Below, in pieces: positions 1 to 64,000 of a stretch of 64,000 bases of DNA. The position numbers and the translations under genes are program-made. The notes under the pieces are model-generated. The model saw only the letters and a list, made by a program, of their open reading frames with translations, did not search any database and had not been told where the DNA came from. The stretch is taken from positions 318,135-382,134 of the forward strand of contig CAXSBC010000003.1 in assembly GCA_964236105.1 (NCBI GenBank), in the 5' to 3' direction. How positions within the stretch are numbered: the stretch's first letter is position 1; each line of letters starts with the position of its first letter. The DNA is from an uncultured Acetobacteraceae bacterium. Its GTDB lineage: Bacteria > Pseudomonadota > Alphaproteobacteria > Acetobacterales > Acetobacteraceae.

Positions 1-306
1 CCGCGGATCGCCCGGGCGTTCGACATGGAGATCGCCGATCCGGTGCCGACGCCGCTTGCGACCTACATGGCGGACAAGGGGCCGCTGTGGGCGCGGATGG
101 CCGAGAAGCACGGCCTGCGACACACCGACTACGGCACGCTGGTGTCGTGGCCGTTCGGCGACTTCATCTTCAACAGCGGCTTCGACAACATCAGCAGCAC
201 GATCAAGGCGAGGCAGGCCGGCTTCGGCGCCTGCATCGATACCGAGGACATGTTCACGGGCTTGTTCGAACAGCTCCGGCGCGAGCGGATCATCCCGGCC
301 GCCTGA
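1..306 (+). CDS. SDR / NAD-dependent epimerase-family oxidoreductase, C-terminal fragment (5' end outside window)
   Basis: The frame is open from base 1 to the TGA at 304-306. The tail ...LVSWPFGDFIFNSGFDNISSTIKARQAGFGACIDTEDMFTGLFEQLRRERIIP resembles the conserved C-terminus of PRISE-like SDR proteins. The family call rests on motif memory only. Confidence 0.5.
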   Translation, partial: PRIARAFDMEIADPVPTPLATYMADKGPLWARMAEKHGLRHTDYGTLVSWPFGDFIFNSGFDNISSTIKARQAGFGACIDTEDMFTGLFEQLRRERIIPAA

Positions 307-361
307 CGCGCCGCCAGCGCGATTGCCCAGGGGGCTGCACGAGACGGCGGCATGAGGCGGC

Positions 362-3300
362 TCAGCGGAAGTCCCGCGTCGGCACCTTGATCGGCGGCGT
401 GACGCGATCGCGGCCATGCGCGTCGTCGGACGAGGCGGCGCCGCGCTCCAGGCCGCGCAGCATCGGCGTCAGATCCTCCAGCCGGTCGGCCACCAGATGC
501 ACGACCTCGCCCGTCCGCTGCACCCGCCCGTGGCAGGCGATCAGGCCGGCCGACAGGATCAGGCTGCGCTGGCGCGTGAACAGCGACGGCCAGATCACGA
601 GGTTGCCGATGCCCGCCTCGTCCTCGATGGTCATGAACATCACGCCCTTGGCCGAGCCGGGCTTCTGGCGCACCAGCACGATGCCGGCGACGCCGAGGCG
701 CCGTCCGTCGCGCGCGGTGGCCAGCACGCCGCAGGACAGCAGCGCGCGGGCCTGCAGGGCAGGGCGCAGCAGCGACAGCGGGTGGCGCTTCAGGCTCAGG
801 CCGGTGGTGCGGTAGTCGGCCACCACCTCGCCGCCGTTCCCGAGCGGCGACAGCAGCGTCGCCGGCTCGTTCGCGGTCGCTCCCGGCAGGCGGGCGAACA
901 GCGGCAGCGTCGCCTCGTCCAGCCCGCGCACGATCCAAAGCGCCTCGCGACGCGGCAGGCCCAGCGCGTGGAAGCCGTCCGCCTGCGCGATCTTCTCCAG
1001 GGCCGCGGGCGGCAGGCCGGTGCGCTGGCGCAGATCCTCGATGGAGCGCCAGGGCCCCCCGGTCCGGGGGGCGATCAGCCGATCGGCCTCGGCCTGCGAC
1101 AGGCCGCGCACCATGCGCAGGCCGAGCCGCACGGCGAGATGCGGACCGTCCGCCGGCTCCAGCGTGCAGTCCCAGGCGCTGGCGGCGACACAGACCGGCC
1201 GAACCGGCACGCCGTGCTCGCGCGCATCGCGCACGATCTGTGCCGGCGCATAGAAGCCCATCGGCTGCGCGTTCAGCAGGGCGGCGCAGAACACGTCCGG
1301 GTGGTGGCATTTCATCCAGGCGCTGGCATAGGCGATCTTGGCGAAGCCGGCGGCGTGGCTCTCGGGAAAGCCGTAGGAGCCGAAGCCCTCGATCTGGTTG
1401 AAGGTGCGCTCGGCGAAGGCGCGCTCGAAGCCATGCGCGATCATGCCGTCGATCAGCTTGTCCTTGAACCGGCCGACGCCGCCGGTGACCTTGAAGGTCG
1501 CCATCGAGCGGCGCAGCTGGTCGGCCTCGCCCGGCGTGAAGCCGCCGCAATGGATCGCCACCTGCATCGCCTGTTCCTGGAACAGCGGCACGCCCAGCGT
1601 CTTCTCCAGCACGCGACGCAGGCTGTCCTGGGGATATTCCGGCTTCTCCATCCCGTCGCGCCGGCGCAGATAGGGGTGCACCATGTCGCCCTGGATCGGT
1701 CCCGGCCGGACGATCGCCACCTGAATCACCAGGTCGTAGAGGCAGCGCGGCTTCAGCCTGGGCAGCATCGCCATCTGCGCCCGGCTCTCGATCTGGAAGG
1801 TGCCGAGCGTGTCGGCGCGGCAGATCATGTCGAAGGTGGCCGCGTCCTCGCGCGGGATCCTCGACAGATCGAGCCTGCGGCCGCGATGCAGCGCCAGCAG
1901 GTCGAAGGCGCGTCGCATGCAGCCGAGCATGCCGAGCCCCAGCACGTCGACCTTCATGAACCGCAGCGTGTCGATGTCGTCCTTGTCCCATTCGATCACC
2001 TGCCGGTCGGCCATCGCGGCGGGCTCGATCGGCACCAGGCGGTCGAGGCGGTCGCGGGTCAGTACGAAGCCGCCCGGGTGCTGGCTGAGATGGCGCGGAA
2101 ACCCGATCAGCTCCCTGGCCAGCATCAGCGTCAGGCGCAGCCGGCGATCGGAAACGTTCAGGTTGACCGCGGCCGCCTGGCTCTCGTCGACGCCCTCCTC
2201 GCTCCAGCCCCAGACCTGACCCGCGAGCTGGGCGGTGACGTCCTCAGGCAGGCCCATCACCCGGCCGACCTCGCGCACGGCACCGCGCGAGCGGTAGCGG
2301 GCGACGGTGGCGCACAGGGCGGCGCGGTCGCGGCCGTAGCGCTCGAACACCCACTGGATCACCTCCTCGCGCCGCTCATGCTCGAAATCGACGTCGATGT
2401 CGGGCGGCTCGTGGCGATCGGCGGAGATGAAGCGCTCGAACAGCAGGTTGCTGTCCGCCGGATCGATCGCGGTGATGCCGAGCACGAAGCAGACCGCCGA
2501 GTTGGCGGCCGAGCCGCGCCCCTGGCACAGGATCCCGGCGCCGCGGGCGAAGCGGACGATGGCGTTCACGGTCAGGAAGTAGGGGGCGTAGCGGAGCTGC
2601 CGGATCAGCCCGAGCTCGTGCGCGATCTGTGTGGAGACGTCGGCGGGCGTGCCCTGCGGATACACCACCGGCAGGCGCCCGCGCACCAGCCGTTCCAGAT
2701 CCTCCTGGTCCGACAGGCCGGGAGTCTCGCTTTCCTCCGGATACTGGTAGCTGAGCTCCGACAGGCTGAAGCGGCAGCGGCCGAGGATGGTGCGGGACGC
2801 CGCGAGCGCGTGCGGATGGTCGCGCCCGAACAGCCGCACCATTTCGTCCTCGCTCTTGAGATGGCGGTCGACCGAGCGGGTGCGGCGATAGCCGGCATCG
2901 TCGATGGTGCAGCCCTCGCGGATGCAGGTGATGACGTCGTGCAGGATGCGGCGATCGGGCGCGTGGTAGAGCACGTCGCCGGTCACCACCGTCGGCACGC
3001 CGGCCGTGCGGCACAGCGCCTCGGTGCGGGCCAGCCGCGCGCGATCGTTGGGCCGGCGCTCCAGCGTCAACGCGCACCAGCCGCGCTCGCCGAAGCAGGC
3101 GCGCAGCCGGTCGAGATCGGCGGGCAGGCTGTCGTCCAGCGCCTCCAGCGGCCGCTCCGGCAGCAGGATGGCCAGCAGCCCCTGGCTCAGGCTGGCGAGG
3201 TCCGACCACCACAGCTCGCAGGCGCCCTTGCCGGCACGCGACTTGCCGAGGCTGAGCAGCTGGCAGAGCCTGGCATAGGCCTCGCGATCGGTCGGGTAGA

Positions 3301-3538
3301 GCAGCAGCGACGGCGCGTCGCGCAGGTCGAGCCGGCACCCGACCACCAGCCGGAACCCGAGCTCGGTGACGCGGTGGTGCGCCCGGGCGATCCCCGCCAG
3401 GCTGTTGCGGTCGGTGATCGCGAGCGTGTCCATGCCAAGCTCGCGCGCCTGCAGCAGCAGCTCCTCGACATGGCTGGCGCCGCGCAGGAAGGAGTAGTTG
3501 GTGGTGACCTGAAGCTCGACATACTGCATGCGGATCAT
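362..3538 (-). CDS. dnaE2: Error-prone DNA polymerase DnaE2 (ImuC)
   Basis: ATG at 3538, 1058 aa. The N-terminus MIRMQYVELQVTTNYSFLRGASHVEELL is a PHP domain. DnaE-type blocks follow: GRGSAANSAVCFVLGITAIDP, FERFISADRHEPPDIDVDFEHERREEV, HPGGFVL, FMKVDVLGLGML, IVRPGPIQGDMVHPY. The size and the position after imuA-imuB fit DnaE2 rather than the replicative DnaE. The ORF-track extension to 4912 is R/A/G-rich and was rejected. Confidence 0.9.
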   Translation of the reverse strand: MIRMQYVELQVTTNYSFLRGASHVEELLLQARELGMDTLAITDRNSLAGIARAHHRVTELGFRLVVGCRLDLRDAPSLLLYPTDREAYARLCQLLSLGKSRAGKGACELWWSDLASLSQGLLAILLPERPLEALDDSLPADLDRLRACFGERGWCALTLERRPNDRARLARTEALCRTAGVPTVVTGDVLYHAPDRRILHDVITCIREGCTIDDAGYRRTRSVDRHLKSEDEMVRLFGRDHPHALAASRTILGRCRFSLSELSYQYPEESETPGLSDQEDLERLVRGRLPVVYPQGTPADVSTQIAHELGLIRQLRYAPYFLTVNAIVRFARGAGILCQGRGSAANSAVCFVLGITAIDPADSNLLFERFISADRHEPPDIDVDFEHERREEVIQWVFERYGRDRAALCATVARYRSRGAVREVGRVMGLPEDVTAQLAGQVWGWSEEGVDESQAAAVNLNVSDRRLRLTLMLARELIGFPRHLSQHPGGFVLTRDRLDRLVPIEPAAMADRQVIEWDKDDIDTLRFMKVDVLGLGMLGCMRRAFDLLALHRGRRLDLSRIPREDAATFDMICRADTLGTFQIESRAQMAMLPRLKPRCLYDLVIQVAIVRPGPIQGDMVHPYLRRRDGMEKPEYPQDSLRRVLEKTLGVPLFQEQAMQVAIHCGGFTPGEADQLRRSMATFKVTGGVGRFKDKLIDGMIAHGFERAFAERTFNQIEGFGSYGFPESHAAGFAKIAYASAWMKCHHPDVFCAALLNAQPMGFYAPAQIVRDAREHGVPVRPVCVAASAWDCTLEPADGPHLAVRLGLRMVRGLSQAEADRLIAPRTGGPWRSIEDLRQRTGLPPAALEKIAQADGFHALGLPRREALWIVRGLDEATLPLFARLPGATANEPATLLSPLGNGGEVVADYRTTGLSLKRHPLSLLRPALQARALLSCGVLATARDGRRLGVAGIVLVRQKPGSAKGVMFMTIEDEAGIGNLVIWPSLFTRQRSLILSAGLIACHGRVQRTGEVVHLVADRLEDLTPMLRGLERGAASSDDAHGRDRVTPPIKVPTRDFR

Positions 3539-3624
3539 CCCAGCGCCATTCGATCCAGTGGCTGCGGTATGACATGAACAGGTCTTGAGAAGACATTGAT
3601 CATGCTGGTCTTTTACGACAGGCT

Positions 3625-5232
3625 TCAGAACAGCCCGTGCAGGAACCAGGCAAGATCGCCGGTTTCCCGGCGGGTGCCGTCGCCACGGCGGAACAGCCAG
3701 AAACGCCGACCATCCTCGTCCTCGACCTGGAAGTAGTCGCGCACCGCGAACATCTCGCCGCTGCGCTGCCACCACTCGCCGGCGATCCGTTCCGGCCCGT
3801 CCGCACGGCGCACGTGATGGCGTCGCCGGCGCCAGGTGAAGGAGACCGGCGCGTGATCGGGCAGCCCGGCCAGGGCGAGCACCGGCTGCGGCGGATCGAC
3901 CAGCCGGACCGGTCGCGGCAGGCTTGCCGGCCACCGATCCGCCGGCCCGGGCGCCTGGCCCGGCTTCGGCCTCGTCTCGTCCAGCGGCGGCTGTCGCCTG
4001 ACGCTGCGTTCCGGAACGTCGCTCTGCACCGGAGCCGGACGCCACAGCCGTCCGATGCCAAGCCGGTTCTGCAGCGTGTCGATCAGGGGAGCCAGATCGG
4101 CCAGCCCGTCCCGGCTCGCGCCCGGGCTGCCGCATTGGTGCAGCACCGACTGTTCCGCCGCCGTCGGCTCGGCCAGGCGCGCCACCAGCCAGATCGCCTC
4201 GATGCCGTCGCCCGGATCGACCCGGTCCAGCCGCTCGTCGAGCAGACGGCCGACATGGCGGGCATCGTGCGAGGCACGGGCCAGCGCCACCGCCTGCACG
4301 CAGGACGAGCCGTCCAGGCGGATGAAGACCAGCTCGAGCCGGCGGGCCCCCAGGCACTGCGCCTCCAGCCTCCGGCACAAGGCGGCACCCAGCACCGCGT
4401 TGGCGGCGGCAAGCGACTCCGCCGTCAGCAGCGGCTCGGTGAAGGCGAGCCGTTCCTGCAGCGTCACCGGCGGCAGCTCGGGACGGACCGGCTCGAACAC
4501 GCGGCCGAGCGCCTGGTCCAGGCGCAGCGCCACGCCCGGCCCGAGCCGTCGGGTCAGCGGGCCGCGCGGAACCGCGTCGAGCTCGGCGATGCTGCGCAGC
4601 CCGAACCGGTGCAGCAGGGTGACCTGCCCGGCATCGAGCCGCAGCGCCTCGACGGGAAGCGGCGCCAGGGCCGCCCGCGTGTCGGCCGACGCCACCCGGT
4701 CGAGCCGGCGGGCCCCGTGCCGGGCGAGGGCGTGCGCAGCGCCCGGCGTCGCGGCGACGGCGATGCGGGCGGACAGGCCGGTCCGCTTCAGGCGCGCCGC
4801 CAGATCCGACAGCAGGGCGATCTCGCCGCCGAACAGATGCGCGCAGCCGGACAGGTCGAGCCAGACCTCGTCCGGCGGCTCGGCACGGGTGAGCGGCGTG
4901 TAGCGCAGGCACCAGGCCGCGAGGGCCGCCAGCTCCTGCGCATCCTGTCGGGGGCTGGCGGGGATGACGGCCAGATCCGGCACCATCGCCTGGGCGTGGG
5001 CGAGCTTCATTCCGGCCTGCAGCCCGAGCCGCCGCGCCCTGACGCAGGCGGCCGAGACGATCATACGCGGGCCGTCCTGGATGGAGGTGACCAGCGGACG
5101 CGCGTCCGGCGCCGCCGGATCAGCCGTGCCGGCCCCCGGGCCGGGCCTGCGCCTGAGCCGGTCCGTCTGCCAGCAGGGCAGCCAGAGACAGGCGATCCTC
5201 CGCGACGGCGTCGGCGAGATGACCTTGGGCAT
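3625..5232 (-). CDS. imuB: Y-family polymerase-like protein ImuB
   Basis: ATG at 5232, 535 aa. The N-terminus ...RRIACLWLPCWQTDRLRRR and the core ...VWLDLSGCAHLFGGE... are typical of ImuB. It is the middle gene of the imuA-imuB-dnaE2 order. No alternative start lies downstream of the conserved LWLP..TDRL block. Confidence 0.8.
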   Translation of the reverse strand: MPKVISPTPSRRIACLWLPCWQTDRLRRRPGPGAGTADPAAPDARPLVTSIQDGPRMIVSAACVRARRLGLQAGMKLAHAQAMVPDLAVIPASPRQDAQELAALAAWCLRYTPLTRAEPPDEVWLDLSGCAHLFGGEIALLSDLAARLKRTGLSARIAVAATPGAAHALARHGARRLDRVASADTRAALAPLPVEALRLDAGQVTLLHRFGLRSIAELDAVPRGPLTRRLGPGVALRLDQALGRVFEPVRPELPPVTLQERLAFTEPLLTAESLAAANAVLGAALCRRLEAQCLGARRLELVFIRLDGSSCVQAVALARASHDARHVGRLLDERLDRVDPGDGIEAIWLVARLAEPTAAEQSVLHQCGSPGASRDGLADLAPLIDTLQNRLGIGRLWRPAPVQSDVPERSVRRQPPLDETRPKPGQAPGPADRWPASLPRPVRLVDPPQPVLALAGLPDHAPVSFTWRRRRHHVRRADGPERIAGEWWQRSGEMFAVRDYFQVEDEDGRRFWLFRRGDGTRRETGDLAWFLHGLF

Positions 5233-5944
5233 CGGAAGCCTGCACCATCCAGTGGAAAGGGAATGCCGCCTCGCGGCAGCGCAGCAGCTCGAGCCGCCAA
5301 AGGGCGCGTCCGGGCGGCAGGTCGAAGGATCGCGCCGGTGTCGGCTGCGGGAGTGCCGCCACCCGCCACCGGCTGACCGCGGCACTCGCTTCCAGCAGGA
5401 CCGGGTCGTCGAAGCGCCGGCTGCGTCGGATCGCAAACGCGGTGACGCCGGAGGAGGCCGCCGCGAGCTGCAGGCGGCGCGACGCCGTCAGGCCAAGCCT
5501 GCCCTCCACTTCGCCGACCACCGCGACCAGGCCGGGATGACGCAGCGCCTCCTCCATCACGGCCAGCACGGCGTCGCCGCATTCGGCGAGAATGAGACGG
5601 TGCGGATGCAGGCCGACCGCCGCGAGGCCCGGCGCGAACAGGTCGCGGCCCTGCATCGCCCACAGCACCTGCCGGGTCGGATCGAGGCCAGCCAGCAGCC
5701 CGCCGATCAGCAGGCTGGCGACGGTGCCGTGCTCGGTATCCGGACCTTGCCCCAGCACCTCGTGCAGGGCGCCGGCGGGCAGGCCGCCGCAGGGCAGCCT
5801 GCTGTCGATCGCCTGCAGGCCGAAACGGATGCCGGCCTTGTGCGCGACAGGCGATGCCAGGCCGCCCAGCCGGCCGATCCGGGCCCGCAGCGCCTCGATC
5901 GTCTTCGTTTGGCTGTGCGGACTGCTCTCCACGATTCGCTCCAT
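5120..5944 (-). CDS. imuA: SOS cell-division-inhibitor/RecA-like protein ImuA
   Basis: ATG at 5944 (MERIVESSPHSQTKTIEALRARI...), 274 aa. The block ...LPCGGLPAGALHEVLG... is typical of ImuA. It is the first gene of the cassette, with a LexA box immediately upstream. It overlaps imuB by 113 nt. Confidence 0.75.
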   Translation of the reverse strand: MERIVESSPHSQTKTIEALRARIGRLGGLASPVAHKAGIRFGLQAIDSRLPCGGLPAGALHEVLGQGPDTEHGTVASLLIGGLLAGLDPTRQVLWAMQGRDLFAPGLAAVGLHPHRLILAECGDAVLAVMEEALRHPGLVAVVGEVEGRLGLTASRRLQLAAASSGVTAFAIRRSRRFDDPVLLEASAAVSRWRVAALPQPTPARSFDLPPGRALWRLELLRCREAAFPFHWMVQASDAQGHLADAVAEDRLSLAALLADGPAQAQARPGGRHG

Positions 5945-5960
5945 CGTATGTCGACGATGA

Positions 5961-5975
5961 GAACGTATAGGGAAC
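5961..5975 (-). promoter_or_regulatory. LexA (SOS) box, alphaproteobacterial type
   Basis: The + strand reads GAACGTATAGGGAAC, which is GTTCCCTATACGTTC on the coding strand. This is an exact GTTC-N7-GTTC direct repeat. It lies 16 nt upstream of the imuA ATG at 5944. Confidence 0.7.
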
Positions 5976-6142
5976 AAACTGTTTCTGAGGGAAGTCCGCA
6001 GATGCGGTGGCTGCGAACGACGAGAGCAGTGCCTGTTCAGAGGCTGATGCAGCAGCGTCCGCTAGGCCGCTGACTATACGATAGTGCTACCGATGCAACG
6101 GCCTTGCCGTCTGGCTTAATGTGTAGGCGTAAAGCCCTGATT

Positions 6143-6985
6143 TCACTGATCTATGCTGCCGTTCAACCGATTTCTGAGCAGAAGCCCGTCGGCGCTTGCG
6201 GGATCGATCAGGCCGCGGCGCAGGAACAGGTCGATCAGCACCAGGTTCACGTTGAACTTGAACTGGTCGGTATCGCGCACGAGGCGCAGCGCTTCCTCCA
6301 GCGCGATCAGCGTGAACGCCACGACCTCGCCATCGGCGGGCACCGGCTGGAAGCTGTCCGGCAGCACGAGGTCGAAGCAGTGCAGCCGGTCCCGGCGCAG
6401 GCCTTCCGGCCGGCTCATGGCATAGGCGATCATGCCGACCGGCACCGCCGCACGGGCGAGTTCCGGCGGCAGGCTGCACTCCTCGGCGCCCTCCTTTTCC
6501 AGCGTGCGCAGGGCGTCGTAGCCCGCCGGCACCCCGCCCGCGACCAGATGGTCCAGCTTGTCCGGATCGAGCAGCTTATCCGGCGCCCGGCGTCCGATCC
6601 ACAGATGCGTGCCGTCCGCGCGCTCGACGAGGCCGTTCAGGTGCACGCCGTCCGCCAGGATGCCGAAGCCCGGCAGCCCGCCGCGATCCAGCCTGGCCAG
6701 CACCGGCCCGTCCGGCTCGGCCCGCACGTCGAACGCCTCCGAGCGGAAGCGGAACAGCCCGGCCTGCGCCAGCTCCTGCCCGAGCGGCTCCAGCCGCAGC
6801 GGATCCTCCAGCACGAGCCGGTTGCCGTCATGGCGCACCCCGCGTCGCTCCAGCTCGAGCGCCAGTGCCGGCGCGATCCAGCCGACCTGGTGGTCGCCGA
6901 GCAGGAAGGGGAAGCGGCCGCCGGGCAGGCGGGCGTTGTTGCAGGCGTCGACGTGGCGCAGGAACGGGGCGATCGGACTGGTCAT
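6143..6985 (-). CDS. Nudix hydrolase family protein (DUF4743-like)
   Basis: ATG at 6985 (MTSPIAPFLRHVDACNN...), 280 aa. It carries a degenerate Nudix box, GGVPAGYDALRTLEKEGAEECSL. The longer ORF-track start at 7132 would run into the divergent ABC gene. Confidence 0.6.
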   Translation of the reverse strand: MTSPIAPFLRHVDACNNARLPGGRFPFLLGDHQVGWIAPALALELERRGVRHDGNRLVLEDPLRLEPLGQELAQAGLFRFRSEAFDVRAEPDGPVLARLDRGGLPGFGILADGVHLNGLVERADGTHLWIGRRAPDKLLDPDKLDHLVAGGVPAGYDALRTLEKEGAEECSLPPELARAAVPVGMIAYAMSRPEGLRRDRLHCFDLVLPDSFQPVPADGEVVAFTLIALEEALRLVRDTDQFKFNVNLVLIDLFLRRGLIDPASADGLLLRNRLNGSIDQ

Positions 6986-7068
6986 GCGGCACCGTCCGCC
7001 AGCAGGCCCCGGCTTGGCAATCGGTCGATGTGCTTTGCAATCGATATCCTGCATGCCACATCCGGCTG

Positions 7069-8946
7069 ATGAGAGATTTCGCCCCGTCCAAGCCGGCGCC
7101 GCCGTCCGATCCGGCATCGCGACAGACCGCACTGGAAACGGTGCGCGGCCTGCTGCCCTATCTCTGGCCGCGCGGCGACATCCGCACGCGTCTGCACGTC
7201 GTCGGCGCCATCGTGCTGCTGATCGCGGCCAAGGTGGCGACGATCTGCGTGCCGATCGTCTATGCCCGCGCGATCGACCGGCTGTCGCACCGCGATCCCA
7301 CCCACATGCTGGTGGTGCCGATCGGGCTGATCGTCGGCTACGGGCTGCTGCGCATCGCCTCGGGCGCCTTCGGGGAGCTGCGCGACGCGGTGTTCTCGCC
7401 GGTCAAGCAGCGGGTGATCCGGGTGGCGGCGATGCAGACCTTCGGCCACCTGCACCGGCTGTCGCTGCGCTTCCATCTCGACCGCCAGACCGGCGGCGTG
7501 ACCCGGGCGGTCGAGCGCGGCACCCAGGCGATCGAGCTGATCCTGCGCCTGGGGGTGTTCAACATCGTGCCGACGCTGATCGAGACGCTGATGGTCACGG
7601 GCGTGATCTGGGCGCTGTTCGACTGGCGTTTCGCGATGGCGACGCTGCTGACGGTGGTGGTGTATGTCGGCTTCACCATCGCCTTCACCGGCTGGCGCAT
7701 CGGCATCCGCCGCCGCATGAACGAGGTCGAGAGCGAGGCCAGCACCAAGGCGCTGGACAGCCTGCTCAACTACGAGACGGTCAAGTATTTCGGCAACGAG
7801 GCCCACGAGGCCAGGCGCTACGACGACACCCAGAGCCGCTACGAGCGCGCCGCGGTGAAGACCCAGGTCTCGCTCAACCTGCTCAATATCGGCCAGGCCA
7901 CGATCATCGCCGTGGCGCTCGCCGCCATCATGCTCATGGCGGCCCAGGGGGTGGCGGCGGGCCGCCTCACGGTCGGCAAGTTCGTGCTGGTGAACACCTA
8001 TCTGATGCAGCTCTACACGCCGCTGAACTTCCTGGGCTTCGTGTATGCGTCGCTGCGTCAGGGCGTGGTGGATCTGGAGCAGATGTTCCGGCTGCTGGGC
8101 CAGAGCCAGGAGGTGCGTGACGCGGCCGACGCGCGGCCCTTGCCCGGCCGGCTCGAGGATGCGCCGCCGGCCGAGGTGCGGTTCGAGGCGGTGCATTTCG
8201 GCTACCAGCCGAACCGCGAGATCCTGCACGGGGTGAGCTTCGCGATCCGGCCGGGCGGCCGCACCGCGATCGTGGGACCCACCGGTGCCGGCAAGTCGAC
8301 CATCAGCCGGCTGCTGTTCCGCTTCTACGACGTCGATACCGGCCGGGTGATGCTCGACGGCCGCGACGTGCGCGACTACGCCCAGGACAGCCTGCGCGCC
8401 GCCATCGGCGTGGTGCCGCAGGACACGGTGCTGTTCAACGACACCATCCGCTACAACATCGCCTATGGCCGCATCGGCGCCTCCCAGGCCGAGATCGAGC
8501 ACGCGGCCCGGCTGGCGCAGGTGCACGACTTCGTTGCCGGCCTGCCGGACGGCTACGATACCCGCGTCGGCGAGCGCGGCCTGAAGCTGTCGGGGGGCGA
8601 GAAGCAGCGCGTGGCGATCGCGCGCACCATCCTCAAGAATCCGCGCATGCTGATCCTGGACGAGGCCACCAGCGCGCTCGACACCCACACCGAGCAGGAG
8701 ATCCAGTCGGCGCTGCGCACGGTCGCCGCCGACCGCACCACGCTGGTGATCGCCCATCGCCTGTCGACGGTGGTGGATGCCGACGAGATCCTCGTGCTGG
8801 TGGGCGGGCTGATCGCCGAGCGTGGCACGCACCGCGCGCTGCTGGGGCAGGGCGGCGTCTATGCGCGGATGTGGGCGGCGCAGTCGGAGGAGGATTCGGG
8901 TCTGCCGCTGCTGCCCGAGCGGGTGCAGGCCGAACTGGCCGATTGA
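7069..8946 (+). CDS. ATM1/AtmA-type ABC exporter (fused permease-ATPase)
   Basis: ATG at 7069 (MRDFAPSKPAP...), 625 aa. An N-terminal multi-helix exporter domain is followed by an NBD with Walker A GPTGAGKST, signature LSGGEKQRVAIAR and Walker B MLILDEATSALD. Confidence 0.85.
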   Translation: MRDFAPSKPAPPSDPASRQTALETVRGLLPYLWPRGDIRTRLHVVGAIVLLIAAKVATICVPIVYARAIDRLSHRDPTHMLVVPIGLIVGYGLLRIASGAFGELRDAVFSPVKQRVIRVAAMQTFGHLHRLSLRFHLDRQTGGVTRAVERGTQAIELILRLGVFNIVPTLIETLMVTGVIWALFDWRFAMATLLTVVVYVGFTIAFTGWRIGIRRRMNEVESEASTKALDSLLNYETVKYFGNEAHEARRYDDTQSRYERAAVKTQVSLNLLNIGQATIIAVALAAIMLMAAQGVAAGRLTVGKFVLVNTYLMQLYTPLNFLGFVYASLRQGVVDLEQMFRLLGQSQEVRDAADARPLPGRLEDAPPAEVRFEAVHFGYQPNREILHGVSFAIRPGGRTAIVGPTGAGKSTISRLLFRFYDVDTGRVMLDGRDVRDYAQDSLRAAIGVVPQDTVLFNDTIRYNIAYGRIGASQAEIEHAARLAQVHDFVAGLPDGYDTRVGERGLKLSGGEKQRVAIARTILKNPRMLILDEATSALDTHTEQEIQSALRTVAADRTTLVIAHRLSTVVDADEILVLVGGLIAERGTHRALLGQGGVYARMWAAQSEEDSGLPLLPERVQAELAD

Positions 8947-9008
8947 CCGCATGGGTCCTGGCGGCCCTGCCGGGGGCGGCCCATGTGTGCCGCATGAGGG
9001 AGAACGAG

Positions 9009-9290
9009 ATGAGCTTCGATCCGAAGGGCGAGCAGACGCTGGGTCAGGACGGGTCGGTTCCGTCGGAGCTGAGCCACGCGGGCGCCGTGGTCGACAAGTC
9101 GATCGAATACATGCTGGGCGAGAGCCTGCCGCCGCTGGCGATCGCGTCGGCGCTGCTGGGCGGCTCGCTCGGCCTGCTGGCGCGCACGATGGACCGCGGC
9201 GCGATGGTCAGGATGCTGGAGAACGCGATCGCCAGCGTGAAGGCGGGCGAGCTCGATCCCGCCCGCGACCGCGAGTTGGGACGCTCCTGA
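9009..9290 (+). CDS. Hypothetical small protein (93 aa)
   Basis: ATG at 9009 is preceded by GGGAGAA. The product MSFDPKGEQTLGQDGSV...AIASALLGGSLGLLARTM...KAGELDPARDRELGRS has ordinary composition, unlike the antisense artefact ORFs. No family was recognised. Confidence 0.4.
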   Translation: MSFDPKGEQTLGQDGSVPSELSHAGAVVDKSIEYMLGESLPPLAIASALLGGSLGLLARTMDRGAMVRMLENAIASVKAGELDPARDRELGRS

Positions 9291-9323
9291 CGCGGCCGCG
9301 GGCGGCGGGTGCCAAGTGAGCGC

Positions 9324-9352
9324 TTGACGGATCATGCCGGCTTGGCGATAAG
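9324..9352 (+). promoter_or_regulatory. Candidate sigma70-type promoter for rpmB
   Basis: TTGACG at 9324-9329, a 17-nt spacer, then GATAAG at 9347-9352. It lies about 100 nt upstream of rpmB. Pattern match only. Confidence 0.3.
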
Positions 9353-9451
9353 CCGCGCCTCCATGAGACGTGACGCCGGACCGGGTGCGCCGGCGTCTTG
9401 CTGTTCGTCTCCGGCTCGGCCGGAGGCTCTGCGACCCTGAGGATCAAGACG

Positions 9452-9757
9452 ATGTCGCGCCGCTGCGAGATGACCGGCAAGGGCGTGCTGACGGGCAACA
9501 ACGTCAGCCACGCCAACAACAAGAGCCGCCGCCGCTACCTGCCGAACCTGCAGGAGCAGTCGGTGCTGTCGGACGTGCTGGGCACCTCGATCCGGATCCG
9601 TGTGACCACGCACGGCCTGCGCACCATCGAGCATAATGGCGGCCTCGACGCCTTCCTGCTGACGACGCCGAATCGCCGTCTGCCGGAGGAGGCGCAGTCG
9701 CTGAAGCGTCGCATCCTGCGCGCCCAGGCCAAGAAGCAGGCCGCCGCCACCGCCTGA
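9452..9757 (+). CDS. rpmB: 50S ribosomal protein L28
   Basis: [34 protein letters not shown]... is the L28 signature. 101 aa, with GAGGA 8 nt upstream of the ATG. Confidence 0.9.
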
Positions 9758-9917
9758 GCCGGCGCGTGGCCCGGGCCCCAGGGTCCGGCCTTGCAAAACA
9801 AGGGCATCTCGCGCATGTGAGGGCCCAACAGTGTTTCGGCCGCCAGGCTCTGCCCGCGGCCCTGGAAGCGTGCGGGGTGTTGCCCGGTGCGCTTTCCTGG
9901 TTTGAGGAGAACCCGTC

Positions 9918-11999
9918 ATGTCCGAGCTCTCGAAGATCCGCAATATCGGCATCACCGCGCACATCGACGCGGGCAAGACGACGACGACGGAACGCATCCT
10001 CTACTACACCGGGGTCTCGCACCGGATCGGTGAGGTCCACGAGGGCAACACCACGACGGACTACATGGAGCAGGAGCGCGAGCGGGGGATCACCATCACC
10101 TCGGCTGCGGTCACGTGCGAGTGGAAAGAGCACCGCATCAACATTATCGACACGCCCGGCCATATCGACTTCAACATCGAGGTGAACCGGTCCCTGCGCG
10201 TGCTCGACGGCGCCATCTTCATCATCGAGGGCGTGGCCGGCGTGCAGCCGCAGTCGGAAACCAACTGGCGTCTCGCCGACCGCTACAACGTGCCGCGCAT
10301 CATCTTCATCAACAAGCTGGACCGCACGGGTGCCGACTTCTACCGCGCGTTCGACACGCTGAAGGAGAAGCTCGACATCGTGGCACTGCCGCTGCAGCTG
10401 CCGATCGGCATCGAGGAGAACTTCCTCGGCGTGGTCGACCTGGTCGAGATGAAGGCGATCATCTGGGAGGGCGGCGAGCTCGGCGCCAAGTTCCACGACG
10501 AGGAGATCCCGGCCGACATGGTCGAGCGCGCCGCCGAGGCCCGCCAGCTGCTGCTCGACACCGCGCTCTCGGTCGATAACGAGGCGATGGAGGAGTATTT
10601 CGACAAGGGCGACGTCGACGTCGCGACCCTGAAGCGCTGCATCAAGGCGGGCGCCATCTCCGGCGTGTTCCGTCCGGTGCTGTGCGGCACCGCCTTCAAG
10701 AACAAGGGCGTGCAGCCGCTGCTCGACGCCGTGCTCGACTATCTGCCGGCTCCCGACGACCGCGAGGGCATCCGCGTCGCCGCCGAGGAAGGCCAGGAGG
10801 ATGCCGATCCGAGCACCCGCCGCCTGATCAAGGTCGACCCCAAGGGCAACTTCTCGGGTCTGGCGTTCAAGATCATCAACGACAAGTACGGCACGCTCAC
10901 CTTCGTGCGCGTGTATTCGGGATCGCTGAAGTCCGGCGACCAGGTGATGAACACCACCAAGGACCACAAGGAGCGCATCGGCCGCATGTTCCAGATGCAC
11001 GCCGACAAGCGTGCCGAGATCAAGGAAGTGCAGGCGGGCGACATCGCGGCGTTCGTGGGGCTGAAGGATACCGGCACCGGCGACACGCTGGCCGATGCGG
11101 GCGACCCGGTGGTGCTGGAGCGCATGGCGTTCCCGGTGCCGGTGATCGACATCTCCGTCGAGCCGAAGACCAAGGAGGCGGTGGAGAAGATGACGCTGGC
11201 GCTGCAGAAGCTCGCCGGCGAGGACCCGTCGCTCCGCCTCAAGACCGACCAGGAGACCGGCCAGACCATCCTGTCCGGCATGGGCGAGCTGCATCTCGAG
11301 ATCATCATCGACCGTCTGCGCCGCGAGTATGGCGTCGACGCCAATATCGGCGCGCCGCAGGTGGCGTATCGCGAGACCATCAGCAAGACGCACATCGAGA
11401 CCTATACCCACAAGAAGCAGTCGGGCGGCTCCGGGCAGTATGCCGAGGTCAAGATCCAGTTCTCGCCGGTCGAGCGCAACGCCGGCATCTCCTTCGAGAA
11501 CAAGGTCGTGGGCGGCACGGTACCGAAGGAATACATCCCGGCGGTCGAGAAGGGCATCAAGGTGCAGGCGAGCACCGGCGTGCTGGCCGGCTTCCCGACG
11601 GTGGACTTCAAGTACACCCTGCTCGACGGCAAGTACCATGACGTCGACAGCTCGGCGCTGGCGTTCGAGATCGCGGCGAAGGCCTGCTTCCGCGAGGGCA
11701 TGAAGCGCGCCAGCCCGGTGATCCTGGAGCCGATCATGGACGTCGAGTGCACCACCCCGCAGGACCATGTCGGCGACGTGGTCGGCGATCTCAACCGTCG
11801 CCGCGGCCAGATCCAGAACCAGGAAAGCTCGGGCTCGACCGTCCTGGTCCGTGCCCAGGTGCCGCTGAAGGAGATGTTCGGCTACATCTCGCACCTGCGC
11901 TCCATGACCAAGGGCCGCGCGTCCTTCACCATGCAGTTCCATCACTACGATCCGGTGCCGCGCAACATCGCCGACGAGATCATGTCGAAGTCCGCCTGA
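9918..11999 (+). CDS. fusA: Elongation factor G family GTPase (paralog outside the str operon)
   Basis: 693 aa, with GAGGAGA upstream. G motifs [17 protein letters not shown] and NKLD are present. EF-G domains II-V are recognisable (...[22 protein letters not shown]..., ...[16 protein letters not shown]..., ...[14 protein letters not shown]...). Confidence 0.9.
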
Positions 12000-12020
12000 C
12001 CGCAACGCCTGCCAGTCGGC

Positions 12021-12050
12021 AAGGCCGGTCCGGAAGGGCCGGCCTTTTTT
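12021..12050 (+). terminator. Rho-independent terminator after the EF-G gene
   Basis: AAGGCCGG-(tccggaaggg)-CCGGCCTT forms a hairpin followed directly by TTTTTT. It starts 22 nt after the stop codon. Confidence 0.7.
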
Positions 12051-12423
12051 GTTGCCGCAGCACGCGATCATGCGCATCGACGTTCGCTGGCCTCGTTCGG
12101 GCGGGCCATGCGGAGGTCCCCACCCGCGTCCACAATCTGCGACGGATTTCACGCTTCTGGCACGACCGGCGGTAGAAAATCGACCGACCGGCGCCAGGCT
12201 GGCGGTCCATCGACGTGTCTCCACAAGCATTGGCTGACGAGATCGACGGTAATTATTCAAAAAGTCTTGTTTTCTGGACGCTTGCGAAGAATTTGACTTC
12301 TCATGGCGAGTTGATGCGGCCGCTTTGATCGATAATGCTAACGATTGGTCTGCAGCGGGAAGGCGGCTCGGAGATGATGTCCTGTCGTGCGTACGCGTCC
12401 GGGATCAACGGGATGCAGAGGCG

Positions 12424-14409
12424 ATGACCATCCATCCCGCTCCCGGCGCTCTCGTCGACCGCAGCATGTCCTCAGGCGCCGATCGCCAGTCGCCCAGGGT
12501 CGGCGCGGCGACGGTCGGCCATGCCTACAGCTACGCGCATGTGCCGAACGGCAGCTGGAGCGATCCGGCCAGCTGGATCGTCGATGACGGAACGCCGGCG
12601 ACCGCGCCGCCGGGCGCCGACGACAGCGTGACGATCTCGGGCGACGAATACGACCCCGACGGGGTGCCGTTCTACATCACCGGCGACGGCCAGGCCGCCA
12701 GCCTCGCGGTGTCGCACAGCGTGGTGTTCCGGGGCGCGGTCACCACCGGCAGCCTGGTGATCGGCACCGGCTCGTCGTCATCGCCCGCCGTGACCGTGTC
12801 GGTGGATCCGGACGCATCGCTGGAGGCGGCCTCGGCCACCCTTCTCAGCCAGCTGGTGGCGATCGGCAGCGGCAGCCGCTTCATCGTCGATGCCACCCTG
12901 ACCATGGGCGCCGACGCGGACCAGGCGGTCGCGGCCAGCCTCTCGACCAGGCTCGGCGGCAGCATCCAGCTGGGCGGGCTGGAGCTGGAGCAGGGCAGCG
13001 TCAGCATCGACGACAGCGGCAGCATGACGATCGGCACGTCCGGCATCGTGCGTGACGGCATGGTGTCGGTGGCAGCCGACGGGGTGCTGCAGGTCGGACA
13101 CGGCACCATCGACGGCGCGATCTGGAACGACGGGCTGATCCGCCTCGACGAGACCGCGAACCCGTTCGGCGGCAGCATCGAGGGCAGCGGCACCATTGCG
13201 ATCGAGAGCGGCGCCATCCTGCTGCTCTCGAGCACGCTGGACGACGATCAGCATCTGCGCTTCGACGGCCCGAACGCGGCCCTGGCGCTGGACGGCATCT
13301 ATACCGACGACGCGTTCACCCGGATCGCGGGCTTCGACGCCAGCGACCGCATCGTGCTGGACCAGACGGTGTCCGACTACAGCTACAGCCTCGACGGCAC
13401 CGCGTCCGCGTCGGTGCAGGTGGAGCTGTCGGGCGGCGGCACCGAGGCCTACGTCTTTACCGGCGACTACGACGGCGAGCGGTTCGAGATCGGCCAGGAC
13501 GATGGCGGTTCCGATCCGGCGATCCTGATCGTATCGGATGCCGTCGCGTGCTTCTGCTCGGGAACGCTGATCGCGACGCAGTCGGGCGACCGGCCCGTGG
13601 AGCAGCTTGCCATCGGCGATCGCGTGCGAACGGCGGGCGGCGCGTTGAAGCCGGTGCTGTGGATCGGCCGGCGCAGCTACGACCGGCGCTACGCCGCCGG
13701 CAAGCCGCACCTGCAACCGGTCCGCATCCGTGCCGGCGCGCTGGGCGACGACCTGCCGCATCGCGATCTGCTGGTGTCGCCAGGACACGCGATCCTGGTG
13801 CAGGACGCGCTGGTGCCGGCAGGGCTGCTGGTGAACGACGTGTCGATCCTGCCGGACGAGGAGGAGGACGACATCCACTACCTGCATGTCGAGGTCGAGG
13901 GCCATGAGCTGCTTCTGGCCGAAGGTGCCGTGGCGGAAAGCTTCGTCGACAGGGACAGCCGGACGATATTCGGCAATGTCGAGGAGTATGCCCGGCTCTA
14001 TCCCGACCGGAGCCGGACGCCGCAGCCATGGTGCGCGCCACGTATCGAGGACGGCCCGGTGCTGGCCGCGATCAGGCGCCATCTCTGCATCCGGGCCGGG
14101 CTCGCGGAGCCGGCGCCGCTGCCGCCCGTCTATGGGCATGTCGACGAGGCCGGCCCGGGCCACGTGCGCGGCTGGGCGTGGTGTGCGGCCCATCCCGATG
14201 CCCCGGTGCTGCTGGACATCCTGGTCTGCGGCCGCATCGCGAGCCAGGTGCTGGCGGACCGGTTCCGTCCCGATCTGGCGGCCGCCGGGGTCGGCGCCGG
14301 CTGTCACGGCTTCGAGGCGGCCCTGCCGGACGTGGAGCGGACCTCGGTCATCACGGTCCGACGCGCGCTCGACGGACTGGGTCTGACGCCTCCGCCGCCG
14401 GCCCCGTAG
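12424..14409 (+). CDS. Hint (Hedgehog/intein-like) domain-containing protein with a repetitive N-terminal region
   Basis: The ORF is open from TTG 12325; the first in-frame ATG is at 12424 (661 aa). The Hint_2-type module runs from the Cys codon at 13549: CFCSGTLIATQSGDRPVEQLAIGDRVRT...VSPGHAILV...IHYLHVEVEGHELLLAEGAVAES. The N-terminal ~370 aa is G/S/D/T-rich and repetitive. No signal peptide was seen. Confidence 0.75.
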   Translation: MTIHPAPGALVDRSMSSGADRQSPRVGAATVGHAYSYAHVPNGSWSDPASWIVDDGTPATAPPGADDSVTISGDEYDPDGVPFYITGDGQAASLAVSHSVVFRGAVTTGSLVIGTGSSSSPAVTVSVDPDASLEAASATLLSQLVAIGSGSRFIVDATLTMGADADQAVAASLSTRLGGSIQLGGLELEQGSVSIDDSGSMTIGTSGIVRDGMVSVAADGVLQVGHGTIDGAIWNDGLIRLDETANPFGGSIEGSGTIAIESGAILLLSSTLDDDQHLRFDGPNAALALDGIYTDDAFTRIAGFDASDRIVLDQTVSDYSYSLDGTASASVQVELSGGGTEAYVFTGDYDGERFEIGQDDGGSDPAILIVSDAVACFCSGTLIATQSGDRPVEQLAIGDRVRTAGGALKPVLWIGRRSYDRRYAAGKPHLQPVRIRAGALGDDLPHRDLLVSPGHAILVQDALVPAGLLVNDVSILPDEEEDDIHYLHVEVEGHELLLAEGAVAESFVDRDSRTIFGNVEEYARLYPDRSRTPQPWCAPRIEDGPVLAAIRRHLCIRAGLAEPAPLPPVYGHVDEAGPGHVRGWAWCAAHPDAPVLLDILVCGRIASQVLADRFRPDLAAAGVGAGCHGFEAALPDVERTSVITVRRALDGLGLTPPPPAP

Positions 14410-14415
14410 CCGCCG

Positions 14416-16092
14416 ATGACCTCGACATTGCGGGGCCAGCTCGACTCGGTCGATCGCACGGTCATCCGGGGCTGGGCGCAGGATGCATGGTGGCCGGCAC
14501 AGCCGGTCAGCCTGCTGGTGACCGTCAACGGCACTCTGCTCGGCCGGATCGTCGCCAACCGCTTCCGGCAGGATCTCGCCGATGCCGGCCTCGGCACCGG
14601 TCGCCACGCGTTCGAGCTGCGGCTGGGCAACGCGCTGTCGCCGGTGTCGATGCACCAGATCCGGGTGACGCGGGAGCTCGACGGCGTCGAGCTCGACCGG
14701 TCGCCCTGGCTGCTGGAGCCGGTGCCGGTGTTGGATCAGGCAGCGCTCGACCGCCTGTCCGACCTGCTCGGCGACGGGATCGAGACCGACCGGGCCGGGC
14801 TGGATCGCCGGCTCGACTTCCTGCTGCACCAGGTCGACCGGCTGCTGACGATCCGGGCGCGCCAGCAGACGGCGGCGGGCGAGGCTGCCGGCGATGCCGC
14901 CGCATGGCGCGCGAGCCGGGTTGCGTCATCCACCGTCGCGGCGCCCGCGGCCGCCTGCCGCCAGGCGCTCGTCATCGACGAGCTGATGCCCGACGGCGGA
15001 CGCGACGCCGGATCGTGCGCGGTGCTGTCGCACATGATGTCGCTGCGTCGGCTCGGCTTTGCGGTGCTGTTCGTTCCGGCCAGCCTGTCGCCGGCACGGC
15101 AGGAGGGGCCGTTGTCCGGACGCCTGGCGGCACTCGGCATCGCCGTCTGCACCGCGCCGTACTACGCCTCGGTCGAGGAGGTGCTGCAGCGTCACGGCGC
15201 CGGGCTGGAGCTGGTCTATCTGCATCGCGGCCCGACCGCGTTCCGTTACGCCCGGCTGGTCCGGCATCATTGTCCGCACGCCCGGGTGCTGTATGCGGTG
15301 GCGGATCTGCATCATCTGCGGCTCGGCCGTCAGGCCGAGGTCGAGCGGCGGCCGGAGCTGCTGCCCCTGGCGCGGCAGCACCGGCAGCGCGAGCTGGAGA
15401 CCGCCGCCGCGGCCGACATCGTGCTCACCCACTCCTCGCACGAGGCCAGGCTGCTCGCGCAGGCGCTGCCGCACGCCAGGATCCACGTCGTTCCCTGGGC
15501 GGTGCCGCTTCGTCCGGTGGCGGCATCGTTCAGCTCCCGCCTCGGCGTCGCCTTTCTGGCCGACTATGCGCACGCGCCCAACCTGGAGGCGGCGCGTCGG
15601 CTGGTGCGCGAGATCATGCCGCTGGTCTGGGAGCATGCACCCGAGCTGCCATGCCTGCTGGCCGGCAGCCGGATGCCGCCCGGCCTCGTCGGCAGCGATC
15701 CGCGCCTGGTGCCGGTCGGCCACGTGCCGGAGCTGGCGTCACTGTTCGCGCGCGTGCGGCTGACGGTGGCACCGCTCGCCTACGGCGCCGGGATCAAGGG
15801 GAAGGTGCTGGAAAGCCTGGCTGCCGGCGTTCCGTGCGTCTGCTCGCCGATCGCAGCCGAGGGCCTGGACCTGCCCGAGGCGCTGACGCGGTGGGTCGCC
15901 GGCGACACGCACGGCCTGGCGCGGGCGATCCTGACGCTGCACCGGAACCCCGCGCTGAACCGCTCGGCCGCCCAGGCCGGTCTCGACTGGGCGCAGGACC
16001 GGCTGTCGGCGGACCGGATCGACCGGCTGCTCGGCGCCGCCCTGTCGCGGCGACCCGTGCCGGCGGATCGCGAGCGGGCGGACGCTGGCTGA
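14416..16092 (+). CDS. Glycosyltransferase family 1 (GT-B fold) protein with an N-terminal module shared with the upstream Hint protein
   Basis: 558 aa; the ATG lies 6 nt after the Hint gene stop. The C-terminal Glycos_transf_1-like core includes ...IVLTHSSHEARLL..., ...GVAFLADYAHAPNLEAARRLVREIMPLV... and ...LTVAPLAYGAGIKGKVLESLAAGVPCVCSPIAAEGL. Confidence 0.75.
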   Translation: MTSTLRGQLDSVDRTVIRGWAQDAWWPAQPVSLLVTVNGTLLGRIVANRFRQDLADAGLGTGRHAFELRLGNALSPVSMHQIRVTRELDGVELDRSPWLLEPVPVLDQAALDRLSDLLGDGIETDRAGLDRRLDFLLHQVDRLLTIRARQQTAAGEAAGDAAAWRASRVASSTVAAPAAACRQALVIDELMPDGGRDAGSCAVLSHMMSLRRLGFAVLFVPASLSPARQEGPLSGRLAALGIAVCTAPYYASVEEVLQRHGAGLELVYLHRGPTAFRYARLVRHHCPHARVLYAVADLHHLRLGRQAEVERRPELLPLARQHRQRELETAAAADIVLTHSSHEARLLAQALPHARIHVVPWAVPLRPVAASFSSRLGVAFLADYAHAPNLEAARRLVREIMPLVWEHAPELPCLLAGSRMPPGLVGSDPRLVPVGHVPELASLFARVRLTVAPLAYGAGIKGKVLESLAAGVPCVCSPIAAEGLDLPEALTRWVAGDTHGLARAILTLHRNPALNRSAAQAGLDWAQDRLSADRIDRLLGAALSRRPVPADRERADAG

Positions 16093-16116
16093 GCGGCTGC
16101 GGCCGCCCGCCTCGGC

Positions 16117-17742
16117 TCAGGGCCTGGCCGGCGGCGGCAGGCTGCCCTGGGTGCGGCGGATGAAGTCGGCGACGTTGTCGTGCAGCTGCTTCAGGCTGTC
16201 CTGGTTGGCATAGACCATGTGCCCGGACGAGTACTGCTTGTATTCGATGTTGGTCTGCAGCGACTGCGGGATCGGCAGATGGTGCATCTCGTAGATCCCC
16301 TCGTAGTAGGGCGTCGCGAGGTCGTAGTAGCCGGCGTTGAGCATCACCTTGAGGTTCGGATTGTACTTCATCGCCGCCGCCAGATCGGGCATCACGTTGG
16401 CCGAGCCTGCGACCGGCTGGGTGCTGTTCGGAGGCTGGTGCTTCATGTCCCAGTCGTTGATCTCGATCTCGGGCTTGTAGTACTTGCCCTCGCCGTAGCC
16501 GAGCTGCTTGCGGACATAGTCGTTGAAGGCGGACACGTAGGCCGAGCCGATCGCGGCGGACTGCGGATCGTAGTCCGCCTCCTTGCTCATCGGGTCCATC
16601 GTCGGGCCGGAGAAGCGGGTATCGAGACGGCCGGTGGTGACGTCGCCCTCGCCCTGCAGCGATTTCTCGAACTCGCCGCCATCGACGCGAAGCCGGGCTT
16701 TCTTGAGGTAGTCGACGGGCAGGCCGGTATAGCGGTTCAGCCTGTCTGCGATCGCGTCGCGATGCGCCGCGTCGAGCGCCGAGCCCTGCTGCAGGGCGGC
16801 GGCATAGTCGGTGCTGGCGAACGTCTCGACCTCCGACAGCAGCGCATGCAGGTCGGGCGGGTTGCCCGGCAGCCTGTGGTGATACCAGGCGGTGGCCGCG
16901 TAGGTCGGCAGGGCCACGATGTAGGGCAGATCGACGCCGGGATTGAGCTCGGGCTGATCGACGCTCGCATCGAAGTTCAGGATCTGCGACAGCAGGATCA
17001 CGCCGTTGAAGTCGACCGACTTGTCCTGCTCGAGCTGGTTGATCAGCACCGCCGAGCGCGTGGTGCCGTAGCTCTCGCCGAACAGGTACTTGGGCGAGTT
17101 CCAGCGGCCGTATTTCGACAGGAAGGCGGCGATGAAGTCGGAGAAGGCATGGCCGTCCTGGTCGATGCCCCAGAACTTCTTCTCCTTGTCCTTGCCGGCG
17201 ATGCGCGAGAAGCCGGTTCCGGGCGCGTCGATGAAGACGAGGTCGCTCGCATCGAGCAGGCTCTCGTCGTTGTTGACCAGCTGGTAGGGGGCGGCCGGCC
17301 CGTGCTCATGGTCGAGCGTCACCACCCGGCGCGGCCCGAACGCGCCCATGTGCAGCCAGACCGACGCCGAACCGGGGCCGCCATTATACAGGAAGGTGAT
17401 CGGCCGGGCTTCGGGCCTGACGGTCTTGCGGAAGTAGGCCACGTAGAACATCGACGCTTCCGCCGTCGGATTGCCGTCGTCGCCCGTCTTGTCGGCATCA
17501 ACGCCGGTCTTCGCGGCATCGTCCCAGCCCTTGGGATGCACGATCAGCGTGCCCGCGACCGCGTGGTAGTCGACATGCTGGCCGCCTGCGGTGACGGCGG
17601 CGTCGCTCTCGGCCTCGCCCGACACCAAATGCGGCACCGGGTGGTCGGTCCTGCTGATCTTGACCGTCGTGTCGTCGGCTCTGGACATGCAGAGCGGCAG
17701 CGCCACCAGGGCGCTGGTCAGGAACAGGCAGGCTCGGTTCAT
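16117..17742 (-). CDS. Peptidase S10 family serine carboxypeptidase (secreted)
   Basis: ATG at 17742 has GAGGA 8 nt upstream. The signal peptide is MNRACLFLTSALVALPLCMSRA. Motifs FLYNGGPGSASVWLHMG and the catalytic-Ser block LFGESYGTTRS are present. 541 aa. Confidence 0.8.
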   Translation of the reverse strand: MNRACLFLTSALVALPLCMSRADDTTVKISRTDHPVPHLVSGEAESDAAVTAGGQHVDYHAVAGTLIVHPKGWDDAAKTGVDADKTGDDGNPTAEASMFYVAYFRKTVRPEARPITFLYNGGPGSASVWLHMGAFGPRRVVTLDHEHGPAAPYQLVNNDESLLDASDLVFIDAPGTGFSRIAGKDKEKKFWGIDQDGHAFSDFIAAFLSKYGRWNSPKYLFGESYGTTRSAVLINQLEQDKSVDFNGVILLSQILNFDASVDQPELNPGVDLPYIVALPTYAATAWYHHRLPGNPPDLHALLSEVETFASTDYAAALQQGSALDAAHRDAIADRLNRYTGLPVDYLKKARLRVDGGEFEKSLQGEGDVTTGRLDTRFSGPTMDPMSKEADYDPQSAAIGSAYVSAFNDYVRKQLGYGEGKYYKPEIEINDWDMKHQPPNSTQPVAGSANVMPDLAAAMKYNPNLKVMLNAGYYDLATPYYEGIYEMHHLPIPQSLQTNIEYKQYSSGHMVYANQDSLKQLHDNVADFIRRTQGSLPPPARP

Positions 17743-17771
17743 GGGCACTATCCTCAAGGCGATGGCGACGT

Positions 17772-18656
17772 TCAGCCGGCGGAGCGCCAGCCATCCTGAT
17801 CCAGGACAGCCCGCCCTTCGGCCGCGAGCTTCTGCAGGTGCGACGTCAGGTTGGCGCGCGCCGCCTGTAGCAGATCGGGCCGCAGGTTGATGTAGGCGCG
17901 GCTCAGCACCGTCTCGAACGGCGCCGGCGTCGGCGACAGCAGCGCCTCGATCGAGGCCTCGCGCGCCGCGCGATGGTCGAGCAGGCTCTGCACCAGCTCG
18001 TGCGGCCGCGTGATCGCCGGGCCGTGCGCCGACAGCATCAGCCGGTCGTTGCGGTCGCGTACCCGCTTCAGGCTGGCGATGAACTGCCCCAGGTCGCCAT
18101 GCGGCGGCGGCGGCACCACCGAGGTCGACCAGCCCATCACGTGGTCGCCGCTGAAGATGACGCCGTCATCGGTTGCGAAGCACAGGTGGTCCATCGCGTG
18201 GCCGGGCGTATGCAGCACCGTCAGGCCGGCGATCCGGTCGCCGTCATGCAGTCCGATCGGCGCCTGGAAGGTCGGGTCGGCGCTGGCATGGTGGCCGGCG
18301 ATCGGCGCGCCGCTGCGCTGGCTGAGCCGCTCGGCGCCGCCCAGGTGATCGCGGTGGGTATGGGTCAGCAGGATGTGGGACAGGCAGCCGCCGGCCTCGG
18401 CGAGGATGGCGTCGAGGTGCCGCTCGTCGTCGCTGCCCGGGTCGATCACCACCGTGCCGCCGTTCGTGTCCACGAGCCAGCTGTTGGTGCCGTGATAGGT
18501 CATCGGTCCGGGATTGGGCGCCACGATCCGCCGGATGCCGCCTTGCACCGGAAGTGCCACGCCGTGCGGCGGCGGCGCCTCGGTCAGGCGCCAGGCCCGT
18601 CGCCTCGTCGGCGGTCCGGACATGGGGCGCGTCGGTCTAGCCGAAGGCACCGACAT
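17772..18656 (-). CDS. MBL-fold metallo-hydrolase (LACTB2-like)
   Basis: It carries the HxHxDH motif LLTHTHRDHLGG, plus HTPGH and a C-terminal winged-helix-like tail. The start is ATG 18656 (overlapping the upstream gene by 20 nt) or ATG 18623. Confidence 0.8.
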   Translation of the reverse strand: MSVPSARPTRPMSGPPTRRRAWRLTEAPPPHGVALPVQGGIRRIVAPNPGPMTYHGTNSWLVDTNGGTVVIDPGSDDERHLDAILAEAGGCLSHILLTHTHRDHLGGAERLSQRSGAPIAGHHASADPTFQAPIGLHDGDRIAGLTVLHTPGHAMDHLCFATDDGVIFSGDHVMGWSTSVVPPPPHGDLGQFIASLKRVRDRNDRLMLSAHGPAITRPHELVQSLLDHRAAREASIEALLSPTPAPFETVLSRAYINLRPDLLQAARANLTSHLQKLAAEGRAVLDQDGWRSAG

Positions 18657-21477
18657 CGTGCATCACCGCGATGCTGATCTCGCGCACCAGCTCGAACAGG
18701 CGGCGCATTGGCTGGAAGATCTCCGCATCCTCGCGCGTGTAGGCGTTGGCCGAGCGCGGTCCGCTCGGCTCGCGGAAATCGAGCAGCACCGACTGGTCGG
18801 CCGCCTGCGGGAAGATCTCGGCCAGCTCCTTCAGCACGTTCGGGATCTCGAGCCGCAGCACCTGGTCGTCGAGCGCCTCGCGGGTGAAGCCGTGCCGGGG
18901 CGAGAAGTACGGGATGCGCGTCGAGAGCAGCCAGATCCGCTCGATCAGCGTCAGCCGGATCGCGTGCAGCAGCACCTCCGGCAGCGCCATGCGCGGCGCT
19001 TCCGGCCAGGCCGCGCGCAGCGCCAGATGGTCGGCCTGGATGCGTCGGAACATCGACTGCGTGACCGCCCATAGATCGAGCCGCTCCAGCCCTGCCGACA
19101 GCGTCACCAGCGCGTTGCGGCGGCTGGGATCGTGCTCGTGCGCGGCGCGGTCGAGCCAGACGCCCGGATCGAGCGTCAGCACGATGGCGCGCAGCACGTC
19201 GCGGTCGGAATGCGCCAGCGCGTGCGAGGCGAAGTCGAGCGCCCGGCGGAAGCGCGGGCTCTTCAGCAGGAACTCCTCGAAGGTCTCCGGATGGCGGGCG
19301 GCGGCGAGACCCAGCCCCTGCAGCGTGTTCGCGCACCAGCCGAGCTGCTGCAGGATCGCGTTGTTGGGGATCGCCCGCAGCTCGCGCGGATGGCGGATGC
19401 GGGCCGGGCTGCCGACGGAGTCCGTCTGCCGCGCCGCCGGACGCGAGCCCGTGCGGTCGATCAGCGCCGGTCCGAACGCGCCGAGCAGCCCGGCATAGCC
19501 CGGATCCTCGACCAGCTCGGTCATGCCGAGCCCGATCGTGGAGAAGAAGTCGGCCGAGAAGTCGGCATCGTCGTAGATCGGGTCGCGCTCGGCCTTCACC
19601 ACCGCGAAGGCGTGCTCGGCGATGGTGCCGATCACCGCGTCGGCCAGGACCTGCGTGCCGAACAGCACGTAGCCGTCGCCGCCCTGGAAGGCTGCCTCCT
19701 CGCGGTAGGCGATGCCCGCGTTCTGGAACGCCAGGCGGGACTGCGGCGGCGACAGGTAGTCGAGCCGGTCGGCGAGCGCGAACGGATGCGCGCCGCGGCC
19801 GATGCTCTCGCCGTGGGTGTCGAACAGGATCACCTCGACATCGGTCAGGCCGCGCTTTTGCAGCAGATCGGCGATCTTCAGCCGCAGCCGCTCGATCAGG
19901 TAGGTGGCCGCGAGCTGGCCGACATAGCGGCCGGAATCGGAGTAGCCGAACTGCAGCGACAGCTTGCCGGTACGGCGCAGGTAGTCGCGGTAGTGCCGCG
20001 AATGCAGCGCCTCCTCGACGATGCGCGAGCCCTGCATCAGCGCGTCCTGCGTCTCGAACAGCGGCGAGATCTCGATCTGCTCCTCGATGCCGAACAGCCG
20101 CGCCAGCCACAGCGCCACCAGCAGCGTGTAGCCGCTCTCGGTCTCGGCGATCAGGAAGCGGACCGGGCTGGCGCCGTCGATGTGCTTGACGATCTGGGCG
20201 ACCGTCATCATCAGCCGCGCCGCCGAGGCCTGCTCGAACAGCAGGGCGCCGAAATCGACCGGCACCGGCTTCACGTCGGCCAGCACGTCGTTGATCTGGG
20301 CCAGCAGCGCGCGCCGCTGCGCCGGGTTCTCCGGGCTGTCCTCGATGCCGAGCCGCTGGCGGGCGACGTTGTGGATCTGGGTGGCGTTGAGCCGGACATG
20401 GGTATGGGCCGCACCCATGCCGTGCGACACGAAGCCGGCGCGCGCCACCGCCAGCGGCAGCCGGTCGGCCTCGTCGGCCGCCTCCATGGCCGCGATGAAC
20501 AGCGCGTCGAGCGCCGAGGGGGTCAGGATGGCCTCGTCGCGCCGGTCGATCAGCGCGCGCGAGAAGCCCGCCACCTGCTCGGGATCCGCGCGCCCGGGTG
20601 CTGCCTGGATCTGCGCCGACACCGCCGCCAGCGCCGCCTCGACACGACCGGCCAGCGCCGAGGGCGGCGCGGACAGTGCGGCGAGCTGGCCATGCAGCCG
20701 CTCGAGCTGCAGCTGCTTCATTCTGAGCCGCAGCCTGAGCGTGTCCCACCAGCCGATGTCGGTGCGGCCGTCGGTGTCGTAGCCGACCCAGCTGGTCAGG
20801 ATCAGCGGGCGCGGCGTCAGGCTGCTCCAGGCCTGCGGCCAGTAGCCGGCCGCCTCCTCCAGCAGCGCCTGGTTCAGCTTGTCGATGGCGTTGCGGCCGC
20901 GCAGGATCGCCTCGACGGCGAGCTCGAACTCGTCGACCAGCGTCGGCGCCGCGGGCCGCTGCGAGGCGAGGTCGGGCAGCGTGCGGGTGCCGCTCGCCGT
21001 GGCCGCCAGCGCCGCATAGACCGGAGTCGCCAGGGCGAAGGTCGGGTGGGCGGTGAACACCGCGGCGAAGCGGGTGCGATGGATCGCGGCACGGAACTGT
21101 GCCAGCGGGATCGGGCTGTCGTCCGGGTCCGGCCGGATCAGCCGGGCCGCGATGCGGCGCAGCCTGGTATCGGTCGTCACAGGCCCGCTGGGTCCGCCGC
21201 CGAGCCCGACATAGCGGGCGAGCCGGGCGGCGCGCGTCTCGAAGGCGTCGTCGCGCAGGCGGCAGACCAGGCCGTTGATGTCCTCGATGCTCAGGCTGCC
21301 CTCGTCCAGCCGTCGCGACAGCTGCAGCGCGATCGCCCGCACCGGGTTGCCGAACGGGTCCTCCTCCTGGCGCTCGACCAGCTGCGCTGCCAGCAGCACC
21401 AGCTGGTCCAGACGCGGATCGGTCGGATGGCCCGGATCGCTCGCGAGGTCGGCGGGAGCCGGATGCTGCTCGTCCAT
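18637..21477 (-). CDS. Phosphoenolpyruvate carboxylase family protein (divergent)
   Basis: ATG at 21477 (MDEQHPAP...), 946 aa. PEPC-like blocks are VFTAHPTF (cf. TAHPTE), TSWVGYDTDGRTDI (cf. TSWMGGDRDGNP), PLFETQ, FGYSDSGRYVG (cf. GYSDSxKDxG), THGESIGRGAHP (cf. FHGRGGSxGRGG) and LRAIPNNAILQQLGW (cf. LRAIPWIFAWTQ). Confidence 0.7.
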   Translation of the reverse strand: MDEQHPAPADLASDPGHPTDPRLDQLVLLAAQLVERQEEDPFGNPVRAIALQLSRRLDEGSLSIEDINGLVCRLRDDAFETRAARLARYVGLGGGPSGPVTTDTRLRRIAARLIRPDPDDSPIPLAQFRAAIHRTRFAAVFTAHPTFALATPVYAALAATASGTRTLPDLASQRPAAPTLVDEFELAVEAILRGRNAIDKLNQALLEEAAGYWPQAWSSLTPRPLILTSWVGYDTDGRTDIGWWDTLRLRLRMKQLQLERLHGQLAALSAPPSALAGRVEAALAAVSAQIQAAPGRADPEQVAGFSRALIDRRDEAILTPSALDALFIAAMEAADEADRLPLAVARAGFVSHGMGAAHTHVRLNATQIHNVARQRLGIEDSPENPAQRRALLAQINDVLADVKPVPVDFGALLFEQASAARLMMTVAQIVKHIDGASPVRFLIAETESGYTLLVALWLARLFGIEEQIEISPLFETQDALMQGSRIVEEALHSRHYRDYLRRTGKLSLQFGYSDSGRYVGQLAATYLIERLRLKIADLLQKRGLTDVEVILFDTHGESIGRGAHPFALADRLDYLSPPQSRLAFQNAGIAYREEAAFQGGDGYVLFGTQVLADAVIGTIAEHAFAVVKAERDPIYDDADFSADFFSTIGLGMTELVEDPGYAGLLGAFGPALIDRTGSRPAARQTDSVGSPARIRHPRELRAIPNNAILQQLGWCANTLQGLGLAAARHPETFEEFLLKSPRFRRALDFASHALAHSDRDVLRAIVLTLDPGVWLDRAAHEHDPSRRNALVTLSAGLERLDLWAVTQSMFRRIQADHLALRAAWPEAPRMALPEVLLHAIRLTLIERIWLLSTRIPYFSPRHGFTREALDDQVLRLEIPNVLKELAEIFPQAADQSVLLDFREPSGPRSANAYTREDAEIFQPMRRLFELVREISIAVMHDVGAFG

Positions 21478-21691
21478 GATGCGTGTCGCGCTCCGCGCGT
21501 GGCGTTGCCGGGGTGGGGGCTGGGTGCGTTGCAGGCGGCGCCGACGCCGCATGCGGACGGGCGGCATGGGCGGATGCTGCCACGGTCACCGTTCCATGTC
21601 TGACACGCCGCCGCAATATGGCGGCCTCGCGCCGGCCGGGCGGGGATCGCCGTCGGTTGGGCAAACGCCCGGCTTGATGCTATCGGGGCGC

Positions 21692-22990
21692 ATGATCGTC
21701 ACCCCGGACGCGGCTCCGGAAGCCGTCCTCGATGCAGATGCGGCGGCCCGGACGGCGCTCGACCGCCAGAAGCGCCGCGCCACCATCCTGCTGGCCGGCA
21801 TGGGCGGGCTGACCCTGGTCGGATACGCGCTGGGGCAGGGCGTCTGGGCCGGCCTGCTGCAGTCGAGCGCCAAGGCCGGGCTGATCGGCGGCATCGCCGA
21901 CTGGTTCGCGGTGACCGCGCTGTTCCGCCATCCGCTCGGCCTGCCGATCCCGCATACCGCGATCCTGCCGGCGCAGAAGGACCGGCTCGGCCGGGCGCTG
22001 GGCAGCTTCGTCGCCACCCATGTCTTCACCGAGGCCGACATCGAGCGCGCACTCGGTCGTCTCGATGTCGCGGCCCTGCTGCGCGACGTGCTGACCGACG
22101 CGCGCGTCGCCGGCATGATCTCCACCGGCGCCGTGCGCATGATCCCGCACCTGCTCGACGGGCTGGAGGCGGGGCGGGCCCAGGAGATGCTGGTCCGGCT
22201 GGTGCCGCGCGTGATGAGCAACGGGCAGCTGGCGCCTGTGGTGGCGCGCGCGCTGCGGGCGCTGGTCGACGGCGACCGGCATCAGGAGGTGCTGTCCTTC
22301 CTGCTCGACCAGATCAAGCTGCTGCTGAGGAGCCGCGAGGCGCACCTGCACCAGCTGATCGAGGAGCGGGTGCGCGAGCAGGGCGGTCGGCTGGTCGGCT
22401 GGGCGATCGGCGGGTCGGTGGCGACGCGCGTGCTGAGCGCCATCAACACCGAGCTCGATCGCACCGATTCGCGGGAATCTGACCTGCGCGAGGCCGTCAC
22501 CGCCTGGATCCGGCACGAGATCGACCTGATCGAGACCGACCCCGAGCGCGGGCGCGACCTTGGCGACACGCTCCGCGGCCTGTTCACCCACGACAGCCTG
22601 AAGCTGTGGGCGGCCGACGTGTGGATGCGCGCGCGCGGCGCCATCGATGCCGATCTCGGGCGCGAGGATGGCTGGATGCGGCGCCTGCTGGCCGACGCGC
22701 TGGCGCGTGCGGCGCAGACGCTGGACACCGACCCGACGGTGCGCGCGGGGATCGACCGGGCGGCGGCCGGCCTGGTGCGTCAGGCGCTGCCTGGCCTGCG
22801 TCAGCACCTGTCGGGATTCATCGCCCAGGTGGTCGCCGGCTGGGACACCCAGCGCCTCGTCGACAAGGTCGAGCTGCGGGTCGGCCGGGATCTGCAGTTC
22901 GTGCGCATCAACGGCACGCTGGTCGGCTTCCTGATCGGCGGCGTGCTGTATCTGGGCTTGCGCGCGTTGTTCGGCGCCCAGGCGGGATAA
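21692..22990 (+). CDS. DUF445 family membrane-associated protein
   Basis: ATG at 21692 (an alternative is 21677), 432 aa. The hallmark block is GLIGGIADWFAVTALFRHPLGLPIPHTAILP. The C-terminal block is INGTLVGFLIGGVLYLG. Confidence 0.7.
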   Translation: MIVTPDAAPEAVLDADAAARTALDRQKRRATILLAGMGGLTLVGYALGQGVWAGLLQSSAKAGLIGGIADWFAVTALFRHPLGLPIPHTAILPAQKDRLGRALGSFVATHVFTEADIERALGRLDVAALLRDVLTDARVAGMISTGAVRMIPHLLDGLEAGRAQEMLVRLVPRVMSNGQLAPVVARALRALVDGDRHQEVLSFLLDQIKLLLRSREAHLHQLIEERVREQGGRLVGWAIGGSVATRVLSAINTELDRTDSRESDLREAVTAWIRHEIDLIETDPERGRDLGDTLRGLFTHDSLKLWAADVWMRARGAIDADLGREDGWMRRLLADALARAAQTLDTDPTVRAGIDRAAAGLVRQALPGLRQHLSGFIAQVVAGWDTQRLVDKVELRVGRDLQFVRINGTLVGFLIGGVLYLGLRALFGAQAG

Positions 22991-23079
22991 GCTCGCCGGT
23001 CCGGCCAACTGCTTGAAAACCTGCAAAACCGACGGCCACGTCCTTGACTGGAGGAGGCTCAGGGCTCATCTGCCGGATA

Positions 23080-23098
23080 CAGGACCGCTGGGGTCCTG
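23080..23098. promoter_or_regulatory. Candidate operator palindrome upstream of the suf regulator
   Basis: CAGGACC-gctgg-GGTCCTG is a perfect 7-bp inverted repeat. It is flanked by GGATAC/GGATACC and lies 28 nt upstream of the Rrf2 gene ATG. Function is inferred only. Confidence 0.25.
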
Positions 23099-23125
23099 GA
23101 TACCTTCAACCTGCCCCGAGAAGTC

Positions 23126-23602
23126 ATGCTCAGGCTGTCCAAGCTGACGGATTATGCGGTCGTGGTGCTGGTGAGCCTGTCGCATCACCAGGACGTCACG
23201 ACCTCGCCGACGCTGGCCCTGGCGACCGGGGTGCCGGAGCCGACGGTCGCCAAGGTGCTGAAGGCGCTGTGCGGGGCCGGTCTGGTGGCGTCGCAGCGTG
23301 GGGCCCGGGGCGGCTACCGCCTGGCGCGGCCGCTGACGGCGATCCCGATCGCCTCGGTGATCACCGCGATCGACGGGCCGATCTCGCTGACCGCCTGCGT
23401 CGCCGGCGCCGTCGGCGGCTGCGAGACGCACGGAACCTGTCCGGTGCGCGGCCGGTGGGACGCGGTGAACGATGCGATCCGGGATGCCCTGACCGGCATC
23501 ACCCTGGACCGGATGGATATCGGGCGCTGCGGCACCCGGATGTCCGAGAAACGAGACCAACCGGGCGAGATGCCTGTTTCTGCTGTTTTTGCTGCCGAGT
23601 GA
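23126..23602 (+). CDS. Rrf2 family transcriptional regulator (SUF system regulator)
   Basis: [18 protein letters not shown]... is an Rrf2 wHTH; ...[14 protein letters not shown] follows. A Cys cluster [16 protein letters not shown] is present. The gene sits immediately upstream of sufB. Confidence 0.85.
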
Positions 23603-23609
23603 GGGCGCC

Positions 23610-25099
<1,490 letters not shown>

Positions 25100-25103
<4 letters not shown>

Positions 25104-25870
25104 GCGTCTTCCTCAAGATCGAGGGGCTGTGCGCATCGATCGACGATGCCGGGACGCCGAAGCCGATCCTGCAGGGGCTCGATCTCGAGATCCCGGCGGG
25201 CGAGGTGCATGCGATCATGGGCCCGAACGGCTCGGGCAAGTCGACGCTGTCCTACGTCCTGGCCGGACGCGAGGAGTATGCGGTCACCGGCGGGTCGGTG
25301 CTGTTCAAGGATCAGGACCTGCTGGCGATGGAGCCCGACCATCGCGCGGCGGCCGGGGTGTTCCTGGCCTTCCAGGCGCCGGTCGAGCTGCCGGGCGTCA
25401 ACAACGCGAACTTCCTGCGCACCGCGGTGAACGCGGTGCGTCGCGCTCGCGGCGAGCCCGAGCTCGATGCGGTGCAGTTCCTCAAGGCGGCGCGCGCGCA
25501 GGCCAAGGCGCTGTCGATGCCGGAAGACCTGCTCAAGCGCAACGTCAATGTCGGCTTCTCCGGCGGCGAGAAGAAGCGCAACGAGGTGCTGCAGATGGCG
25601 ATGCTGGCGCCCTCCTTCGCGATCCTCGACGAGACCGACAGCGGCCTCGATATCGATGCGCTCCGCATCGTCGCCGAGGGCGTCAAGGCGCTCCGCTCGC
25701 CCGCCTTCTCGGCGCTGGTCATCACCCATCATCAGCGGCTGCTGGACTACCTGGTGCCGGACCGGGTGCATGTGATGGCGCGCGGCCGCATCCTGCGCAG
25801 CGGCGGGCCGGAACTCGCGCACCAGCTGGAGGCGCAGGGCTATGCCGGCTTCCTCGCGGAGGCGGCGTGA
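25100..25870 (+). CDS. sufC: Fe-S cluster assembly ATPase SufC
   Basis: ATGA overlap with the sufB stop. Walker [10 protein letters not shown], the block [14 protein letters not shown] and Walker [11 protein letters not shown] are present. Confidence 0.95.
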
Positions 25871-27155
25871 ACGTCATCCTCGCGGCGCCGCGCACCGATC
25901 ATCCGGTGAATGCGGACGGCTTCCTGCAGCAGTACCAGACCGTCCGCGAGCATCTTGCCGGCGACGTCGCCGCACGCGATCTGGCGGCGGCCTGGCTGCA
26001 GCGGCACGGGCTGCCGCGTCGCACGGCAGAGGCCTGGAAGTATACCGACCTGCGCCGCCTGTGGGAGACGCGCTTCGAGACGATGCCGGCCGACGCGGCA
26101 CGGGCGTCCGCGACCCTGGACGCGGTGCTGGCCGATGCCGGCCTGGACACGGCCGACGGCGCGACGCTGCCGCGGCTGGTGTTCGTCAACGGCCGGCTGT
26201 CCGATGCCCTGACCCGGCTGCCGCAGGGCCTCGCCTGCACGGCGTTCGAGGGCATGTCCGCGGCCGAGCCGATCCGGCATCCGATGATCGCGCTGAACAC
26301 CATGCTGGCCCATGGCGGCATCTCGTTGCGCGTCCCCGCAGGCGTCGACGCCGGACGGCTGCTGCTGGTGACGCTCGGGATCGGCGACGCGGCGGCAGCG
26401 CACCTGAGGCACCGGTTCGTGCTGGAGGATGGCGCGTCGCTGTCGCTGCTGGAGATCGCGGCGGGCGAGGGCGGCTACCTGAACGACAGCATGGCCGAGT
26501 TCGAGGTCGGCATGGGCGCGCATGCGCGTCATGTCCGGCTGCAGCGGGAGGCCGCCGGCGCGCTGTCCTTCTCGACCGTGCGCGCGCTCGTGGCCGAGCG
26601 CGGCGCCTATGACGGCTTCAACCTGGCGCTCGGCGCCGGGCTCGCGCGTCACGAGGTGCATGCGACGCTGGCCGGACCGCATGGCGCCGTGCACGTGAAC
26701 GGCGCGCAGCTGCTGGCCGACAGCCAGGTCGCCGACCTGACCAGCGTGATCGCGCATGACGCGCCGAACTGCATTTCCCGCCAGACGGTCAAGAACGTGC
26801 TGACGGCGCGGTCGCGCGGCGTGTTCCAGGGCAAGATCATCGTCGCCCGCCCCGCGCAGAAGACCGACGGCTACCAGATGAACCAAGCGCTGCTGCTGTC
26901 GGCCGAGGCCGAGATCGACTGCAAGCCCGAGCTCGAGATCTATGCCGACGACGTGAAATGCAGCCACGGCGCGACCGCCGGCGCGCTGGACGAGGAACAG
27001 ATGTTCTACATGCGCAGCCGCGGGATCCCGGCCGTCGAGGCGCGCGCGATCCTGGTGCGCGCCTTCCTCGACGACGCGCTGGGCCTCGTCGAGGACGAGC
27101 TCGCCCGGTCGATGCTCGACCGGGCGGTGGCGAACTGGTGGATCGGACAGGCGAC

Positions 27156-27159
<4 letters not shown>
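25867..27159 (+). CDS. sufD: Fe-S cluster assembly protein SufD
   Basis: The GTG start forms a GTGA overlap with the sufC stop, 430 aa. The C-terminal SufBD block is ...PELEIYADDVKCSHGATAGALDEEQMFYMRSRGI... Confidence 0.85.
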
Positions 27160-28407
<1,248 letters not shown>

Positions 28408-28415
<8 letters not shown>

Positions 28416-28860
28416 CGCCGCGGAGTCGCTGTATCGCGAGCTGGTGGTCGAGCGCGCGCGCCGGCCGCTGCATGCGGGCGATATCGACCCGGCAGACGGC
28501 GCCGCCGACGGCACCAATCCGCTCTGCGGCGACAAGGTGCATGTCACGCTGCGCCTCGGGGCCGGCCAGCAGGCGGCCGAGGTGCGGCATCGCACCCGGG
28601 GCTGCGCGATCTGCGCCGCGTCGGCCGACCTGATGGCCGAGAGCGTGCAGGGCCGCACGGCCGACGAGGCGGAGGCGCTGCTGGGGCAGTTCGACCGGCT
28701 GCTGCAGCACGGGCAGCCGGCGCTCGATCCGGCAACGCAGGATCAGCTCGGCGTGCTGCTCGCGTTTGCCGACCTGCACGATTACAAATCCCGCAGGAAA
28801 TGCGCGACCCTGCCGTGGTCGGCACTTCTGGCCGCGTTCAAGTCAGGCGAGGAACGGTGA
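28408..28860 (+). CDS. sufU: SUF system NifU/IscU-like scaffold protein (SufU type)
   Basis: The TTG start overlaps the sufS stop, 150 aa. The three ligand-Cys blocks are NPLCGDKVHV, TRGCAICAASADL and SRRKCATLPWSAL. Confidence 0.7.
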
Positions 28861-29300
28861 TGGACGCAATGCTCGATGGGACGGATCCGGCGCCGGCGCG
28901 CCGCCTGCCCAACTTCGCCGTGCCGGCCTCCGCGGACGAGGCCGGCGGCGGGTCCTCCGGCGTGTCCGCCTGGACGCCGGATGGCGAGGTGCTGGCGCCG
29001 GTCGGCGAGGAGGACGTGATCAGCGCGATCGCGTCGGTGTATGATCCCGAGATCCCGGTCAACATCTACGAGCTCGGCCTGATCTATGCGATCGACCTGC
29101 ACGAGGATGGCCGCGTCAAGGTCGAGATGACCCTGACCGCGCCCGGCTGTCCGAGCGCGCAGGAGCTGCCGGTGCAGGTTCGCGACGCGATCCTGCTGGT
29201 GCCCGGCGTGACCGCCTGCGACGTCGACACGGTCTGGGATCCGCCATGGGATGCCAGCCGGATGAGCGAAGACGCCCGCCTGTCCCTGAACATGTTCTGA
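28860..29300 (+). CDS. sufT: DUF59 (SufT/PaaD-like) Fe-S assembly protein
   Basis: The ATG overlaps the previous stop by 1 nt. The DUF59 core is ISAIASVYDPEIPVNIYELGLIY...VEMTLTAPGCP. Confidence 0.75.
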   Translation: MDAMLDGTDPAPARRLPNFAVPASADEAGGGSSGVSAWTPDGEVLAPVGEEDVISAIASVYDPEIPVNIYELGLIYAIDLHEDGRVKVEMTLTAPGCPSAQELPVQVRDAILLVPGVTACDVDTVWDPPWDASRMSEDARLSLNMF

Positions 29301-29326
29301 GCCCGACCGGGCCTGGGAGGACACCG

Positions 29327-29713
29327 ATGACCACCACCGAGACCACCGGACCGGACGTCAGGGCAGGCTCCGCGCGACGGGCGCTGCCGCCGCTGCTGTC
29401 CTTGTCCGAGCGCGCCGCCGACCGGCTGCGGGTGCTCTATGCCACCGGCCATGTCGGGCAGCTGCTGCGCGTCAGCGTCGGCACCAAGGGCTGCTCGGGC
29501 ATGTCCTACGACATGAACTGGGTCGCGGCCGCCGGTCCGAACGACGAGACCGTGATCGATCGCGGGCAGACGGTGCTGATCGACCGCAAGGCGTCGCTGT
29601 TCCTGATCGGCACGACGATGGACTACGAGGTCAAGGAGCTGTCGGCCGGCTTCGTGTTCGTCAACCCGAACGAGAAGGGCCGCTGCGGCTGCGGCGAGAG
29701 CTTCCACGTCTGA
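29327..29713 (+). CDS. sufA: HesB/IscA-family Fe-S cluster carrier (SufA/ErpA-like)
   Basis: ATG at 29327 follows GGGAGG, 128 aa. The blocks are ...LRVSVGTKGCSGMSY... and the C-terminal NPNEKGRCGCGESFHV. Confidence 0.85.
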   Translation: MTTTETTGPDVRAGSARRALPPLLSLSERAADRLRVLYATGHVGQLLRVSVGTKGCSGMSYDMNWVAAAGPNDETVIDRGQTVLIDRKASLFLIGTTMDYEVKELSAGFVFVNPNEKGRCGCGESFHV

Positions 29714-29722
29714 CGGCATGCG

Positions 29723-31066
29723 TCATCGCGGCGGCCGGGGCATCGGCCCGCGTCGCGTGACCGAGGGCCTGCCGAACAGGCAGACGCTCTCGGCCTGGGC
29801 CGACCACAGGAACTGGTCGATCACCGTGAGCCGCTCCAGCCGGTAGCCGGCGTCGGCCAGCAGGCGGCCATCCTGCGCCAGGGCGGCGGGATTGCAGCTC
29901 ACATACAGGATGCGCGGCACCAGCGACGCGGCGATCTCGCGCATCTGCGCGCCGGCCCCCATGTGCGGCGGATCGAGGATGATGGCGGCGGCCCCCGCCA
30001 TCTCGCCCGCCATGACCGGCTGCCGGTTCAGGTCGCGATGCCCGACCTCGATGCGTCGGCCCACGGCGGCCGAGCGCAGGCAGGCGACCGCGACGGCATG
30101 GCCCTCATAGGCGGAGACGCGCAGACGCTCCGACACCGGGAAGCTGATGGTGCCGCAGCCGGCATAGAGCTCGACGACCCGCGCGCTGCGCGCCGGCCGG
30201 TCCGGCAGCCCGGCCAGCACCGCCTCGACGATGGCTGCCTCGCCCTCCGGCGTCGGCTGCAGGAAGGCGCCTGGCGGCGGCGAGATCGTCGCCTCGCCCA
30301 GCCGGTGCGACACCGGCGCCAGGCCGCAGACGATCTCGGGCGGCGACCGGCCGCCTTCGAGCATCCACGCGATCCGCGGGATGCCGGCCGCTGCGGCGAA
30401 GTCGGCCAGGATGGTGCGGTCGCGCGGCGCGAGCGGACCGTCGGTCGAGAGCAGGATGTCCGGTCCGCTGTCGAACAGGTTGACGTTCGCCGATCCAACC
30501 CGGCGCAGTGCCTGCAGCCGCGTCAGCACCGGCTGCAGCGCCCGGGTCAGCGCGAACAGGCTGGGATGCAGGACATGGCACTCGCTGAGCGCGATCACCT
30601 GGTCGCTGCCGCGGACATGCAGGCCGATCGCAGCGCCGTCCGGACCCCGGCGCACCGCCAGATCCATCCGGCGGCGCGTGCGGGGCGGGCTCTGCACGGC
30701 ACGGCTTCCGCCCGGGATCTCGAACCCGGCGCCGCGCAGCGCCGCGGCGACGCGTGCCGTCTTCCAGTCCAGGGCCGCCGCCGGATCGAGATGCTGGGTG
30801 ACGCAGCCGCCGCAGCGGCCGAACAGCGCGCAGGGCGGCGTGCGGCGATGCGCGCTCGGCTGCAGGATGCGCTCGGCCGTCGCCCGGTTGCGGCCGATCG
30901 CGCGGGCCAGCACCGTCTCGCCCGCCAGCGCATACCGAACGTGCAGCGGGTCGCTGCGTCCGCGGGCGACGCCGTCGCCTTCGCTGCCCAGCGCGTCGAT
31001 CCGGGCCTCGAACGCGACGTCCTGCGCCGCTGCGGCGCCGGTCGGCGGATCGGGGACCGGCGCCAA
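29723..31066 (-). CDS. RumA/TrmA-family SAM-dependent RNA (uracil-5)-methyltransferase
   Basis: A TRAM-like N-terminus (FEARIDALGSEGDGVARG) and a Cys cluster (CALFGRCGGCVTQH) are present. The SAM-MTase core is VVELYAGCGTISFP...IILDPPHMGAG...YVSCNPAAL. No in-frame ATG lies near the N-terminus, so the start is provisionally set to TTG at 31066. Confidence 0.65.
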   Translation of the reverse strand: MAPVPDPPTGAAAAQDVAFEARIDALGSEGDGVARGRSDPLHVRYALAGETVLARAIGRNRATAERILQPSAHRRTPPCALFGRCGGCVTQHLDPAAALDWKTARVAAALRGAGFEIPGGSRAVQSPPRTRRRMDLAVRRGPDGAAIGLHVRGSDQVIALSECHVLHPSLFALTRALQPVLTRLQALRRVGSANVNLFDSGPDILLSTDGPLAPRDRTILADFAAAAGIPRIAWMLEGGRSPPEIVCGLAPVSHRLGEATISPPPGAFLQPTPEGEAAIVEAVLAGLPDRPARSARVVELYAGCGTISFPVSERLRVSAYEGHAVAVACLRSAAVGRRIEVGHRDLNRQPVMAGEMAGAAAIILDPPHMGAGAQMREIAASLVPRILYVSCNPAALAQDGRLLADAGYRLERLTVIDQFLWSAQAESVCLFGRPSVTRRGPMPRPPR

Positions 31067-31070
31067 GGCC

Positions 31071-32984
<1,914 letters not shown>

Positions 32985-33281
32985 AACGTTCTCGAACCTG
33001 TCAGTTTGACGCAGGCAGGCAAGCGCTGCCGGGAAAGCGGCGCATGCGACGGACAGGTCGACGGAAATCCTGGCGGCCCGATCGCACATCCAGCCTGGCG
33101 GGCAACCGACGACGTCACGACTGTCGGGACGTCGCTCGTCCGCTTGCAGAGCCGTGCTGCGTATCCTGATATCGTCCAGAAAAGTCAAGCTTCAAGCGGT
33201 CGATGGCCTTGTCCGGTGTGCGGCGGAACCGATCGTTCCGGCTCCCGTTCACCGCGCTGCTCGTTGATTGAGGTGACGCAC

Positions 33282-35090
33282 TTGGCCTACCTGCCCCTGG
33301 CGATCGAGGATTACGGCCTGATCGGCGACTGTGGAAGCTGCGCGCTCGTTGGTCGCAACGGCTCGATCGACTGGCTGTGCTGGCCGCGGTTCGACAGCGC
33401 CGCCTGCATCGCGGCCCTGGTGGGCACGGACGAGAACGGGCGCTGGCTGCTGGCGCCGGCGGCCGACTGGACCAGCACGCGGTCCTACCGGGGCAGCGGC
33501 ATGGTGCTGGAGACCGTGTTCACCACCGACACCGGCACGGTGGCGCTGATCGACTTCATGCCGATGGATGCCGACGGGCCCAGCATCGTGCGGATCGTGG
33601 AGGGACGCAGCGGCAGCGTGGCGATGACCCACGAGCTGATGCTGCGCTTCGATTACGGCACGTCCGTGCCCTGGGTCACGCGGCTGCCGGGCGAGGAAGG
33701 CATCACCGCCATCGCCGGGCCGGCGCTGGTGGTGCTGCGCACCGACGTCCCGCTCGAGGGCGAGGACATGAAGACGGTGTCGCGCTTCACCGTCACCGAA
33801 GGCCAGCGCCTCCGCTTCGTCATGAGCTACGGCGCGTCGCATCTGCCGCCGCCGGCCGGCTTCGACGTCGAGCAGGCCTACAACCACACCTTCTCCTACT
33901 GGGAGGACTGGGCGTCGCGCTGCGCCTATGGCGACAAGCACCTGGCCGCGGTGAAGCGCTCGCTGGTGACCCTGAAGGCGCTGACCTACGCCGAGACCGG
34001 CGGCATCGTCGCCGCCCCCACCACCTCGCTGCCCGAGCAGATCGGCGGCCCGCGCAACTGGGACTACCGGTTCTGCTGGCTCCGCGACGCCACCCTGACC
34101 CTCGTGGCGATGATGGCCGGCGGCTACTACGACGAGGCCAGGCGCTGGCGCGACTGGCTGCATCGCAGCGTCGCCGGCAGCCCGGAGCAGCTGCAGATCA
34201 TGTACGGCATCGCGGGCGAGCGGCAGCTGATGGAATGGGAGGTGCCGTGGCTGATCGGCTACGAGAACTCGGCCCCGGTTCGTGTCGGCAACGCGGCCGC
34301 CGGGCAGCTTCAGCTCGATGTCTATGGCGAGGTGATCGGCGCGCTGCATCTCTCGCGGCGCGAGAACCTGCGCGACGCCGGCTCCGGCTGGTCGCTGCAG
34401 GTGGGGCTGCTCGAGCACCTGGAGCGGATCTGGAAGGAGCCTGACGAGGGCATGTGGGAGGTGCGCGGCGGCCGTCGCCAGTTCACCGTGTCCAAGGTGT
34501 TCTGCTGGATGGCGTTCGACCGCACGATCAAGGACGTCGAGACCTACAAGCTGCCGGGTCCGGTCGATCGCTGGCGCCAGGTGCGCGACGAGATCCATGC
34601 GACCATCTGCCGCGACGGCTTCAGCGCCTCCAAGAACAGCTTCACCCAGGCCTTCGGTGCGCCGGCGCTCGATGCCGGGCTGCTGCTGCTGCCGGTGATC
34701 GGCTTCCTGCCGCCCGACGATCCGCGCATCGTCGGCACGGTGGCGGCGGTCGAGAAGGAGCTGCTGGTGGACGGGTTCGTGCTGCGCTACCGGACCGACG
34801 AGACCGCCGACGGATTGTCCGGCAACGAGGGCGCGTTCCTGGCCTGCTCCTTCTGGCTGGTCGACAGCTATGTGCTGCTCGGGCGCTACGACGAGGCGGA
34901 GGCGCTGTTCGAGCGGCTGGTGGGGCTGTCCAACGATCTCGGCCTGCTGGCGGAGGAGTACGACCCGCGGCTGAAGCGCCAGGTCGGCAACTTCCCGCAG
35001 GCCTTCTCCCACGTCGCCCTGGTCAGTGCTGCGGTGCATCTGCGCGACCGCATGGTGCCGGTCCGGGGCGAGGTGGACGAGGCGGCGTAG
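33282..35090 (+). CDS. Glycoside hydrolase family 15 (glucoamylase/trehalase-like)
   Basis: The TTG start at 33282 has GAGG 8 nt upstream, 602 aa. The N-terminus is IEDYGLIGDCGSCALVGRNGSIDWLCWPRFDS. Core blocks are ...GGPRNWDYRFCWLRDATLT... and ...LLAEEYDP....GNFPQAFSHVALV. Confidence 0.8.
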   Translation: MAYLPLAIEDYGLIGDCGSCALVGRNGSIDWLCWPRFDSAACIAALVGTDENGRWLLAPAADWTSTRSYRGSGMVLETVFTTDTGTVALIDFMPMDADGPSIVRIVEGRSGSVAMTHELMLRFDYGTSVPWVTRLPGEEGITAIAGPALVVLRTDVPLEGEDMKTVSRFTVTEGQRLRFVMSYGASHLPPPAGFDVEQAYNHTFSYWEDWASRCAYGDKHLAAVKRSLVTLKALTYAETGGIVAAPTTSLPEQIGGPRNWDYRFCWLRDATLTLVAMMAGGYYDEARRWRDWLHRSVAGSPEQLQIMYGIAGERQLMEWEVPWLIGYENSAPVRVGNAAAGQLQLDVYGEVIGALHLSRRENLRDAGSGWSLQVGLLEHLERIWKEPDEGMWEVRGGRRQFTVSKVFCWMAFDRTIKDVETYKLPGPVDRWRQVRDEIHATICRDGFSASKNSFTQAFGAPALDAGLLLLPVIGFLPPDDPRIVGTVAAVEKELLVDGFVLRYRTDETADGLSGNEGAFLACSFWLVDSYVLLGRYDEAEALFERLVGLSNDLGLLAEEYDPRLKRQVGNFPQAFSHVALVSAAVHLRDRMVPVRGEVDEAA

Positions 35091-35116
35091 GGCGCACCGG
35101 GCGTCGGCGCGCCCGC

Positions 35117-35611
35117 CTACTGGAAGCTGTGATCGAGCGAGGCGATCACCACCACGACCACGCCGAGCACCAGGTTGAGGCTGACCAGGGAGCGGATCTT
35201 GTCGAAGGTCGCCGGCTGCGGCCGGATCGCCCGGCGGACCTTGCGGAACGGCCCGAAGAAGGCATAAGCGAACACCAGCGCGATCACGATGCCGATCGCC
35301 TGCATCGCCTGGATGTGCCAGTCCGGGTTGCCGAAGCCGCCGAGCGGGAAGGCCAGCATCAGCCAGCCGGTGATCAGCACCAGCGGCATGGCGTGCCAGA
35401 CCACCAGGAAGAACCGCTTGAGGGTCTGCAGCTGCACCGAGTTGCGCTGCGTGGTGTCCAGCAGCCCAAGGCTCGGACGCAGCACCAGCAGCGCATAGGC
35501 GGTGCCGCCGAGCCAGGTGGCCATGGCGACCAGGTGGACGGCCAGCACCAGGCTCCAGAGGACGTGTCCGCCGGGCGCATCGGCGCCATTGCTGATCATC
35601 TGGCCGGTCAT
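35117..35611 (-). CDS. CopD-like integral membrane protein
   Basis: 164 aa with about four hydrophobic helices. The block ...LAVHLVAMATWLGGTAYALLVL... resembles CopD-family proteins. The family assignment is tentative. Confidence 0.45.
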   Translation of the reverse strand: MTGQMISNGADAPGGHVLWSLVLAVHLVAMATWLGGTAYALLVLRPSLGLLDTTQRNSVQLQTLKRFFLVVWHAMPLVLITGWLMLAFPLGGFGNPDWHIQAMQAIGIVIALVFAYAFFGPFRKVRRAIRPQPATFDKIRSLVSLNLVLGVVVVVIASLDHSFQ

Positions 35612-35739
35612 GGCAGGGCTCCCCTCGTTGAACGCACGCTGATCGCGGTTTCGGCCGCATCGCGCAAGAGACGCGCCTGCAACCGGCGAGCCGGATGCGG
35701 GCGTTGCGACAGGACGGCACAGCGATCAAGGAGCGGCAG

Positions 35740-37197
35740 ATGGTCGAGATCCCGGCGCAGTCGAGGCTGCTCACGCCGGAGCAGATGGGACGGATCGACC
35801 GGGCCGCCGCCGCGACGCCGGGCGGGCTGTATCGGCTGATGGAGAATGCCGGCCGGGCGGTGGCGCGGGCGGCGCTGCGGTCGATGCGGCCGACCGCCAC
35901 GCTGGTGCTGTGCGGGCCGGGCAACAATGGCGGCGACGGCTATGTCGCGGCACGGCTGCTGGCCCAGCAGGGCTGGCTGGTCCGGGTGGCGGCACTCGTA
36001 CCGCCGCGTGCCGGCAGCGACGCCGCGCGGGCAGCCGCGTCCTGGCGCGGCGGGGTGCGGGCCTTCGATCCAACGGAGGCCGCGCGGGCGGGGCTGGTGA
36101 TCGACGCGGTGTTCGGCGCCGGGCTCGCGCGCGATCTCGACGGGTTGGCGGCGGCGACGCTGGCGGCCGCGCGGCGGGTGCTGGCGATCGACATGCCGAG
36201 CGGAATCGACGGCGAGACCGGGGCTGTGCGCGGCTTCGCGCCCCGGGCGGAGCTGACGGTGACGTTCCATCGTCGCAAGCCGGGCCATCTGCTGCTGCCC
36301 GGCCGCGACCGGCTGGGGCGGCTGGAGGTCGCCGATATCGGCATCCGGGAGGAGACGCTGGAGGCCGGCCTGGTGCAGGCGTGGCGCAACGCCCCCGGCC
36401 TGTGGCGGCTGCCGGAACCCGGCGCCGAGAGCCATAAATACAGCCGCGGCGTGGTGAGCGTGTGCGGCGGCGGCGCGATGACGGGTGCGGCGCGGCTGTC
36501 GGCGGCGGGCGCGCGCGGCGCCGGCGCCGGGCTGGTGCGGATCGCGGCCGCGGGCTCGGCGGACATCTATCGCATGGGAGCGCCCGGCCTGATCATCGAC
36601 GCGGAGCCGCTGGCGGCGTTGCTGAAGGACCAGCGCCGCCGGGTGTGGGTATGCGGGCCTGGCCTCGCGCATGACGAGGTGCAGGCAGCGCTGCCGGCGC
36701 TGCTGCAGGCGGGGCGGCAGGTGGTGGCCGATGCCGGCGCGCTGACCGGGGCGGCCGGTCGCCCGGAGCGGCTGCGCGGCGTCTGCGTCGCCACCCCGCA
36801 TGCGGGCGAGTTCGAGCGCGTGTTCGGCGATCCCGGCACCGATCGGATCGGTGCCGCGCGACGGGCCGCCGCCCTGTTCGGCGGCGTGCTGGTGCTGAAG
36901 GGCTCGGACACCATCGTGGCGTCGCCGGACGGACGCGTCTCGATCAACGACAACGCGACGCCGTGGCTCGGGACCGCGGGGTCGGGAGACGTGCTGTCCG
37001 GCGTCGTCGGCGCCTGTCTCGCCGGCGGGCTGGAGCCGTTCGAGGCGGCGTCGGCGGCGGTGTGGCTGCATGGCGAGGCCGGACGGCTGGCCGGCGAGGG
37101 GCTGATCGTCGAGGACCTGCCGCCGCATCTGCCGGAGGCGGCGGCCCTGGCGCGGAGGACCTGTGTCGGACTTGCCGATGTCGGGCGGCTGAGCTAA
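35740..37197 (+). CDS. nnr: Bifunctional NAD(P)H-hydrate repair enzyme Nnr (epimerase/dehydratase)
   Basis: ATG at 35740 follows GGAG, 485 aa. The YjeF_N block is LCGPGNNGGDGYVAARLL. The C-terminal kinase-like domain carries KYSRGVV...GGGAMTGAARLS and GSGDVLSGVVGA. Confidence 0.85.
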   Translation: MVEIPAQSRLLTPEQMGRIDRAAAATPGGLYRLMENAGRAVARAALRSMRPTATLVLCGPGNNGGDGYVAARLLAQQGWLVRVAALVPPRAGSDAARAAASWRGGVRAFDPTEAARAGLVIDAVFGAGLARDLDGLAAATLAAARRVLAIDMPSGIDGETGAVRGFAPRAELTVTFHRRKPGHLLLPGRDRLGRLEVADIGIREETLEAGLVQAWRNAPGLWRLPEPGAESHKYSRGVVSVCGGGAMTGAARLSAAGARGAGAGLVRIAAAGSADIYRMGAPGLIIDAEPLAALLKDQRRRVWVCGPGLAHDEVQAALPALLQAGRQVVADAGALTGAAGRPERLRGVCVATPHAGEFERVFGDPGTDRIGAARRAAALFGGVLVLKGSDTIVASPDGRVSINDNATPWLGTAGSGDVLSGVVGACLAGGLEPFEAASAAVWLHGEAGRLAGEGLIVEDLPPHLPEAAALARRTCVGLADVGRLS

Positions 37198-37255
37198 TGG
37201 CCCGCAATCGCGGAAGCGGACCTGGAGGCCGGGCCGGAACGGTCGACCTCGGGTG

Positions 37256-37340
37256 GCGGGCGTGGTGAAACTGGTAGACACGCCAGATTTAGGTTCTGGT
37301 GGCGCAAGTCGTGGGGGTTCAAGTCCCTCCGCCCGCACCA
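37256..37340 (+). tRNA. tRNA-Leu (anticodon TAG)
   Basis: 85 nt. The acceptor is GCGGGCG/CGCCCGC, the anticodon loop is TTTAGGT, the variable arm is long, and the T-loop is GGTTCAAGTCC. The 3' CCA is encoded. Confidence 0.9.
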
Positions 37341-37458
37341 GCGACGCCGCGCAGGCCGCTCTCCAGGCCCGGCGTCCGGCTTTGCCCATCATCTCCGCCG
37401 CGTGCCCGATCCGGCACGCCGGCGGCATCGTTCTGTTCACGAGAGGATTGCCTGGCTC

Positions 37459-38796
37459 ATGCAGGTCACTGAAACCCTGAACCAGGGTCTGAAGCGCGGC
37501 TTCACCGTGGTGGTGCCGGCGAGCGAGCTGGAAACCAAGCGGACGGCACGGCTGACCGAGCTGGGACGCACGATGAACCTGAAGGGCTTCCGGCCCGGCA
37601 AGGTGCCGATGTCGCTGGTCCGGCAGCGCTACGGCACCGCGGTCACGGGCGAGATCCTGGAGCAGACGGTCAACGACGCGACCCGCGACCTGCTCAGCGA
37701 GCGCGGCCTGCGCCAGGCGGCGCAGCCCAAGGTCGAGCTGGTCAGCGGCGCCGAGCCAAACGGCGCCGGCGACCTCGAATTCACCCTGGAGCTCGAGCTG
37801 CTGCCCGAGATCGCGCAGCCCGACCTGAGCCAGCTCTCGCTGACCCGCCTGAAGGCGGAGCCCGATCCGGAGACCGTGGACAAGGCGCTGGCCGACATCG
37901 CCCGGCGCCAGCGCAGCTTCGAGACCATCGAGGAGGCGCGCGGCGTGGCGCGCGGCGAGGTGCTGACGGTCGATTTCCTGGGCCGAGTCGACGGGGTGGC
38001 GTTCGAGGGCGGCACGGCCGGCGACGTCGATGTCGAGATCGGCGGCGAGGGCTTCATCCCCGGCTTCTCCGAGCAGATCGAGGGGCTGGCGCCCGGCGAG
38101 ACGCGCACCATCGAGGTCACGTTCCCCGCCGACTACCAGGCGACCGAGCTCGCGGGCAAGGCGGCGAGCTTCGAGATCACGGCCAAGGCGCTGAAGCGGC
38201 CGATCGACTCCGCCATCGACGACGAGCTGGCCAAGAAGATCGGCTTCGAGGGTCTCGAGCAGGTTCGCGAGGCAGTGTCGGGTCAGGTCCGCCAGGAGTA
38301 CGACCAGCTGTCGCGCATGCGCATCAAGCGCGAGCTGCTGGACCAGCTTGCCCTGCAGACCCACTTCGACGCGCCGGAAGGCATGGTCGAGGGCGAGTTC
38401 GCCTCGATCTGGTCGCGCGTCGACCAGGACAGGCAGGCCGGCAAGCTGGACGACGAGGACAAGGACAAGGACGAGGACACGTTGAAGTCCGACTACCGCA
38501 AGATCGCCGAGCGCCGGGTGAAGCTGGGGCTGCTGCTTGCCGAGATCGGCCGTGCCAACGGCGTCACCGTCACCTCCGAGGAGATGGTGCGCGCGATGCG
38601 GGCCGAGGCCAGCCGCTATCCGGGCCAGGAGCAGCAGGTGATCGAGTTCTTCCGCGCCAACCCGCAGGCGGCGGAGACGCTGCGCGGGCCGATCTTCGAG
38701 AACAAGGTCGTCGACTACGTGCTCGAGCTGGCCAAGGTCGAGGACAGGACCGTGACCCCGGACGAGCTGGCGGACGTTCCGGCAGCCGACCTCTAG
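37459..38796 (+). CDS. tig: Trigger factor
   Basis: [25 protein letters not shown]... followed by ...[17 protein letters not shown]... (the ribosome-binding signature), 445 aa. It lies upstream of clpP-clpX. Confidence 0.9.
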
Positions 38797-38804
38797 GCCA
38801 TGGG

Positions 38805-38833
38805 CTTTCAACCGGCCGGATAATCTCTATCTT
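38805..38833 (+). promoter_or_regulatory. Possible sigma32-type heat-shock promoter for clpP
   Basis: CTTTCAA at 38805-38811 and CTATCTT at 38827-38833 are loosely similar to the alphaproteobacterial CTTG-N17-CYTATNT pattern. The match is weak. Confidence 0.2.
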
Positions 38834-38947
38834 GTCCTGAGCACAGCATGCGGCCGGGGCGGGCGGGAGTCCCGGCGGCAGGAAACGAGGCCGGTTGCGA
38901 GGCAGGAATGCTCCACAGCCGGCTTCCTCAGGTCAGGAACGAGTCAG

Positions 38948-39595
38948 ATGTGGGACCGCGATCCGGTCGAGATCTACAACAATGCCCTCGTGCCGATGGT
39001 GGTCGAGCAGACGTCGCGCGGCGAGCGGGCGTTCGACATCTTCTCCCGGCTGCTGCAGGACCGGATCATCTTCCTGACCGGACCGGTCTATGACCAGGTG
39101 AGCGCGCTGATCTGCGCGCAGCTGCTGCATCTGGAGAGCGTCAACCCGTCGAAGGACATCTCCTTCTACATCAACAGCCCGGGCGGCGTGGTTTCGGCCG
39201 GCCTCGCGATCTACGACACCATGCAGTATATCCGCAGCCCGATTAACACGGTCTGCATCGGCCAGGCCGCGTCCATGGGCTCGCTGCTGCTGGCAGCCGG
39301 CGCCAAGGGCAAGCGGCTGGCGCTGCCGAATGCCCGCGTGATGGTGCATCAGCCCTCCGGCGGCGCCCAGGGCCAGGCCAGCGACATCGAGATCCAGGCC
39401 AAGGAGATCCTGTATCTCCGCTCGCGCCTGAACGGGATCTACGAGCAGCATACCGGCCAGACGCTGGAGGAGATCGAGCGCAAGCTCGAGCGCGACAGCT
39501 ACATGTCGGCGACCGAGGCGATGCAGTTCGGCATCGTGGATCAGGTGCTGGAGAATCGTCCGGTTCCGGCTGCCGAGGACGCCGCGCGCAGCTGA
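38948..39595 (+). CDS. clpP: ATP-dependent Clp protease proteolytic subunit
   Basis: [21 protein letters not shown]... followed by ...[16 protein letters not shown] (catalytic Ser) and ...MVHQPSGG..., 215 aa. Confidence 0.95.
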
Positions 39596-39768
39596 GCCGG
39601 CCGGGGGGACTCGGCGGGCGGATCCTGGCCGGCGCGCGGCCCGGGCGGGTCTGGCGCCTGGCGCGCCGAGGCCGCCTGCGCACTTGATGAAGTTTCTGGG
39701 GTAGGTCTAATCTCCCCAACTTGACCCATGGCGGCGCGGGACGCTCGGCCCCTGGGGTGGGAGTGGCC

Positions 39769-41025
39769 ATGAGCAAGTCAAGCGACTCGAAGAACACGTT
39801 GTACTGTTCGTTCTGCGGCAAGTCGCAGCACGAGGTGCGCAAGCTCATCGCCGGTCCGACGGTGTTCATCTGCGACGAATGCGTCGAGCTGTGCATGGAC
39901 ATCATCCGCGAGGAGCACAAGACGCACCTGGTGAAGAGCCGGGACGGGGTGCCGACGCCCAAAGAGATCTGCAAGGTCCTGGACGACTACGTGATCGGCC
40001 AGTTCCACGCCAAGAAGGTGCTCTCGGTCGCCGTCCATAATCACTACAAGCGTCTCGCCCATGGCGCCAAGAACAACGATGTCGAGATTGCGAAGTCGAA
40101 CATCCTGCTGCTCGGCCCGACCGGCTCGGGCAAGACGCTGCTGGCGCAGACGCTGGCGCGCATCCTCGACGTGCCGTTCACCATGGCCGACGCCACCACC
40201 CTGACCGAGGCGGGCTATGTCGGCGAGGATGTCGAGAACATCATCCTCAAGCTGCTGCAGTCTGCCGACTACAATGTCGAGCGGGCGCAGCGCGGCATCG
40301 TCTATATCGACGAGATCGACAAGATCAGCCGCAAGTCGGACAACCCCTCGATCACCCGCGACGTCAGCGGCGAGGGCGTGCAGCAGGCGCTGCTGAAGAT
40401 CATGGAAGGCACGGTGGCCTCGGTGCCGCCGCAGGGCGGGCGCAAGCATCCGCAGCAGGAGTTCCTGCAGGTTGACACCACCAACATGCTGTTCATCTGC
40501 GGCGGCGCCTTCGCCGGGCTGGAGAAGATCATCGGGGCGCGCGGCAAGGGTGCCGGCGTCGGCTTCGGTGCCCACGTGCAGGCGCCGGACGAGCGGCGTA
40601 CCGGCCAGGTGCTGCGCGAGGTGGAGCCGGAGGATTTGTTGAAGTTCGGGCTGATCCCCGAGTTCATCGGGCGTCTGCCGGTGGTGGCGACGCTCGAGGA
40701 TCTGGACGAGACCGCGCTGATCGAGATCCTTACCAAGCCGAAGAACGCGCTGGTCAAGCAGTATGCCCGGCTGTTCCAGATGGAGGGGGTGAAGCTTTCG
40801 TTCACCGAGGACGCGCTCAAGCACATCGCGCTCAGGGCGATCGCCCGCAAGACCGGAGCGCGCGGCCTGCGCTCGATCATGGAGAGCATCCTGCTCACCA
40901 CCATGTTCGATCTGCCCGGGCTGGAGAACGTCGACGAGGTGGTGATCAACCGGGACGTGGCCGAGAACAAGGCGAGCCCGGTATTCGTCTACGGACAGGA
41001 GCGGACGGCGGAGCAGTCCGCCTGA
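39769..41025 (+). CDS. clpX: ATP-dependent Clp protease ATP-binding subunit ClpX
   Basis: The zinc finger is [27 protein letters not shown], Walker A is GPTGSGKT and Walker B is IVYIDEIDK. 418 aa. Confidence 0.95.
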
Positions 41026-41039
41026 CGAGGCGGCGGATC

Positions 41040-41059
41040 GCGGACGCCCTTGCGTCCGC
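41040..41059 (+). terminator. Hairpin downstream of clpX (possible attenuator/terminator)
   Basis: GCGGACGC-cctt-GCGTCCGC is a perfect 8-bp stem starting 15 nt after the clpX stop. No T-tract follows. Confidence 0.3.
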
Positions 41060-41175
41060 CGGCGTCCGCTCCGACATGCTTCATGACGATGGCATGACTT
41101 GATGTCCTGCCGTCCGGGCGACAGGGCGTGCCGTAGGCGGGCGCCGTGTCGCGGACTGTCCTTCAGGAGGTCAAG

Positions 41176-43716
<2,541 letters not shown>

Positions 43717-43727
43717 TCGGCACGACT

Positions 43728-43758
43728 CCGGGGGACGGACGCCGTGCCGTCTCCCCGG
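43728..43758 (+). terminator. Imperfect hairpin downstream of lon
   Basis: CCGGGGGACGG-(acgccgtg)-CCGTCTCCCCGG has one bulge. It starts 12 nt after the lon stop. No clear T-tract follows. Confidence 0.3.
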
Positions 43759-43897
43759 GCAGCCAGCCGGCTTCGTTGACGCCGCGGAACGGAGCGCCCT
43801 ATCCTCGCCTTGGCGCGCGTCTGGCCTGACCCCGGGCCTGCACACCGTGTTGCCGGCGGCGCTGCATGACGTTGCACCTGGTCAGGAAAGGCGATTT

Positions 43898-44182
43898 ATG
43901 GAGAAGGCCCTCAACAAGCAGGAGCTGATTTCCGTGGTGGCGGACGAGGCGGACCTGCCCAAGGCGAAGGCCGGGGAGGTGGTCGAGGCGGTGTTCGGGG
44001 CCATCGAGAAGGCGTTGAAGAACAAGCAGGAAGTGCGGCTTGTCGGCTTCGGCACCTTTGTCACGGCGGCACGGAAGGCGGCCAAGGGTCGCAATCCGCG
44101 CACCGGCGAGGAGATCGACATTCCTGCCTCGACATCGGTCCGTTTCAAGCCTGGCAAGACCCTGAAGGGCGCGGTCAGCTGA
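43898..44182 (+). CDS. hupB: DNA-binding protein HU
   Basis: MEKALNKQELISVVADEADLPKAKAGEVVEAVFGAI...VRLVGFGTF...RNPRTGEEIDIPASTSVRFKPGKTLK, 94 aa. Confidence 0.9.
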   Translation: MEKALNKQELISVVADEADLPKAKAGEVVEAVFGAIEKALKNKQEVRLVGFGTFVTAARKAAKGRNPRTGEEIDIPASTSVRFKPGKTLKGAVS

Positions 44183-44219
44183 CCGGCTGACGGTTGCGGG
44201 TCACGGCCAGTCCCGGCAC

Positions 44220-44291
44220 GGGCGGTTAGCTCAGCGGTAGAGCGTCTCGTTTACACCGAGAGGGTCGGCGGTTCGAAACCGTCACCGCCCA
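44220..44291 (+). tRNA. tRNA-Val (anticodon TAC)
   Basis: The acceptor is GGGCGGT/ACCGCCC, the D-arm is GCTCAGCGGTAGAGC, the anticodon loop is TTTACAC, and the T-loop is GGTTCGAAACC. CCA is not encoded. Confidence 0.85.
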
Positions 44292-44386
44292 TACCCATCA
44301 CCCGCCTCGCGTCCGGCTTGACCGCGCCGGCGCGGACCGGCTTGACGGCATCAGGCCGTGCCTTTACACCGCCGCTCACGCCAGAT

Positions 44387-44463
<77 letters not shown>

Positions 44464-44669
44464 TCACTGCCCAGGCAGTGTGATGCGGCGCCTGCGCGTC
44501 CGGGCTGCTGGCCTGATGTTCACGATATAGACGGTTCCGATGTTTTGCAGGGGATCATGCTGCACTGCACTTTGCGGTGCTGTCATGTTGCGCCTAGTCT
44601 GCCGCATCGCCCGACAGCGCGGTGGCGTCAGCCATGCCGGCTCGCGGGTCGATCGTGAGACCCAAGACC

Positions 44670-45035
44670 ATGCAGAGCGTGCTGTCCGATTATTTCCCGA
44701 TCCTGGTGTTCATCGTCATCGCGGCAGCGATTTCTGCAGCCATGCTGGGCGGGTCATTGCTGGCCGGGCATCAGAAGCCATATGCCGAGAAGGTCGCGGC
44801 GTACGAATGCGGCTTTGATGCCTTCGATGATGCGCGGCGCCGGTTCGACGTTCGGTTCTATCTGGTTGCCATCCTGTTCATCATCTTTGACCTCGAAGTT
44901 GCGTTCCTGTTCCCGTGGGCGGTCAGTCTCGCGCATATCGGGCTGTTCGGCTTCCTGTCGATGCTGGGTTTCCTCGGCGTGCTGGCGGTGGGCTTCGTCT
45001 ACGAGTGGTGCAAAGGGGCCCTGGAGTGGGAATAG
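44670..45035 (+). CDS. nuoA: NADH-quinone oxidoreductase subunit A
   Basis: ATG at 44670, 121 aa. The conserved block is ...[40 protein letters not shown]... Confidence 0.9.
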
Positions 45036-45042
45036 ACTGAAC

Positions 45043-45633
45043 ATGAGCATGACGCAGAGCGTCGCGACGCCTGGCCCGGTTGCCGAACCGGATCGTGTCG
45101 CGTGGAACCGTGAGGCGCTGGTGCCGGGTCCGGCGCAGGACGCGGTGATCAAGGGCATCACCGGCGAGATCACCGAGAAGGGCTTCGTCGTCGCCAACGT
45201 CGACAAGCTGGTCAACTGGGCGCGCACCGGCAGCCTGTGGCCGCTGTCGTTCGGTCTCGCCTGCTGCGCGGTCGAGATGATCCATGCCTTCATGCCGCGC
45301 TACGATCTGGATCGCTTCGGCATTATTCCGCGCGGCAGCCCGCGTCAGGCCGACGTCATGATCGTGTCCGGCACGCTGACCAACAAGATGGCGCCGGCGA
45401 TGCGCCGCATCTACGACCAGATGGCCGAGCCGCGCTGGGTGATCAGCATGGGCTCCTGTGCCAATGGCGGCGGCTACTACCACTACTCCTATTCGGTGGT
45501 GCGCGGCTGCGACCGGATCGTGCCGGTCGATATCTATGTGCCGGGCTGCCCGCCGACGGCGGAGGCGCTGGTCTACGGGATCATGCAGCTGCAGAAGAAG
45601 ATCCGCCGGACCGGGACCATCCTGCGTGGCTGA
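45043..45633 (+). CDS. nuoB: NADH-quinone oxidoreductase subunit B
   Basis: Blocks present are [30 protein letters not shown] and VPGCPP. 196 aa. Confidence 0.95.
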
Positions 45634-46288
45634 CGCGGTCGAGACCGCACGCGCCGGGCGGCTGGGCTCGCTGGCGATGATCCTGTCCACCGGGTTCGCC
45701 GGCGTGCGCGCGGCTTCGGTGGAGAAGGGCGAGCTGATCGTGCAGGTCGAGCGCGCCTCGCTGGTCGATCTGATGACCGCGCTGCGTGACGATCCGCGCT
45801 TTGCCTTCAGGCAGATGATGGATCTGTGCGGAGTCGATTTCCCCGAGCGCGCCGAGCGGTTCGACGTCGTCTACAACCTGCTCTCGGTGACTCAGAACCA
45901 GCGCTGCCGGGTGATCGTCACCACCGACGAGACCACGCCGGTGCCCTCGGTGCACGAGATCTGGTCGTCCGCGACCTGGTGGGAACGGGAATGCTACGAC
46001 CTGTTCGGCGTGCTGTTCTCCAATCAGCCCGACCTGCGCCGGATCCTGACTGATTACGGCTTCGAGGGACATCCGCTGCGCAAGGACTTCCCGCTGACCG
46101 GCTATGTCGAGGTCCGCTACGACGTCGACCGGCGGCAGGTGATCTACGAGCCGGTCAAGCTGACGCAGGATTTCCGGAACTTCGATTTCGTTTCTCCCTG
46201 GGAGGGCATGATGACGCTTCCCGGTGATGAGAAGGCCCATGAGTCTCGCCAGGGCATCGTCGCGGGCCCGCCCGGGCAGGCACGTTGA
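45626..46288 (+). CDS. nuoC: NADH-quinone oxidoreductase subunit C
   Basis: The GTG start overlaps the nuoB end (an alternative ATG is at 45677). The conserved block is ...[43 protein letters not shown]... Confidence 0.85.
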
Positions 46289-46310
46289 GCCGGCGACAGG
46301 AGCGGACACG

Positions 46311-47561
46311 ATGAGCGACATCATCCTGCGCGAGGACATCCCCGACACCATGCAGCCCGACCAGGCGGGCGACGGGCGCAGCGTCAAGACGGTCGAGATC
46401 GACAGCCATTCGCTCAATTTCGGCCCCCAGCACCCGTCGGCGCATGGCGTGCTGCGGCTGGTGCTTGAGATGGACGGCGAGGTGGTGACCCGGGCGGTGC
46501 CGCATATCGGCCTGCTGCACCGGGGCACCGAGAAGCTGATCGAATACAAGACCTACATGAAGGCGCTGCCGTATTTCGACCGGCTCGACTACGTGTCGCC
46601 GATGTGCATGGAGCAGGGCTTCGCGCTGGCGACCGAGAAGCTGCTCGGCATCGACATCCCGGACCGCGCCAAGTGGATCCGGACGATGTTCGCCGAGATC
46701 ACGCGGGTGCTGAACCACCTGCTCAGCATCACCTCGTTCGGCCTCGACTGCGGCGCGCTGACGCCGGCGCTGTGGGGCTACGAGGAGCGCGAGAAGCTGC
46801 TCGAGTTCTACGAGGCGGCCTCGGGCGCGCGGTATCATGCGAACTACATCCGGCCGGGCGGCGTGGCCAAGGATCTGCCGCTCGGACTGGCCGACCGCAT
46901 CGCCGCCTGGACGGGCGAGTTTCCGAAGTTCATCGACGACCTCGAGTCGATGCTGACCGGCAACCGGATCTGGAAGCAGCGCACCGTCGGCATCGGCGTG
47001 TTCACCTCCGAGCAGGCGCTCGACTGGGGCTTCAGCGGCCCGAACCTGCGCGCCTCCGGCGTGCCGTGGGATCTGCGGCGCTCGCAGCCGTACGACATGT
47101 ACGACAAGGTCGAGTTCGATGTGCCGGTGGCGCGCAACGGCGACTGCTACGACCGCTTTCTGGTGCGGGTGGCCGAGATGCGCCAGAGCGTGCGGATCAT
47201 CGTGCAGTGCCTGGCGCAGATGAAGCCGGGGCCGATCAAGATCCAGGACACCAAGATCGCGCCGCCGACCCGCAAGGACATGAAGCGGTCGATGGAGGCG
47301 CTGATCCATCACTTCAAGCTCTACACCGAGGGCTACCACGTGCCGCCGGGCGCCACCTATACCGCGACCGAAAGCCCGAAGGGGGAGTTCGGGATCTACC
47401 TGGTCGCCGACGGCAGCAACCAGCCTTATCGTTGCAAGATCAGGTCGACGGGCTTTGCCCATCTCCAGGCGCTGGACGAGCTTTCCAGGCGTCACATGCT
47501 GGCCGACACGGTCGCGATCATCGGATCGCTCGATCTCGTGTTCGGCGAGATCGACAGGTAG
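46311..47561 (+). CDS. nuoD: NADH-quinone oxidoreductase subunit D
   Basis: [22 protein letters not shown]... is followed by the C-terminal ...[11 protein letters not shown]. 416 aa. Confidence 0.95.
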
Positions 47562-47565
47562 GCAT

Positions 47566-48282
47566 ATGTCGGGTCAGTTTTCCGCAGAGAATATCGGTCA
47601 CGGCACCCCCGGCCATACGCCGAAACCGGCGACCGACCGGCAGCCGTCGCAGTTCGCGTTCGATGCGCAGAGCGAGGCCGAGATCGCCGCGGTCGTGGCG
47701 AAGTATCCGCAAGGCCGGCAGGCCAGCGGCGTAATGCCGCTGCTGTACATCGTGCAGAAGCAGATGGCCCGGCAGACCGACAGCGCCTGGGTGCCGCGGG
47801 TGGCGATGGATGCGATCGCCAGGCGTCTCGGCATGCCGCCGATCCGCGTCTACGAGGTCGCCACCTTCTACCTGATGTTCAACACCAAGCCGGTCGGCCG
47901 CTACCATCTGCAGGTCTGCACCACGACGCCGTGCTGGCTGCGCGGCTCGGACGATGTGGTGTCCGCCTGCAAGGCGGCGGCCGGGGTGTCGGCGTTCGAG
48001 GAGACCAGCGCCGATGGCCTGTTCACCATGACCGAGGTCGAGTGCCTCGGCGCCTGCGCCAACGCGCCGATGCTGCAGGTCAACGACGACTATTACGAGG
48101 ATCTGGATGCCGTCCGCACCACAGCCCTGATCGAGGCGCTGAAACGGGGCGAGGTTCCCGAACGGGGGCCGACGATCGATCGCTACAACTCGGCGCCGGT
48201 CGGTGGACGGACGACTTTGCTTGAGGAGGTCGGCACGCGTCATGCCGACGGTCAGCCCGGCACGATGCCGGACACGGTTTGA
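47566..48282 (+). CDS. nuoE: NADH-quinone oxidoreductase subunit E
   Basis: The 2Fe-2S pattern is ...[17 protein letters not shown]...[11 protein letters not shown]... 238 aa. Confidence 0.9.
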
Positions 48283-48293
48283 GAAGCGACATC

Positions 48294-49625
<1,332 letters not shown>

Positions 49626-49630
49626 GGGAT

Positions 49631-51688
49631 ATGGCGAGAGTCACCGTCGACGGAACCATCATCGAGGTCGCGAACGGCTCCTCCGTGCTGCAGGCCTGCG
49701 AGGCCGCGGGCAAGGAGATCCCGCGCTTCTGCTATCACGAGCGGCTGTCGATCGCCGGCAACTGCCGGATGTGCCTGGTCGAGATCGAGAAGGCGCCGAA
49801 GCCGGTGGCCTCCTGCGGCTATCCGGTGGCGGACGGCATGGTGGTGAAGACCGACACCGAGGTGGTGCGCCGGGCGCGTCGCGCGGTGATGGAATTCCTG
49901 CTGATCAACCATCCGCTGGACTGCCCGATCTGCGACCAGGGCGGCGAGTGCGACCTGCAGGACCAGGCCTTCTCCTATGGCGCCGATCACTCGCGCTATG
50001 CCGAGAACAAGCGCGCGGTGCAGGACAAGTATCTGGGCCCGCTGGTCAAGACGGTGATGACGCGCTGCATCCAGTGCACGCGCTGCATCCGGTTCGCGTC
50101 CGAGGTGGCCGGGGTGCCCGAGCTCGGCGCCACCTCGCGCGGCGAGAACATGGAGATCACCACCTATGTCGAGAAGGCGCTGACCTCGGAGCTGTCCGGC
50201 AACCTGATCGACATCTGCCCGGTGGGCGCGCTGACCTCAAAGCCCTATGCCTTCGTGGCGCGGCCGTGGGAGCTGAAGAAGACCGACAGCATCGACGTGC
50301 TGGATGCGACGGGCACCAATATCCGCATCCACGCCCGCGGGCCCGAGGTGCTGCGCATCCTGCCGCGCACCAACGACGAGGTGAACGAGGAGTGGATGGC
50401 CGACAAGGGCCGCTTCTCCTTCGACGGCTTCAAGCGCCGCCGGCTGGACCGGCCCTGGGTGCGGGTGCACGGCAAGCTGCATCCTGCGAGCTGGCAGGAG
50501 GCGTTCGTCGCGATCGCGCGCCGGCTCGAGGGCGTCAAGGGCGAGCGGATCGGCGCGGTCGCGGGCGATCTGTGCGACGCCGAGAGCATGGTGGCGCTGA
50601 AGGACCTGATGACCGCGCTGGGCTCGGGCAACCTCGACTGCCGGCAGGACGGCGCGCAGTACGACACCAGCCGGCGCGAGTTCTACACCTTCAACACCGG
50701 CATCGCCGGCATCGAGGAGGCCGACGCGCTGTTGCTCGTCGGCTGCAATCCGCGTCGCGAGTCGCCGGTGATCAACGCGCGCATCCGCAAGCGCTGGCTG
50801 GCTGGGGGCTTCCCGATCGGCGTGATCGCCGCTCCCGGTCCCGACCTCACCTATGAGGTGGAGATGCTCGGTGACCGGCCGTCGGCGCTGACCGGGCTGC
50901 TCGACGGCGGCGTCGGGTTCGCCGAGGTGCTACGCACCGCCAAGCGGCCGATGATCGTGGTCGGGCAGGCCGCCCTGGCGCGCGACGACGCGGCGGCGGT
51001 GCTGGCGGCCGCCTGGAAGCTCGCCGAGCAGGTGGGCGGGCTGACGGCCGAGTGGCACGGCTTCAACGTGCTGCACAACGCGGCATCGCGCGTCGCGGCG
51101 CTGGACCTCGGCTTCGTGCCGCGGGCCGGCGGCCGGTCGATGGCCGGGATGATGAGCGGCGGCGTCGACGTGCTGTGGCTGCTGGGCGCGGACGAGATCG
51201 GCGCCGGCCGGATCGGGCCGGACACGTTCGTGATCTATCAGGGCCACCATGGCGACGCGGGTGCGGCGCGGGCGAACGTGATCCTGCCGGGTGCGACCTA
51301 TGTCGAGAAGTCCGGCACCTATGTGAGCACCGAGGGCCGCGTGCAGCGGGCGTTCCAGGCGATCTTCCCGCCCGGCGAGGCGCGCGAGGACTGGCGCATC
51401 CTGCGTGCCTTCTCCGAGGTGGTGGGTCATACGCTGCCCTATGACGACATCGAGGCGGTCCGCGCCCGGCTGGCGGAGGTCAACCCGGTGTTCGCGCGCC
51501 AGGGCCTGCCGCGCTTCGGGGCGACCGATCTGACAGGGCCGGCGGGCGATCCGGCGGCGGTCGGCCCGGCCGCGTTCGGCAGCGCGATCCACGACTACTA
51601 CCAGACCAACGCGATCAGCCGCGCCAGCCCGACCATGGCCGAGTGCTCGCGCGTCTATGCCCATCCCGTCGTGCAGGCGGCGGAGTAG
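49631..51688 (+). CDS. nuoG: NADH-quinone oxidoreductase subunit G
   Basis: [13 protein letters not shown]... is followed by the cluster motifs [32 protein letters not shown] and [10 protein letters not shown]. 685 aa. Confidence 0.95.
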
Positions 51689-51694
51689 CGCCTG

Positions 51695-52729
51695 GTGAAC
51701 CAGTTCCTCTTCCATACGGTCGCAGGCCTGGTGATCATCACCGTGCTGGAGTGCCTGGCGATCCTGGTGCCGCTGCTGATGGCGGTGGCCTATCTGGTCT
51801 ATGCCGAGCGCAAGGTGCTGGGTGCCATGCAGCTGCGCAAGGGTCCCAACGTGGTCGGGCCGTTCGGGCTGTTCCAGACCTTCGCCGACGCGATCAAGAT
51901 GCTGACCAAGGAGACGGTGATCCCGTCCGGCGCGAACCGGGTGCTCTACCTGTTCGCACCGTTCCTGACCTTCGTGCTGGCGATGATGGCCTGGGCGGTG
52001 ATTCCCACCAACAACGGCTGGGCGATCGCCAACATCAATGTCGGCGTGCTGTATCTGTTCGCGGTCTCGTCGCTGGGCGTCTACGGCATCCTGATCGCCG
52101 GCTGGGCGTCCAACTCCAAGTACGCCTTCATGGGAGGCTTGCGCTCGGCAGCGCAGATGGTGTCGTACGAGGTCTCGCTCGGGCTGGTGATCGTGTCGAT
52201 CCTGCTGATCGTCGGCAGCCTGAACCTCAACGACATCATCCTGGCGCAGCGGCATATCTGGTTCTGCCTGCCGATGCTGCCGATGTTCGTGATCTTCTTC
52301 GTCTCGTCGCTGGCCGAGACCAACCGCGCGCCGTTCGATCTGCCCGAGGGCGAGAGCGAGCTCGTCGCGGGCTTCTTCGTCGAGTACAGCGCGCTTGCGT
52401 TCGGGCTGTTCTTCCTCGGCGAATACATGAACATGATCCTGATGTCGGCGATGACCAGCATCCTGTTCTTAGGGGGATGGCTGGCGCCGTTCGGCATCGC
52501 ACCCTTCACCTGGATCCCAGGCCCGGTCTGGCTGATCCTGAAGATCTGCTTCGTGCTGTTCATGTTCATCTGGGTGCGCGCCACCTTCCCGCGCTACCGC
52601 TACGACCAGCTCATGCGCCTCGGCTGGAAGATCTTCCTGCCCTTCTCGCTGGTCTGGATGATCCTGACCGCGGGCTTCCTCATGGCGACCGGGCTGCTGC
52701 CTGGTCTGCCGCAGAATGGTATCGGCTGA
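51695..52729 (+). CDS. nuoH: NADH-quinone oxidoreductase subunit H
   Basis: GTG start. Conserved blocks are ...[17 protein letters not shown]... and ...[21 protein letters not shown]... 344 aa. Confidence 0.95.
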
Positions 52730-53217
52730 TGGCCCTGCTCGATCGCACTGCGCGTTCCTTCCTGCTGGCCGAGCTGCTGGGCGGCATGAGCGTCACCCTG
52801 CGCTACATGTTCAAACCCAAGGCCACCATCAACTATCCGCACGAGAAGGCGCATTACAGCCCGCGCTTCAAGGGCGAGCACGCGCTGCGCCGCTATCCGA
52901 ACGGCGAGGAGCGGTGTATCGCCTGCAAGCTGTGCGAGGCCGTGTGTCCGGCCGAGGCGATCACCATCGAGGCGGAGCCGCGCGAGGATGGCTCGCGCCG
53001 CACGACGCGCTACGATATCGACATGACCAAGTGCATCTATTGCGGGCTGTGCGAGGAATCCTGCCCGGTGGATGCCATCGTCGAGGGGCCGAACTACGAG
53101 TTCGCCACCGAGACGCGCGAGGAGCTGATGTACAACAAGGACAAGCTGCTCGCGAACGGCGATCGCTGGGAGACGGTGCTCGCCAGGCGCCTGGAGCAGG
53201 ACGCGCCCTATCGATGA
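52729..53217 (+). CDS. nuoI: NADH-quinone oxidoreductase subunit I
   Basis: The ATG overlaps the nuoH stop. Two ferredoxin motifs are present: [12 protein letters not shown] and [12 protein letters not shown]. 162 aa. Confidence 0.95.
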
Positions 53218-53927
53218 TCACCCAGATCGCCTTCTACCTGTTCGCCATCGTGCTGGTGGCGTCGGGCATCATGGTGGTGAGCGCCCGCAATCCGGTGCAT
53301 GCGGTGCTGTTCCTGATCCTGGCCTTCTTCAACGCGGCCGGGCTGTTCCTGATCGCCGGCGCCGAGTTCCTGGCGATGATCCTGATCATCGTCTATGTCG
53401 GCGCCGTCGCCGTGCTGTTCCTGTTCGTGGTCATGATGCTGGACGTGAACTTCAACCAGCTGCGCGAGGGGCTGCAGCGCTACGCGCCGGTGGGTGCCGC
53501 GGTCGGCGTGGCGCTGCTCGCCGAGCTGGTGTTCACGATCGGCCGCTGGAAGCTGATCCCGACCACGGCGCCCGTGGCGCTCGCACCCGGAGCGCCGGTG
53601 CTCAGCAACACCCAGGCGCTGGGACAGGTGATCTATACCGACTACGTGCTGCTGTTCCAGGCTTGCGGGCTGGTGCTGCTGGTGGCGATGATCGGCGCGA
53701 TCGTGCTGACGCTGCGCGAGCGGCCGTCGGCGCGCCGGCAGGATGTGAGCCTGCAGCATCTGCGCACGCCGGCCGACACGATGCAGATGATGACGCTCGG
53801 GCTTGGCGACGGGGTGAGCCAGAGCGGCGGGTTCATCCGGCCGCCCGACGGCTACGGCGCCGTCGCCGCGCACGGCGCCGGCCGCGCGCCGGAAGACCAT
53901 CAAGCCGACTTCCATCACGGAGCCTGA
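53214..53927 (+). CDS. nuoJ: NADH-quinone oxidoreductase subunit J
   Basis: ATGA overlap with nuoI. The block is ...[53 protein letters not shown]... At 237 aa it carries roughly 30 aa more C-terminal tail than I expect for NuoJ. Confidence 0.9.
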
Positions 53928-53933
53928 GCGGTC

Positions 53934-54257
53934 ATGTCACATGGGCTCCAGCTGGTCGGCCTCGGGCCGTATCTGACGGTCGGTGCGATCCTGCTGGTGC
54001 TGGGCGTGTTCGGGATTTTCCTGAACCGCAAGAACGTCATCATCATCATGATGTCGATCGAGCTGATCCTGCTGGCCGGCAACCTGAACCTGGTGGCGTT
54101 CTCGGCAGCCCTGGGCGAGCTGTCGGGGCAGGTCTTCACCCTGTTCTCGCTGACCGTGGCGGCAGCCGAGGCCGCGATCGGGCTTGCCATCGTCACCGTG
54201 TATTTCCGCAACCGCGGCTCGATCCAGGTCGAGGACGTGACTCTGATGAAGGGCTGA
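53934..54257 (+). CDS. nuoK: NADH-quinone oxidoreductase subunit K
   Basis: ...[21 protein letters not shown]...[17 protein letters not shown]... 107 aa. Confidence 0.95.
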
Positions 54258-54258
54258 G

Positions 54259-56199
54259 ATGCTGTCCGTAGGCCCCCTGTTCGCGCTGGCGGTGTTCGCG
54301 CCGCTGGCGGGTGCCGTGATCGCCGGCCTGTTCGGCCGGGTGATCGGCGATCGCGCGTCGCTCGTCGCCAGCGTGCTGATGATGCTGGTCGCGTCGCTGG
54401 CTGCGATCGGGGCGTTGTGGCTTGGCATCGCCACCGGCTCGCAGACGATCGCCGTGCCGATCTCGACCTGGATCCAGGCGGGCGGCTTCCATGCCAGCTG
54501 GATGCTGCGTTTCGACGCGCTGTCGGCCTCGATGGTCGCCATGGTCACGGTGGTCTCGACGCTGATCCATGTCTACAGCGTCGGCTACATGAACCATGAG
54601 AGCTCGCCGGTTTCTCGCTTCTTCGCCTATCTGTCGCTGTTCACCTTCGCCATGCTGATGCTGGTGAGCTCCGACAACCTGATCCAGCTGTTCTTCGGCT
54701 GGGAGGGCGTCGGGCTGATGAGCTACCTGCTGATCGGCTATTGGTACGACAAGCCGAGCGCTGCCCGGGCGGCGGTCAAGGCGTTCGTGGTCAACCGGGT
54801 TGCCGACCTGTTCTTCATGGTCGGCATCGCGCTGCTGTTCCTGCAGTTCGGCACCGTCGCCTACGACAACATCTTCGCGCTGGTGCCGGCGCATGTCGAC
54901 GCTGCCTACCGGCTGTTCGGCACCGACATGCGGGCATACGAGGTGATCGGCGTGCTGCTGTTCATCGGCGCGATGGGCAAGTCGGCGCAGCTGTTCCTGC
55001 ACACCTGGCTGCCGGATGCGATGGAGGGCCCGACGCCGGTCTCGGCGCTGATCCACGCTGCCACCATGGTGACGGCCGGCGTGTTCCTGATGGCCCGGAT
55101 GTCGCCGCTGATCGAGTTCGCGCCGGTGACCAAGGCGGTGGTGGTGGTGATCGGCGCCAGCACCTGCTTCTTCGCAGCCACCGTCGGGCTGGTGCAGCCC
55201 GACATCAAGCGCACCATCGCCTATTCGACCTGCTCGCAGCTCGGCTACATGTTCATCGCCGCCGGCGTCGGGCTGTATCAGGCCTCGATGTTCCACCTGA
55301 CCACCCATGCCTTCTTCAAGGCGCTGCTGTTCCTGAGCGCCGGCTCGGTGATCCACGCGCTTGCCGGCGAGCAGGACATGTTCAAGATGGGTGGGCTGTG
55401 GCGGAAGCTTCCGATCACCTACGGCGCCATGTGGTGCGGCTCGCTGGCGCTGGCCGGCATCCCGCCCTTCTCCGGCTGGTGGTCCAAGGACGCGATCATC
55501 GACGGGGCGTGGGTCGCCGGCGGCATCGGCCTCTATGGCTGGCTGCTGGGGGTGGTGACGGCCTTCATTACGGCACTTTATAGTTGGCGGCTGCTGTTCC
55601 TGGTGTTCCACGGCGCGCCGCGCGACGCCAGGCTGGCGGCGGGCGCGCATGAGAGTCCGCCGATCATCACCGGGCCGCTGATCCTGCTGGCGATCGGCGC
55701 GGTGTTCTCCGGCTGGCTGCTCTATCCGGCCTATGTCGGTGCCGGCCAGGCGGCATTCTGGAACGGCTCGATCTTCAACGGCCAGGACAACCACGTGCTG
55801 TCGCGGCTCGAGAGCCTGCCGCTGCTGATCACGCTGGTGCCGACGGTCGCGGCCCTGGCCGGCGCGGCGGTCGCCTGGTTCTGCTACATGGCGCGGCCGG
55901 CGATCCCGGCTCTGCTGGCGGCGCGGTTCCGGCCGCTCTATCTGTTCCTGCTGAACAAGTGGTATTTCGATGAGCTGTATGACGCGGTGTTCGTGCGCCC
56001 CTACCGGGCGCTGGCGCGCGGGCTCTGGCATGTCGGCGACGAGACGCTGATCGACGGCGTGCCGAACGGCCTGGCGCGGCTGACCGCCGGCGGCTCGGTG
56101 CAGCTGGTGCGGCTGCAGACCGGATCGATCGCGGTCTATGCCTTCACCATGCTGCTCGGGCTGCTGACGCTGACCTCGATCTTCCTGATCTTCCAATGA
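54259..56199 (+). CDS. nuoL: NADH-quinone oxidoreductase subunit L
   Basis: The NuoL-specific blocks are FFGWEGVGLMSYLLIGYWY and FLHTWLPDAMEGPTPVSALIHAATMVTAG. 646 aa. Confidence 0.95.
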   Translation: MLSVGPLFALAVFAPLAGAVIAGLFGRVIGDRASLVASVLMMLVASLAAIGALWLGIATGSQTIAVPISTWIQAGGFHASWMLRFDALSASMVAMVTVVSTLIHVYSVGYMNHESSPVSRFFAYLSLFTFAMLMLVSSDNLIQLFFGWEGVGLMSYLLIGYWYDKPSAARAAVKAFVVNRVADLFFMVGIALLFLQFGTVAYDNIFALVPAHVDAAYRLFGTDMRAYEVIGVLLFIGAMGKSAQLFLHTWLPDAMEGPTPVSALIHAATMVTAGVFLMARMSPLIEFAPVTKAVVVVIGASTCFFAATVGLVQPDIKRTIAYSTCSQLGYMFIAAGVGLYQASMFHLTTHAFFKALLFLSAGSVIHALAGEQDMFKMGGLWRKLPITYGAMWCGSLALAGIPPFSGWWSKDAIIDGAWVAGGIGLYGWLLGVVTAFITALYSWRLLFLVFHGAPRDARLAAGAHESPPIITGPLILLAIGAVFSGWLLYPAYVGAGQAAFWNGSIFNGQDNHVLSRLESLPLLITLVPTVAALAGAAVAWFCYMARPAIPALLAARFRPLYLFLLNKWYFDELYDAVFVRPYRALARGLWHVGDETLIDGVPNGLARLTAGGSVQLVRLQTGSIAVYAFTMLLGLLTLTSIFLIFQ

Positions 56200-57638
56200 T
56201 CGAGCACGCGATGATCAACTGGACGCTTGCCCTGCCGGAGATCGTGCTGTCGGTCTGCGGCCTCGCCATCCTGGTGTTCGGGGTGGTGCAGAAGCAACGC
56301 GAGCCCAGCTTCTCCTGCACGGTGCTGACCCTGGCGGCGTTCCTGATCGCCGCCGTGCTGGTGATCCAGGCGCCGTCGGGGGCCGGCTATCGCGGCACCT
56401 TCGTCAATGACGGCTTCGCGCGCTTCATGAAGATCCTGAGCCTGGCCGGGGCGGCGCTGAGCATCCTGCTGTCGCTCGACTACAACGTGCGGCAGAAGGT
56501 GGACCGGTTCGAGTTCCCGGTGCTGGTGCTGTTCGCGACCGTCGGCACCATGCTGATGGCGTCGTCGGAGAACCTGATGACGCTGTATGTCGGGCTCGAG
56601 CTGCAGAGCCTGGCGATCTACATCCTGTGCGCCTTCGCCCGCGACGAGCTGACCTCGGCGGAGGCCGGCCTGAAGTATTTCGTGCTGGGCTCGCTCGCGT
56701 CGGGGCTGCTGCTCTACGGCATCTCGCTGGTCTACGGCTTTGCCGGCACCATGGAGTATGTCGGGCTGAAGACGGCGCTGATCGGCGGCGCCGCGGTGCC
56801 GGCGGGCCTGGTCATCGGCATCGTGTTCGTGTTCGTGGGCCTGGCCTTCAAGCTGTCGGCGGCGCCGTTCCACATGTGGACGCCCGACGTGTATCAGGGT
56901 GCGCCGACCTCGGTCACCGCCTTCATGGCAGGTGCGCCCAAGGTCGCGGCGTTCGCGCTGCTGCTGCGGGTGATGGCGGGTCCGTTCGGGCATCTGACCC
57001 ATCAGTGGCAGCTGCTGGTCGAGCTGGTGGCGATCTGCACCATGGTGGTCGGCTCGCTGGCGGCGATCCCGCAGACCAACATCAAGCGCCTGATGGCATA
57101 CTCGTCGATCGGCCACATGGGCTACGCGATGATCGGCGTCGCGGTCGGCACCCCGGAAGGCGCGCGCGGCACGCTGGTCTATCTGGCCACCTACCTGTTC
57201 ATGACCGTCGGCGTGTTCTCCTGCATCATCGCCATGCGCCGCAACGGCCGTCCGCTCGACCGGATCAGCGATCTCGCCGGCCTGTCGCGCACGAGCCCGA
57301 TGCTGGCGCTGGCGATGGCGGTGTTCATGTTCAGCATGGCGGGCGTGCCGCCGCTGTCGGGCTTCTTCGGCAAGCTGCTGGTGTTCGCGGCCGCCGTGCA
57401 GTCCGGGCTGTGGACGCTCGCGGTAATCGGCATCCTCACCAGCATCGTCGGACTGTACTACTACTGGCGGGTGGTGAAGGTGATGTATCTCGACCAGCCG
57501 GAGCAGGCGTTCGATCGCCGGCCGCCGTCACTGTCCTACGTGACTGGCGCGATGGGGCTGCTGACCGCCCTGTTCCTGCTGGTGCTGGGGCCCGTCGTTG
57601 GAGCAGCGCAGGCGGCAGCCGCTGTTCTGTTCAGGTGA
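56196..57638 (+). CDS. nuoN: NADH-quinone oxidoreductase subunit N
   Basis: ATGA overlap with the nuoL stop, 480 aa. The NuoN-type blocks are YVGLELQSLAIYILCAF...EAGLKYFVLGSLASGLLLYG and FKLSAAPFHMWTPDVYQGAPTSVTAFMAGAPKVAAF. These are not the NuoM pattern. Confidence 0.9.
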   Translation: MIEHAMINWTLALPEIVLSVCGLAILVFGVVQKQREPSFSCTVLTLAAFLIAAVLVIQAPSGAGYRGTFVNDGFARFMKILSLAGAALSILLSLDYNVRQKVDRFEFPVLVLFATVGTMLMASSENLMTLYVGLELQSLAIYILCAFARDELTSAEAGLKYFVLGSLASGLLLYGISLVYGFAGTMEYVGLKTALIGGAAVPAGLVIGIVFVFVGLAFKLSAAPFHMWTPDVYQGAPTSVTAFMAGAPKVAAFALLLRVMAGPFGHLTHQWQLLVELVAICTMVVGSLAAIPQTNIKRLMAYSSIGHMGYAMIGVAVGTPEGARGTLVYLATYLFMTVGVFSCIIAMRRNGRPLDRISDLAGLSRTSPMLALAMAVFMFSMAGVPPLSGFFGKLLVFAAAVQSGLWTLAVIGILTSIVGLYYYWRVVKVMYLDQPEQAFDRRPPSLSYVTGAMGLLTALFLLVLGPVVGAAQAAAAVLFR

Positions 57639-57654
57639 CGTTTCTGGACGCAGG

Positions 57655-58413
57655 GTGACCGACATCGTCGTCAGCGACCGCGCAGGCTGGCGTCTGCAGA
57701 TCCATGACAGCCTGCCCTCGACGTCGGACTTCTGCATCGCCAGAGCCGAAGCGGGTGAAGCCGATGGCCTCGCCGTGCTGGCCCGGCGTCAGACGCGGGC
57801 CCGTGGCAGTCGTGGCCGCTCCTGGATCGAGCCGCCGGCGGGCAATCTCGCCATCTCGGTGCTGTTGCGGCCGGAGGGGGCGCTGGAGCAGCCGGCGCTC
57901 TGGCCGCTGCTGGCGGGGCTCGCCTTGCATCAGGCGCTGTCCCACGATCGGGAGCGGGATACGGCGCTGACGCTCAAATGGCCGAACGACGTGCTGCTGG
58001 GCGCGCGCAAGCTTGCCGGGATCCTGGTCGAGCGCGGCACCGGCGGCGGACGGGATTGGCTGGTGATCGGGTTCGGCGCGAACCTGTCGGCGGCGCCGCG
58101 CCTCGCCGACCGCGAGGCGGCCTGCCTGGCGGAACTCGGACCGCCGCCGACGCCTGAGCAGGTGGCGCCGCGGTTGCTGGACGCTCTTGCCGACTGGCGT
58201 CTGGTGTGGCTGCAGGGCGGCCTGGCCGCGATCCGGACGGCCTGGCTCGCCTGCGCGCAACCACCGGGAACCTCGATCTCGGCCATGGTGCGCGGCCTGC
58301 GCCGGACCGGCAGCTTTGCCGGATTGGCGTCCGACGGCGCCTTGCTGCTCCGGATCGACGAGTGCCTGGAACGGGTCGATGCCGGCGAGATCCTGCTGCC
58401 GGAGGGAAGCTGA
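57655..58413 (+). CDS. birA: Biotin--[acetyl-CoA-carboxylase] ligase
   Basis: GTG start at 57655. The blocks are ...[12 protein letters not shown]... (GRGRxW-type biotin loop) and ...[20 protein letters not shown]... 252 aa with no N-terminal HTH domain. Confidence 0.8.
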
Positions 58414-58418
58414 CCGCG

Positions 58419-59228
58419 ATGCTGCTTGTGGTCGATGCCGGAAATACCAATATCGTGTTTGCCGTCCATGATGGATCGTCGTGGCGGGGCATCTGGCGCA
58501 TTTCCACCGACATCCAGCGGACCTCGGACGAGTATGCCGTCTGGCTGTTGACGCTGTTGAACCATGAGGGGCTGACGCCAGGGCAGATCGACCGTACCGT
58601 GATTGGCACCGTGGTTCCGGCGGCACTCTATCATCTTCGGCGGCTGAGCCGGGACTGGTTCAGGACCGAGCCGCTGATCGCCAATCCGACCCTGAACTGG
58701 GGTTTCCAAATCAGGATGGACCAGCCGTCGGAAGTTGGCGTAGACCGGCTTCTGAACGGTCTTGCGGCACACCGGCTCTATGGCGGGCCGGTGATCATCA
58801 TCGATTTCGGCACCGCGACGACGTTCGATGTCGTCGATGCCGCAGGAGACTATAACGGCGGCGCCATCGCGCCCGGGATCAATCTCTCGATCGAGGCGTT
58901 GCACCAGGCGGCGGCGCGGCTGCCGCGTATCGCGATCGGGCGGCCGAAGGCGGTGATCGGGCGCGGCACCGTGGCCGCGATGCGCTCGGGGATCTTCTGG
59001 GGCTATATCGGTCTCGTCGAGGGACTCGTGGCGCGCATCAGGGCCGAGTTCGGGGCCCCCATGAAGGTCGTGGGCACGGGCGGGCTGGCGCCGCTGCTGG
59101 CCGAAGGGACCGACATCATCGAACGGATCGATCCGGAGCTCACGCTCGAGGGTCTCCGCATTCTCGCGGGGCGCAATCCCCACCCTCAGCTCTCAAACGA
59201 CAAGACACGAATGATCGAAGGCGACTGA
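58419..59228 (+). CDS. coaX: Type III pantothenate kinase
   Basis: [16 protein letters not shown]... followed by ...[14 protein letters not shown]... and ...GGLA... 269 aa. Confidence 0.9.
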
Positions 59229-60874
59229 TGACTGAATTGAACGAAGGTCTGGCGTTCCTGCCCCTGGGCGGGACCGGCGAGATCGGCATGAACCTCAACC
59301 TGTACCGCTGCGACGAGACCTGGCTCGCGGTGGATTGCGGCATCGGCTTCGGCGGCAGCGACACGCCGGAGGCGGAGATCCTGATGCCCGATCCCGCCTT
59401 CATCGTCGAGCGGCGCGGCGCGCTGATCGGGCTGGTGATCACCCATGCGCACGAGGACCATCTCGGTGCGGTGGCGCATCTCTGGCCGCAGTTGCGCTGC
59501 CCGGTCTATGCGACGCCCTTCGCGGCCGCGGTGCTGCGACGCAAGCTCGGCGAGGCACAGCTGCTCGGACAGGTGCCGCTGCATGTAATCCCGACGAACG
59601 GGCGCTTCGAGCTTGGGCCCTATAAGCTCGAGTTCCTGCAGATGACGCATTCGGTGCCCGAGGCGCAGGCGCTGGTGCTGCGTACGCCTTACGGCACCGT
59701 GCTGCATAGCGGCGACTGGAAGCTCGATCCGAACCCGCTGGTGGGACCTCCCACCAATCTCGAGGCCTTCGCGGCCCTCGGCCGGGAAGGGGTGCTGGCC
59801 ATGGTCTGCGACAGCACCAATGCCATGGTGGAGGGCGAGTCGGGTTCGGAGAGCGACGTGCGCCGCAGCCTGGCGACGCTGATCCGCAGCATACGCGGCC
59901 GCGTCGCCGTCACCTGCTTTGCCAGCAACGTGGCCCGGGTCGAGAGCATCGCCCTGGCGGCCGAGGCCGCCGGCCGCTCGGTGGTGATCGTCGGACGCTC
60001 CTTGCGCAACCTCGATGTCGCGGCGCGGGAGTGCGGATACCTGCGCGACGTGCCGGAGTTCCTGTCCGAGCAGGATGCGGAAGACGTCCCCGACGACAAC
60101 CTGCTGATGATCGTCACCGGCAGCCAGGGCGAGCCGCGCAGCGCGCTGTCGCGGATCGCCGGCGACACGCACCAGAACATCTCGCTCGGCGAGGGCGACA
60201 CCGTGGTCTATTCGAGCCGGATGATCCCGGGCAACGAGCGGGCGGTGATGGCGGTGCAGGACAGCCTGGTCCGCCGCGGCGTTCGCGTGCTGACCGACCG
60301 CGACCACAGCGTGCACGTGTCCGGTCACGCCTCCCGTGACGAGATACGCCGGCTCTACGGGCTGGTGAAGCCGCGCTTCGCGGTGCCGACGCATGGCGAG
60401 TGGCGGCATCTGACCGCGCATGCCGAGCTCGCGCGCGAGGAGGGCGTCACGCCGATGCTGCTGGAGGATGGCGACATCCTGAACCTGTCGCCCGGTCGGG
60501 TGGAGGTGGTGGATAGCGCGCCCAGCGGTCGGCTGGCGCTCGACGGCAACCGCATCCTGCCGATGAATGGCGGCGTGCTCGCCGCACGGCGGAAGATGCT
60601 GTTCAACGGGATGGTGCTTGCGAGCCTGGTCGTGGACGGTGGCGGCCGGCTGGTCGGCAAGCCGATGCTGAGCGCGCCGGGCCTGTTCGACGGCGACGAT
60701 GTCGAGGCGATGCGGGTGACCGGGGCGTTCGCGGCGGGTCTTGCGGACATCCCACCCGGGATACGCCAGGACGAGGACGGCTTCCGCGACGCGGCCAAGG
60801 CGGCCCTGCGCCGGGCGCTCGGCCGCAAGCTGCAGAAGCGGCCGCTCGTGGACGTGCATCTGATGCGGGTCTAG
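59228..60874 (+). CDS. rnj: Ribonuclease J (MBL/beta-CASP)
   Basis: The ATG overlaps the coaX stop by 1 nt. The blocks are ...[13 protein letters not shown]..., [12 protein letters not shown] and the beta-CASP region ...[11 protein letters not shown]... 548 aa. Confidence 0.85.
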
Positions 60875-60886
60875 CTCGGCGGCTGG

Positions 60887-60923
60887 TCTGCCTGCCGCTG
60901 GTGTTGTGGCAGGCAGAGGGTTT
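60887..60923 (+). terminator. Probable rho-independent terminator of rnj
   Basis: TCTGCCTGCC-(11 nt)-GGCAGGCAGA is a perfect 10-bp stem followed by GGGTTTG. It starts 13 nt after the rnj stop. Confidence 0.55.
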
Positions 60924-60926
60924 GCA

Positions 60927-60951
60927 ATGCTGCATGGTTTTTATGCAGCAT
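60927..60951. repeat. Perfect 9-bp inverted repeat
   Basis: ATGCTGCAT-ggttttt-ATGCAGCAT lies directly after the terminator hairpin, in the long rnj-proS spacer. Confidence 0.6.
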
Positions 60952-61302
60952 CGCCTGGACGGATTGTTTTTGCTGGATTCACGTTCGATTTATTGTGGAC
61001 CCGCTGAGCGGATCCGCCGATCATCTCCATCAGGACGAGACGTTCTCCTCATCCTGCCGTGTGACTGGCGTTTTCTCCCTAAACTCGGCCCACACGCTGG
61101 ACCCCGGCGTCGTGGGCCTTCTTTATGGCTTCATTGCCATTCTGTCATCATCCAAATCAAATTAATCGTGATCTTTTACTTGTGCAGTGCGTCATTTCGA
61201 TTGGCGTTGTGCGGTGAACAATTTGCGGCTGCTCCAGGTTTCCCGTGTGCATCGATTGATCTAGGGTCCGCCTCCGCTTCCCTGTCGAAGAGCCCGTTCT
61301 CG

Positions 61303-62628
61303 ATGCGCCTGTCCCGCAGCTTCCTGCCCACCCTGAAGGAGACGCCTGCCGACGCGCAGATCGTCTCGCACCGCCTGATGTTGCGGGCTGGACTGGTGCG
61401 CCAGACGGCGGCCGGGATCTATGCCTGGCTGCCGGCGGGCCTGCGGGTGCTCCGCCATGTCAGCCAGATCGTGCGCGAGGAGCAGGATGCGGTCGGCGCG
61501 CAGGAGGTGCTGATGCCGACGCTGCAGCCGGCCGAGCTCTGGCGCCGCAGCGGCCGCTACGACGCCTACGGTCCCGAGATGCTGCGCCTGCGCGACCGGC
61601 ACGAGCGCGACCTGCTCTACGGGCCGACCAACGAGGAGATGATCACCGACCTGTTCGGCCAGTCGGTAGCCAGCTACAAGGCGCTGCCGCAGACGCTCTA
61701 TCATATCCAGTGGAAGTTCCGCGACGAGGTCCGGCCGCGCTTCGGCGTGATGCGCGGCCGCGAGTTCCTGATGAAGGATGCCTACAGCTTCGATGCCGAC
61801 TTCGCCGGCGCCGTGGCGAGCTACCGGCGCATGATGCTGGCCTACCTGCGCACCTTCCAGCGTCTGGGGGTGAAGGCGATCCCGATGGTGGCAGACACCG
61901 GGCCGATCGGCGGCGAGCTCAGCCACGAGTTCATCATCCTGGCGCCGACCGGGGAAAGCGGCGTGTTCTATGACGGCGCCCTGGAGACGCAGGACTGGTT
62001 GGCCGAGCCCGTCGATACCGACGATCACGCCTCGCTCGAGGCCTTCTTCCGGCGCACGACCTCATTCTACGCTGCGACCGACGAGAAGCACGACGAGGCG
62101 GCGTGGCGCGACGTCGCTCCGGAACGACGTCGCGAGGGGCGCGGCATCGAGGTCGGGCATATCTTCCATTTCGGCACCAAATACACCGAGTCGATGGGCA
62201 TCTCGCTGAACGGCGCCGACGGGCGGAGCTTCCACCCAGAGATGGGCAGCTACGGCATCGGCGTCTCGCGCCTGGTCGGCGCCATCATCGAGGCGAGCCA
62301 TGACGAGGCGGGCATCATCTGGCCGGATGCGGTGGCGCCGTTCGCCGCCTGCATCCTGAACCTCAAGGCGGGCGACGCGGCGTGCGACGCGCTGTGCGAG
62401 CGCCTTTACGGGACCGCACCCGGACGGCTGCTCTATGACGATCGCCCCGATCGGGCGGGCGCGAAGTTCGCCGACGCCGACCTGATGGGCCATCCGTGGC
62501 AGCTGGTGGTCGGGCCTCGTGGTGCCGCGGCCGGAAGGATCGAGCTCAAGCGGCGCGCCACTGGCGAGCGCGACGAGCTGTCGGTCGAGGATGCGCTGGC
62601 AAGGATCGCGGCGCCGGCGGCGGGATGA
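61303..62628 (+). CDS. proS: Proline--tRNA ligase (short alphaproteobacterial form)
   Basis: [34 protein letters not shown]... followed by the class II motifs ...[25 protein letters not shown]... and ...[16 protein letters not shown]... 441 aa. Confidence 0.9.
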
Positions 62629-62638
62629 GGCCTTGAGC

Positions 62639-63886
62639 ATGTTCGGGCCGTTCGAGCGGGCGGTCGCCGGCCGCTACCTGCGCGCGCGACGCGGCGAGCG
62701 CTTCGTGTCGGTGATCGCGATCTTCTCGCTGATCGGCATCGCCCTCGGCGTGGCGACGCTGATCATCGTCATGTCGGTGATGAACGGCTTCAAGGCCGAT
62801 CTGCTGTCGCGCATCCTCGGGCTGAACGGCGACCTGAGCATCTACGGCGCCGGCGCTGCGATCGACGACTACGACGCGATCGTGCAGCGCATCCGCCAGC
62901 TGCCGCAGGTGACGGCGGCGACGCCGATCGTCGAAGGCCAGGTGCTGCTGAGTGCCGGCGCCTACAGCGCGGGCGGTCTGGTGCACGGCGTGACGCGGGA
63001 CGATCTCGCCAGCCTGCACGAGCTCAGCGACAACATCCGCGCGGGCTCCCTCGCGGCGTTCGGCGGCGACGATGCGGTGGTGATCGGCGCCACGCTGGCG
63101 ATGAAGGCGAACCTCACCGTCGGCTCGCCGCTGACGCTGGTGTCGCCGAACGGTGCCGCCACCGCGTTCGGCACCATTCCCAGGGTGCGCGCCTACCACG
63201 TGGTGGCGATCTTCGACGCCGGCGTGAACGACTACAACTCCAGCGTCGTGTTCCTGCCGATCCGGGCGGCCCAGGTGTATTTCCAGATGCCCGGCGCCGT
63301 GTCGCTGATCCAGGTGATGACGAGGCGTCCCGAGGACGTGCAGGAGGTCACCCCGCAGATCCGGCAGGCGCTGGCCGGCGACCGGCTGCGGGTGCTCGAC
63401 TGGACGCAGAGCAACAACGCCTTCTTCGGCGCGGTGCAGGTCGAGCAGAACGTGATGTTCCTGATCCTGACGCTGATCATCATCGTCGCCGCGTTCAACG
63501 TGATCTCGTCGCTGATCATGATGGTCAAGGACAAGACGCGCGACATCGCGGTGATGCGCACGCTGGGCGCCACGCGCGGGGCGATCCTGCGCATCTTCCT
63601 GATGTGCGGCGCGTCGGTGGGCGTTACCGGAACGGCGGTCGGCACGCTGCTGGGCATCGTGTTCTGCCTGAACATCGAGCGCATCAAGGACGCGGTGCAG
63701 TCCATCACCGGCGCCAACCTGTTCAACCCCGAGGTCTATTATCTGGAGCATCTGCCGGCGAAGCTGGAATGGCCGGAGGTGATCCAGGTGATCGTGATGG
63801 CGCTGCTGCTGTCGCTGCTGGCCACGATCTATCCGAGCTGGCGCGCGGCGCGTACCGACCCGGTGGAGGCGCTGCGTCATGAGTGA
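62639..63886 (+). CDS. Lipoprotein-releasing ABC transporter permease (LolC/E family)
   Basis: MFGPFERAVAGRYLRARRGERFVSVIAIFSLIGIALGVATLIIVMSVMNGF... with a C-terminal FtsX-type block ...VAAFNVISSLIMMVKDKTRDIAVMRTLGA... 415 aa. Confidence 0.85.
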   Translation: MFGPFERAVAGRYLRARRGERFVSVIAIFSLIGIALGVATLIIVMSVMNGFKADLLSRILGLNGDLSIYGAGAAIDDYDAIVQRIRQLPQVTAATPIVEGQVLLSAGAYSAGGLVHGVTRDDLASLHELSDNIRAGSLAAFGGDDAVVIGATLAMKANLTVGSPLTLVSPNGAATAFGTIPRVRAYHVVAIFDAGVNDYNSSVVFLPIRAAQVYFQMPGAVSLIQVMTRRPEDVQEVTPQIRQALAGDRLRVLDWTQSNNAFFGAVQVEQNVMFLILTLIIIVAAFNVISSLIMMVKDKTRDIAVMRTLGATRGAILRIFLMCGASVGVTGTAVGTLLGIVFCLNIERIKDAVQSITGANLFNPEVYYLEHLPAKLEWPEVIQVIVMALLLSLLATIYPSWRAARTDPVEALRHE

Positions 63887-64000
63887 GGCAGGTGCCGCGC
63901 ATGACGCGCCGCTGGCGCTGCGGGGCCTCGGCCACAGCTACCAGAGCGGCGACGAGACGCTGCAGGTGCTGCGCGGTGCGGAGCTGTCGCTGCGGCCGGG
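63879..64000 (+). CDS. lolD: Lipoprotein-releasing ABC transporter ATP-binding protein LolD, N-terminal fragment (runs off window)
   Basis: The ATG overlaps the permease gene end by 8 nt. MSEAGAAHDAPLALRGLGHSYQSGDETLQVLRGAELSLRPG is a typical start for an ABC ATPase. Position after lolC/E supports the call. Confidence 0.7.
   Translation, partial: MSEAGAAHDAPLALRGLGHSYQSGDETLQVLRGAELSLRP

Follow-up and report, generated by a model that had tools for sequence, protein, structure and literature searches.

The window analysed here, a stretch of 64,000 nucleotides from an uncultured Acetobacteraceae bacterium, carries two adjacent genes, one for a protein with a Hint autoprocessing domain and one for a glycosyltransferase (GT), which by their domain order appear to be the split version of a protein that recurs elsewhere as a single chain. 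The catalytic residues of the Hint domain are conserved among its homologues, both proteins carry a copy of the same domain, here called X, and the operon is conserved in other genomes. The two genes (12424-14409 and 14416-16092) may constitute one unit, in which X–X docking would be followed by glycosylation of the N-terminal cargo and then by its release at Cys376; we hold this as a serious possibility, somewhat short of probable. As far as could be found, the fused/split architecture has not been described in the literature. The features of the locus are the following:

12021..12046, + strand: terminator-like hairpin and T-run (11-bp stem, 8 GC pairs, TTTTTGTT tail)
12424..14409, + strand: Hint-protein gene, 661 aa from ATG 12424, stop TAG 14407-14409
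12424..12510, + strand: N-terminal ~29 residues, disordered, not hydrophobic, without signal peptide
12511..13548, + strand: cargo domain, residues ~30-375, G/S/D/A-rich, predicted all-beta, beta-helix-like and adhesin-passenger-like
13549..13950, + strand: Hint_2 autoprocessing domain, residues 376-509 (Pfam PF13403, E 3.5e-44, 151.2 bits)
13954..14106, + strand: post-Hint extension (PostHint), residues 511-561, two helices, beyond the Pfam Hint_2 model
14122..14376, + strand: X domain copy 1 (X1), residues 567-651, six-strand beta-sandwich (AF2 pLDDT 95.6)
14407..14418, + strand: junction, TAG stop, spacer CCGCCG (6 nt) and ATG of the GT gene, same frame
14416..16092, + strand: glycosyltransferase gene, 558 aa, GC3 0.90
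14422..14688, + strand: X domain copy 2 (X2), N-terminus of the GT (BLASTP 40% identity to copy 1, E 2e-14; HMM E 2.5e-29)
14926..16089, + strand: GT-B (GT4-like) catalytic core (Pfam Glyco_trans_1_4, 50.6 bits, cut-off 27)

The open reading frame 12325..14409 (+) described in an earlier note on this DNA is present, and its translation holds all four peptides and the Hint strings quoted there. The TTG at 12325 is the start of the longest mechanical ORF only and not a called start; ATG 12424 is the start in the gene calls of two public assemblies, which contain the exact protein (P0001), and these calls agree with the numbering of the Cys as residue 376. The ORF is real, its GC3 of 0.87 being in the range that a genuine gene should show where the genome has about 70% GC. 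The hairpin at 12021..12046 sits downstream of the upstream EF-G-like gene and is intrinsic-terminator-like, which would set that gene apart from the Hint/GT transcription unit.

The N-terminal region (residues 1-375) is composed of G 13.1%, S 12.5%, A 12.0%, D 10.9% and T 6.9%. In the AF2 model residues 1-28 are disordered (pLDDT <50) and the cargo domain shows strands throughout, with pLDDT mostly >90. The Pfam family Hyphal_reg_CWP matches the cargo marginally (28.2-30.7 bits, cut-off 28) and Foldseek finds a weak similarity to the A-domains of Candida Awp1 and Awp3b (E 1.5e-3, TMt 0.37, 13% identity). These fungal Hyr/Awp A-domains (Hyphal_reg_CWP; PDB 7o9q, 7o9p) are right-handed beta-helices, as the cargo is predicted to be, and the likeness is probably that of a generic beta-helix fold, implying no evolutionary or functional equivalence. 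Relatives of the Hint protein carry autotransporter passenger repeat annotations. The model thus agrees with the earlier note, which had proposed a beta-helical, adhesin-like N-terminus without signal peptide, RTX repeats or autotransporter barrel, and these three absences held up as well: a hydropathy scan of the N-terminus found no hydrophobic segment and no signal peptide, as was also the case in the family members checked; a regex search for GGxGxD and the Pfam search for HemolysinCabind were negative for the Hint protein; and no barrel or toxin family was found in it with Pfam, the toxin scan being extended to E<=10.

The codon of the Cys at 13549-13551, from which the earlier note had a Hint_2-type module begin, is where the Hint match starts. 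The profile search which it had proposed gave the highly significant PF13403 match listed above, against a cut-off of 28.4 bits and covering profile positions 2-145 of 147; the Pfam span corresponds to residues 409-542 in the numbering from the TTG, and the local HMM starts at 13549. The residues of the domain are Cys376, S452-P-G-H455, H488, H494 and E505-S506-F507. Cys376, within a C[FY]xxGT motif, is found in 42/42 homologues; in the block B-like SPGH, S452 is present in 41/42 (T in the remaining one) and H455 in 42/42; H494 and E505 vary little or not at all, and the core ends in a conserved AEGxxxE[ST][FY]. The fold is predicted to be that of the HINT superfamily, since the AF2 model (pLDDT 88.6) matches the gp41-1 intein 6qaz with TMt 0.71 and prob 1.00, and also the C. 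thermocellum BIL 2lwy. No terminal His-Asn is found in residues 484-519, and a Pfam scan at E<=0.1 detected no Hint-type family besides Hint_2, and no Hog. The protein does not look like an intein, given the missing terminal His-Asn and flanks which are unrelated domains (beta-helix and X) and not the halves of one host protein.

Hint_2 is taken here to be the B-type BIL, on the basis of the motif CF..GT.I.T..G. In common with B-type BIL proteins the window protein has the Hint_2 match, the N-terminal Cys, the TxxH-like SPGH and no block G His-Asn at the C-terminus, and also the setting, a non-conserved alphaproteobacterial host protein with secreted-type N-terminal domains. The post-Hint extension, the C-terminal beta-sandwich and the fused or adjacent GT4 are present here and not reported for the described BIL proteins; we classed the protein as one of the B-type BIL/Hint_2 kind with an added post-Hint region, X and GT4 partner. 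As the Hint_2 match is strong and comprises the Cys and the SPGH without a His-Asn, N-terminal autocleavage at Cys376 is expected by analogy with this class. According to the summaries in PMC4031507 and PMC7765530, autocleavage of B-type BILs has been shown biochemically (Amitai 2003, Dassa 2004), being autocatalytic at the N-terminal and, atypically, also at the C-terminal junction. The earlier statement that experimental characterisation is lacking consequently stands for the architecture as a whole and not for B-type BIL autocleavage.

The tail of the Hint protein, in which no domain could be named before, consists of a conserved post-Hint extension and a very widespread beta-sandwich domain. 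The extension (conserved residues R513, F516, N518, P527 and G544) is present in 41/42 aligned homologues and in most of the Hint_2 loci surveyed. A candidate second nucleophile in this region, the Cys of WCAPR, is conserved in less than 80% and was dropped. The X domain, with a length of about 88 aa and the motif GWA...A..xR.DL..AG.G.G.HGF, matches 14,742 cluster representatives in an exhaustive representative search; neither Pfam nor NCBIfam nor PHROGs returned a family for X, for the tail or for the N-terminus of the GT. Foldseek, suggested earlier for both the N- and the C-terminal region, gave for X alone generic FN3/Ig-like matches only (TM ~0.5, E ~0.1), which point to no specific family, and a sequence search of the PDB gave no significant match to the Hint protein, the GT or the X profile, and only a marginal likeness to the fluorinase C-domain. 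X often forms long tandem arrays, and many glycan-modifying enzymes carry it; it is promiscuous, occurring also in secreted proteins and many other enzymes, and may for this reason act as a generic spacer, a point against a specific docking role.

Over its last ~90 residues the tail shows homology to the N-terminal ~95 residues of the downstream protein, so that in HMM terms the window has the layout Hint-PostHint-X / X-GT in adjacent co-oriented genes. The identification of the partner as a glycosyltransferase was confirmed by the Glyco_trans_1_4 match; fused homologues match Glyco_transf_4 at 21-25 bits, below the Pfam cut-off of 28.5. The GT is more than an odd neighbour: it has X in common with the Hint protein and supplies the second part of a recurrent fusion. 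Beyond it lies a convergent S10 peptidase gene. No small immunity-like ORF follows the Hint gene or the GT and no toxin domain was found with Pfam, in line with what had been noted before. Of the genes checked in the window none is a secretion gene, and tblastn with three TibC-like queries found no TibC homologue in the window.

In at least 16 proteins elsewhere all these parts are fused into a single polypeptide, in the order cargo–Hint_2–PostHint–X–X–GT4. Single-chain forms are P0199, P0207, P0211, P0214, P0225, P0228, P0233, P0237, P0299, P0310, P0321, P0326, P0341, P0352, P0014 (an identical 1037-aa protein in four assemblies), L008, L079 and L086; in L008 the GT is fused after the Hint domain with no X between. 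The cargo of fused forms consists mostly of AIDA-type (AIDA repeats, PF16168) or passenger-type beta-helix repeats, that of L008 of Hcp and PKD-like repeats, and P0326 has an N-extein of only 6 residues. Where the chain is split, the break falls at one of three positions and the domain order is the same; there are splits after X (the window, L003, L005, L165, L078 and L104) and after PostHint (L122, L126 and L130), and the Hint/GT pair is retained in unrelated genomic contexts. With at least 16 fused proteins and splits at three positions, the pairing is to be seen as a conserved unit and no accident. X1 and X2 are not one-to-one orthologues of the two successive X copies in the fused proteins, both of which are nearer to X2. 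At locus L159 the upstream ORFs, tried as separate cargo, are ordinary signal-peptide proteins without beta-helix repeats.

The survey of Hint–GT pairing proposed in the earlier note found 9 of 80 loci to be GT-linked. Thirteen Hint-PostHint-X genes with enough downstream sequence lack an adjoining GT, and of the best 120 X-GT matches 114 are without Hint, figures which count against a functional coupling. They could be explained by a mobile Hint cassette (cargo-Hint-PostHint, with or without X), which would enter X-GT genes at the 5' end by recombination through the shared X, with cargo and GT independent of each other; Hint would cut the chimera apart, and the adjacency in the window would be a relic fusion split by a nonsense mutation. 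In favour of this explanation are the stand-alone, widespread nature of most X-GT genes (1108 matches), the absence of the GT from most Hint-X genes, the position of fused among unfused forms in a rough GT tree, the copies of X in fused proteins (Xa and Xb), which are not clearly orthologous to X1 and X2, and the occurrence of BIL domains in hypervariable, non-conserved proteins as sources of variability (PMC7765530). The window split itself resembles a single in-frame nonsense event. However, the related locus L165 has a junction of TAA, 6 nt and ATG, also in frame, with a different stop codon and different flanking genes. The split thus appears to be old and kept, and a stop position conserved in two diverged loci argues for maintenance. 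Also against independence are the retention of the pair across contexts with three split points and one domain order, the recurrence of TibC-type genes beside fused forms and the presence of X on the Hint protein even where this is encoded apart from any GT. We regard the explanation by a mobile cassette as unlikely. Programmed readthrough of the TAG was also considered at the junction and rejected, since L165 has a TAA there and the two genes lie in different frames in L003 and L005, an inherited nonsense split being simpler.

If the two genes do act as one unit, the X of the Hint protein would pair with the X of the GT, the two being adjacent in one chain in the fused relatives, and this pairing would keep the cytoplasmic, sugar-nucleotide-dependent enzyme on the precursor. 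The GT would then glycosylate the beta-helix cargo held in this way, in the manner of Aah on AIDA-I and TibC on TibA. An N-to-S acyl shift of Cys376 at the Ala375-Cys376 bond would give a thioester, resolution of which would free the cargo from the Hint-PostHint-X stub, and the released cargo would leave the cell by a non-Sec route. Of these steps docking, cargo glycosylation and export are inferred.

AIDA-I/Aah and TibA/TibC are pairs of an adhesin and a dedicated glycosyltransferase of the BAHT heptosyltransferase family. The window resembles them in its Ser/Gly-rich, beta-helical passenger-like domain beside a cytoplasmic glycosyltransferase gene, and relatives fused to AIDA repeats (PF16168) lie next to TibC-type genes. 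At three loci a fused form has genes for such adhesin heptosyltransferases beside it, the sole setting in which they were found, and two of these loci have a sulfotransferase or methyltransferase gene nearby. Stand-alone X-GT relatives are located outside polysaccharide clusters, one of them inside a Tad pilus locus, and a location outside polysaccharide clusters is typical of protein-modifying glycosyltransferases. A Lichenicola genome encodes three or more Hint-X proteins, but the loci retrieved from it contain only one X-GT homologue, which is consistent with X serving as a docking tag in trans. In distinction to type Va autotransporters there is here no Sec signal peptide and no beta-barrel, and the C-terminus is the X domain; in distinction to Aah and TibC the partner is GT4-like and not Glyco_transf_9/TibC_1st, and the cargo is joined to it via Hint and the shared X. 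To our knowledge GT4 is not an enzyme family known for the glycosylation of autotransporter passengers, which counts against glycosylation of the cargo by the GT. The variability of the cargo, including the Hcp and PKD-like repeats of L008 and the 6-residue N-extein of P0326, is awkward as it fits badly with a cargo-specific GT. The lack of a TibC homologue in the window, of signal peptides in the members checked and of secretion genes among the window genes checked speaks against this reading too.

A link independent of cargo type would be accounted for by a Hedgehog-like transfer, in which PostHint, X and GT present the hydroxyl or amine of a sugar, of a nucleotide-sugar-derived group or of a glycolipid to the Ala375-Cys376 thioester. 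The released signal-less cargo (beta-helix or Hcp/AIDA-type) could then be C-terminally joined to a glycan or glycolipid, for anchoring or surface routing. Hedgehog/Hog proteins have the same order of parts, with a variable cargo at the N-terminus, then a Hint domain that begins at the Cys and a conserved C-terminal region (the ARR concept), and release their cargo via a C-terminal thioester (PMC2362128). The post-Hint extension is conserved in nearly all relatives, the GT is covalently fused behind Hint in at least 16 proteins including the X-less L008, and the domain has no Asn for intein-type C-terminal cleavage, so that N-terminal thioester chemistry is expected to be its main reaction. 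Against this, Hog proteins carry an SRR where here helices and a beta-sandwich (and a GT-B enzyme) are found, the Pfam scan contained no Hog family and no Asp or His was identified that would take the place of the cholesterol-activating residue. No bacterial precedent is known, GT-B enzymes move sugars from nucleotide donors and none is known to present nucleophiles to thioesters, the GT is not near most Hint-PostHint-X proteins, and P0326 has almost no cargo to move. Such a transfer must be considered improbable.

The polymorphic-toxin framing of the earlier note fits poorly. The beta-helix or Hcp would in this case be the delivery or stalk part, Hint the releasing device and X or X-X-GT the effector acting on the target cell. 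T6SS Hcp N-termini are in fact found in relatives (P0012 and L008), and other N-termini, including RTX, subtilase and passenger repeats, are typical of exported proteins. In the 91 homologues, however, Hint, PostHint and X are conserved and the N-termini vary (Hcp, RTX, AIDA, subtilase and PPC), the reverse of the pattern of polymorphic toxins. The window protein ends in an 88-aa beta-sandwich and not in an enzyme, a convergent peptidase gene in place of an immunity gene follows the GT, and the GT family consists mostly of stand-alone chromosomal genes. Known glycosyltransferase toxins are GT-A enzymes. The HINT domains described by Zhang et al. (2012, PMC3482391) are likewise autoprocessing modules in multi-domain exported-type proteins, and act as releasing peptidases just upstream of toxin domains. 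They differ in that the protein studied here has another Hint subfamily, Hint_2 being the sole Hint-type family in the Pfam scan, and neither a C-terminal toxin nor an immunity gene. Zhang et al. reported HINT as never associated with T6SS, whereas some relatives here are fused to Hcp. We consider an effector of this kind very improbable.

Among bacteria, alphaproteobacteria commonly have Hint_2/BIL domains, and the sole idea on their role has so far been the variability of secreted proteins. A sizeable subset of Hint_2 is now tied, by fusion or conserved operon, to one glycosyltransferase family through a shared domain of about 88 aa, which has no Pfam or NCBIfam model even though it is found in about 15,000 sequence clusters. 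The GT would be the first concrete functional partner for Hint_2/BIL and would join protein autoprocessing with protein glycosylation. Should a Hedgehog-style "cleave and conjugate" reaction exist in bacteria, the two-gene construct makes it testable.

The open reading frame at 12325..14409 (+) described in the earlier note was confirmed, its translation containing every peptide quoted there. The TTG at 12325 is merely its longest mechanical start, and public assemblies call an identical 661 amino acid protein from the ATG at 12424 (protein P0001, locus L001), from which residues are counted here. The 3.7 kb segment carrying this Hint gene and the following glycosyltransferase (GT) gene recurs without a difference in an independent Logan assembly, and third-position GC is 0.87 for the Hint ORF and 0.90 for the GT ORF, as is typical for real genes in this genome of about 70% GC. 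The N-terminal composition claimed before was also recovered (G 13.1, S 12.5, A 12.0, D 10.9 and T 6.9% over residues 1-375). As the note had stated, there is neither an RTX motif, GGxGxD being absent from the Hint protein by motif search, nor a secretion signal, hydropathy giving no hydrophobic segment at the N-terminus. No signal peptide was present in any family member checked. The parts of the two proteins are the following.

12424..14409 (+): Hint protein, 661 aa
Residues 1-28: N-terminal stretch, disordered (AlphaFold2)
Residues ~30-372: cargo, the region N-terminal to the Hint Cys, all-beta with short regular strands, a beta-helix (AlphaFold2)
Residues 376-509: Hint_2 domain (Pfam, 151 bits)
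Residues 511-561: PostHint, two helices outside the Pfam model
Residues ~566-653 (window 14122-14376): X copy 1, ~88 aa
14416..16092 (+): GT protein, 558 aa
Window 14422-14688: X copy 2, N-terminus of the GT protein

In the AlphaFold2 model of the Hint protein (input of 42 homologues, mean pLDDT 88.6) the cargo resembles adhesins. Its match to Pfam Hyphal_reg_CWP is only marginal (28.2 to 30.7 bits, gathering cut-off 28), and the Foldseek match to the Candida Awp1/Awp3b adhesin A-domains, which belong to that same family, is weak (E 1.5e-3, TMt 0.37); the annotation given to relatives is that of autotransporter passenger or AIDA-type repeats. The Hint_2 domain does start at the Cys, as was proposed (Pfam E 3.5e-44), and by Foldseek its model finds inteins (6qaz, TMt 0.71) and the solved bacterial intein-like (BIL) domain 2lwy. 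Cys376, H455, Y486, H494, A499 and E505 are invariant among the 42 homologues, while S452 (at the TxxH position), H488 and G501 are near-invariant; the terminal His-Asn is absent from the domain. B-type BIL domains lack only the C-terminal one of the intein motifs, and their N-terminal junction is cleaved in an intein-like manner without splicing (PMC4031507, PMC7765530). The features of the Hint domain are, at the level of sequence, those listed by these reviews, and the protein is, by the motifs tested, a Hint_2 member of the B-type BIL kind. The defining features of an intein, a Hedgehog-type (Hog) protein, an autotransporter, an RTX protein or a polymorphic toxin were not found in it.

The C-terminal tail had been left unassigned. 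It resolves into a conserved PostHint and a widespread X, for which there is no model in Pfam or NCBIfam. PostHint, with conserved residues R513, F516, N518, P527 and G544, occurs in 41 of the 42 homologues aligned and in the majority of the surveyed Hint_2 loci. X lies at the extreme C-terminus in 35 of 91 homologues, behind N-termini as diverse as Hcp, RTX, PPC, laminin-type, subtilase and AIDA repeats. A model of X by itself, built on 32 copies, shows a beta-sandwich of six strands plus a short helix (pLDDT 95.6), and its structural neighbours by Foldseek are generic FN3/Ig-like only (TM ~0.5, E ~0.1); by sequence it has no PDB relative. Two separate searches gave a weak likeness to the fluorinase C-terminal domain (PDB fluorinases at E 0.056, TIGR04507 below cut-off). 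An exhaustive profile search found X in 14,742 50%-identity cluster representatives, 7,253 of them at E<=1e-10, frequently in tandem, with as many as 15 in a single protein. Among 53 sampled proteins with several copies the partners were glycan-handling (GT2, WbsX, methyl-/sulfotransferases, radical SAM, TPR) or secreted (T9SS sorting domain, subtilase, PA14). Judged by these partners X is a promiscuous module, so its presence alone gives no functional assignment.

The GT protein consists of X copy 2, a linker and a GT-B core (Pfam Glyco_trans_1_4), and the two copies of X share 40% identity over 91 residues (E 2e-14). The Hint and GT ORFs share one frame, with a TAG and the 6-nt spacer CCGCCG between them (window 14407-14418). 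Upstream lies an EF-G-like GTPase gene (9918-11999) with all five EF-G domains; its counterpart also stands ahead of the Hint genes in Lichenicola. Since a strong terminator-like hairpin (12021-12046) stands 3' of the EF-G-like gene, no terminator-like site is found between the Hint and GT genes, and the gene beyond GT is convergent, the pair is probably transcribed as a unit of its own. The neighbours and ten other window genes checked are housekeeping (SUF, Lon, trigger factor, nuo, RNase J), with no secretion-system genes among them.

The pair is syntenic in Lichenicola (locus L003), where two Hint genes stand ahead of GT, and it recurs in Acetobacteraceae KSS8 (L005) and in locus L165, where the contexts are unrelated. 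The two Hint genes of L003 (8001-13137) are consecutive Hint-PostHint-X genes, encoding 673 and 1008 aa and followed by one X-GT; the same genome has a third Hint-X gene (P0006, L004) at another site, with no adjoining GT. The L165 junction (3145-3156) reads TAA, 6 nt, ATG, in frame, the stop in the window being TAG. As this junction is alike despite only 47% identity between the two Hint proteins, the split is, on this comparison, old and maintained, and neither a sequencing error nor a fresh pseudogene. In L003 and L005 the Hint and GT ORFs are out of frame. The junction suggests that a fused ancestor was split by a nonsense mutation which was then inherited, and low-level readthrough of the TAG may occur in the window. 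A third layout is split directly after PostHint (L122, L126, L130). Four metagenomic loci (L115, L119, L124, L129) carry three or four tandem Hint_2 ORFs on one strand.

The fused form itself, cargo-Hint-PostHint-X-X-GT, is found in 8 of the best 150 X-domain representatives, with AIDA repeats, Hint_2, Glyco_trans_1_4 and a sub-threshold Glyco_transf_4, and the same layout in 6 of the best 120 GT homologues; the other 114 X-GT proteins lack Hint. P0014 (Hint-PostHint-X-GT) is present in four assemblies, and loci L079 and L086 are also fused. In L073 the fused P0211 gene is preceded by a 1477-aa ORF (5607-10040) made of the same AIDA-like repeats, which closes with a low-complexity P/S/A/R tail and runs into the start of P0211; this suggests a frameshift in a possibly even longer fused gene. 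Among 80 metagenomic Hint_2 loci surveyed, 9 are GT-linked, and 13 Hint-PostHint-X genes have no GT in the sequence downstream (at least 1.2 kb each). The Hint-GT link is thus recurrent and structured, not universal. The three Hint-less X-GT genes whose context was read are stand-alone or belong to a Tad pilus locus, and none lies in a polysaccharide cluster. P0313, a 786-aa X-GT family member (L162, 8001-10361), lies inside a Tad/Flp cluster between CpaF/TadB/TadC and TadE/TadG, a location that hints at pilin or surface-protein glycosylation.

Cargo varies in the fused genes. The 1996-aa ORF of a Xanthobacteraceae MAG (L008, 734-6724) has five tandem T6SS_HCP domains, PKD-like repeats, Hint_2 and a GT4 core directly after PostHint, and P0012 is Hcp-Hint_2-X. 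These Hcp-Hint fusions contradict the statement of Zhang et al. that HINT and T6SS modules are never found together (PMC3482391). P0326 (L159, 7001-9616; Hint-PostHint-X-X-GT), found on at least 24 contigs, has a six-residue N-extein (MHSLPA, followed by CFCSGT), its Hint domain having essentially nothing to release. Such an extein and the Hcp cargo are awkward for a cargo-specific enzyme, which is partly why alternatives remain. One is that an uncoupled polyprotein or mobile cassette was left as a relic, which we consider unlikely; another, less probable still, is a Hedgehog-like reaction with the thioester resolved by a sugar or glycolipid from the GT side.

TibC-type adhesin heptosyltransferase genes stand directly beside fused genes at three independent loci, L073 (4238-5554), L074 (7918-9066 and 15109-16641) and L159 (5613-6929), with a sulfotransferase gene nearby in L073 and a methyltransferase gene in L074. 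Enzymes of the Aah/TibC type act in the cytoplasm, where they glycosylate AIDA-type beta-helix passengers. By tblastn no TibC-type gene was found in the window, where the X-GT is the only candidate modifying enzyme.

It is well supported that the Hint and GT genes are halves of one unit, in which Cys376 mediates a predicted N-terminal autocleavage releasing the beta-helix. The two X domains, adjacent in one chain in the fused forms, would dock the enzyme onto the precursor; the enzyme would then glycosylate the tethered cargo ahead of release, and the released cargo would exit the cell. Taken whole, from unit and autocleavage to docking, glycosylation and exit, the proposal is tentative, at slightly under an even chance. 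A toxin-like system in which the GT is the effector is very improbable, being weakened by a conserved C-terminus with a variable N-terminus and by the lack of both toxin domain and immunity gene.

No description of the Hint-glycosyltransferase association, PostHint or X was found in the literature searched, an absence which is not proof. The Hint assignment itself is ordinary; the unexpected part is that an autoprocessing domain is wired in a conserved way to a glycosyltransferase, which makes the long-standing question of the purpose of bacterial Hint domains testable with a two-gene construct.
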